From a virus (Duplodnaviria; Heunggongvirae; Uroviricota; Caudoviricetes): a stretch of 3,976 nucleotides of DNA. The notes under the pieces are model-generated. The model searched no databases and was not told where the DNA came from. It saw nothing but the letters and a program-made list of their open reading frames with translations. The stretch lies in the IMG/VR virus record IMGVR_UViG_2579778535_000019; one strand, written 5' to 3'. Within the stretch, counting starts at the first letter, position 1. Every line of letters starts with the position of its first letter. Both the position numbers and the translations under genes were made by a program. This document shows, piece by piece, positions 1-3,976 of this stretch.

Positions 1-156
1 CGCGCTGCACTGATACGGCTGCAGACGACAACCTTCGTAATCGGCAATCAGTTTCAGCCCCTCCACGGAGGTGTGAAGCTGCTGAAAACCCGGCAGCGTG
101 GCAGCAATAGCCAGCACGGCCCCGACAAGGCAGCGTTTAACGATTGATGGATTCAT
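1..156 (-). CDS. Phage endolysin, SAR-type lysozyme (T4-lysozyme-like fold, P1 Lyz-like); N-terminal 52 codons only, 3' end lies beyond the window start
   Basis: ATG at 156-154 on the minus strand, preceded by GGGAGGA (159-165). Translation by hand: MNPSIVKRCLVGAVLAIAATLPGFQQLHTSVEGLKLIADYEGCRLQPYQCSA. Ala/Gly-rich weakly hydrophobic N-terminal segment followed by the E-G-C ... P-Y-x-C motif characteristic of SAR lysozymes with a caging cysteine. Not in the ORF track because it is truncated by the window edge. Confidence 0.75.
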   Translation of the reverse strand, partial: MNPSIVKRCLVGAVLAIAATLPGFQQLHTSVEGLKLIADYEGCRLQPYQCSA

Positions 157-352
157 AGTCCTCCCGCGAGATCTGCCCGTCGCGCAGAAGCTGGTAGGCT
201 TTGTGTTTGTAGTACCAGTTGATAGCCAGCATCAGCACACCAATCATCAGGCCGCCCAGCGTTGAGGCATCCTTGATGGACAAATCGCCCAGCCAGGCCA
301 GCACGACGGCGATGCAATACGTGATAAAGGCGCTGATTCGCTCAAGCGTCAT
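137..352 (-). CDS. Small class II holin (possible pinholin), 71 aa, two predicted transmembrane helices and a charged C-terminal tail
   Basis: ORF track 137..352; ATG at 352-350. Two hydrophobic stretches (ISAFITYCIAVVLAWLG and LGGLMIGVLMLAINWYY) followed by KHKAYQLLRDGQISREDYESINR. Lies between tail gene X and the endolysin, where P2-like phages carry the holin; its 3' end overlaps the endolysin start by about 20 nt. Confidence 0.65.
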   Translation of the reverse strand: MTLERISAFITYCIAVVLAWLGDLSIKDASTLGGLMIGVLMLAINWYYKHKAYQLLRDGQISREDYESINR

Positions 353-355
353 AAT

Positions 356-559
356 TCAGTCCCATAGCTGGACGGTCTGCACGGTGGTGGTGGTCGGAAT
401 GTCCGGCAGCTCCACCTGCAGCCCGTGAGGTAAAAAGGGGCCATATTCGGCAAGCCCCGGATTTGCCTTCAGTACCTGCTCCGTGACACCCTGCGTGCGC
501 CCGTAATGACGCCAGCAAAGCGCGTCCACCGTGTCATACTGATGCGCACGCACTTTCAT
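356..559 (-). CDS. X: Phage tail protein X (P2 gpX family, LysM-like), 67 aa
   Basis: ORF track 356..559; ATG at 559-557 with a GGAG upstream. Sequence MKVRAHQYDTVDALCWRHYGRTQGVTEQVLKANPGLAEYGPFLPHGLQVELPDIP... matches the remembered gpX pattern (…D.LC.RYYGRT.GV.E.VL.ANPGLAE.G..LPHG..VELPD…), and 67 aa is the expected length. Its start overlaps the L stop (TGATG). Confidence 0.85.
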   Translation of the reverse strand: MKVRAHQYDTVDALCWRHYGRTQGVTEQVLKANPGLAEYGPFLPHGLQVELPDIPTTTTVQTVQLWD

Positions 560-1023
560 CAGATAAGCTCCACTGTGCAGTGCGGCGCATCCTGCACCCG
601 GCGGATGGCCCAGCGGGCGTCACGCCACAAATCACCGCTGGCTTCTGCCAGTTCTTCGCCTCGCTTCACACCGGATGCCGTGGCGTCATAGTCCTGGTAT
701 CGTTCGTTGAGCATGGCGCGTGCCCAGCAGTAAACCGCATTGAAATAGTGCTGAATGCGCTCACTTTTGCCGTCCAGCTGCTCCGACGGAACCTCTGCCA
801 GCGAGGCATATCCCAGCACCTGCTGGCGTCTGCGAAACTCATACAGCTCTGCGTTGACCTCCGAAATTGCCGACAGCGCAACCTGCTTTAAACGCGGCTG
901 CGTCACCGTGCCGTCAGTGCGCATGACACTGCGAAACTCCGACAGGTCCACATCAGGCCAGAACGGCGTGTTTCTGATGATTTCCGCCTGTTCCGGTGCC
1001 TGTTCTGGCGCAACAAACTTCAT
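559..1023 (-). CDS. L: Phage head completion/stabilization protein (P2 gpL family), 154 aa
   Basis: ORF track frame 559..1086, but the likely start is the internal ATG at 1023-1021, which has a strong SD (AGGAGA, 7 nt spacer) and begins MKFVAPEQ. It sits immediately upstream of and translationally coupled to X, as gpL does in P2-like phages. The 21-codon upstream extension starts at a GTG with no SD. Confidence 0.65.
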   Translation of the reverse strand: MKFVAPEQAPEQAEIIRNTPFWPDVDLSEFRSVMRTDGTVTQPRLKQVALSAISEVNAELYEFRRRQQVLGYASLAEVPSEQLDGKSERIQHYFNAVYCWARAMLNERYQDYDATASGVKRGEELAEASGDLWRDARWAIRRVQDAPHCTVELI

Positions 1024-1089
1024 GCTGCTTTCTCCTGAAATAGAGGGCGGTGGACGGGGTTTTGATGTGGCAGTGCCTTTCGCCACCCC

Positions 1090-1112
1090 GTGCCGCCCGT
1101 GCGCGGGGGCAC
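1090..1112. other. GC-rich imperfect hairpin (9 bp stem with one bulge, 4 nt loop) in the region between the cII remnant and L
   Basis: GTGCCGCCCG tgcg CGGGGGCAC read directly from the sequence. No adjacent U-tract on either strand, so it is not a canonical intrinsic terminator. Confidence 0.3.
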
Positions 1113-1240
1113 GTTCTGTCAGCGGCTGTCATTGCGCAGTCTGCGCTCCAGCTGCTGTTTGTCTTTTTTCACGCCACAGCGGGGATCGAGCTGTAACGCA
1201 TGGTTGAGATGATTAAGGGCGGAAGCCGGGTTGCTTTCAC

Positions 1241-1579
1241 TCAGGATACCGCACCTGCAGCAACACGCCCGATCTCTGCGGTTGCACTCATGACGTAATG
1301 TGACAGTTTCTCTTTTGCCACCTCATTAATCGGTACACATGGCAGACAATGAATCTGTGCCAGAAAACCATCTACCAGCGTTGAATCTTCAGTCAGATCG
1401 GTAAGCAGCCAGATTTCTGGTGCGGTTAATAGATGAGGCTGAGCTGGGTTCAGCTTGTTCCGCAGAATCTGCACATTCATGCCTGCACGTTCTGCCAGTT
1501 GCACCAGATTGTGGCGCAGTGCAAATGCACGACAGGCTTCATCAAAATGTGGATGTTTGGAAACTTGGTAATCAAACAT
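1241..1579 (-). CDS. cII: Phage regulatory protein CII-like (186 CII / CP76 family), apparently C-terminally truncated (112 aa)
   Basis: ORF track 1241..1585 begins at TTG; the likely start is the ATG at 1579-1577, giving [49 protein letters not shown]... with an HTH-like segment. It is the second gene of the operon after the Cox/Apl-like gene, as in phage 186. Phage 186 CII is about 169 aa (established knowledge), so this copy appears shortened. Confidence 0.65.
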
Positions 1580-1611
1580 GGTCAATGCCTCTGATGTATT
1601 TCAGAATCGAA

Positions 1612-1833
1612 CTAATTAAGGTTTAGATTGCATTCTGAAAGCGCATCAACGGTCATGGCTGCTATGTTGATCATCACTTTTTCGCGTTTTTTATCTTTGC
1701 GCAAACGGTGACGGATAAGGCGTCCGTCAGCCAACATGTCATTGATGGTATCGATGGACAGCCCTGTCAGCTCGCTATAGCGCTCAATAGTCACATGAGG
1801 CGTGGTAAGAGTGATTGAAATGTTAGGTCTCAT
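1612..1833 (-). CDS. Cox/Apl-like small DNA-binding protein (excisionase / repressor of the lysogenic promoter), 73 aa
   Basis: ORF track 1612..1833. First gene of the leftward operon, divergent from the repressor gene. Its size and the central segment [28 protein letters not shown] resemble the Cox/Apl winged-helix family, and the position matches cox (P2) / apl (186). Confidence 0.6.
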
Positions 1834-1958
1834 GATGCAACATTCCTCGTTTAATGATGATTAATCAGGACGAATACGGATCGTTTGTATTTTGTGAACA
1901 CCATAAACATACGATCGCACAATGAAATCGTCAAGATAAAAGTTCACTTGGAGTGACC
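1834..1958. promoter_or_regulatory. Lysis-lysogeny switch region between the divergent cox/apl-like and cI-like genes
   Basis: 125 bp AT-rich intergenic region. Contains a direct repeat ATACGGATCG (1874-1883) / ATACGATCG (1908-1916), two GATC sites, and an imperfect inverted repeat around 1888-1912 (GTATTTTGTG ... CATAAACATAC). Confidence 0.5.
1906..1934 (-). promoter_or_regulatory. Candidate sigma70 early lytic promoter (pR/Pe-like) reading leftward toward cox/apl
   Basis: On the minus strand: -35 TTGACG (1934-1929), 17-nt spacer, -10 TATGTT (1911-1906). Predicted start near 1899, giving a leader of about 65 nt before the cox/apl ATG at 1833. The second copy of the ATACGATCG repeat overlaps the -10. 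Confidence 0.4.
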
Positions 1959-2528
1959 ATGAATTTGGAGAAAGGCGGACGAGGCGCTATAGAGCGCATG
2001 GTAGAAGCTTATGGATTCAAAACTCGACAGGCGTTGTGCGATCATTTAGGAATCTCTAAAAGTACACTCGCCACACGCTACATGCGTGACTCATTCCCAG
2101 CAGAATGGGTAATCCAGTGCGCCCTTGAAACGGGCACCTCGCTTAATTGGCTCACAACCGGACATGGTTCAAAGCAAACTTCAGGTAATACAAATACTAT
2201 GGAAGTTGCTAAATATGTATTATCTGATGGTGCCTTGCGTGAAGACGGTTTTTATATTTTTGATAAGGGATTTTTACCCTCTACGTTTAAAAAACCTTTT
2301 GTCATCACAGATAACAATTCTGAATTTATTTGTGATAAAGAATTTGATGATATACGTGATGGTAAATGGGTAATAAGTATTGATGGCGAAGTAACGATCC
2401 GTGACATTACTCGTTTACCCGGTGGAAGAATCTTCGTCGAGGGTGGAAACAGAGCCTTCGAATGTAAGATAGAAGACATTGAAATAATTGGTAAAATTAT
2501 AAGTTTAACAGTCAAGTATGTTAAATAG
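1959..2528 (+). CDS. cI: Phage CI-type repressor (186 CI-like: N-terminal HTH domain plus C-terminal oligomerization domain), 189 aa
   Basis: ORF track 1953..2528 begins at GTG; the likely start is the ATG at 1959 with GGAG 5 nt upstream. The N-terminal segment ERMVEAYGFKTRQALCDHLGISKSTLATRYMRDSFPAEWVIQCALETGTSLNWLTTG fits the 186 CI-type HTH domain. Length is close to 186 CI (192 aa), and the gene is divergent from cox/apl and upstream of int. Confidence 0.8.
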   Translation: MNLEKGGRGAIERMVEAYGFKTRQALCDHLGISKSTLATRYMRDSFPAEWVIQCALETGTSLNWLTTGHGSKQTSGNTNTMEVAKYVLSDGALREDGFYIFDKGFLPSTFKKPFVITDNNSEFICDKEFDDIRDGKWVISIDGEVTIRDITRLPGGRIFVEGGNRAFECKIEDIEIIGKIISLTVKYVK

Positions 2529-2543
2529 TACCGGGAGGAAACT

Positions 2544-2735
2544 ATGCTTGGTAAGGTATTTTTTGTGGTTTTGTCATGTTCTTTGTTATTAAACCCACTA
2601 ACTACCTATGCTAGAAATTATCCCTGCTCAGGGAAAAAGGGAGGTGTTTCTCACTGTACCTCAGATGGCAAATTCGTTTGCAATGATGGAACTATTAGTA
2701 AATCCAAAAAAATCTGTACTAAAAACTCACGATAA
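2544..2735 (+). CDS. Small secreted cysteine-rich protein of unknown function (63 aa precursor; predicted signal peptide, ~40 aa Lys-rich mature part with 4 Cys)
   Basis: ORF track 2544..2735. Strong SD GGGAGG 5 nt before the ATG, 15 nt after the cI stop. N-terminus [23 protein letters not shown] has n/h/c signal-peptide architecture with a T-Y-A cleavage motif; mature part [40 protein letters not shown]. Lies in an AT-rich segment. Confidence 0.5.
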
Positions 2736-2923
2736 CTTTTGCTTTTATATCTGCGTCTAAAATAAAAATGAGCCGCAGGTTAACCGCAAAAGTTACATGC
2801 TCACATAGCAAAAAGAATAGCCAACTTCATTATGGCTTCAGTGAGATGTATGGTCGTAGGATTTCATACATTGACACTGGTTATACATACAGTAAAAATG
2901 CTCTCTACTGGAGGGCATTTTTT

Positions 2924-3976
2924 ATGGCAGTACGAAAACTCACCACAGGGAAATGGCTTTGCGAATGTTACCCCGCCGGACGAAGTGGGCGTCGTGTGCG
3001 TAAACAATTCGCCACCAAAGGCGAAGCTCTGGCTTTTGAGCGTCACACTATGGAAGAAACCGAATCAAAGCCATGGCTGGGCGAATCAGTGGATCGTCGA
3101 ACCCTGAAAGACGTGGTTGAGCTATGGTTCAAACTACATGGTAAATCTCTGACTGCTGGGCAGCATGTCTATGACAAATTGCTGCTGATGGTTGACGCTC
3201 TGGGCAATCCTCTTGCAACCGATCTCACCTCTAAAATGTTTGCCCACTATCGAGATAAACGCCTGACAGGCGAGATCTACTTCAGCGAGAAATGGAAGAA
3301 AGGAGCAAGCCCGGTCACCATTAACCTGGAGCAAAGCTATCTAAGTAGTGTTTTTAGCGAACTATCCCGTCTGGGCGAATGGGCGTATCCGAACCCACTG
3401 GAGAACATGCGAAAATTCACCATCGCAGAAAAAGAGATGGCATGGCTTACCCATGAGCAGATTGTTGAATTACTGGCTGATTGCAAACGTCAGGACCCAA
3501 TTCTAGCACTGGTAGTTAAGATATGCTTAAGCACAGGCGCACGCTGGCGAGAAGCCGTAAATCTTACTCGTTCACAGGTGACCAAATACCGAATTACCTT
3601 TGTAAGAACGAAGGGGAAGAAAAACAGAAGTATCCCTATCAGTAAAGAGCTTTACGAAGAGATCATGGCGCTTGATGGGTTCAATTTCTTCACAGACTGC
3701 TATTTTCAATTTTTATCCGTGATGGAAAAAACGTCTATCGTGCTCCCTCGCGGTCAACTCACACACGTTCTGCGCCATACGTTTGCGGCGCACTTCATGA
3801 TGTCGGGTGGAAACATTCTGGCCTTACAAAAAATTCTCGGACACCACGATATAAAAATGACTATGCGTTACGCACATCTGGCACCGGATCATCTGGAAAC
3901 GGCGCTCCGTTTCAATCCTCTGGCAACGCTGCCAAGTGGCGACAAAGTGGCGGCAGCGGTTGGCATTACCCCGTAA
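2924..3976 (+). CDS. int: Tyrosine site-specific recombinase / phage integrase (P2-type), 350 aa
   Basis: ORF track 2768..3976, but homology-like sequence begins at MAVRKLTTGKWLCECYPAGRSGRRVRKQFATKGEALAFE (ATG at 2924, GGAGGG 7 nt upstream). C-terminal catalytic signature present: ...STGARWREA..., HVLRHTFAAHFMMSGGNILALQKILGHHDIKMTMRYAH with the R, H-x-x-R, H and Y residues. Stop TAA at 3974-3976 is exactly at the window end. Confidence 0.9.
   Translation: MAVRKLTTGKWLCECYPAGRSGRRVRKQFATKGEALAFERHTMEETESKPWLGESVDRRTLKDVVELWFKLHGKSLTAGQHVYDKLLLMVDALGNPLATDLTSKMFAHYRDKRLTGEIYFSEKWKKGASPVTINLEQSYLSSVFSELSRLGEWAYPNPLENMRKFTIAEKEMAWLTHEQIVELLADCKRQDPILALVVKICLSTGARWREAVNLTRSQVTKYRITFVRTKGKKNRSIPISKELYEEIMALDGFNFFTDCYFQFLSVMEKTSIVLPRGQLTHVLRHTFAAHFMMSGGNILALQKILGHHDIKMTMRYAHLAPDHLETALRFNPLATLPSGDKVAAAVGITP

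Follow-up and report, generated by a model that had tools for sequence, protein, structure and literature searches.

Lysis genes behind an early promoter in a cryptic P2/186-family prophage remnant of Escherichia coli: probable prophage decay at recurrent deletion breakpoints

The question raised by this locus is whether a phage lysis cassette has been placed directly under the repressor-controlled early promoter of a P2/186-type immunity region. In the preliminary description, the minus-strand genes were proposed to form a CI-gated lysis module, in which derepression would drive the expression of holin and endolysin and could serve altruistic lysis or tailocin release. The stretch of DNA analyzed here (the window, 3,976 nucleotides) is 100% identical to positions 7604-11579 of L004, an E. 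coli contig which displays the entire element. On the basis of this comparison, the window very likely represents the middle part of a cryptic prophage remnant of about 5 kb, belonging to the P2/186 family (Peduoviridae) and carried by a minority E. coli lineage. The gene order of the remnant is int-ydcA-cI-apl-cII'::M'-L-X-holin-K'::'D-ogr, located between the host genes rcdA and ybjL. Its character as a cryptic prophage is evident from the rcdA/int and ogr/ybjL flanks, two fusion junctions and about 29 kb that are missing compared to the intact relative L010. The window contains the following features:

1..156, minus strand: K', the first 52 codons of a SAR-type GH24 endolysin gene, with the start codon at 156, overlapping the 3' end of the holin gene
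137-352, minus strand: holin, 71 aa, intact (PF16080, HP1-family holin, E 4e-9; phrog_20, E 2e-26)
356-559, minus strand: tail protein X homologue, 67 aa, intact (PF05489, Phage_tail_X, E 2e-34), identical to X of phage Cartapus
559-1023, minus strand: head completion protein L homologue, 154 aa, intact ORF (PF05926, Phage_GPL, E 2e-50), differing by three amino acids from both intact references
1024..1118, minus strand: native M-L intergenic spacer with a GC-rich hairpin lacking a U-tract, the same spacer as in intact phages
1119..1246, minus strand: M', the 3' end of the terminase small-subunit gene M (last 41 codons and the stop codon), which is not translated and is out of frame with cII'
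1245..1252, no strand assigned: deletion junction cII'::M', the span over which two BLAST matches overlap
1241-1579, minus strand: cII', truncated CII activator, 112 aa compared to 169 in the intact protein (PF06892, Phage_CP76, profile positions 1-110 of 146)
1612-1833, minus strand: apl/cox-type excisionase-repressor, 73 aa, intact (phrog_575, Cox-like excisionase, E 6e-31), identical to the protein of the intact prophage
1934-1906 (within 1879..1934), minus strand: candidate pR-like early lytic promoter TTGACG-17-TATGTT, a consensus match and the only promoter-like site on that strand
1959..2528, plus strand: cI repressor of the 186/HP1 type, 189 aa, intact (PF07022 plus PF16452), with a top match in the phage collection of just 57% identity
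2544..2735, plus strand: ydcA-family small ORF between cI and int with an N-terminal hydrophobic segment (annotated PF27300; phrog_6000, function not known)
2924..3976, plus strand: tyrosine integrase, 350 aa, ending at the window edge and adjoining rcdA in the source contigs

The ORFs and profile matches agree with the preliminary description in that apl/cox, the cII remnant, L, X, the holin and the start of the endolysin gene are all located on the minus strand. The junctions between them had been called short or overlapping, which is correct for the holin, whose 3' end is overlapped by the start of K', but not for cII' and L, which are separated by 217 untranslated nucleotides. The holin contains two hydrophobic segments (hydropathy >1.5 in 15-residue windows starting at residues 3-13 and 28-33), and its amino-acid sequence is the same as in the intact prophage L010 and in phage Cartapus.

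The remnant was shaped by two internal deletions of about 14.4 kb each. In strain PSJ-12 an intact relative occupies the same locus, and the two halves of the window map onto it 14.4 kb apart in the same orientation. The first deletion joined codon 112 of cII to the last 41 codons of M. At this junction, matches to E. coli remnants start at 1245-1247 and phage matches end at 1252; compared with intact cII and M, the true microhomology is only 2 nt (TC on the minus strand, 1245-1246). The stop codon of cII' is supplied by the M-derived sequence, which is 98.7% identical to the 3' end of Cartapus M; the C-terminus of M ends in a 42-residue sequence (letters omitted). The second deletion fused codon 53 of the endolysin gene in frame to codon 116 of gpD, 3 nt beyond window position 1. 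The resulting fusion ORF encodes 304 aa (L004 11424-12338), including gpD residues 116-366. In the locus L019 the same K'::'D junction occurs while O-N-M-L-X-holin are still present in late-operon order, which shows that the deletions arose as separate events. Between them, they account for the loss of replication, SOS-antirepressor, capsid, terminase, spanin and tail genes. Many further deletion alleles were found at this locus, in strains L9, G3/10, A134_1EC, SF10, ETEC1706, BL21 and IAL7254 and in loci L015-L021, a pattern which fits decay and not design. The allele itself is rare. It was found in none of 5,426 complete genomes, and the exact 112-aa CII' is present on 33 contigs overall, which are up to 195 kb long and come from independent samples. 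One carrier is the isolate behind assembly GCA_026722645.1.

The position of the second junction decides the fate of the endolysin, which the preliminary description had regarded as present. The window holds only its first 52 codons, and in every source contig the gene stops at codon 53 and continues as gpD, so that 53 of 170 residues are retained (intact K proteins have 170-172 aa). The only Pfam match of the fusion protein is Phage_GPD (residues 54-283), with no match to a lysozyme domain. The case illustrates how a truncation may escape notice when it lies just past the edge of a window, here by 3 nt. Compared with the intact relative, lysA, the spanin genes lysB/lysC, R, S and every tail gene except X and the 3' two-thirds of D were deleted. 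Of a lysis cassette, the intact holin is left, and the endolysin catalytic domain and the spanin genes are missing. Of a tailocin, sheath, tube, baseplate and fibre genes are missing, with nothing left but X and the last 251 residues of gpD. Because the endolysin is truncated and lysA, lysB/lysC, R, S and the tail genes are deleted, neither lysis by this cassette nor tailocin release is possible, and the proposed CI-gated release device has to be abandoned.

We also analyzed which transcription signals are left around the lysis genes. No terminator-like site was detected on the minus strand within 1-2620, and the M-L intergenic RNA folds no better than shuffled sequences (z -0.81). The GC-rich hairpin in this spacer has no U-tract and gives no terminator match, and both points bear out what had been noted by eye. 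By eye, no P2-type late promoter had been identified upstream of L either, and a search for the TGT-N12-ACA dyad gave no match in the window and none in the remnant part of L004. As a positive control, the same pattern marked all four expected late-promoter positions in L010 (11836, 17898, 23806, 23864). Thus, dyads are found at P_F, P_V, P_O and P_P in the intact prophage, and neither the window nor any other part of the remnant contains one. No Ogr/B-dependent TGT-N12-ACA promoter of a P2-type late transcription unit remains, though the ogr gene is present. Since the deletion removed P_O together with O, N, most of M and everything else between cII and M, the genes have been structurally rewired: it holds that, with the late promoter removed, L-X-holin lie in the same orientation downstream of the pR-like site with no detectable terminator between. 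Hence the claimed rewiring under the early promoter is upheld as a structural change and fails as a functional lysis module. The pR-like site was found by consensus match. An 18-nt inverted repeat (1879-1896 / 1899-1916) encloses its -10 hexamer and may serve as a CI operator. The promoter scan gave no pL-like site. In the cII'-L gap, the 3' end of M (out of frame) is followed by the native M-L spacer, and there is no translated ORF, save for a possible reinitiation frame of 23 codons. The gap is initially C-rich (32% C compared to 22% G), with an excess of C over G in the first ~100 nt.

Mitomycin C or SOS induction had been considered as the trigger of the proposed module. The intact relative has a single LexA box, which precedes a DinI-like, Tum-type gene in the part of the prophage that was deleted here, and no LexA box was found in the remnant contig. 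The SOS-controlled antirepressor has apparently been lost from the remnant, which leaves such a trigger without its input.

Judged from gene content and junctions, ordinary prophage decay, and not a lysis device, very probably accounts for the locus. As a by-product of the deletions, L, X and the holin gene lost their late promoter and now lie downstream of the putative CI-controlled early promoter. With cI intact and no antirepressor of its own, the remnant would be expected to keep this promoter repressed and to carry L-X-holin as silent passengers. Derepression in trans could let transcription read through into L-X-holin-K'::'D, while the untranslated gap could permit Rho-dependent polarity that blocks it. 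The sole plausible phenotype would be toxicity of a lone pinholin-like holin with two transmembrane domains (TMDs), not lysis. No lysis or tailocin release is expected from derepression of pR because at most this holin would be expressed. L and X are still intact ORFs and the holin is still identical to proteins of functional phages, which counts against pure decay; purifying selection and a recent origin cannot be told apart as the cause.

The original idea, that derepression drives holin plus endolysin for altruistic lysis or tailocin release, draws on the shared orientation of the genes and on the lack of a terminator or late promoter between pR and the holin gene. However, with an endolysin cut at residue 53 of 170, no lysA, lysB or lysC, no tail genes except a fragment of D, no SOS input and a rare allele, it is almost certainly wrong. 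A second rival is a domesticated kill switch. CI would be inactivated by the antirepressor of a phage with the same immunity type, whether incoming or co-resident, pR would fire, and the lone pinholin would depolarise the membrane early and abort the infection. Such a role is compatible with the intact cI, apl, pR-like promoter and holin, with a holin of the HP1/phage-21 type, which is a type paired with SAR endolysins, and with the LexA-controlled DinI-like gene of intact relatives, which could act in trans. Nevertheless, it appears highly improbable, as the gap may cause Rho polarity and the allele is rare and clonal-looking. Moreover, in sister alleles broken at the same position, cII' is joined to pieces of unrelated genes (D, U, FI, A), a finding that speaks against selection for a fusion to the holin. 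At the other extreme, Rho-dependent termination in the gap or decay of pR could insulate L-X-holin, so that nothing past cII' is expressed and the region is dead DNA. The untranslated 217 nt and the excess of C over G at their start speak for this reading, but the excess is modest and vanishes in the second half of the gap, and the M-L spacer must be crossed by the late transcript in the native operon of intact phages. Complete silencing appears rather unlikely, though not remote. The chance that the locus is an assembly chimera of two P2-like prophages in one genome is negligible. Its halves do have different nearest relatives (100% compared to 97.8-99.6%) and overlap in only a few bases, but the junction occurs on contigs from NCBI, ENA and Logan assemblies (the same 33, up to 195 kb), and the expected host genes flank one contiguous element of 5 kb.

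The breakpoints themselves recur. Many independent deletion alleles, joined to different partners, break at exactly the same nucleotide of cII or of D. The cII-derived side of the cII'::M' junction begins TACCGCACCTGCAGC on the plus strand, and the cII flank of this recurrent breakpoint is GTGTTGCTGCAGGTGCGGT; the D-side acceptor is TACCCGCC. At least 11 different upstream genes are fused to the gpD acceptor (TA/CCCGCCGTGAAAA, the slash marking the break) at exactly this nucleotide. One of these fusions, V'::'D, lies in an otherwise intact prophage beside smpB, at a different att site, and the same K'::'D junction was found in two haplotypes that are 3.4% apart. The donor ends, GGT(A), are the reverse complement of the first bases of the acceptor in six of the seven junctions read at the DNA level, and most D junctions are KpnI-containing quasi-palindromes (GCGGGTACCCGC).

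This reuse is unexplained, as none of the candidate mechanisms checked fits. For RecBCD/Chi, no canonical Chi was found in the 40-kb locus; a Chi-like octamer (6/8) lies near the cII site, with nothing comparable near the D break. The att core ATGGGTTTTTTGTT, relevant for Int recombination at a secondary att site, is unrelated. The same applies to off-target nicking by gpA, where the nick site of P2 (GCGCCTCG^GAGTCC) and the homologous ori of the remnant's phage (GCGCCCCTTGGACTCGTGGCAATAAC) do not resemble the hot spots and the breakpoints in the A gene are not located at the ori. The cix-like sites at L010 12531 and 14373, at which the tail-fibre invertase might have acted as on quasi-sites, are unrelated to the hot spots as well. 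The motif GCGG(G)TA alone is insufficient, with ~15 copies per strand in the prophage. Self-targeting by a Type I-F CRISPR system would fit in geometry, with CC next to the retained side, but no matching spacer was present between I-F repeats in 5,426 genomes, and the model is inconsistent in itself, since protospacer and PAM survive the deletion. Descent from a single minimal cII'::'D remnant is contradicted by the V'::'D fusion beside smpB, in a prophage that is intact in other respects, and by the existence of several haplotypes among the retained flanks. Exact 17-mer scans of metagenome and species-representative genome collections gave chance matches only, and no account of these breakpoints was found in the published literature. 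An undescribed deletion process, directed by sequence and repeatedly pruning P2-like prophages, might have produced the junctions at cII S112 and gpD T116, a proposal that we put forward tentatively and at somewhat less than even chance. The recurrent junctions would be accounted for by a dedicated enzyme, or by a structure-specific event of replication or repair that acts on short inverted repeats lying far apart.

The remnant itself is one more defective prophage, for which gene content excludes a function in lysis or as a tailocin. The decay of prophages is commonly viewed as a matter of random deletions on which selection then acts. Here, independent deletions have returned many times to two exact nucleotide positions, and their junctions follow a clear sequence rule. 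Should a specific mechanism be responsible, it would bear on how cryptic prophages are shaped and might explain the persistence of int-cI-apl and 'D-ogr stubs in E. coli, including BL21.

Several known systems can be compared with the remnant. It shares with R-type tailocins (pyocins derived from P2 tails) the P2-family ancestry and a repressor gene near lysis-gene remnants, but unlike them it has no sheath, tube, baseplate or fibre genes and no functional endolysin. In pinholin and SAR-endolysin cassettes (S21/R21 of phage 21; HP1-type holins), the holin likewise resembles that of the remnant with its 71 aa and two TMDs. The N-terminus of K' has a weakly hydrophobic SAR-like segment and, as in SAR endolysins, the start of what is presumably the E-x8-C-x5-T motif. 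Unlike in these cassettes, the endolysin catalytic domain and the spanins are absent, and the holin half alone is left. The immunity region corresponds to the switch of coliphage 186 (CI, Apl, CII; pR/pL; Tum under LexA) in gene set, order and orientation, with a CI composed of an HTH domain (PF07022) and a C-terminal domain (PF16452), a Cox/Apl protein and a PF06892 CII. Tum of 186 is under LexA, and in the intact relative of the remnant a LexA box precedes a DinI-like gene. In contrast to 186, CII has been shortened to 112 aa, the Tum-like module is gone, no pL was found by the scan, and CI differs in immunity type, being no more than 57% identical to that of any phage in the collection. The closest parallel in locus is the defective P2-like prophage of BL21/E. 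coli B, which belongs to the same family and occupies the same rcdA-ybjL site; unlike the allele of BL21, that of the remnant is not present in any of the complete genomes searched. A further example is the ogrK-yegZ ('D-ogr) remnant of K-12, which is also a cryptic P2-like remnant. The BL21 prophage keeps 'A, a retron, Q, P, O::'K and lysB onward, whereas the remnant keeps M'-L-X-holin-K'. Both retain int-cI-apl-cII' at one end and ogr at the other, and in both, internal deletions have fused truncated genes.

The window matches positions 7604-11579 of L004, an E. coli source contig, with 100% identity. In the source contigs the element is about 5 kb in size, is bounded by rcdA and ybjL and has the order int-ydcA-cI-apl-cII'-M'-L-X-holin-K'::'D-ogr (prime marks denote truncated genes; K, endolysin; M, terminase small subunit; D, gpD). 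The same rcdA-ybjL site carries an intact prophage of ~34 kb in PSJ-12 (L010), to which the two halves of the window map co-oriented and 14.4 kb apart. The right part (1245-3976) shows 99.5-100% identity to many E. coli chromosomes. The left part (1-1252) has about 98% identity to Peduoviridae phages, a value that reaches 99.6% against E. coli prophages. Both parts joined were found in none of 5,426 complete E. coli genomes. The exact 112-aa CII' protein is recorded on 33 contigs from NCBI, ENA and Logan assemblies, the largest of them 195 kb long, and the cII'::M' junction is real. The element adds a new allele to a class of cryptic prophages that is already known. Since ORF listing and family searches agree with them, the gene order and strands of the preliminary description are correct:

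1-156, minus strand: endolysin, first 52 codons, crossing the window edge (ORF listing and family search)
137-352, minus strand: holin, 71 aa (HP1-family)
356-559, minus strand: X (Phage_tail_X)
559-1023, minus strand: L (Phage_GPL)
1241-1579, minus strand: truncated cII, 112 aa (ORF listing and family search)
1612-1833, minus strand: apl/cox-type gene (PHROG Cox-like excisionase and repressor)
1959-2528, plus strand: cI (PF07022 plus PF16452)
2544-2735, plus strand: ydcA-family small ORF (ORF listing and family search)
2924-3976, plus strand: tyrosine integrase (ORF listing and family search)

L differs from both intact references by V69M, S80A and R141S, which are too few for inferring relaxed selection; neither X nor the holin has a change. 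CI has no close relative in the phage collection, where vB_EcoM-813R9 is its best match with 57% identity, although many E. coli chromosomes carry it. It seems to represent an immunity type known chiefly from prophages and remnants. The YdcA-family ORF between cI and int encodes 63 aa, which include several cysteines and a hydrophobic stretch at the N terminus. All remnants examined retain it, and it could serve in lysogenic conversion.

Two deletions shaped the element. At junction 1 (window 1245-1246, microhomology of 2 nt) codon 112 of cII is joined to the final 41 codons of M. The cII'::M' fusion is out of frame and CII' therefore terminates at a TGA of the M sequence, followed by 217 untranslated nt up to the start codon of L. 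Junction 2, K'::'D, lies 3 nt beyond the window (L004 11580-11590; L010 5678). Here the first 53 of the 170 endolysin residues are fused in frame to residues 116-366 of gpD, which results in an ORF of 304 aa with Phage_GPD as its sole Pfam match. Compared with L010, the element lacks the 3' portion of cII, fil, the genes for replication and a LexA-box/DinI-like module; cos, Q, P, O, N and most of M; and most of K, lysA, lysB/lysC, R, S and all tail genes up to mid-D. The two deletions are separable events, because the sister allele L019 has the identical K'::'D junction while its O-N-M-L-X-holin genes retain the late-operon order.

The finding as originally stated is of low interest; the part deserving follow-up is the recurrent, rule-following breakpoints. 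The cII breakpoint (window 1245-1252; L010 ~35694) is common to at least 8 deletion alleles within ±2 nt. Its retained side always begins with TACCGCACCTGCAGC, its partners are M, FI, U, A, a moron region and three different positions of D, and the microhomology is 2-7 nt. The D breakpoint is even more widely reused. Among the proteins that cluster with the K'::'D fusion at 90% identity it has at least 11 different N-terminal partners, including K, V (two positions), W, I, a tail fibre, FI, U and O, and every one of them is joined exactly at gpD T116 (TA|CCCGCCGTGAAAA). The V'::'D fusion occurs in an otherwise intact prophage adjoining smpB (L014), a different attachment site, and the D hot spot is thus a property of the D sequence and not of a single ancestral remnant. 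Donors end in GGT(A) in 6 of the 7 D junctions read at the DNA level (GCGCGGGTA and GGCGGTA twice each, GACGGTA and TGCGGTA once each), against a GGTA background of 0.074 among TA sites (P about 1e-6). Read on the opposite strand, GGT(A) gives the bases with which the acceptor begins, TACCCGCC, and the junctions therefore form quasi-palindromes with GGTACC (KpnI), up to the perfect 12-mer palindrome GCGGGTACCCGC in two alleles. Two haplotypes (L004 10336-12650 and L019 4914-7227) share exactly this K'::'D junction and yet have 79 mismatches in 2,314 aligned positions (3.4%), which suggests that the event recurred or that both sides of the junction recombined later. Among complete genomes, 73 of 1,293 are interrupted within a 300-nt probe at the cII site and 16 of 1,108 at the D site.

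None of the candidate mechanisms considered accounts for these hot spots. Canonical Chi is absent from the 40-kb locus, which speaks against RecBCD, and the att core, the invertase crossover sites, the P2 nick site and the homologous ori of this phage are all unrelated to them; breakpoints in the A gene lie elsewhere. The short motif GCGG(G)TA by itself is too frequent for defining a hot spot, and database scans with a 17-mer were uninformative. The geometry would fit a type I-F CRISPR system, but no matching spacer turned up between I-F repeats in 5,426 genomes, and the model contradicts itself in that its target persists after deletion.

Sister deletion alleles at rcdA-ybjL are as follows:

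L9: cII...A'::'D-ogr
G3/10: complex, with an inverted piece
A134_1EC: cII'::'D-ogr
SF10: cII'::'FI...D-ogr
ETEC1706: cII'::'U-D-ogr
BL21: cII'::'A...retron...O'::'K...
IAL7254: cII' joined near the cos region

Such varied arrangements argue that the DNA between the retained ends is probably variable debris and not a selected module. G3/10 (L002 8001-8627) has an inverted O/N fragment of 483 nt, with an L fragment on one side and the early genes on the other. Reverse transcriptases occur as cargo in related prophages of this locus, where they lie between the portal gene and cos: a retron St85-family RT with effector in BL21 (L011 4258-6306) and an RT-family gene in PSJ-12 (L010 26684-27661).

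The preliminary description had proposed that L-X-holin came under control of the CI-regulated early promoter pR, with neither a terminator between the genes nor a late promoter upstream of L. Both absences were borne out. No terminator-like site was reported on the minus strand of window 1-2620, and the M-L spacer with its proposed hairpin, which the late transcript must traverse in intact phages, folds no better than shuffles (z -0.81). The P2-type late-promoter dyad TGT-N12-ACA was found neither in the window nor in the remainder of the remnant; in L010, which served as positive control, the same search matched only the four expected places (one ahead of FI, one ahead of V and two between O and P). 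The sole minus-strand promoter-like site upstream of L-X-holin is TTGACG-17-TATGTT (1934-1906), located between cI and apl. An 18-nt inverted repeat (1879-1916), a plausible candidate CI operator, contains its -10 hexamer. The structural idea that L-X-holin has no promoter of its own and that pR is the only evident transcription source is thus sound, and the rewiring is plausibly a consequence of deletion. A caveat is that the untranslated 217-nt gap, in which C moderately exceeds G at the start (32% and 22%), could support Rho-dependent polarity. Two copies of the palindromic GCGCTATAG(C/A)GC, 200 bp apart (1770-1783 in apl and 1984-1997 in the 5' end of cI), flank the pR-like promoter and could be operator or Apl sites.

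The functional part of the proposal, lysis or tailocin release, is not supported by the gene content, and the original observation is only partly confirmed. The holin is intact and identical to holins of functional phages. Of the endolysin only the hydrophobic segment at the N terminus and two initial positions of the E-x8-C-x5-T motif of the family are left; spanins are missing, and no sheath, tube, baseplate or fibre gene is left. Because cI is intact, the remnant is most likely stably repressed. Derepression in trans would at most cause toxicity from the lone pinholin-like holin, and a kill switch of this type is very improbable. The suggested SOS trigger is also missing, as the remnant contig has no LexA box and the single one of L010 (CTGTTTATATTTACAG at 30853) falls in the deleted segment. 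There it precedes a 62-aa ORF and a DinI-like gene (L010 30378-30868), an arrangement of LexA box, small ORF and DinI-like gene which resembles the p95-tum module of phage 186.

Follow-up and report, generated by a model that had tools for sequence, protein, structure and literature searches.

The lysis gene pair and its surroundings

At the left end of the window, by which we mean the whole stretch of 3,976 nt analysed here, two overlapping minus-strand reading frames encode a small holin and the beginning of an endolysin (Table 1). The endolysin starts from an ATG at 156..154 (-) with a GGGAGG Shine-Dalgarno sequence upstream that sits within the holin ORF, and translation to window position 1 gives MNPSIVKRCLVGAVLAIAATLPGFQQLHTSVEGLKLIADYEGCRLQPYQCSA. 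In this frame the codons of four residues that recur below occupy positions 132-130 (C9), 36-34 (E41), 30-28 (C43) and 9-7 (C50). Computation of hydrophobicity along the holin revealed hydrophobic segments at residues ~6-22 and ~31-47 ahead of a basic/charged C-terminus. An earlier sequence-only reading of this DNA had described a 71-aa, two-TMD holin gene whose 3' end overlaps the start of an endolysin, the latter carrying a weakly hydrophobic N-terminal segment (about residues 9-24, with C9) as well as E41, C43 and C50. All of this was recovered upon translation of the window: the holin runs on the minus strand from 352 to 137 and shares 20 nt (137-156) with the endolysin gene, seven of the 15 endolysin residues 10-24 are G, A, S or T, and the Glu and both Cys residues are where they had been placed. 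The 52-aa endolysin N-terminus is identical to the N-terminus of the 171-aa lysozyme of phage Cartapus (PF00959, E 3e-40). Judged by sequence, the holin and endolysin ORFs are genuine genes and not chance ORFs.

To the right of the lysis pair, the window carries late, regulatory and integration genes of a P2-like phage, interrupted by a deletion junction between cII and the terminase gene M (Table 1). The cII'::M' deletion took out fil, the replication genes, cos and the genes for portal, terminase, scaffold and capsid. Between the promoter-like site and the holin, no terminator-like sites were seen in the window. On one side the window ends where the lysozyme-derived stub does, and on the other at the int stop codon, as would fit a stretch cut at the borders of annotated features.

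Table 1. Features of the window. L003 is a contig identical to the window, Cartapus a phage with an intact cassette.
Feature	Position	Strand	Basis or remark
Endolysin 5' stub, codons 1-52, P1 Lyz-type SAR	1..156	-	translation; equals Cartapus endolysin residues 1-52
E41-to-C50 segment of endolysin	7..36	-	aligned with EGCRRDPYMC of P1 Lyz; Thr56 codon lies outside the window
SAR-type N-terminal hydrophobic segment C9-F24, CLVGAVLAIAATLPGF	85..132	-	C9 codon at 130-132
Holin/endolysin overlap, 20 nt	137..156	-	holin stop 139-137 inside endolysin ORF; Cartapus annotation agrees
Holin ORF, 71 aa, MTLERISAFITYCIAVVLAWLGDLSIKDASTLGGLMIGVLMLAINWYYKHKAYQLLRDGQISREDYESINR	137..352	-	intact class II (two-TMD), HP1 holin family
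Holin TMD2	~212-262	-	hydrophobic segment, topology predicted
Holin TMD1	~287-337	-	hydrophobic segment, topology predicted
gpX tail protein, 67 aa, intact	356..559	-	PF05489, E 2e-34
gpL head-completion protein, 154 aa from ATG 1023, intact	559..1023	-	PF05926, E 2e-50; 154 aa also in L003
Small-terminase gene M, 3' remnant of ~42 codons	1119..1246	-	Cartapus match of 98% up to 1246, no further
cII-like regulator, truncated, 112 aa vs 169	1241..1579	-	PF06892, profile positions 1-110 of 146
Deletion junction cII'::M'	1246..1247		cII homology ends at 1247, M homology begins at 1246
Apl/Cox-like excisionase-repressor	1612..1833	-	PHROG 575, E 6e-31
Promoter-like site TTGACG-17-TATGTT, candidate early lytic promoter	1906..1934	-	consensus match only
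CI repressor, 189 aa	1959..2528	+	PF07022, PF16452; L003 gene call
YdcA-family small secreted Cys-rich protein, 63 aa	2544..2735	+	NF007463, 115.8 bits (cut-off 93); PF27300
Tyrosine integrase, 350 aa	2924..3976	+	PF24624, PF00589; L003 gene call; stop codon is the window end

Family assignment of the holin and the pinholin question

The holin matches PF16080 (Phage_holin_2_3, the HP1 holin family, TCDB 1.E.7) over residues 6-57 with 36.7 bits, above the cut-off of 28.8 (E 4e-9), and PHROG 20 'holin' with E 2e-26. Proteins identical to it are named 'HP1 family phage holin' in the source databases. With PF04971, the phage 21 S family, it reached 23.2 bits and thus stayed below the cut-off of 26, and a search of NCBIfam returned no specific family for either the holin or the endolysin. 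HP1 Hol, the founder of PF16080, is lethal without causing lysis, beta-galactosidase being retained, and is needed for timed lysis (PMC7312051). HP1 hol and lys behave as a pinholin and a SAR endolysin, and hol overlaps the start of lys (PMC7312051).

The holin had been called a pinholin on the strength of its size and topology, and this reading stood in part. The term 'pinholin-like' is appropriate as far as size, predicted topology, gene context and family are concerned, the 71-aa protein being a small class II holin with two TMDs in a predicted N-in/C-in topology that adjoins a SAR endolysin. The part that did not stand concerns TMD1, which in S21-type pinholins is a weakly hydrophobic SAR domain that leaves the membrane and thereby permits TMD2 to oligomerise. 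As far as a test of composition goes, TMD1 of the window holin (ISAFITYCIAVVLAWLG) is no such domain: its Hessa sum is -0.56, its KD value 2.12 and its content of G/A/S/T six out of 17, compared with +6.5, 0.48 and 11 out of 17 for TMD1 of EssD, and its hydrophobicity equals that of TMD2. For TMD1 of HP1 Hol the Hessa sum is +3.9. A dual start is absent from the window holin. Because its TMD1 is not SAR-like, an S21-type mechanism with exit of TMD1 from the membrane is not supported for this holin.

Caging cysteines of the endolysin family

The best PDB matches of the full-length Cartapus endolysin are 1XJT (E 3e-26) and 1XJU (E 8e-25), both of them P1 Lyz. In the alignment, EGCRLQPYQC of the Cartapus endolysin stands opposite EGCRRDPYMC of P1 Lyz, and C9, E41, C43 and C50 fall into the columns of C13, E42, C44 and C51, respectively. 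The residue-level details of the P1 Lyz mechanism, with C13, C44 and C51 as its players, were reportedly described by Xu and colleagues in 2005. The N-terminal sequence of P1 Lyz that we used was checked against P1-like genomes and confirmed. C9 shares its column not only with C13 of P1 Lyz but also with C11 of HP1 Lys, and C43 and C50 match the corresponding two cysteines of the HP1 enzyme, which is itself 49% identical to P1 Lyz (PMC7312051). RrrD, an R21-type enzyme, was found upon alignment to possess none of the three cysteines. In GH24 enzymes the triad is Glu-8X-Asp/Cys-5X-Thr, and in P1 Lyz the catalytic Cys remains disulfide-bonded until isomerisation by the SAR Cys (PMC3556154).

In a panel of close homologs and representatives at 50% identity, residues 41, 43 and 50 and the N-terminal region were tabulated. 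The SAR-segment Cys was present in all 15 diverse full-length SAR homologs, that is, those of less than 65% identity with the E-C-C residues and an N-terminal hydrophobic segment. Four further diverse E-C-C homologs lack it; their N-termini are short (15-23 aa) and in the alignment start only after the Cys column, consistent with wrongly assigned start codons. Even when these four are counted as failures, the conservation of the SAR Cys has a binomial P of 6e-4 against a 40% background, a background that is a generous assumption. The motif E-G-C-x6-C or E-x-C-x6-C was also encountered in many soluble GH24 relatives that have neither an N-terminal extension nor a SAR Cys. By these comparisons, E-x-C-x6-C alone is not diagnostic of caging, and it is the combination with a Cys in the SAR helix that indicates P1-type regulation.

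The SAR segment itself (residues 9-24) is preceded by K7 and R8 and has a Hessa sum of +1.5 kcal/mol for 15 aa, to be compared with -1.0 for P1, -0.7 for HP1 and +0.35 for RrrD. It is thus less hydrophobic than the SAR domains of these three enzymes, and it is short. An uncharged, weakly hydrophobic, G/A/S/T-rich N-terminal helix ahead of the catalytic domain, as is characteristic of SAR endolysins, is therefore present, together with the three cysteines of a P1 Lyz-type enzyme: one in the SAR helix (C9), one at Glu+2 (C43) and one at the position of the catalytic Asp (C50). That the N-terminal segment of this family is instead a cleavable Sec signal peptide or a stable anchor, the cysteines being incidental, has very little probability. 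A-I-A at residues 16-18 can be read as an AxA cleavage site, and for HP1 Lys a signal peptide is called by SignalP-type tools (PMC7312051), but the AxA motif is not conserved among the homologs aligned, and cleavage would remove the very segment that contains the Cys, yet that Cys forms one conserved column in 15/15 full-length homologs, P1 and HP1. Moreover, the signals of P1 Lyz and R21, which are SAR domains, remained uncleaved in experiments (PMC6116005), and a segment that falls short of known SAR domains in both length and hydrophobicity does not resemble a stable anchor. SAR behaviour has also been examined for Mu gp22, by complementation with S21-68 (PMC9239132). The assignment of the endolysin N-terminus to the P1 Lyz-type SAR lysozymes is well supported at the family level by the aligned columns, the 1XJT and 1XJU matches and the invariance of the SAR Cys. 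At that level the caging-cysteine arrangement proposed earlier by analogy with P1 Lyz is borne out, and in an alignment with P1 Lyz and the R21-type enzyme RrrD, the P1 cysteines and Glu are in register and RrrD is devoid of all three cysteines.

The endolysin stub continues into gpD in identical contigs

The genomic context was retrieved by exact look-up of the truncated 112-aa cII protein, which led to 33 contigs from draft genomes and metagenomes. Two of these, L003 and L004, match the window at 100% identity over all 3976 nt, and L005 does so over 2469 nt, to its own end. The sequence-only reading had assumed that the rest of the lysozyme lies to the left of the window, but in three out of three identical contigs the frame switches to gpD after G53. 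The lys'::'gpD junction (CAGTGCAGCGCGGGTACCCGCCG; at the DNA level GGT/ACCCGCCGTGAAAAATCG, with the slash marking the breakpoint here and below) follows directly past window position 1: lysozyme sequence stops 3 nt past this position, with G53, and the gpD fusion begins 4 nt past the edge. After G53 the identical contigs read TRREKSWHK..., the beginning of the C-terminal 250 aa of gpD, in frame, in place of ...AGVWTDGIG of the native lysozyme. The sequence to the left of window position 1 that distinguishes the two types is GGTACCCGCCGTGAAAAATCG for the fusion and GGTGTCTGGAC for the intact 171-aa lysozyme.

The resulting chimera of 304 aa was found on several contigs, and its sole Pfam match is Phage_GPD at residues 54-283. 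A lysozyme fold in the full-length protein had been set beforehand as a test of the lysis reading, and no lysozyme domain was detected in the chimera. Only E41 and C50 of the GH24 catalytic triad are contained in the window, and residue 56 is Arg in the identical contigs. NCBI gene calls pass over the chimera.

In the identical contigs, ogr, attR and chromosomal ybjL come after the chimera, and on the other side int abuts rcdA. The element between rcdA and ybjL is therefore ~5 kb in length and comprises int, the ydcA-like gene, cI, apl, cII', M', L, X, the holin gene, lys'::'gpD and ogr. The locus in the identical contig has no replication, capsid, portal or terminase genes and no complete set for lysis or morphogenesis. 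Among 5,426 complete E. coli genomes searched, none had the cII'::M' or lys'::'gpD contiguous arrangement. As the window stops 3 nt before the fusion, truncation in the source genome is deduced from the identical contigs; on this basis, the source genome very probably carries the lys'::'gpD fusion. We consider it very likely that window positions 1-352 represent the lysis-cassette remnant of a 186/HP1-type P2-like (Peduoviridae, Elveevirus-like) E. coli prophage, with an intact holin gene and 52-53 codons of the endolysin gene, most likely a silent recent relic.

Comparison with known lysis cassettes

The closest relatives of the remnant are the Elveevirus phages Cartapus, 4LV2017 and KP12, all of which have an intact cassette. 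Window positions 1-1100 are 98% identical to the L-X-holin-endolysin region of these three phages, and in the case of Cartapus, identity of the DNA remains at 98% over positions 1-1246. The Cartapus holin is 100% identical at the protein level and the first 52 aa of its endolysin are identical as well. Its full-length endolysin matches the complete GH24 domain (PF00959, E 3e-40) and possesses E41, C50 and T56. The Elveevirus phages differ from the window lineage, which has lys'::'gpD, by a full 171-aa endolysin, a LysB spanin and all virion genes. The KP12 cassette has been described as P1/P2-like, with a near-identical, P1 Lyz-like endolysin that was modelled on 1XJT and has a conserved SAR domain, and a heptamer model of low confidence has been presented for the adjacent holin (PMC9902359).

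Outside this group, HP1 offers a similar cassette, being also a P2-like phage with a small PF16080 class II holin gene that extends into the beginning of a SAR lysozyme gene (Adamczyk-Poplawska et al. 2020, PMC7312051). HP1 Lys has the SAR Cys and EGC-x6-C (C11, E47, C49 and C56, counted by hand on the sequence), a dual-start antiholin is lacking in both cases, and a LysB-like spanin follows in the HP1 cassette. Pairwise identity is nevertheless low, at 21% for the holins and 34% for the endolysins, the overlap amounts to 7 nt in HP1 and 20 nt in the window, and TMD1 of HP1 Hol is weakly hydrophobic (Hessa +3.9) whereas that of the window holin is strongly hydrophobic (-0.6).

P1 Lyz (1XJT, inactive; 1XJU, active) shares the combination of a GH24 domain and an N-terminal SAR helix, with a spacing of Cys and Glu residues that is reported to be identical. 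Identity with the Cartapus endolysin is ~40%, as judged by eye from the alignment, and at the window locus only endolysin residues 1-53 remain. The partner holins of P1 are the canonical LydA together with LydC and LydD and do not belong to the HP1 family (PMC9025707).

The pairs S21/R21 of phage 21 and EssD/RrrD of DLP12 resemble the window genes in that a two-TMD holin of ~70 aa adjoins a SAR GH24 lysozyme. Similarity to the S21-type holins includes TMD2 and a juxtamembrane stretch (LGGLMIGVLMLAINWYYKHK in the window holin) and accompanies the sub-threshold PF04971 match. In contrast to the window holin, the S21-type holins have a TMD1 that is itself a SAR domain (EssD) and S21 has a dual start, while R21 and RrrD have Asp at the catalytic position and no regulatory cysteines.

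The lysis genes Y, K and lysA of P2 occupy the same late-operon position after L and X. However, P2 relies on a class I-type holin of 93 aa (Y), an antiholin (LysA) and K, a soluble enzyme that resembles lambda R and has neither a SAR domain nor the cysteine motif. BLASTP of the P2 lysis proteins against those of the window gave weak or no similarity, indicating an unrelated module. The combination of a P1 Lyz-type SAR endolysin with a small HP1-family holin in P2-like phages is already known.

Proposed mechanism in intact relatives and fate of the remnant

For the endolysin family we infer a disulfide-isomerisation mechanism, which is transferred from P1 and HP1 by homology. In the intact relatives, Sec would export the lysozyme, which its weakly hydrophobic SAR helix at the N-terminus would keep in the inner membrane in an inactive state, with C50 at the catalytic position locked in a disulfide with C43. 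Collapse of the membrane potential by the holin would then allow the SAR helix to exit the bilayer, upon which the SAR thiol C9 would attack the caging disulfide in a C9-C43 exchange that frees C50 and lets the enzyme refold.

In the window lineage, an illegitimate deletion appears to have fused codon 53 of the endolysin in frame with the 250 C-terminal gpD residues, and a second one, at 1247/1246, connected cII with the end of gene M. Since the first of these deletions connects codon 53 to gpD, the catalytic Thr and the lysozyme fold are lost, and it is impossible that the stub-gpD chimera gives rise to an active lysozyme. A functional lysis reading is therefore inapplicable to this locus, a defective prophage in which 53 codons are all that is left of the endolysin gene. 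Holin and stub would now lie downstream of the CI-repressed early promoter, and the arrangement suggests that L, X, the holin gene and the chimera would be co-transcribed from it. Silence of the holin is what one would expect given the promoter-like match, the lack of terminator-like sites and the intact cI. The holin and the stub are most likely silent, recently inherited relics and not a working lysis system.

Compared with their Cartapus counterparts, the holin, X and the stub show synonymous differences only. This pattern, the in-frame lys'::'gpD fusion with its ORF of 304 aa, the intact cI and ogr genes in the remnant and the terminator-free path from the early promoter to the holin could be taken to mean that the remnant has been domesticated, the intact holin and the SAR(1-53)-gpD chimera being kept as a membrane-active module for regulated death, vesicle release or phage exclusion. 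We regard such domestication as highly improbable. A functional phage that only recently became a relic would equally show nothing but synonymous differences, which are uninformative on selection after the deletion. A fusion falls in frame with a chance of 1 in 3, and other partners at the gpD junction are out of frame; the chimera, besides, is skipped by NCBI gene calls. Furthermore, window positions 1-1246 are precisely what is missing from a sister remnant in strain EC06, with cII' joined directly to the same gpD nucleotide, and the existence of this remnant without the 1246-bp segment argues that the holin segment is dispensable. Least credible is an intact and functional cassette whose endolysin gene is just cut by the window, with the full lysozyme to the left: intact cassettes of 98% DNA identity do exist in Cartapus, 4LV2017 and KP12 and the fusion junction itself lies outside the window, but the cII'::M' junction (1247/1246) within it already renders the prophage defective, and every contig with the diagnostic truncated cII that reaches this point bears the gpD fusion, those contigs being 100% identical to the window.

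A recurrent deletion endpoint in gpD

The breakpoint in gpD is shared with other fusions. At least 14 different phage genes, including lys, cII, gpA, T, V, W, I, U, a sheath gene and a tail-fibre-like gene, were observed to be joined at exactly one gpD nucleotide (...GG T/ACCCGCCGTGAAAAA; junction marker sequence TACCCGCCGTGAAAAATCGTGGCATAAGACC). Read from the DNA, the junction of five left partners (lys', cII', gpA', T' and a gene adjoining the portal gene) is ...GGT(A)/CCCGCCGTGAAAAA, where native gpD has ...CTGAATA/CCCGCC. In the cluster of chimeric proteins there are at least 11 different in-frame partners, all of them fused at ...T/RREKSWHK. Most left ends finish with (G/C)CGG and are thereby complementary to the right flank, so that the junctions form short palindromes, that of the window type being GCGGGTACCCGC. 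At the cII'::M' junction of the window, cII ends as it does in the gpD fusion, and the right side is similar. Among the matches listed in a spread of gpD matches across E. coli genomes, gpD is mostly intact.

Several possible causes of the common endpoint were considered, and none found support. A secondary site of the integrase does not find any, the att core AACAAAAAACCCAT being unlike the junction. Nor does cleavage by gpA, an HUH nuclease, at a pseudo-origin, as the P2 nick site has no significant similarity to the gpD junction. TCGTGGC-ATAA is common to the Cartapus origin and the gpD flank, but in a register that is off by 14 nt (shuffle p only ~0.03), and in strain L9 the gpA' breakpoint lies away from the origin. 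Truncation at this point as a general property of P2 relics is not supported either, since the yegZ-ogrK relic of K-12 is truncated elsewhere. Tentatively, the stub could stem from sequence-directed deletion and not from random decay, but we consider this unlikely.

Implications

With regard to lysis systems the locus holds no novelty, near-identical intact genes being annotated in sequenced phages. It does hold a lesson for annotation: a convincing N-terminal motif at the edge of a window may be a 53-codon pseudogene stub, and the call of a lysis system needs the whole ORF. HP1-family holins of enterobacterial phages have a fully hydrophobic TMD1 and, if they are pinholins, probably do not use the TMD1-release mechanism of S21. 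The recurrent gpD endpoint may merit separate attention as a question of prophage decay. Should the gpD deletions be driven by a particular enzyme or DNA structure, this would be an undescribed route of prophage reduction, one which would keep the 'gpD-ogr end and could leave in-frame chimeras like SAR(1-53)-gpD beside an intact holin.

Deletion junctions of the prophage remnant

In the window, about the 42 last codons of the terminase gene M are joined to a cII gene cut at about codon 110, with the sequence GCGGT-A-TCCTGAGTGAAAG at the junction. As this deletion takes out all replication and head genes, the prophage is defective on the evidence of the window alone, even without the sequence outside it.

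Coordinates of the junctions, the promoter-like site and two genes
Feature	Position	Strand	Remarks
gpD junction in L003, an E. coli contig identical to the window	L003:11580-11583		1-4 nt outside the left window edge
Deletion junction cII'::M'	window 1246-1247	minus	gene order cII' then M'
Promoter-like site	window 1906-1934	minus	upstream of apl
YdcA-family protein gene, 63 aa	2544-2735	plus	between cI and int
Integrase, mechanical ORF listing	2768-3976	plus	402 aa from ATG 2768

E. coli EC06 carries the same remnant lacking exactly window positions 1-1246. Its cII' has the identical breakpoint and is joined directly to the gpD nucleotide that is used by the fusion of lys', the 5' stub of the endolysin gene. 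Comparison of the EC06 contig (L006) with the window thus places the M'-L-X-holin-lys' block between GCGGTA and GCGGGTA, and shows it to be lost or gained in one piece.

One gpD nucleotide was found to be a common deletion endpoint for at least 14 different left partners, among them lys, cII, gpA, T, V (twice), W, I, U, sheath and a tail-fibre-like gene. Besides L003, the endpoint is present in L006, in three further contigs (L010, L011 and L012) and in the gpD-fusion proteins P0389-P0403, reading ...GGT/ACCCGCCGTGAAAAA in DNA and ...T/RREKSWHK in protein. (G/C)CGG is the preferred left end and the gpD junctions are therefore short palindromes.

Relatives and fusions of the endolysin

Many soluble GH24 lysozymes devoid of an N-terminal extension (P0285-P0388) contain E-G-C-x6-C or E-G-L-x6-C. 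The cysteine at the catalytic position and the +2 cysteine are thus widespread outside SAR enzymes and, alone, are no evidence of disulfide caging. In numerous E. coli assemblies, near-full-length endolysin copies (P0006-P0049, 296 aa; P0051, 288 aa) carry, from about residue 160 onwards, a fused additional C-terminal part of ~135 aa, which is PF28015 by source annotation, and other copies carry a gpD fragment (PF05954) as fusion partner. Both types add to the products that fusion or decay has left of the holin-endolysin cassette seen in the window.

Two further genes and predicted transcription of the late genes

For the integrase, listed mechanically at 402 aa, Pfam domains and gene calls in identical contigs agree with a 350-aa protein from ATG 2924. 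The YdcA-family protein, with four cysteines and a hydrophobic N-terminus, scores above the threshold of NF007463 and also matches PHROG 6000 (unknown function); its gene looks like a putative lysogenic-conversion 'moron'.

Scanning of the whole region 1-2000, which takes in the minus-strand stretch from the promoter-like site to the holin (137), revealed no terminator-like site on either strand, where shuffles average 1.6. With a promoter-like site 5' of apl and no terminator-like site before the holin, the window remnant would have its late genes (L, X and holin) in the CI-repressed early operon.

Follow-up and report, generated by a model that had tools for sequence, protein, structure and literature searches.

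A defective P2/186-type prophage remnant between rcdA and ybjL of Escherichia coli and its recurrent deletion endpoints

Among the closest known systems are two coliphages and one chromosomal remnant. Coliphage 186 (NC_001317) has a switch composed of cI, apl, cII (169 aa when full-length) and fil, which is of the same type as that of the element considered here, while P2 (NC_001895) has the late gene order M-L-X-holin-K...D-ogr/B, to which that of this element also belongs. The chromosome of E. coli K-12 carries a cryptic P2 remnant, with ogrK and the gene D fragment yegZ, next to attR. In the literature, no description was found of the locus reported below or of recurrent deletion endpoints in P2-type prophages. 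Here, we analyze a window of 3,976 nt (the whole stretch of DNA under study), which is very probably the larger part of a defective P2/186-type (Peduoviridae) prophage remnant of about 5 kb, shaped by large deletions. That is, the element is an ordinary, heavily eroded cryptic-prophage remnant of a known kind, the remnant of a member of the family and not a functional member.

The genes of the window were mapped based on six-frame ORFs and Pfam. The minus strand, read from right to left, contains an apl/cox-type gene, a CII-family ORF, L, X, an HP1-type holin gene and an endolysin fragment, and the plus strand contains cI, a 63-aa YdcA-family gene and a tyrosine integrase gene. The features are as follows.

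1..156, minus strand: 5' fragment of an endolysin gene (lysozyme, P2 K-like), with ATG at 156-154 and 52 codons inside the window
137..352, minus strand: intact holin gene, 71 aa (Pfam PF16080 Phage_holin_2_3, E 4e-9)
356..559, minus strand: intact gene of tail protein X, 67 aa (Pfam PF05489 Phage_tail_X, E 2e-34)
559..1023, minus strand: intact gene of head completion protein L, 154 aa (Pfam PF05926 Phage_GPL, E 2e-50, full profile)
1024..1118, no strand: M-L intergenic spacer, phage-normal (collinear, 98-99.6% identity with intact phages and prophages)
1119..1246, minus strand: 3' remnant of the terminase endonuclease/small-subunit gene M (similarity to intact phages; mapped through the intact prophage of E. 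coli PSJ-12)
1245..1246, no strand: deletion junction with GA microhomology, TC on the gene strand (three-way alignment; BLAST against PSJ-12)
1241..1579, minus strand: truncated cII, residues 1-112 of 169 (Pfam PF06892 Phage_CP76, profile positions 1-110 of 146)
1612..1833, minus strand: intact apl/cox-type excisionase and repressor gene, 73 aa (position; Cox annotation in phage vB_EcoM-813R9)
1834..1958, no strand: putative divergent switch region (pR/pL type) between apl and cI (analogy with the annotated pR/pL of 186)
1959..2528, plus strand: intact gene of the CI immunity repressor, 189 aa (Pfam PF07022, PF16452; RefSeq WP_001047327.1)
2544..2735, plus strand: YdcA-family cargo gene between cI and int, 63 aa with a hydrophobic N-terminus (PF27300 YdcA on an identical contig; RefSeq 'YdcA family protein')
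2924..3976, plus strand: intact tyrosine integrase gene, 350 aa (Pfam PF24624, PF00589)

The endolysin fragment was assigned by its match to the lysozyme gene of intact relatives, in which the holin is annotated as 'HP1 family phage holin'. The apl/cox-type gene has no Pfam match; its role is read from the map of 186, according to which it would be the first gene of the early lytic operon, and a simple scan gives a promoter-like site upstream of it on the minus strand (1934..1906). The stop codon of the integrase ends with the final base of the window, and attL and then rcdA come next on the contig. Both hallmarks of the family are present. The Peduoviridae late gene order M-L-X-holin-endolysin is 97.6-99.6% identical to, and collinear with, Peduoviridae genomes and prophages, and the 186-type switch consists of cI and the divergent apl-cII beside the tyrosine integrase (Pfam CI_repr, CI_C, CP76, Int_N, Phage_integrase), in an order that agrees with the annotation of 186. 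There are zero Rfam matches within the window. The M-L spacer (1024-1118, minus strand) is GC-rich, with a predicted fold of -39.9 kcal/mol that is marginal compared with shuffles (z = -2.0); it is conserved in intact phages and has neither a terminator-like T run nor an Rfam match. Between cI and int there is a slot for variable cargo, which is occupied by the YdcA-family gene here and by a 1.7-kb DUF4041/'chromosome segregation ATPase' gene in phage vB_EcoM-813R9 and strain L6-21 (L002 5308-6984; L010 1029-2705).

Then, where are the early operon and the late genes joined? The CII-like ORF runs from 1579 to 1241 on the minus strand and encodes 112 aa from ATG (114 aa from an upstream TTG in the ORF listing), and L runs from 1023 to 559. 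The gap between them comprises 217 bp (1024-1240), and the coordinates in the preliminary description of this DNA, with a cII stop at 1241, an L start at 1023 and about 215 bp between them, are therefore right. The junction, however, is not in this gap, which had been described as free of ORFs. The apparently empty gap is ordinary phage DNA, namely the M-L spacer and the in-frame 3' end of M, and it is the final codon of the truncated cII that contains the break. Here, at 1245/1246, a microhomology of 2 nt connects cII codon 112 with M codon 175. Codon 112 of cII straddles the junction and remains Ser, and the stop codon TGA at 1243-1241 comes from M-derived sequence. The remnant of M has lost its start codon and retains 2 nt of codon 175, codons 176-216 (41 codons) and the stop codon at 1121-1119. 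The fusion formerly assigned to the interval 1087-1243 is real, while the breakpoint itself is two bases outside that interval.

The position of the breakpoint is supported by the similarity on its two sides. Window positions 1-1252 match the M-L-X-holin-endolysin region of Peduoviridae phages (Cartapus, Klebsiella phage 4LV2017 and others) with 97.6-98.2% identity, and the M-L-X-holin side is also present in about 975 E. coli genomes with identity of up to 99.6%; the similarity to Cartapus, 4LV2017 and these genomes stops at 1246-1252. Positions 1237/1245-3976 match int-cI-cox-cII, and the same split of the similarity is seen across E. coli genomes. When the window is aligned together with intact copies of M and cII, the switch falls inside the GA at 1245-1246, and BLAST against the intact PSJ-12 prophage gives the segments 1-1246 and 1245-3976. 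Alignment to complete relatives, which had been proposed as a check, consequently places the end of the M-L similarity at 1246 and the beginning of the cII similarity at 1245. A full-length cII would span the window equivalent of 1070-1579. The CII copies of E. coli that are 100% identical at the DNA level have 169 aa, as do 108 of the 120 best matches among 979 database homologues, these 120 being only near-full-length proteins. Since full-length CII has 169 aa, 112 aa as a natural length is ruled out; the protein is indeed short, as had been noted, and close relatives do not normally have a CII of 112 aa.

The intact prophage of E. coli PSJ-12 occupies the same ybjL/rcdA site and has 14,401 bp between the two sequences that meet at the junction. 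This bears out the proposal of a large internal deletion that removed the rest of the early operon together with the replication and head genes. According to the PSJ-12 annotation, the lost interval contains most of M, the genes N, O, P and Q, the cos region, a variable accessory block, a DinI-like gene, the replication endonuclease gene A, dam, a TraR-like gene, DUF2732, DUF5347 and fil, and it ends in the last 57 codons of cII. Replication gene A was lost together with its origin. The accessory block in PSJ-12 holds a reverse-transcriptase gene, and the DinI-like gene is taken to be, by analogy, the counterpart of Tum of 186. The region from Q to the DinI-like gene differs in every relative examined, with genes for a reverse transcriptase, a SieB-like protein, an RNA-binding-domain protein or hypothetical proteins (L005 25684-29810, L012 3906-5327, L013 4386-6651, L019 7010-8588), and it is entirely gone from the window element.

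A chimeric contig that joins two parts of an intact prophage could in principle give the same picture, as junctions with an overlap of 2 nt can come from mis-assembly. The junction, with both sides adjacent, occurs in none of 5,426 complete E. coli genomes, and the exact junction 27-mer has zero matches in the GTDB representative genomes and JGI metagenomes, collections that are sparse for E. coli strains. However, the exact 112-aa CII is recorded on 33 contigs of up to 195 kb (NCBI, ENA and Logan assemblies), each of which bears the label E. coli; they come from independent sources and assemblers. Three fetched contigs, one of them from a metagenome assembly, show 100% identity to the window, two over its whole length of 3,976 nt and the third over an overlap of 2,469 nt, and two fetched contigs carry the flanking chromosome on both sides of the 5-kb element. 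Since the exact 112-aa product needs this junction, its presence on 33 independent contigs excludes, for practical purposes, an assembly artefact, to which we give hardly any credence; the junction is genuine. Its absence from the 5,426 complete genomes indicates that it is confined to a minor lineage.

A second deletion junction is found 2-3 nt beyond the left end of the window, where endolysin codon 53 passes into the last 757 nt of gene D. On L006, the contig identical to the window, this junction is at 11583/11584, and window position 1 corresponds to 11579. The junction forms the palindrome GCGGGTACCCGC, and its microhomology is a single T. Compared with PSJ-12, it removes about another 14.4 kb, which begins with the rest of the endolysin gene and the spanins, continues through R, S, V, W, J, I, H, G, FI, FII, E, T and U, and reaches into D, whose 5' third is lost. 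The fibre genes and the invertase are part of this stretch. The D fragment is followed by ogr and then by ybjL on the window-identical contigs. The whole element of about 5 kb is thus composed of int, ydcA, cI, apl, cII(1-112), the M stub, L, X, holin, the K stub, the D stub and ogr; it is located between rcdA and ybjL on the E. coli chromosome and still bounded by att repeats (core repeat AACAAAAAACCCAT, L006 7516-7529 and 12725-12738). The integration target of the phage is a terminator-like hairpin in the interval from rcdA to ybjL, and a hairpin is rebuilt at attL.

The element is therefore recognized as a defective prophage by its truncated genes, which have full-length counterparts in collinear intact relatives (cII, 112 of 169 aa; M, 41 of 216 codons; K, 53 codons; D, 757 of 1101 nt), and by its att-bounded position at the site of the phage. 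The preliminary description was correct in calling the prophage defective, with its immunity/integration module kept, but not in supposing that the tail and lysis genes had been kept as well, in view of the second deletion and the endolysin stub. Likewise, the block that it saw joined to the early operon is L-X-holin-endolysin as described, except that only a 5' fragment of the endolysin gene, cut after codon 53, is present. On the contig left of the window, where tail genes had been expected, the second deletion has removed all of them; Q, P, O and N are absent as anticipated, and M is present only as a stub. Neither replication nor capsid genes were found elsewhere in the element, and the components of a complete viable genome (A/ori, cos, Q P O N M and the tail genes) are absent from both the window and the full contig L006.

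The preliminary description had also considered a tailocin-like or satellite-like element. A naturally compact functional element, either a tailocin with a tail and lysis cassette or a P4-like satellite, would accord with the presence of an ogr/delta-type activator, an integrase, a repressor and a holin, and yet it is extremely improbable. The sheath, tube, baseplate, fibre and tape-measure genes are all absent, and there are no tail genes between holin and ogr on L006 or L008, where what remains is X and the D fragment together with the truncated endolysin gene. The gene list of the whole element contains no satellite functions (cos, primase/helicase, capsid-size or helper manipulation genes) and no complete endolysin gene, and cII, M, K and D are visibly truncated copies of intact phage genes. 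On these grounds the tailocin-like or satellite-like alternative is excluded.

Both junctions of the remnant can most probably be attributed to RecA-independent illegitimate recombination, because the microhomologies are only 2 nt (GA) and 1 nt (T). As judged from its gene content, the remnant should be unable to replicate, to be packaged, or to build heads or tails. CI is intact, so that CI-mediated immunity to superinfecting homoimmune phages is probably retained, and Int and Apl may be able to excise the remnant. Loss of the DinI-like gene, if this is the Tum counterpart, would mean that SOS can no longer induce the remnant on its own. CII(1-112), which is without the C-terminal third, is probably inactive as a lysogeny activator. 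In addition, the first deletion would have taken away the late promoter upstream of O and set L, X and holin directly downstream of the CI-repressed early lytic promoter. In a simple scan, the minus strand from 1241 to 1023 is free of terminator-like sites, and with L-X-holin in this position, de-repression of CI is predicted to cause transcription of the holin gene.

Such an arrangement raises the question of whether the remnant is a selected domesticated module, which would combine CI immunity with killing by the holin when an incoming antirepressor inactivates CI, in the manner of abortive infection. The int, cI, apl, L, X, holin and ogr genes are all intact ORFs, the stretch between cII' and holin is free of a terminator-like site, and an independent remnant elsewhere has converged on int-cI-apl-cII'/D'-ogr (a slash marks a junction or break throughout). 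However, intact ORFs would be expected anyway if the deletions are recent, as the identity of 99-100% to intact relatives suggests, and the lineage is rare. The related minimal remnants described below are without L-X-holin, so that the block is dispensable, and since these are the closest remnants, a selected "suicide" role is unlikely. We therefore consider domestication improbable, and plain decay by deletion remains the preferred reading of the element.

The endpoints in cII and D are also found in other remnants, so that the two junctions may not be two independent random deletions from an intact ancestor. Remnants at this locus share a nucleotide-identical D breakpoint (...TA/CCCGCCGTG) in combination with at least seven different partners, and the cII breakpoint (GCGGTA/) recurs with at least five. 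The sequence abutting the breakpoint is ...GGTGCGGTA on the cII side and CCCGCCGTGAAAA... on the D side; the D end was compared in L001, L006, L009-L016 and L023, and the cII end in window 1245-1247, L009-L011 and L017-L019. D' is joined to A' in L9, EC-07 and an IMG/VR contig, to cII' in EC06, A134_1EC, L6-21 and ET896, to terminase-L' in 2017.11.01CC, to T' at a first position in MB06234 and at a second position in the IMG/VR contig L015, to an intergenic site beside an acyltransferase gene in the metagenome contig L014, and to K' in the window lineage. The partners of cII' are D' in the EC06 type, FI' in SF10 and HL15, U' in ETEC1706, an accessory region in the IAL7250 group, and M' in the window element. 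All the compared joins have a microhomology of 1-4 nt. A degenerate pattern of the D end, built to pass over intact D, matched one metagenome contig and two IMG/VR contigs but none of the genome contigs, and two new partners were among the matches. All types of junction are rare, with cII'/D' present in 4 and A'/D' in 2 of the 5,426 complete E. coli genomes.

In E. coli G3/10 (probiotic-associated; L004 8001-8900), small inverted fragments of L, O and N are located between T and the early genes, which indicates rearrangement as well as deletion at this locus. ET896 has a further deletion of 291 nt inside its D fragment. At another locus, near ypjA, CAVP773 (L022) carries a P2-type remnant with another integrase and the same int-cI-apl-cII'/D'-ogr architecture.

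Why should the same endpoints recur? Tentatively, the cII and D breakpoints could be non-random, at fragile or recombinogenic sites of one family of P2/186-type prophages that give nucleotide-identical endpoints, including the 30-kb cII'/D' deletion across allele backgrounds. If this is true, an unrecognised site-specific break or recombination activity would drive the decay of prophages to a minimal int-cI-apl...ogr remnant. Sequence-determined hot spots, GCGGTA/TC in cII and GAATA/CCCGCC in D, at which a broken end would join any available microhomology, are a possible though doubtful explanation of this kind, by which the window element would result from two events, from the cII site to M and from K to the D site. 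The D end (/CCCGCC) with its many partners, the cII end with at least five, and microhomologies of only 1-4 nt are consistent with hot spots. So is the occurrence of the cII'/D' junction in at least three allele backgrounds, for which the nearest SNPs are at -47/-57 nt on the cII side and +23 nt on the D side; EC06 (L009), L6-21 (L010) and ET896 (L023) share the identical junction and have different cI/int alleles. The T'/D' junction, moreover, is found in a PSJ-12-like D allele.

However, no enzyme or motif was found for either site, and every example comes from a single chromosomal locus. The breakpoints of the CAVP773 remnant differ (cII' of 357 nt, D' of 948 nt) although its D-site sequence is identical, which points to convergence on an architecture and not to universal hot spots. 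Several candidate activities were considered and rejected. The annotated nick regions of P2 (GCGCCTCGGAGTCCTGTCAA) and 186 for the rolling-circle A protein resemble neither breakpoint site, and a scan of the intact prophage gave no ori-like copy of the D site inside A. Integrase action at secondary att sites does not fit either, as the att core AACAAAAAACCCAT is unlike both breakpoint sites. Comparison by eye gave no fit to Chi, Xer/dif, Hin/Gin-type invertase sites, IS ends or type III restriction spacing. Finally, the cII and D sites as inverted copies of one recognition sequence match at 10 of 18 positions, with an empirical p of about 0.007-0.03 before multiple-test correction, which is too weak a similarity after it.

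Alternatively, though by no means probably, one ancestral minimal remnant (int-cI-apl-cII'/D'-ogr, as in EC06) may be the source of both fixed ends. The larger variants would then be products of one-sided homologous recombination, in which related intact phages or prophages were the partners, combined with an illegitimate join where heterology begins, and homologous recombination between variants would have contributed, and the L-X-holin block would have been re-acquired and not left behind. The EC06-type junction has precisely the recurrent cII endpoint on one side and the recurrent D endpoint on the other, and the window element equals this junction plus a 1.25-kb M'-L-X-holin-K' block that is inserted between GGTA repeats. 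Among the variants examined, D is intact in those that have the fixed cII end (SF10, ETEC1706), and cII is intact in those that have the fixed D end (L9, IMG/VR L016), as one-sided homologous repair predicts, and the three blocks of the element differ in their identity to PSJ-12 (99.7%, 99.1% and 96.7%). However, each illegitimate join would have to hit the old junction exactly, which homology-facilitated illegitimate recombination does not guarantee. In addition, the EC06-type junction and the D end carry different alleles within 23 nt of the break, and the 5,426 complete genomes contain no intermediate with only one of the two junctions of the window.

Taken alone, the element is one more example of prophage decay, whose use is a correct annotation: cII is a pseudogene, M, K and D are stubs, and there is no tailocin. 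The part worth following up is the recurrence, with at least 12 remnant architectures at one E. coli locus that have the same two breakpoints. If it is due to a mechanism rather than to ancestry, the locus would be a tractable system for the stripping of prophages by bacteria to an immunity-plus-integrase core.

Compared with known systems, the element is closest to the intact prophage of PSJ-12 (NZ_AP027622.1, 1348612-1382424), which has the same integration site and gene order and is 99.7% identical to the window from int to cII' and 99.1% identical from M' to K'. The PSJ-12 prophage has the full length of about 34 kb, of which the window element has lost two stretches of 14.4 kb each, one from M codon 175 to cII codon 112 and the other from K codon 53 to D. 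Unlike 186 and P2, the window element has a YdcA cargo gene and is no viable phage, and its integrase and att site differ from theirs; 186, for example, uses tRNA-Ile instead of the intergenic terminator between rcdA and ybjL. The P2 remnant of K-12 is also decayed and keeps ogr and a 3' D fragment, but it is at another locus, with another D breakpoint and without an immunity or integrase module. The minimal remnant of EC06, A134_1EC, L6-21 and ET896 is at the same locus and has cII and D breakpoints identical to those of the window element, and the flanks in EC06 and A134_1EC are 100% identical to it. The difference is the 1.25-kb M'-L-X-holin-K' block, which the minimal remnant does not have; deletion of this block between the two GGTA repeats would convert the window type into the minimal one.

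Follow-up and report, generated by a model that had tools for sequence, protein, structure and literature searches.

Positions 1815-1958 of the window, by which we mean the whole 3,976-nt stretch of viral DNA analysed here, probably hold the immunity switch of a 186-like (Peduoviridae) prophage, in which a lytic promoter (pR) and a lysogenic promoter (pL) stand face to face and the CI repressor acts through inverted-repeat operators; we put the probability of this reading at roughly 0.7. Judged from its sequence, it is a 186-type switch of the ordinary kind, new in its specificity, and its architecture reproduces the design of phages 186 and HP1. The observations on which this reading is built are the gene identities, the motifs and their coordinates (Table 1), the conservation and the positional homology to the 186 and HP1 annotations.

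In the model that we propose, transcription from pR would start near 1899 on the minus strand and run into apl, cII and beyond, and the weaker pL, on the plus strand, would start near 1850 and run through pR into cI, the 63-codon ORF and int. As in 186, the strong pR would suppress pL via transcriptional interference until CI silences pR. CI is predicted to bind 17-bp inverted repeats of 6-5-6 layout with the half-site G-n-T-C-n-C, namely a proximal site (1942-1958) upstream of the pR -35, a distal site (1883-1899) over the pR start and probably a third one (1913-1929) in the pR spacer; the second of two GATC sites would then be the outer half of the middle site, and the first would flank the distal one. 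With CI on these operators, pR would fall silent and pL would maintain the expression of cI and int, by analogy with 186. Apl, made from pR, would bind between the promoters, presumably at about 1850-1882, and double as the excisionase, again as in 186. We infer the start sites, the promoter strengths, the binding of CI and Apl and the interference by analogy.

Table 1. Genes, promoter elements and candidate sites, in window coordinates
Feature	Positions	Strand	Basis or remark
cII, CP76 family, truncated	1241-1579	-	PF06892, E 1e-37
apl/cox, 73 aa, first gene of the early lytic operon	1612-1833	-	PHROG 575, E 6e-31
pL -35 hexamer TTGAAA	1815-1820	+	13-18 nt inside apl; register of 186 and HP1 pL
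pL -10 hexamer CAACAT	1838-1843	+	17-nt spacer; positional homologue of 186 CATGAT and HP1 TAAACT
Perfect 10-bp palindrome TGATTAATCA	1858-1867		Invariant in 39/39
Direct repeat, copy 1, ATACGGATCG	1874-1883	+	Holds the first GATC
Distal CI operator candidate GTTTGT-ATTTT-GTGAAC	1883-1899		About +1 to +17 of pR
pR -10 hexamer TATGTT	1906-1911	-	17-nt spacer; TAnnnT at the same place in 21 relatives
Direct repeat, copy 2, ATACGATCG	1909-1917	+	Overlaps the pR -10 and the second GATC
Possible middle CI operator GATCGC-ACAAT-GAAATC	1913-1929		Occupies the pR spacer; second GATC (1913-1916) in the half nearer the -10
pR -35 hexamer TTGACG	1929-1934	-	TTGAC(G/A) kept in all 21 aligned relatives
Proximal CI operator candidate GTTCAC-TTGGA-GTGACC	1942-1958		Abuts the cI ATG
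cI, 189-aa 186-type immunity repressor	1959-2528	+	Pfam PF07022 and PF16452; PDB 2FJR/2FKD
63-codon ORF	2544-2735	+	ORF listing; between cI and int
Integrase, int	2924-3976	+	ORF listing and family searches

The deleted prophage and its regulatory genes

The window carries a deleted 186-like (Peduoviridae) prophage of E. coli, with the order int, cI, apl/cox, a cut cII and late genes. In Pfam searches the repressor has the N-terminal domain Phage_CI_repr (PF07022, E 2.7e-33) and the C-terminal domain Phage_CI_C (PF16452, E 5e-29); it matches the solved 186 CI structures (PDB 2FJR, E 3e-31) and is 32% identical to 186 CI (E 8e-38), and RefSeq gives the same start codon, the ATG at 1959. The product of apl falls into PHROG 575, 'Cox-like excisionase and repressor', and its homologues in phage records are labelled Cox. 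A repressor with these two domains is thus found together with a Cox/Apl-like first gene of an opposed lytic operon that is followed by a CP76-family CII, as in a 186-type switch; a P2-type switch would have a C repressor of about 99 aa and two direct repeats flanking the early promoter, and the repressor here is a CI-type protein of 189 aa.

From 1245 to 3976 the window is 99.8-100% identical to prophages of many E. coli chromosomes, and the prophage of strain L9, located between ybjL and rcdA, has cII at full length together with fil, a TraR-like gene and a DNA adenine methylase. The cII of the window breaks off at about 1245-1252, which leaves 112 codons versus 169 in related prophages, and is joined to the 3' end of a terminase-subunit gene, followed by other P2-like late genes; a head-completion adaptor, tail protein X and a holin were recognised in family searches. 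Beyond the junction the late genes share 98% identity with Peduoviridae of Klebsiella and E. coli, and the replication, portal and capsid genes have been lost. In other E. coli strains, too, the likeness to the window ends at about 1245, and the genes that follow there are different ones. This makes it a deleted prophage with an intact immunity region, and because of the deletion there may be no viable lytic cycle left for the switch to control. Sequence like parts of the window is present in 1342 of 5426 complete genomes, and all top-ranked matches are 99.8-100% identical over the cI-to-int portion.

Some structures near the switch are recorded here in their own right. A strong hairpin at 2871-2923 (-18.5 kcal/mol, z = -4.4) is made of an A-run, a 13-bp stem and a U-run. 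It extends to the int ATG (2924), with the Shine-Dalgarno sequence of int, GGAGGG, hidden inside it, and a promoter-like TTGACA-17-AAAAAT precedes it; the hairpin could be a terminator or attenuator, or it could serve the translational control of integrase. The search of RNA families gave no Rfam match. Between apl and cII, an inverted repeat (TTCAGAAT / ATTCTGAA, 1600-1639) brackets the stop codon of apl, at the place of the FR operator and the pE promoter in 186, and beside it lies a CII-site-like element (GATGTTTGGAAAC..AATCAAACATG) that is conserved with 186.

Promoters and candidate operators between apl and cI

Constraint was read from 39 distinct same-immunity sequences, taken from genome and viral contig collections, with a column called polymorphic when its minor allele was present in at least 3 sequences. 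The intergenic region is strongly constrained: polymorphism so defined affects 15 of its 125 columns, and in the flanking genes it affects 27 of 40 (cI) and 31 of 44 (apl) third-codon positions. The variable spots of the region (1854-1856, 1871, 1878, 1901-1902, 1917, 1919-1922, 1936-1937 and 1948) fall between the proposed elements and in the operator centres. Essentially invariant are the hexamers of both promoters, TGATTAATCA, the block 1879-1900 and both ends of the pR spacer, and the spacer centre, 1920-1922, is the most variable spot of the region.

The original prediction proposed a minus-strand promoter of the form TTGACG, 17 nt, TATGTT about 25 bp from the cI start. Such a promoter is present at 1934-1906, its -35 ends 24 nt before the ATG at 1959, and it is conserved in position in more than 20 related switch regions. 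The consensus match is weak for both promoters, 9/12 for pR and 8/12 for pL, the latter below the threshold of the scanning tool, and the whole window has 6 matches of 9/12 versus 4.7 expected. The pR match is not significant alone, and its support comes from conservation in relatives: TTGAC(G/A), a 17-nt spacer and TAnnnT are found upstream of cI in 21 sequences from at least 10 immunity groups.

For the opposing promoter, the TTGAAA at 1815-1820 in the 5' end of apl/cox had been regarded as a weak candidate only; the hexamer is indeed there, but it is the positional homologue of an annotated pL. Both TTGAAA and CAACAT are invariant in 39/39 same-immunity sequences, and the pL -35 is also found in heteroimmune relatives. 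The record of phage 186 marks pR and pL as well as the sites of CI, Apl and CII. In the same orientation, pL reads TTGCGA tttcagaagcCATattg CATGAT in 186 and TTGAAA tgttaggtctCATgatg CAACAT in the window, and in both the -35 is followed by 10 nt and then by CAT, the complement of the apl ATG, with the -10 beginning 17 nt after the -35; PL as annotated in HP1 keeps to this register as well (TTGCAT, 10 nt, CAT, with the -10 TAAACT). At the sequence level, then, pR and pL face each other and the -35 of pL falls within the beginning of apl, as in a 186-type switch. When +1 is taken 7 nt past each -10 hexamer, the predicted starts lie near 1899 (pR) and near 1850 (pL) and are separated by about 49 bp. 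In P2-like phages, an interval of 40-60 bp that contains the excisionase sites separates the face-to-face promoters (PMC7498355), and the predicted distance in the window falls inside this range, that of 186 being 62 bp. With a pL register as in 186 and HP1 and a pR conserved in relatives, the face-to-face reading, which the original prediction had proposed, is supported by homology, and we regard convergent pR and pL promoters as the supported arrangement.

The annotated 186 CI sites, FR (ATTCACATAAAGTGAAT), FL (CTTCACTTAATGTGAAT) and two at pB (ATTCACAAAAAGTGAAT and ATTCACGAATTGAGAAT), are 17-bp inverted repeats of 6-5-6 layout, the A-type being ATTCAC-N5-GTGAAT. The clearest operator candidate of this kind in the window is the proximal one, which was absent from the original prediction. 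It is 1 mismatch away from a perfect 6-5-6 palindrome, has 0 mismatches to GNTCNC-N5-GNGANC, agrees with the 186 A-type at 9/12 positions and contains the cI Shine-Dalgarno sequence GGAG; the CI-binding region that the 186 record gives for pR likewise starts at the cI start codon. Its half-sites show 1 variant among the 39 sequences, in the right half, and the other variable column, 1948, is central.

The distal candidate has a poor left half and 3 mismatches to GTTCAC-N5-GTGAAC, which as a pattern match is at chance level; its right half, GTGAAC (1894-1899), is the reverse complement of GTTCAC, the best half of the proximal site, and 2 of the 3 GTTCAC hexamers of the window lie inside the 125-bp region. 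Heteroimmune relatives have palindromes of their own at the distal distance from the promoter (GTACCCAATTGGGTAC, ATTCCCGCAATGGGAAT, AGGGTTTGAAAAACAAACCCT and GTTCACGTTTTGTAGAC), and the proximal and distal segments of 13 phages are more alike within than between phages (permutation p = 0.003). The middle candidate has 1 mismatch to GNTCNC-N5-GNGANC, although its right half fits poorly, and it occupies the position of the central operator of 186. Its halves are conserved and its centre is hypervariable (minor-allele counts at 1919-1922 of 3, 14, 15 and 20 of 39), and palindromes fill the spacer in the relatives L021 (CGACCACTTAAAGTGATCG), RE2010 (ATCTTGAATCAAGAT) and YenM_324 (ATTCGCTTTTTGAGAAG).

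CI of 186 uses three operators at pR (PMC3675496). Over pR in the window we find two reasonable inverted-repeat candidates and one weaker, centred at 1950, 1921 and 1891, i.e., about 30 bp apart rather than at the expected spacing of about 21 bp, with 59 bp between the outer sites. This spacing corresponds neither to whole helical turns nor to the two-turn spacing of 186, so the wheel-wrapping geometry of 186 may not carry over; at 186 pB the operators are 32 bp apart, which is closer to the value in the window than the two-turn spacing at 186 pR (PMC3675496).

Counterparts of the 186 FL and FR sites, which would lie about 300 bp to either side, were found neither in the window nor in a related E. 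coli prophage with more of its early operon left; outside the switch sites, the pattern matches in both were at chance level and none fell where FL or FR would be expected. Such searches would miss weaker or different types of site. Pattern searches of the same two sequences for a pB counterpart gave nothing convincing, and the region upstream of ogr in the related E. coli prophage held a lone GTGAAT only. An imperfect inverted repeat, 1879-1896 / 1899-1916, with 14/18 positions paired, arises in 0.9% of shuffles and was not in the original prediction either. The corresponding 38-bp palindrome (1879-1916) was rejected as a single site, as the inner part of its right arm (1901-1904) is variable and the left arm shows no changes that would compensate.

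Direct repeats, Apl and the GATC sites

The operators had originally been sought in a direct repeat, ATACG(G)ATCG. Its first copy lies at 1874-1883 as described; the second copy is located at 1909-1917 and not at 1908-1916, and its ATA is part of the pR -10 hexamer. That CI uses these two copies as operators, blocking pR from the copy over the -10 in the manner of P2 C, is highly improbable to us. Both copies do exist in constrained sequence, the second does overlap the -10, and C repressors of the P2 family do use direct repeats, but P2 C is unrelated to CI (PMC1904268) and the repressor in the window is a 186-type CI, the annotated sites of which at FL, FR and pB in 186 are inverted repeats. 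Moreover, a 9/10-nt direct repeat with one indel occurs in 20-40% of shuffles of the 125-bp region and is therefore not beyond chance, position 1878 in the first copy belongs to the small number of columns that vary, the two copies have changed separately from each other in relatives of the same immunity (ATACTGATCG versus ATACGATCA or ACACGATCA), and heteroimmune relatives have palindromes, not direct repeats, at the operator positions. Direct-repeat operators were rejected on these grounds; the repressor sites are most likely inverted repeats. Improbable too, though somewhat less so, is that the whole switch region is an inert relic whose motifs became inactive after the replication and head genes were lost. 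It would fit the truncation of cII at about 1245-1252 and its fusion to late genes, but the switch is identical to loci on viral contigs of 22-24 kb (L025 and L027) and to that of a less-deleted E. coli prophage with full-length cII, fil and dam, and with cI, both promoters (pL and pR) and the operator candidates intact, the expression of CI and immunity to superinfection are still plausible. Two other repeat pairs, CGCTATAGCGCTCA / CGCTATAGAGCGCA (1773, 1985) and GATCGCACAA / TTGTGCGATC (1913, 2034), were put down to chance, the second copy of each being in coding sequence and relatives giving no support.

The palindrome TGATTAATCA spans about +9 to +18 of the predicted pL transcript, and its centre (1862.5) is 28.5 bp from that of the distal operator; its partner could possibly be a weak CI contact or Apl. 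The latter leads to a reading in which the block 1850-1882, comprising TGATTAATCA, GAATAC and the first GATC, is an Apl/Cox binding array and not a CI target, the likeness of the GATC stretches being incidental. We consider this possible, if clearly not the favored explanation. Excisionases bind between and over the face-to-face promoters in 186 (by its annotation) and in P2-like phages (PMC7498355), the block is almost invariant, and heteroimmune relatives with this type of Apl have a (G/A)TGATTA motif in roughly the same location. Yet a series of direct repeats at 10-11 bp spacing could not be recognised in 1844-1905, and the block mostly differs among heteroimmune phages with closely related apl (~87% DNA identity). 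When att-proximal DNA of a related prophage, downstream of int, was compared with the switch, AT-rich similarities only and no convincing common motif emerged.

Each repeat copy was said to contain a GATC, and these are indeed found, at 1879-1882 and 1913-1916; over the whole window the motif is as frequent as expected (14 versus 14.2). The first site is kept in 38/39 same-immunity sequences and is not conserved in heteroimmune groups. The second is kept in 38/39 window-type variants, and a GATC at -17 to -14 of pR occurs in 21/21 aligned sequences, the flanking bases of which vary; it is also present in phages SEN8, RE2010 and ST512-KPC3phi13.6 and in all 10 sampled immunity groups with the CI helix SK(S/G)T(L/M)A(N/T)R. 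Groups with other CI helices (186, HP1, ESSI-2, ESSI2_ev129 and YenM_324) are without a GATC at pR, and in the 186 clade the 110 nt upstream of cI are free of GATC in all 55 distinct switch regions. Within 3 kb, the pR operon has a dam gene in 15/21 SKST-type loci versus 3/80 loci of the 186 clade (six loci were left unscored as their flanks were too short); the sets compared were L104-L183 for the 186 clade and L003-L023, L185, L186 and L194 for the SKST type. The presence of dam correlates with a GATC at pR, yet two 186-clade loci have dam and no such GATC, and we did not retain dam as a predictor.

In the simplest reading, the second GATC is probably a CI operator half-site of the form G-n-T-C-n-C. 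GATC-type half-sites also occur at the proximal operators of relatives (GATCAC in L009, GATCTC in L003 and RE2010, where the window has GGTCAC), and the spacer palindrome of RE2010 has them on both sides; recognition by CI alone could thus explain the conservation. This weighs against the alternative that the GATC sites are kept for control of the switch by Dam, either the host's or the phage's own, which we consider rather unlikely but which can coexist with the 186-type reading. Methylation at -17 to -14 might alter promoter activity or CI binding, or CI occupancy might keep the site unmethylated and so leave an epigenetic mark. What speaks for such a control is the fixation of the pR GATC across the helix groups and the window-type variants while its flanks vary, its absence upstream of cI in the 186 clade and the distribution of dam. 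In addition, the second base of the half-site is T or G in the best sites of the window (GTTCAC, GGTCAC), so that CI leaves it free elsewhere, yet it is always A at the second GATC. On the other hand, all of these correlations are confounded by shared ancestry, the two exceptional 186-clade loci run counter to them, and the first GATC is not conserved beyond the immunity group of the window. In the literature searched, nothing specific turned up on a control of 186-like or P2-like switches through Dam or GATC. IS10 pIN, pap and agn43 are Dam-sensitive promoters or switches in which a protein competes with Dam. The window resembles them in having a GATC that lies both in the promoter core and in a probable repressor site, and differs in that this GATC is in the spacer, not in the -10 or -35, with methylation dependence a conjecture here. 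More doubtful still is the specific proposal that CI occupancy and adenine methylation compete or cooperate at the pR GATC in the SKST(L/M)A(N/T)R subclade.

Relation to known switches and apparent exchange of the immunity module

Phage 186 (Eganvirus) is alike in the order of int and cI followed by the oppositely oriented apl and cII, in the two domains of CI and in the intergenic length (125 bp in the window, 129 bp in 186). The pL register is identical and pR adjoins cI in both; the first operator abuts the cI start codon, a candidate operator lies in the pR spacer, and the best operator is A-type-like. The differences are several. The recognition helices of the two CI proteins read SKSTLATRY in the window and ASSSLSNRY in 186, pR of the window is 10 bp farther from cI, and the operator centres are about 30 bp apart instead of about 20 bp. 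The two Apl proteins have very little in common (E 1e-4 over 20 residues), and the array of seven Apl sites in 186, like its FL and FR sites, has no recognisable counterpart in the window. The 186 clade does not have the GATC that lies in the pR spacer here.

The Haemophilus phage HP1 has a CI homologue that is 34% identical, the same register of PL relative to the cox start and face-to-face promoters; it differs in its two tandem lytic promoters, PR1 and PR2, in its operators, in its CI recognition helix and in having no GATC in the PR spacer. P2 shares the convergent early and lysogenic promoters (Pe and Pc) with Cox acting between them, and the late genes of the window are P2-like. Its C repressor, however, is small and unrelated and binds two direct repeats (PMC1904268), whereas the window encodes a CI-type repressor; different origins of the C and CI repressors have been concluded before (PMC3448106).

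Two groups of relatives bear on how the immunity module is inherited. In L006 and L064-L081, CI is 89% identical to that of the window with a near-identical C-terminal domain, and the operator region is entirely different; the recognition helix differs by one residue, and the main N-terminal differences are at residues 2-9. This suggests that the N-terminal arm helps to set the immunity specificity, or that recombination has mismatched repressor and operators. In L007, L008 and L087-L103, the CI N-terminal domain and the operator region are near-identical to those of the window and the C-terminal domain has diverged (~60-70% overall identity), with the boundary of DNA similarity on the apl side near 1847. 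From the shared N-terminus and operators and the diverged C-terminus, the immunity module appears to be exchanged as a unit of the cI N-terminus plus operators.

Taken as it stands, the switch defines a distinct immunity type that is common in E. coli. With operators about 30 bp apart, as compared with the two-turn basis of the wheel model of 186 CI, its repressor could test the generality of that model. The fixation of a GATC in the lytic promoter of one subclade, with none in the 186 clade, is a lead on the purpose of phage-encoded Dam methylases. If a role of methylation were true, CI would shield the GATC in lysogens, or (hemi)methylation after replication would tune CI binding or pR firing, and an epigenetic layer, with feedback via the phage's own methylase, would be added to a switch so far explained by protein binding and interference.

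Follow-up and report, generated by a model that had tools for sequence, protein, structure and literature searches.

Does the AT-rich DNA that begins inside the repressor gene of this P2-like prophage mark the seam of a mosaic repressor, and was one half of that repressor acquired together with the gene that lies next to it? The initial annotation of the 3,976-nucleotide viral sequence analysed here (the window) had described an AT-rich island at 2160-2940 that starts at the repressor domain boundary, and had read it in this way. We observed that the island itself is real. A maximum-likelihood two-breakpoint segmentation of positions 1241-3976 placed one GC step at 2168, with a support range of 2134-2253, and another at 2900 (range 2767-2973), the three segments having GC fractions of 0.462, 0.348 and 0.484, with a log-likelihood gain of 17.9 over one segment; the island also differed in GC from flanks of equal length (chi-square p = 5e-7). 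At a 150-nt scale, sliding GC was 0.45-0.49 over 1950-2200, 0.29-0.39 over 2150-2950 and 0.47-0.53 past 2900. The drop to about 20-35% GC that had been reported was real as to low GC, although its lower bound was placed too low, the minimum being 0.29 at this scale. The values given for the helix-turn-helix (HTH) part of cI (about 49%) and for the integrase body (about 47-50%) agree well with our figures of 0.500 for codons 1-70, where GC3 is 0.47, and 0.487 for int. Codons 71-189 of cI have a GC of 0.333 and a GC3 of 0.235 (Fisher p = 1e-4 against codons 1-70); the ydcA-like gene and the spacer from 2736 to 2923, which runs up to int, are at 0.360 and 0.367. The GC step on the left falls where the Pfam HTH domain (residues 9-72) ends, ahead of the C-terminal domain (CTD, residues 83-181), just as had been proposed.

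The first gene calls, namely a 186-type cI, a small secreted-protein gene and an integrase, were likewise borne out by profile and structure matches, which are listed with the other features in Table 1. CI matched the crystal structures of 186 CI (2FJR, E 3e-31) and of its CTD (2FKD, E 3e-14), and its assignment to the 186 type follows from the two Pfam domains, PF07022 and PF16452, the divergent switch and the presence of int downstream. The opposite strand carries cII (PF06892, 1e-37) and a 73-aa open reading frame in the apl position, a layout as in annotated relatives. A heptamer-of-dimers wheel that binds pR and flanking sites is expected of the type, and for the window the sequence yields candidate operators (Table 1).

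Table 1. Positions of features in the window, with the evidence for each
Feature	Position	Strand	Evidence or remarks
Immunity module (apl/cox, pR/pL switch region, cI HTH and first ~25 codons beyond)	1583-2241		Replaced relative to heteroimmune L003
38-bp palindrome, apl-cI intergenic; candidate CI operator at pR	1879-1916		Inverted repeat; half-site GTTTGTATTTTGTGAAC kept in all same-immunity loci
cI codons 1-70, HTH DNA-binding domain	1959-2168	+	PF07022 aa 9-72, E 2.7e-33; aligns to 186 CI structure 2FJR; GC 0.50
cI linker and C-terminal oligomerisation domain	2169-2528	+	PF16452 aa 83-181, E 5.2e-29; matches 2FKD; left third of AT-rich island
Degenerate FL-like flanking-operator candidate, linker-coding DNA	2179-2227		Inverted arms TCAGGTAATACA / TGTATTATCTGA
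Recombination junction within cI, relative to L003	2241-2274 (codons ~95-105)		Last dense mismatch 2241; next differences 2274, 2391, 2465
YdcA-family gene, 63 aa, accessory gene in cI-int slot	2544-2735	+	NCBIfam NF007463, 115.8 bits against cut-off of 93
Lineage-specific AT-rich spacer, 128 nt	2736-2863		Among the loci compared, matched solely by L002, L003 and L043, of the same cassette type
Conserved int leader, 60 nt, right edge of variable slot	2864-2923	+	Homology to ~30 loci resumes at 2861-2868
Leader -35, TTGACA	2871-2876	+	
LexA-like box CACTGGTTATACATACAGTA	2875-2894	+	16/20 against TACTGTATATATATACAGTA; chance expectation 0.002 per shuffled window
Leader -10, AAAAAT	2894-2899	+	
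Predicted hairpin; 3' arm is int Shine-Dalgarno, then T-run	2894-2922	+	-15.9 kcal/mol
P2-family tyrosine integrase	2924-3976	+	PF24624 3.9e-32; PF00589 7e-22; RefSeq annotation in strain L9

To what extent the step within cI is peculiar to the window was judged from a set of loci made up of one genome per species and a few phages, with the distant HP1/K139 branch left out at the DNA level. In every one of 35 colinear 186-type cI loci, GC was higher in the N-terminal domain (NTD) than in the CTD. The mean drop was 0.106 (Wilcoxon p = 8e-7, 32 loci tested), and that of the window ranked second; in 30 of the 32, GC3 of the CTD was below that of the NTD. A check of 186 CI, which had been suggested with the first reading, showed the same dip (from 0.50 to 0.434), and cI of a cargo-less Pantoea prophage had values of 0.507 and 0.418. 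The GC breakpoint had been taken as a sign of mosaicism, with the reservation that an internal drop shared by colinear relatives would speak for intrinsic composition. This is what we found and, because the drop is present in every relative, the GC step by itself is no mark of foreign import. The low-GC stretch is a real and ordinary trait of phage-186-type prophages, and the likeliest cause of the family-wide AT bias would be weaker constraint, combined with mutation towards AT, in that part of the operon which evolves fastest.

The first interpretation was upheld in part, on evidence other than GC: the two halves of the repressor have different nearest relatives. Compared separately, the HTH half shares 98.6% identity with CI proteins of Citrobacter, Kosakonia, Salmonella and Enterobacter, but identity between their CTDs and that of the window is only 47-57%; the CTD half is 91-93% identical to Escherichia CIs, whose HTH parts are only 81-83% identical. 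The cross-genus HTH likeness does not reflect recent transfer: dN was 0.006-0.04, but dS was saturated and the HTH DNA was only about 76-82% identical, which points to purifying selection, and the species-level set contained no pair with NTD DNA at least 92% identical and a divergent CTD. Steps in dS occur inside cI, against L003 and two other E. coli prophages, JA0266 and EPEC. Against L003, a heteroimmune Escherichia prophage, dS was 1.12 in the NTD, 0.61 in codons 71-95 and 0.036 in the CTD (codons 96-189); a similar step, from 1.72 to 0.27, was seen against JA0266 (L042), and a step in the opposite direction, from 0.27 to 1.22, against EPEC (L041). The window and L003 differ at ~243 of the 659 nt from 1583 to 2241, compared with 7 differences in 1279-1582 and 16 in 2242-3976, and ydcA and int are ~99% identical between them. 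The junction with L003 lies about 75-105 nt beyond the GC step.

By these comparisons, cI is a recombination mosaic whose halves have different nearest relatives, and the exchanged unit is apl, the operators and the HTH part within a shared cII ... CTD-ydcA-int backbone, not the CTD with its cargo. The immunity module has been swapped into this backbone by homologous recombination, with the right-hand crossover at codons ~95-105, just beyond the candidate flanking operator. Joint acquisition of the CTD and the cargo gene, as first supposed, is contradicted also by the fact that the CTD and ydcA are separable: EPEC has the window-type CTD without ydcA, and JA0266, Citrobacter and Kosakonia have ydcA and a KAP NTPase gene in the locus, the Citrobacter and Kosakonia CTDs being only 59-60% identical to that of the window over codons 96-189.

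Loci of the same immunity share the switch region at 1834-1958 with 89-98% conservation, and that of L003 and of L001 bears no relation to it. By analogy with 186, the palindrome in this region may serve as a CI operator. Its half-site recurs in inverted orientation at cI +220, with no mismatch in L006, 3 in L005, L037, L039 and L040, and 5 in the window. Other candidate sites were discarded. The hexamer TGTATT, considered as a CI half-site, occurs 4 times in the window (1595-2221) against 2.1 expected, a count reached in 32 of 200 shuffles; a 12-mer derived from it was not conserved in same-immunity loci and was replaced by the test with the 17-mer pR half-site; and a possible FR-equivalent site near 1590-1605 was not conserved among the same loci.

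DNA homology between the window and ~30 other loci stops at 2131-2183 and resumes at the int leader. The cI-int distance across relatives ranged from 0 to 3286 nt: nothing is present in 186, DUF2511 is found in PSP3, and elsewhere there are 1-3.3 kb of + strand genes with a GC of 0.30-0.41. Occupants of this slot in relatives include PD-Lambda-1 (3e-120), HEC-01A/B, the PDC-S20 KAP NTPase, PDC-M11, PDC-M18 and Old/AriA-like genes. With conserved flanks, unrelated content between them and recognised anti-phage systems among the relatives' occupants, the cI-int gap is an accessory and defence hotspot of the sort already described for P2 relatives. A cI-int slot has been described for Vibrio K139-like phages (Rousset et al. 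2022, PMC9122126), and only a minor 'integrase-primase' hotspot is listed for P2 (NAR 2026, PMC13586616). Composition of the sort expected of a horizontally acquired island, atypical for the lineage and missing where the insertion is missing, is seen here in ydcA and the spacer, because that segment is the content of the slot, and not in the CTD.

The ydcA-like gene starts 16 nt 3' of the cI stop codon and has its own GGAGG Shine-Dalgarno sequence, an arrangement from which we infer that, in the lysogen, it most probably shares a transcript with cI. Its product has a hydrophobic N-terminus that reads like a signal peptide and 4 cysteines, all of which align with those of chromosomal YdcA (57% identity over the mature part); RefSeq annotates it as 'YdcA family protein', and the Kosakonia homologue is assigned to PF27300 (precomputed). 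A Pfam search gave no match for the protein of the window, PADLOC gave none at E <= 1e-5, so that it does not class as a defence gene, and our literature search found no function for YdcA. Of 5426 complete E. coli genomes, 592 carried the cI-ydcA-int cassette at a coverage of 80% or more. The idea that the spacer 3' of the gene is what is left of a lost KAP NTPase gene or of other cargo was rejected, as no similarity was seen.

The leader of int has features of a regulatory unit. A consensus promoter scan picked out TTGACA-17-AAAAAT (10/12), in which both hexamers are conserved and the LexA-like box fills the spacer; the CTG-N10-CAG palindrome of this box is kept in 29 of 31 leaders. Every lineage's sequence folds into the hairpin, and covariation in its core is weak (double changes in 2 of 5 pairs, covariation term -0.23), so that the case for the hairpin is drawn from the folds of the individual sequences. 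The leader unit is absent from 186, PSP3 and the Pantoea prophage, which are classed as cargo-less. No paper on LexA binding or SOS induction at an int leader was found in the literature, and in the Rfam search neither the island nor the leader matched a known RNA family, the only hit being a chance CRISPR-DR match (E 0.95) inside int. Tentatively, we suggest that these 60 nt may be an insulating unit that permits arbitrary cargo between cI and int. The hairpin, which in E. coli-type leaders has a T-run on its 3' side, would sequester the int Shine-Dalgarno sequence and so prevent expression of int on transcripts reading through cI and the cargo. The -10 element of a LexA-repressed promoter would form the 5' arm, and transcripts from this promoter would therefore start within the hairpin and escape it, giving an SOS-triggered burst of integrase for excision.

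In the aggregate, we consider it highly probable that four neighbouring parts of a lysogeny operon (cI, cargo, int), that of a P2-like prophage of the 186 type, together make up the island. These parts are the cI linker and CTD, low in GC throughout the 186-type family; an AT-rich accessory gene for a 63-aa secreted protein of the YdcA family in the cargo slot; a private 128-nt spacer; and the conserved AT-rich int leader, with which the island ends. The slot is a hotspot between stretches of conserved DNA, relatives carrying 0-3.3 kb of differing same-strand AT-rich genes, many of them known defence systems. A single import of a foreign, lower-GC oligomerisation domain with the adjacent cargo could have created both the mosaic repressor and the island, and would agree with the loss of homology to most relatives from about 2150-2180 to 2864, with the incongruent identities of the two domains, and with co-inheritance of CTD, ydcA and int at ~99% with L003. 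However, the drop in all 35 relatives, including 186 and the cargo-less prophage, the position of the junction away from the GC step, the separate occurrence of CTD and ydcA, and the fact that the nearest relative differs in the apl-operators-HTH block, on both sides of which the flanks are identical, all speak against such an event. Hitchhiking of CTD composition with the cargo was rejected as well, since CTD GC and cargo GC were not significantly correlated in the family survey (rho 0.22, p 0.22). The survey largely refutes the single-import model, which we regard as improbable.

Equally improbable, to our minds, is a purely protein-level cause, in which a beta-sheet CTD requires residues with AT-rich codons (Ile, Lys, Asn, Phe, Tyr) and the drop is uninformative about evolution or regulation. 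FIKNYM residues do make up 37% of the CTD against 21% of the NTD, amino-acid composition alone predicts a fall in GC from 0.52 to 0.42, the whole family shows the drop and its fold is shared with 186 CI. Yet the observed CTD value is 0.333, GC3 is halved between the domains, 77% of CTD third positions are A/T, and the GC3 difference recurs in the 30 loci cited above; roughly 0.10 of the 0.167 drop is attributable to amino-acid composition and about 0.09 to AT-ending synonymous codons. The cargo and leader would also be left unexplained. Synonymous sites of the NTD have reached saturation between lineages, but GC3 there stays at about 0.43, a hint of regional DNA-level pressure, and AT-richness could itself be functional, as a binding domain for H-NS-type nucleoid proteins or as low-structure mRNA that damps cargo and int expression in the lysogen. 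The AT-rich tract runs through CTD, cargo and leader in every case, independently of which cargo is present, the apparent equilibria of NTD and CTD synonymous sites differ, and there is an antisense promoter-like site (11/12) at 2524-2496, typical of AT-rich DNA; promoter-like sites were, however, not enriched over shuffled sequence (3 found, 3.8 expected). Such a function seems unlikely as the explanation of the island, and it is compatible with the four-part composite, not exclusive of it.

Unless relatives are checked, a GC step inside a gene is no reliable sign of past recombination; here, the step is a family trait and the real scar is ~100 nt away. The Enterobacterales 186-type cI-int junction, which extends the earlier description in Vibrio P2 relatives, is a rich cargo and defence slot with sharp flanks, useful for accessory-gene mining. 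That one CI oligomerisation domain is combined with at least two DNA-binding and immunity modules in E. coli bears on the origin of new immunity types, and on whether mixed oligomers may arise from the repressors of co-resident prophages. SOS control of the int leader with gating by a hairpin, if real, would be an addition to P2/186 regulation.

The closest known system is coliphage 186, with which the window shares a two-domain repressor (PF07022 and PF16452; alignment to 2FJR over residues 10-183), the divergent apl-cII/cI-int layout and the fall in GC within cI, although the fall in 186 is 0.066 as against 0.167. In 186 the CI site FL lies inside cI at +269, about 300 bp from pR, and the window has an FL-like candidate. 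The two differ in that the CI proteins are only ~32% identical and of different immunity type, and in that the window has 395 nt between cI and int, with the YdcA gene and the conserved promoter-like leader; 186 int overlaps the cI stop codon, so that 186 has neither cargo nor a separate int leader. The variable, same-strand, AT-rich genes between conserved repressor and integrase resemble the P2-related cI-int and int-primase hotspots, and the PD-Lambda-1, HEC-01, KAP NTPase (PDC-S20) and Old/AriA-like genes of relatives sit in exactly this slot; unlike those defence genes, the gene found there in the window codes for a secreted protein of the YdcA family (63 aa) that carries no defence annotation. 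Cassettes in E. coli prophages are 100% (strain L9), 96.9% (HS) and 94.7% (B derivatives) identical to that of the window, with cI-ydcA-int colinear beside rcdA-ybjJ; the HS copy may lie in DuoHS, an SOS-inducible phage (PMC12055606). The cII gene of those genomes has its full length, and fil and replication genes come after it, whereas that of the window breaks off at about codon 112, directly next to gpM'-L-X-holin. As in lambdoid imm swaps and P2-type switch-region recombination, the DNA-binding part of the repressor, the operators and the antagonist gene have been exchanged between otherwise near-identical genomes. No chimeric regulatory region was reported when 31 phages were surveyed in 2011 (PMC3448106). 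Unlike known immunity-region exchanges, the right-hand crossover in the window lies inside the repressor gene, just past the domain linker, so that one oligomerisation domain serves at least two DNA-binding specificities.

The window comes from a 186-type prophage of the P2-like group (Peduoviridae). The cI product agrees with the 186-type CI family in those features that were tested, and the 186 CI crystal structures 2FJR and 2FKD both align to it; the small gene between cI and int belongs to the YdcA family.

Genes and sites of the window, with family matches or sequence elements
Feature	Position	Strand	Match or description
holin	137-352	minus	
gpX	356-559	minus	
gpL	559-1086	minus	PF05926
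gpM 3' end	between gpL and truncated cII	minus	
cII, truncated	1241-1579		PF06892 positions 1-110 of 146
apl/cox-position gene	1612-1833		
cI	1959-2528	plus	PF07022 aa 9-72, PF16452 aa 83-181
strong antisense promoter-like site	2524-2496	minus	TTAACA-17-TATAAT, 11/12; at cI 3' end, directed back into cI
YdcA-family gene, 63 aa	2544-2735	plus	NF007463, 115.8 bits vs cut-off 93
terminator-like hairpin	2789-2773	minus	
int leader	2864-2923		60 nt preceding the int ATG
P2-family integrase (int)	2924-3976	plus	

The exact sequence is common among sequenced E. coli. Strain L9, in which the prophage adjoins rcdA-ybjJ, is 100% identical to window 1245-3976, and of 5426 complete E. coli genomes, 592, HS and B derivatives among them, contained the cI-ydcA-int segment at a coverage of at least 80%. 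At about 1241-1252, cII is cut near codon 112 of 169 and joins directly onto the genes of window 1-1252 (gpM 3' end, gpL, gpX and holin), which are 98% identical to those of P2-like phages of Klebsiella and E. coli. Genes for replication, portal, terminase and capsid are thus lacking, and the prophage is defective or rearranged; this junction gave 0 records at a coverage of at least 80% in the complete E. coli genomes of the collection. Enterobacterial 186-type prophage DNA was also seen on 2 short contigs, L002 (JAEWTL010000113.1, 98% identical to the window) and L013 (QFOI01000672.1), binned as 'Bacillota bacterium' and 'Pseudopedobacter saltans' MAGs, respectively, labels that probably reflect misbinning or contamination.

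The AT-rich island described in the initial annotation is real. In 150-nt windows, GC passed from 0.45-0.49 to 0.29-0.39 across about 2150-2950 and back to 0.47-0.53, and a two-breakpoint likelihood segmentation placed steps at 2168 (support 2134-2253) and 2900 (support 2767-2973), with segment GC of 0.462, 0.348 and 0.484 and a log-likelihood gain of 17.9 (island versus flanks, p = 5e-7). The GC figures given earlier were right overall, except that their lower bound of about 20% was too low. Codons 1-70 of cI, the HTH half (NTD), have a GC of 0.500 and a third-position GC (GC3) of 0.47, and codons 71-189, which include the C-terminal oligomerisation domain (CTD), have values of 0.333 and 0.235; the step at 2168 is thus located, as claimed, at the repressor domain boundary.

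That this step marks a mosaic repressor was not borne out, because it is a family trait. We compared 32 loci from one-genome-per-species contigs, retrieved via CI alignment, together with 186, PSP3 and 2 further phages, and observed that HTH-coding GC (0.41-0.51) exceeded CTD-coding GC (0.29-0.44) in every one of the 35 relatives that have a full cI. Among the 32 loci, the drop averaged 0.106 (Wilcoxon p = 8e-7), GC3 was lower in the CTD in 30, and the window drop of 0.167 was the second largest. The same internal drop, which the initial annotation had itself named as refuting a mosaic reading of the GC drop, is present in phage 186 (0.50 to 0.434), where int overlaps the cI stop without cargo, and in a cargo-less Pantoea prophage (0.507 to 0.418). 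CTD GC did not correlate with the GC of neighbouring cargo (rho 0.22, p 0.22). The residues FIKNYM make up 37% of the window CTD and 21% of the NTD, and because of this amino-acid composition CTD GC is predicted to fall to ~0.42; the remainder of the fall, to 0.333, is accounted for by AT-ending synonymous codons.

cI is nevertheless mosaic. Separate searches with the 2 repressor halves, as had been proposed, gave discordant nearest relatives: CIs from Citrobacter, Kosakonia, Salmonella, Enterobacter and Klebsiella are 94-99% identical to the window in the HTH half and 33-57% in the CTD half, and a set of Escherichia CIs are 81-83% and 91-93% identical, respectively. Recent exchange as the source of the cross-genus HTH identity is excluded, since the HTH DNA of these CIs is only ~76-82% identical, with dN of 0.006-0.04 and saturated dS; this identity reflects strong purifying selection, which acts on the DNA-binding domain and on its operators. 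The Escherichia pattern is recombination. Relative to the heteroimmune Escherichia sp. MOD1-EC7003 (L003), the window has 7 differences in 1279-1582, 16 in 2242-3976 and a dense array in 1583-2241, with dS of 1.12 in cI codons 1-70, 0.61 in codons 71-95 and 0.036 in codons 96-189. The step against JA0266 runs in the same direction (1.72 then 0.27), and that against EPEC E2348/69 in the opposite one (NTD 0.27, CTD 1.22). The differences from L002 are concentrated in a 43-nt patch, 2261-2303 (14 differences), the CTD being otherwise 98% identical. cI is thus a patchwork. The patch resembles a short gene-conversion tract.

By these comparisons the exchanged unit is the immunity module, comprising apl, the switch region, the HTH and ~25 further codons, and the CTD, ydcA, int and cII are shared backbone, not an imported block. 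The recombination junction, at 2241-2274, lies ~75-105 nt past the GC step. The initial annotation was therefore correct in its observation and half-right in its explanation: cI is mosaic, but the junction is off the GC step and the swapped unit is the immunity module, and acquisition of the CTD together with the cargo gene fails because CTD, ydcA and int belong to the backbone shared with L003.

Besides pR, phage 186 CI binds FL and FR, two sites that flank pR at a distance of ~300 bp on each side; FL is located within cI at +269. In the immunity group of the window, the pR palindrome half-site GTTTGTATTTTGTGAAC at -76 has an inverted copy at cI +220 in linker-coding DNA (window 2179-2227). 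It is exact in L006, a prophage of Enterobacter (4220-4237), and differs at 3 positions in each of four further loci of the same immunity; the window's copy, with 5 mismatches, is degenerate. By analogy, this copy is a candidate equivalent of FL. A functional immunity swap would need to include such a site, and we infer that the crossover would for this reason fall just downstream of it.

The int leader is shared, in conserved form, by about 30 cargo-bearing loci; 186, PSP3 and the cargo-less Pantoea prophage lack it. It carries a promoter-like -35 TTGACA, a 17-nt spacer and a -10-like AAAAAT (AAAAAT/TTAAAT), and the spacer is occupied by a 20-nt palindrome, CACTGGTTATACATACAGTA, that agrees with the LexA box consensus of E. 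coli in 16 of 20 positions and keeps CTG-N10-CAG (0.002 such matches expected by chance per shuffled window); the box core is retained in 29 of 31 leaders. To the 3' side is a hairpin that sequesters the int Shine-Dalgarno sequence, which forms its 3' arm, followed in E. coli-type leaders by a T-run and the int ATG. The hairpin has a folding energy of -15.9 kcal/mol in the window; in most lineages, which each add a complementary extension of their own, values run from -8 to -20 kcal/mol. The conserved core stem shows weak covariation, and no Rfam family matched the leader. We hypothesize an SOS-gated, hairpin-damped leader, in which the hairpin would damp int expression from cI-cargo read-through transcripts and an SOS-controlled promoter would start inside the hairpin, bypassing the block. 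A literature search found no paper describing an SOS-gated int leader.

DNA similarity between the window and ~30 diverse loci ends at 2131-2183 and resumes within a few bases of 2864. The cI-int slot measures 0 nt in 186, 8 nt in Pantoea, 369 nt in PSP3 (DUF2511), 395 nt in the window and 1.0-3.3 kb in others. Its cargo is always on the cI strand, starts ~10-60 nt past the cI stop and has a GC of 0.30-0.41 in relatives, where occupants include PD-Lambda-1 (DUF4041 + T5orf172, 3e-120), HEC-01A/B, KAP NTPases (PDC-S20), PDC-M11, PDC-M18, an Old/AriA-like ATPase and a HEPN protein. The EPEC slot holds a KAP NTPase adjoining a second, longer CI-like gene (L041, E2348/69 derivative, 4230-5153), which had no PADLOC match. 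Such longer proteins (P0009, P0010, P0019-P0023 and others; about 290-326 aa, PF07022 + PF16452) have a further ~100-140 aa, placed internally in P0019 and P0029 and at the N-terminus in most; the gene may encode a repressor that acts as decoy or sensor together with the KAP NTPase.

The window occupant shares 57% identity with chromosomal YdcA and has four conserved Cys and a hydrophobic leader; no defence annotation was found for it. This same ydcA gene is followed by a KAP NTPase in JA0266, Citrobacter and Kosakonia. Between the window and the Citrobacter and Kosakonia carriers, CTD identity over codons 96-189 is only 59-60%, so cargo and CTD do not form a fixed pair. Only the slot content fits the label of a horizontally acquired island; the CTD does not. 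Kosakonia carries a putative AbiC gene (PF16872) immediately past int (L039, 7298-8134; L038, 7298-8053), in keeping with a minor hotspot published for the stretch between int and the att site. The slot itself matches both the cI-integrase hotspot published for Vibrio K139-like P2 relatives (PMC9122126) and the minor 'integrase-primase' hotspot reported in P2-like prophages (PMC13586616), and is an accessory hotspot of the P2-relative type. A moron/defence slot, immunity-module exchange and AT-rich accessory DNA are all biology of a known kind.

Follow-up and report, generated by a model that had tools for sequence, protein, structure and literature searches.

What is carried between the repressor and integrase genes of a P2-like prophage, and what could it do for the lysogen? 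We addressed these questions for a 3,976-nt stretch of viral DNA (the window; Caudoviricetes, IMG/VR record IMGVR_UViG_2579778535_000019), in which a small open reading frame lies between cI and int. An earlier note, based on the letters of the window, had described this ORF as a moron encoding a secreted Cys-rich peptide, a candidate exclusion or toxin-like factor. Here, we report its family, its genomic contexts and the constraints on its evolution, and discuss which functions are consistent with them.

Organization of the locus

The window covers the lysogeny end of a 186-like Escherichia coli prophage of the Peduoviridae (Table 1). Late genes are joined to a truncated cII gene at about 1237-1252, and because of this fusion the element is a deletion remnant. 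The place of the gene at 1612-1833 matches that of apl/cox in 186, HP2 and K139; its match to an excisionase domain was weak (E 0.037). The segment 1245-3976 was 99.7-100% identical to many E. coli chromosomes, in which the element sits between ybjL and rcdA.

Table 1. Features identified in the window
Feature	Position	Strand	Evidence or remark
Holin gene	137-352	-	Clear Pfam match
Tail protein X gene	356-559	-	Clear Pfam match
Head-completion gene L	559-1023	-	Clear Pfam match
Truncated cII gene	1241-1585		Phage_CP76
apl/cox-like gene, first of the lytic operon, divergent from cI	1612-1833	-	ORF and position
CI repressor gene, 186/HP1 type	1959-2528	+	Pfam Phage_CI_repr E 2.8e-33, Phage_CI_C E 5.4e-29; same coordinates in PGAP
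Shine-Dalgarno sequence GGGAGGA of the small ORF	2533-2539	+	Sequence reading; 5 nt before the ATG
YdcA-family gene, 63 aa, stop included	2544-2735	+	NF007463 match; PF27300; RefSeq name; 11:1 synonymous to non-synonymous changes
Predicted Sec signal peptide, residues 1-23, cut after TYA	2544-2612	+	Invariant Ala23; family pattern
Predicted mature 40-residue basic four-Cys peptide (YdcA domain)	2613-2732	+	Invariant Cys, KGG, VCxDG and SxSK motifs
Spacer	2736-2835	+	Present only in the YdcA-only version of the slot
Conserved integrase leader, right border of the cargo slot	2836-2923	+	Common to the KAP, PD-Lambda-1 and PDC-M11 variants
Tyrosine integrase gene	2924-3976	+	Pfam Int_N E 3.9e-32, Phage_integrase E 7.2e-22; PGAP coordinates

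As noted earlier, the ORF is packed tightly behind cI: the cI stop codon (TAG, 2526-2528) and the ATG at 2544 are separated by a gap of 15 nt, and the ORF is preceded by a strong Shine-Dalgarno sequence. The proposal of a signal peptide followed by a basic 40-residue mature part with four cysteines was also borne out at the level of prediction. The product begins with MLGK, a 12-residue hydrophobic core and TYA, after which Arg would be the first mature residue. The predicted mature peptide has a pI of 9.7, with nine Lys/Arg against two Asp/Glu residues, and its cysteines are C28, C38, C46 and C58; a fifth (C12) lies inside the signal peptide. An uncharged hydrophobic run precedes the domain in 197 of 204 family members, Ala is found at position -5 from the first Cys in 146 of the 204, giving an AxA-type site, and Ala23 is invariant in the family alignment. 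Because this run and the AxA pattern are family-wide, we infer that the window protein has a signal peptide and is exported. We also considered a lipoprotein reading of the sequence VLSC and rejected it. Its Cys is at position 12, where a lipobox expects about 15-35; F, I or V precedes the Cys in other alleles, and many members do not have this residue.

The base composition of the locus had been taken as a sign of foreign origin. The ORF is indeed AT-rich (35.4% GC), but the AT-rich block (2161-2923, 35.3% GC) extends beyond it, taking in the C-terminal domain of cI (33.7% GC) and the spacer. Similarly, a GC content of roughly 50-60% in the flanks held only in part: the late genes alone reach 54-60%, whereas the N-terminal part of cI has 50.5% and int 48.5%. 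A separate foreign origin of the gene is weakly argued by its AT-richness, as the adjoining C-terminal domain of cI is equally AT-rich and co-diverged with the gene.

Assignment to the YdcA family

The earlier note did not recognize the sequence as a known family. However, the profile and structure searches that it had recommended gave the YdcA family (NCBIfam NF007463/PRK10040, Pfam PF27300), of which a chromosomal paralog exists in E. coli, and the Legionella protein Dis2. Model NF007463 (PRK10040.1-2) matched the window protein with 115.8 bits against a curated cutoff of 93 (E 5.3e-34), over profile positions 1-58 of 58, while scores for the sister models NF007462 (68.5 against 118 bits) and NF007464 were below their cutoffs. 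By these scores, the window protein is a distinct equivalog, NF007463 rather than NF007462. The Pfam assignment (PF27300.1, YdcA) is a precomputed one for the cluster that holds the exact window protein; a scan against a local Pfam-A copy, which may not include this model, gave no YdcA match. The identical RefSeq protein, WP_000900883.1, is named "YdcA family protein", and in many genomes the gene is still annotated as encoding a hypothetical protein.

The YdcA domain has the pattern xPCSGxKGG(V/I)xxC...FxCxDG(T/S)xSxSKxxC with four invariant Cys. From Enterobacterales to Moraxella, Herbaspirillum and Legionella, these Cys residues and the segments PCSGxKGG(V/I)xxC, FxCxDG and SxSK show little or no variation. 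Alignments of the window protein contain the full combination of a signal peptide and a four-Cys domain with KGG, CxDG and SxSK. The family comprised 464 clusters in an exhaustive profile search (50% identity) and 1527 in a second search (90% identity). Most members stand alone (50-125 aa), some contain two or three tandem domains, and many have a second small Cys module matching PBCV_basic_adap. The paralog in E. coli K-12 (ydcA, b1419) lies between cybB and hokB and encodes a 57-aa protein annotated as periplasmic; it is 57% identical to the prophage protein overall and about 79% identical in the core. Thus, the gene at 2544-2735, which is almost certainly a functional member of the YdcA family, is already annotated, and this widespread mini-protein family is still functionally uncharacterized.

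Several other names and similarities were considered and set aside. We found no supporting evidence for "Conjugal transfer protein", the UniRef name of the cluster. The pS88 "ydcA" gene is annotated as a DNA methylase, and nothing ties either this gene or the ydcA of gonococcal genetic island papers to the YdcA family. A circular permutation of DUF3761 (motif CxDGxxSxSxxxxGxCSxHGGV) was not seen either, as none of 83 members gave a Pfam match to it at E <= 1. Of these 83 members, 14 had weak matches to the TerY_C metal-binding domain, none of them above the cutoff (best E 6.4e-4). These matches, like Foldseek matches to the TFIIB zinc ribbon (probability <= 0.12), hint at a ribbon-like Cys scaffold only.

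Prevalence and evolutionary constraint

The prophage gene was found in 648 of 5426 complete E. coli genomes (about 12%), and a related integrase in 1135 complete E. coli genomes. A tblastn search against Escherichia phage records detected no copy of the E. coli version, which is therefore known from prophages only, many of them remnants. Compared with the allele of E. coli C, the window gene has 11 synonymous differences and one conservative non-synonymous difference; judged from such comparisons, it is under strong purifying selection. Disrupted copies of the gene are rare (P0008 and P0222).

The mature peptide is 89-95% identical to those of two prophages whose cI C-terminal domains are only 56-57% identical to that of the window and whose YdcA signal peptides are almost unrelated to its own. 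Likewise, identity between the window and HP2 is 74% for the mature YdcA peptide, 38% for cI and 51% for Int. The constancy of the mature peptide while cI diverges and the signal peptide varies indicates that the gene co-diverged with the AT-rich immunity module and is not a recent insertion. In addition, a nearly constant mature product points to an invariant ligand, and not to a fast-evolving phage protein, as its putative partner.

These data bear on two readings of the ORF. One is that it is a chance ORF in an untranslated integrase leader. It is short and lies in AT-rich DNA, and the last 60-90 nt or so before int are a conserved leader. However, this leader starts at about 2836-2864, downstream of the ORF, and the ORF has a curated family match (E 5e-34), 1527 homologous clusters, an 11:1 ratio of synonymous to non-synonymous changes and a strong Shine-Dalgarno sequence. 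The family match, the ratio and the clusters effectively refute this reading, to which we give practically no weight.

The second is that the product is a secreted toxin, a bacteriocin or a protease inhibitor, in line with the term toxin-like in the earlier note. The small, Cys-rich, basic and presumably exported peptide would suit this role, and weak, non-significant matches to plant Pin-II proteinase inhibitors were obtained. These matches had E-values of 0.07-1.8 only, and the four Cys of YdcA differ from the eight-Cys pattern of the Pin-II (potato type II) inhibitors, which were rejected as relatives. Moreover, no immunity gene or dedicated exporter is present, no toxin family matched above threshold, the prophage copy occurs in 12% of E. 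coli genomes, and a housekeeping paralog resides in the chromosome of ordinary E. coli. A toxin or inhibitor is very unlikely on these grounds, and we do not retain the term.

Variable occupants of the cI-int slot

Comparison of related prophages revealed different cargo between cI and int, in agreement with the view that the gene is a moron in a variable slot. In about 590 genomes, the slot holds the YdcA gene alone. In a second variant, found in E. coli and Klebsiella with divergent YdcA alleles, the YdcA gene is followed after 12-13 nt by a KAP NTPase gene whose product matches PDC-S20 and PifA. A third variant contains a 558-aa PD-Lambda-1 protein, and a fourth a three-gene cassette with PDC-M11A and PDC-M11B. 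When searched against PADLOC-DB 2.0, the YdcA protein had no match, and the other occupants matched PD-Lambda-1, PDC-S20/PifA and PDC-M11. We also considered the spacer at 2736-2835 as a remnant of a KAP NTPase or other cargo, and it showed no similarity to the other slot variants. In the annotated lysogenic operon of phage 186 (pL-cI-int-orf69), cI abuts int with no gene between them.

It has been reported that the cI-int interval is a defence hotspot in K139-like Vibrio phages (Rousset et al., PMC9122126). For P2-like phages, a 2026 survey (PMC13586616) describes an int-primase hotspot with 8% of P2 defence systems, and a term search of that paper found no mention of YdcA. The prophage gene is an ordinary moron, and a previously undiscussed member of both the YdcA family and the accessory genes of the cI-int interval.

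Occurrence on other mobile elements

Using tblastn, we detected YdcA homologs in 27 phage records. Twenty of these were Moraxella Mcat phages, in which the homolog lies between head and tail genes; further examples were Acinetobacter phages, Pseudomonas phage Y12, and Haemophilus phages HP2 and S2. In HP2, an unannotated 60-aa homolog has an ATG that overlaps the cI stop codon (ATGA), giving pL-cI-[YdcA homolog]-orf1(S)-int when placed in the annotated pL operon, i.e., the same slot as in the window. An unannotated homolog occupies this slot in S2 as well, whereas HP1 has four other ORFs there. A presumably lysogen-expressed defence slot is used by YdcA genes in distantly related P2-like phages: 186-like ones of E. 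coli and Klebsiella, and HP2 and S2 of Haemophilus. The family is also present on many Acinetobacter and Rhizobium plasmids, including a 3.9-kb MOBQ plasmid in which the YdcA gene is one of five genes and adjoins the mobilization genes. Other members are located in plain housekeeping chromosomal neighbourhoods.

The slot variant with a KAP NTPase raises the possibility that YdcA is a periplasmic partner or sensor of this adjacent PifA-like enzyme, so that slots with YdcA only would be leftovers after loss of the NTPase. The 12-13 nt distance between the two genes in the E. coli and Klebsiella slots and the similarity of the NTPase to PDC-S20 and PifA are in favour of such a partnership. On the other hand, purifying selection acts on the stand-alone form, which occurs in about 590 genomes, the spacer of the window has no NTPase remnant, YdcA genes of HP2, Moraxella phages and plasmids occur without a KAP NTPase, and PDC-S20 is modelled as a single gene in PADLOC. 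We consider a dedicated NTPase partner improbable.

Predicted structure, homology to Dis2 and nuclease fusions

An AlphaFold model of the window protein was a small beta-ribbon (pLDDT 76 for the full length and 80.7 for the mature peptide). [quoted passage not shown] E-values were 3e-5 for the full-length protein (phmmer), 2.2e-4 for the mature peptide and 2.8e-6 for the family profile, and both lobes of Dis2 aligned to the YdcA domain. Dis2 was also the top match in Foldseek (probability 0.85, TM 0.64, 38% identity over 39 columns). The YdcA domain is, by these matches, likely homologous to the Dis2 lobes. Dis2 has five disulfides and lies near the outer membrane (PMC8486379); it is described as Legionella-specific in the literature searched, in which we found no connection between Dis2 and YdcA.

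Additional information came from domain fusions. Among the best 120-150 matches of each search, the recognized enzyme domains fused to YdcA in longer proteins belonged to three unrelated nuclease families, all above the Pfam cutoffs: SNase (E 4.8e-24), Endonuclease_NS (in four proteins, with E as low as 8e-33) and PLD-type Nuc (E 5e-19). A possible HNH fusion among the same matches was weak and below the cutoff. Nuclease fusions made up about 5% of the representatives listed among these best matches. The fusions are the strongest functional hint in our data and suggest either nucleic-acid binding or a common envelope anchoring of secreted nucleases.

The Dis2 homology allows for a different role, that of an adaptor: the putative knot may bind outer-membrane lipoproteins or OmpA-like proteins in the periplasm and modify an envelope machine (secretin, pilus, T4SS or Tol-Pal), and exclusion, if any, would then be indirect, via an altered receptor or entry route and not via DNA binding. 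Homology to both Dis2 lobes, the Foldseek result and the contacts of Dis2 with DotK, DotC and DotD near the outer membrane (PMC12716638, PMC8486379) fit with an adaptor, as do the family members with two or three tandem domains, which resemble the two-lobed Dis2. However, no T4SS or secretin genes are found near the prophage gene, Dis2 is far less basic and has partners restricted to Legionellales, and nuclease fusions would be left unexplained unless the domain serves only as an anchor. An adaptor function is in our opinion rather unlikely.

Transcription context

A simple scan of the plus strand found no terminator-like site between cI and the ORF or after the ORF. The 198-nt region 2733-2930, which includes the spacer, folds far better than shuffled sequences (-62.3 kcal/mol, z -5.84), so the spacer is part of a strongly structured RNA. 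Immediately upstream of int, an A-tract, a hairpin and a T-tract were observed: 2894-2905 pairs with 2911-2922, with a T-run at 2918-2923. This hairpin holds the int Shine-Dalgarno sequence (2910-2915) and ends at the int ATG. In the PD-Lambda-1 variant, a 5' arm AGCCCTC pairs with GAGGGCT, and the hairpin is thus kept by compensatory change. The 5' arm is overlapped by a conserved promoter-like sequence, TTGACA (2871-2876) and AAAAAT (2894-2899) with a 17-nt spacer. One reading of this arrangement is that transcripts reading through from pL may terminate at the hairpin or have the int ribosome-binding site hidden in it, whereas transcripts from the proximal promoter would not contain the 5' arm and would be translatable for int. 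A claim of covariation for another hairpin, after the stop codon (2733-2795), was dropped, as the E. coli C substitutions break pairs with no compensation. No Rfam match was found in the window.

Possible function

By analogy with the annotated operons of 186, HP2 and K139, the YdcA gene would be transcribed together with cI from pL in a lysogen, and the constitutive lysogenic transcript may end with this gene owing to the terminator-like hairpin ahead of int. Judging by family features and the Dis2 homology, the precursor would be exported by Sec and its signal peptide cut after TYA23; the four cysteines would then form two disulfides, yielding a small basic beta-ribbon knot of the periplasm that probably lies near the outer membrane. 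The knot may bind an invariant ligand, most likely nucleic acid or a conserved outer-membrane-proximal part of a DNA-translocating route, and such binding would interfere with incoming DNA of a superinfecting phage and possibly with conjugative or transforming DNA. In function, the protein would then resemble periplasmic exclusion proteins such as Glo of K139. That a periplasmic knot hinders incoming foreign DNA in this way is a tentative proposal, which we derive from the nuclease fusions, the mobile-element contexts and the pattern of constraint.

Several features point to a link with DNA: the fusions with SNase, Endonuclease_NS and PLD-type Nuc, recurrence on prophages of Moraxella, Acinetobacter, Haemophilus and Pseudomonas, the position next to mobilization genes on the MOBQ plasmid, the identity of Dis2 as a type IVB secretion component, and the basic nature of the predicted mature peptide (pI 9.7). 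For exclusion itself, a slot shared with PD-Lambda-1, the PifA-like KAP NTPase and PDC-M11, together with the precedent of Glo, is suggestive by analogy. At the same time, the extreme conservation of the peptide is unusual for defence proteins engaged in an arms race, and many family members are in housekeeping chromosomal contexts. Fusions account for only about 5% and could equally reflect anchoring in the envelope, not DNA binding. Moreover, exposure of ejected DNA to the periplasm is not known for contractile-tailed phages. Dis2, for its part, contacts lipoproteins and not the translocation channel, and it is dispensable (PMC12716638). For the E. coli paralog, the only link reported so far is to tolerance of acid or organic acids (PMC7642389). 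No YdcA protein has been linked experimentally to the exclusion of phage or DNA, and PADLOC has no model for the family.

The phenotype of the paralog suggests a different explanation, in which the moron is a lysogenic-conversion fitness factor: an additional, constitutive copy of a host envelope-stress protein that would improve tolerance of acid, organic acids or some other envelope stress without excluding phage or DNA. It has been reported that E. coli W became sensitive to 3-hydroxypropionate on deletion of ydcA and that ydcA is acid-induced under YdcI (PMC7642389). The similarity of the product encoded at cybB-ydcA-hokB to the prophage protein, the housekeeping contexts elsewhere and the very strong conservation of the mature peptide, which suits a ligand in host physiology, are in accord with this explanation. 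However, it does not explain the nuclease fusions, the recurrence on phages and small mobilizable plasmids and in a T4SS, or the sharing of a slot with defence systems; moreover, the 3-hydroxypropionate phenotype is overridden by deletion of yieP and comes without a mechanism (PMC7642389). A fitness factor is possible, and we regard it as doubtful.

Returning to interference with DNA entry, a broader and more speculative form of this proposal is that the YdcA domain is a previously unrecognized periplasmic knot binding nucleic acid or a DNA conduit, and that the prophage copy represents a new class of lysogen-expressed barrier that would catch phage, conjugative or transforming DNA on its way through the periplasm; we doubt that both hold. 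If they did, secreted nucleases, Dis2, small mobilizable plasmids and many prophages would have this knot in common, and the first functional handle on both E. coli YdcA and Dis2 would be available. Whichever function applies, YdcA is a very widespread mini-protein, whose prophage copy is present in about one in eight complete E. coli genomes in addition to the chromosomal paralog. Given its homology to Dis2, its fusions with nucleases and the recurrent use of one slot in E. coli and Haemophilus phages, its function can be tested cheaply, and one function could cover YdcA, Dis2 and a common prophage moron together.

Comparison with known systems

The protein closest in type is E. coli K-12 YdcA. 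As in the family at large, the same combination of signal peptide and four-Cys domain is present; the K-12 gene lies at cybB-hokB, whereas the window gene is presumably part of a prophage lysogenic operon. Dis2 is exported and pinned by disulfides, as predicted for the window product, but it is much less basic, and it has two lobes with five disulfides within the Dot/Icm T4SS, whereas the window protein has one domain with four Cys. The neighbours of the window gene are prophage genes only. Because the window protein is single-lobed and no T4SS is nearby, orthology with Dis2 is excluded.

In phage K139, as predicted for the window, an exported protein is encoded between cI and int (PMC4870250). 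The operon is PL-cI-orf2-glo-int, and according to its annotation Glo is periplasmic and takes part in phage exclusion. However, Glo has 137 aa and is helical in character, in contrast to the 63-aa four-Cys product of the window, and BLASTP detected no homology between them (E 0.16 over 30 residues). Glo is thus an analogy only, with the same place and the same logic in a P2-related phage. Similarly, rexAB and sieB of lambda are accessory genes that are co-expressed with the repressor in the lysogen, as proposed here for the YdcA gene; Rex and SieB are cytoplasmic or inner-membrane abortive-infection proteins, whereas the window product is a small peptide predicted to be exported.

Small exported or envelope proteins that a resident phage produces and that block entry of phage DNA after adsorption include Sim of P1, Sp and Imm of T4, Llp of T5 and Ltp of TP-J34. 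We know of no homology between these proteins and the YdcA family. The targets of these exclusion proteins (lysozyme, receptor, tape measure) are specific to a phage or receptor, in contrast to the near-invariance of YdcA.

The cI-int slot and its occupants

Several genes occupy the interval between cI and the tyrosine integrase gene int in related elements (see table). In both E. coli and Klebsiella, a KAP-family NTPase (PADLOC PDC-S20, PifA-like) was detected in this slot 12-13 nt downstream of divergent YdcA alleles. These alleles were 61-93% identical overall and 89-95% identical in the mature part, and allele and NTPase could form a two-gene unit. One other occupant was a PD-Lambda-1 protein, whose annotation reads 'chromosome segregation ATPase' or DUF4041. 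Another was a PDC-M11A/B cassette, which contained a further protein weakly matching PADLOC's DUF3644 model (E 2.4e-5). Given these additional occupants, the cI-int slot is a defence hotspot in the E. coli/Klebsiella 186-like lineage.

Low GC content was not confined to ydcA. The C-terminal (oligomerisation) domain of cI (window 2161-2528) had a GC content of 33.7% and was highly divergent, with 56-57% identity between relatives, whereas the N-terminal DNA-binding part (window 1959-2160) had 50.5% GC and was 93-95% conserved. Thus, the cI C-terminal domain, ydcA and the spacer constitute a single AT-rich, fast-evolving module.

Features of the slot, its occupants and YdcA-family proteins (L, loci from other genomes or plasmids, in their own coordinates; H, integrase search matches; P, YdcA-family proteins)
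Feature	Position or identifier	Remarks
Promoter-like element, int leader	window: TTGACA 2871-2876, 17-nt spacer, AAAAAT 2894-2899	by sequence
A-tract/hairpin/T-tract, int leader	window: 2894-2905 paired with 2911-2922	encloses int SD GGAGGG; ends at int ATG
YdcA + KAP NTPase	L008 2516-4043; L016-L019 5001-6529; L024-L026	
PD-Lambda-1 protein in slot	L009 1242-2918; L002 2808-4484	
PDC-M11A/B cassette in slot	L007 1278-3482	
Att-proximal variation	L011 4519-4851; H173-H186	
YdcA-family gene on pApiMCR53a	L013 728-904	flanked by TraD-like gene and hypothetical gene
YdcA fusions and Cys module	P0094, P0149, P0173, P0177, P0211, P0166, P0204, P0233	

RNA folding and the integrase leader

RNA of the ydcA-int interval (window 2733-2930) was predicted to fold far more strongly than its shuffles (-62.3 kcal/mol, z -5.84). 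Its first hairpin, at 2733-2795, starts at the ydcA stop codon; no compensatory changes for this hairpin were found in the E. coli C allele. Sequence comparison showed that window 2836-2926 is an int leader common to all slot variants, in which a promoter-like element and a hairpin enclosing the int SD could be recognized. In the ECONIH1 variant, the version of the slot with PD-Lambda-1, the leader hairpin was retained with a different 5' arm, i.e., by compensatory change. These features suggest that transcripts reading through from the lysogenic promoter pL may be terminated, or the int ribosome-binding site occluded, at the leader hairpin, and that int would have a separate promoter.

Remnant state of the prophage

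A deletion junction was located at window 1237-1252. The sequence on one side (window 1-1252) shares ~98% identity with Klebsiella/Escherichia P2-like phages and comprises the terminase M gene's 3' end plus late genes L, X and holin; on the other side lies cII, truncated after ~105 codons. This exact junction was absent from every complete E. coli genome in the searched collection, and other strains had different junctions adjoining cII (gpD, tail sheath and capsid fragments). Thus, the prophage is often a remnant that retains the int-ydcA-cI-apl-cII end. Further variation at the att-proximal end is suggested by E. coli C, CFT073 and some other strains, in which the integrase hit was split or an extra small hypothetical gene was present between int and rcdA.

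YdcA in other proteins and replicons

The protein encoded at window 2544-2735 is named inconsistently, as 'YdcA family protein' or 'hypothetical protein' in RefSeq annotations and as 'Conjugal transfer protein' for its UniRef cluster; no support for the latter name was found. A YdcA-family gene was also one of the five genes of pApiMCR53a (NZ_CP139254.1), a 3.9-kb MOBQ mobilisable Acinetobacter plasmid. Elsewhere, the YdcA domain was found at the N-terminus of secreted nucleases that belong to three unrelated families (SNase, Endonuclease_NS and PLD-like Nuc), with a weak HNH match also present among the fusions, and a PBCV_basic_adap-like Cys module was frequently located C-terminal to it.
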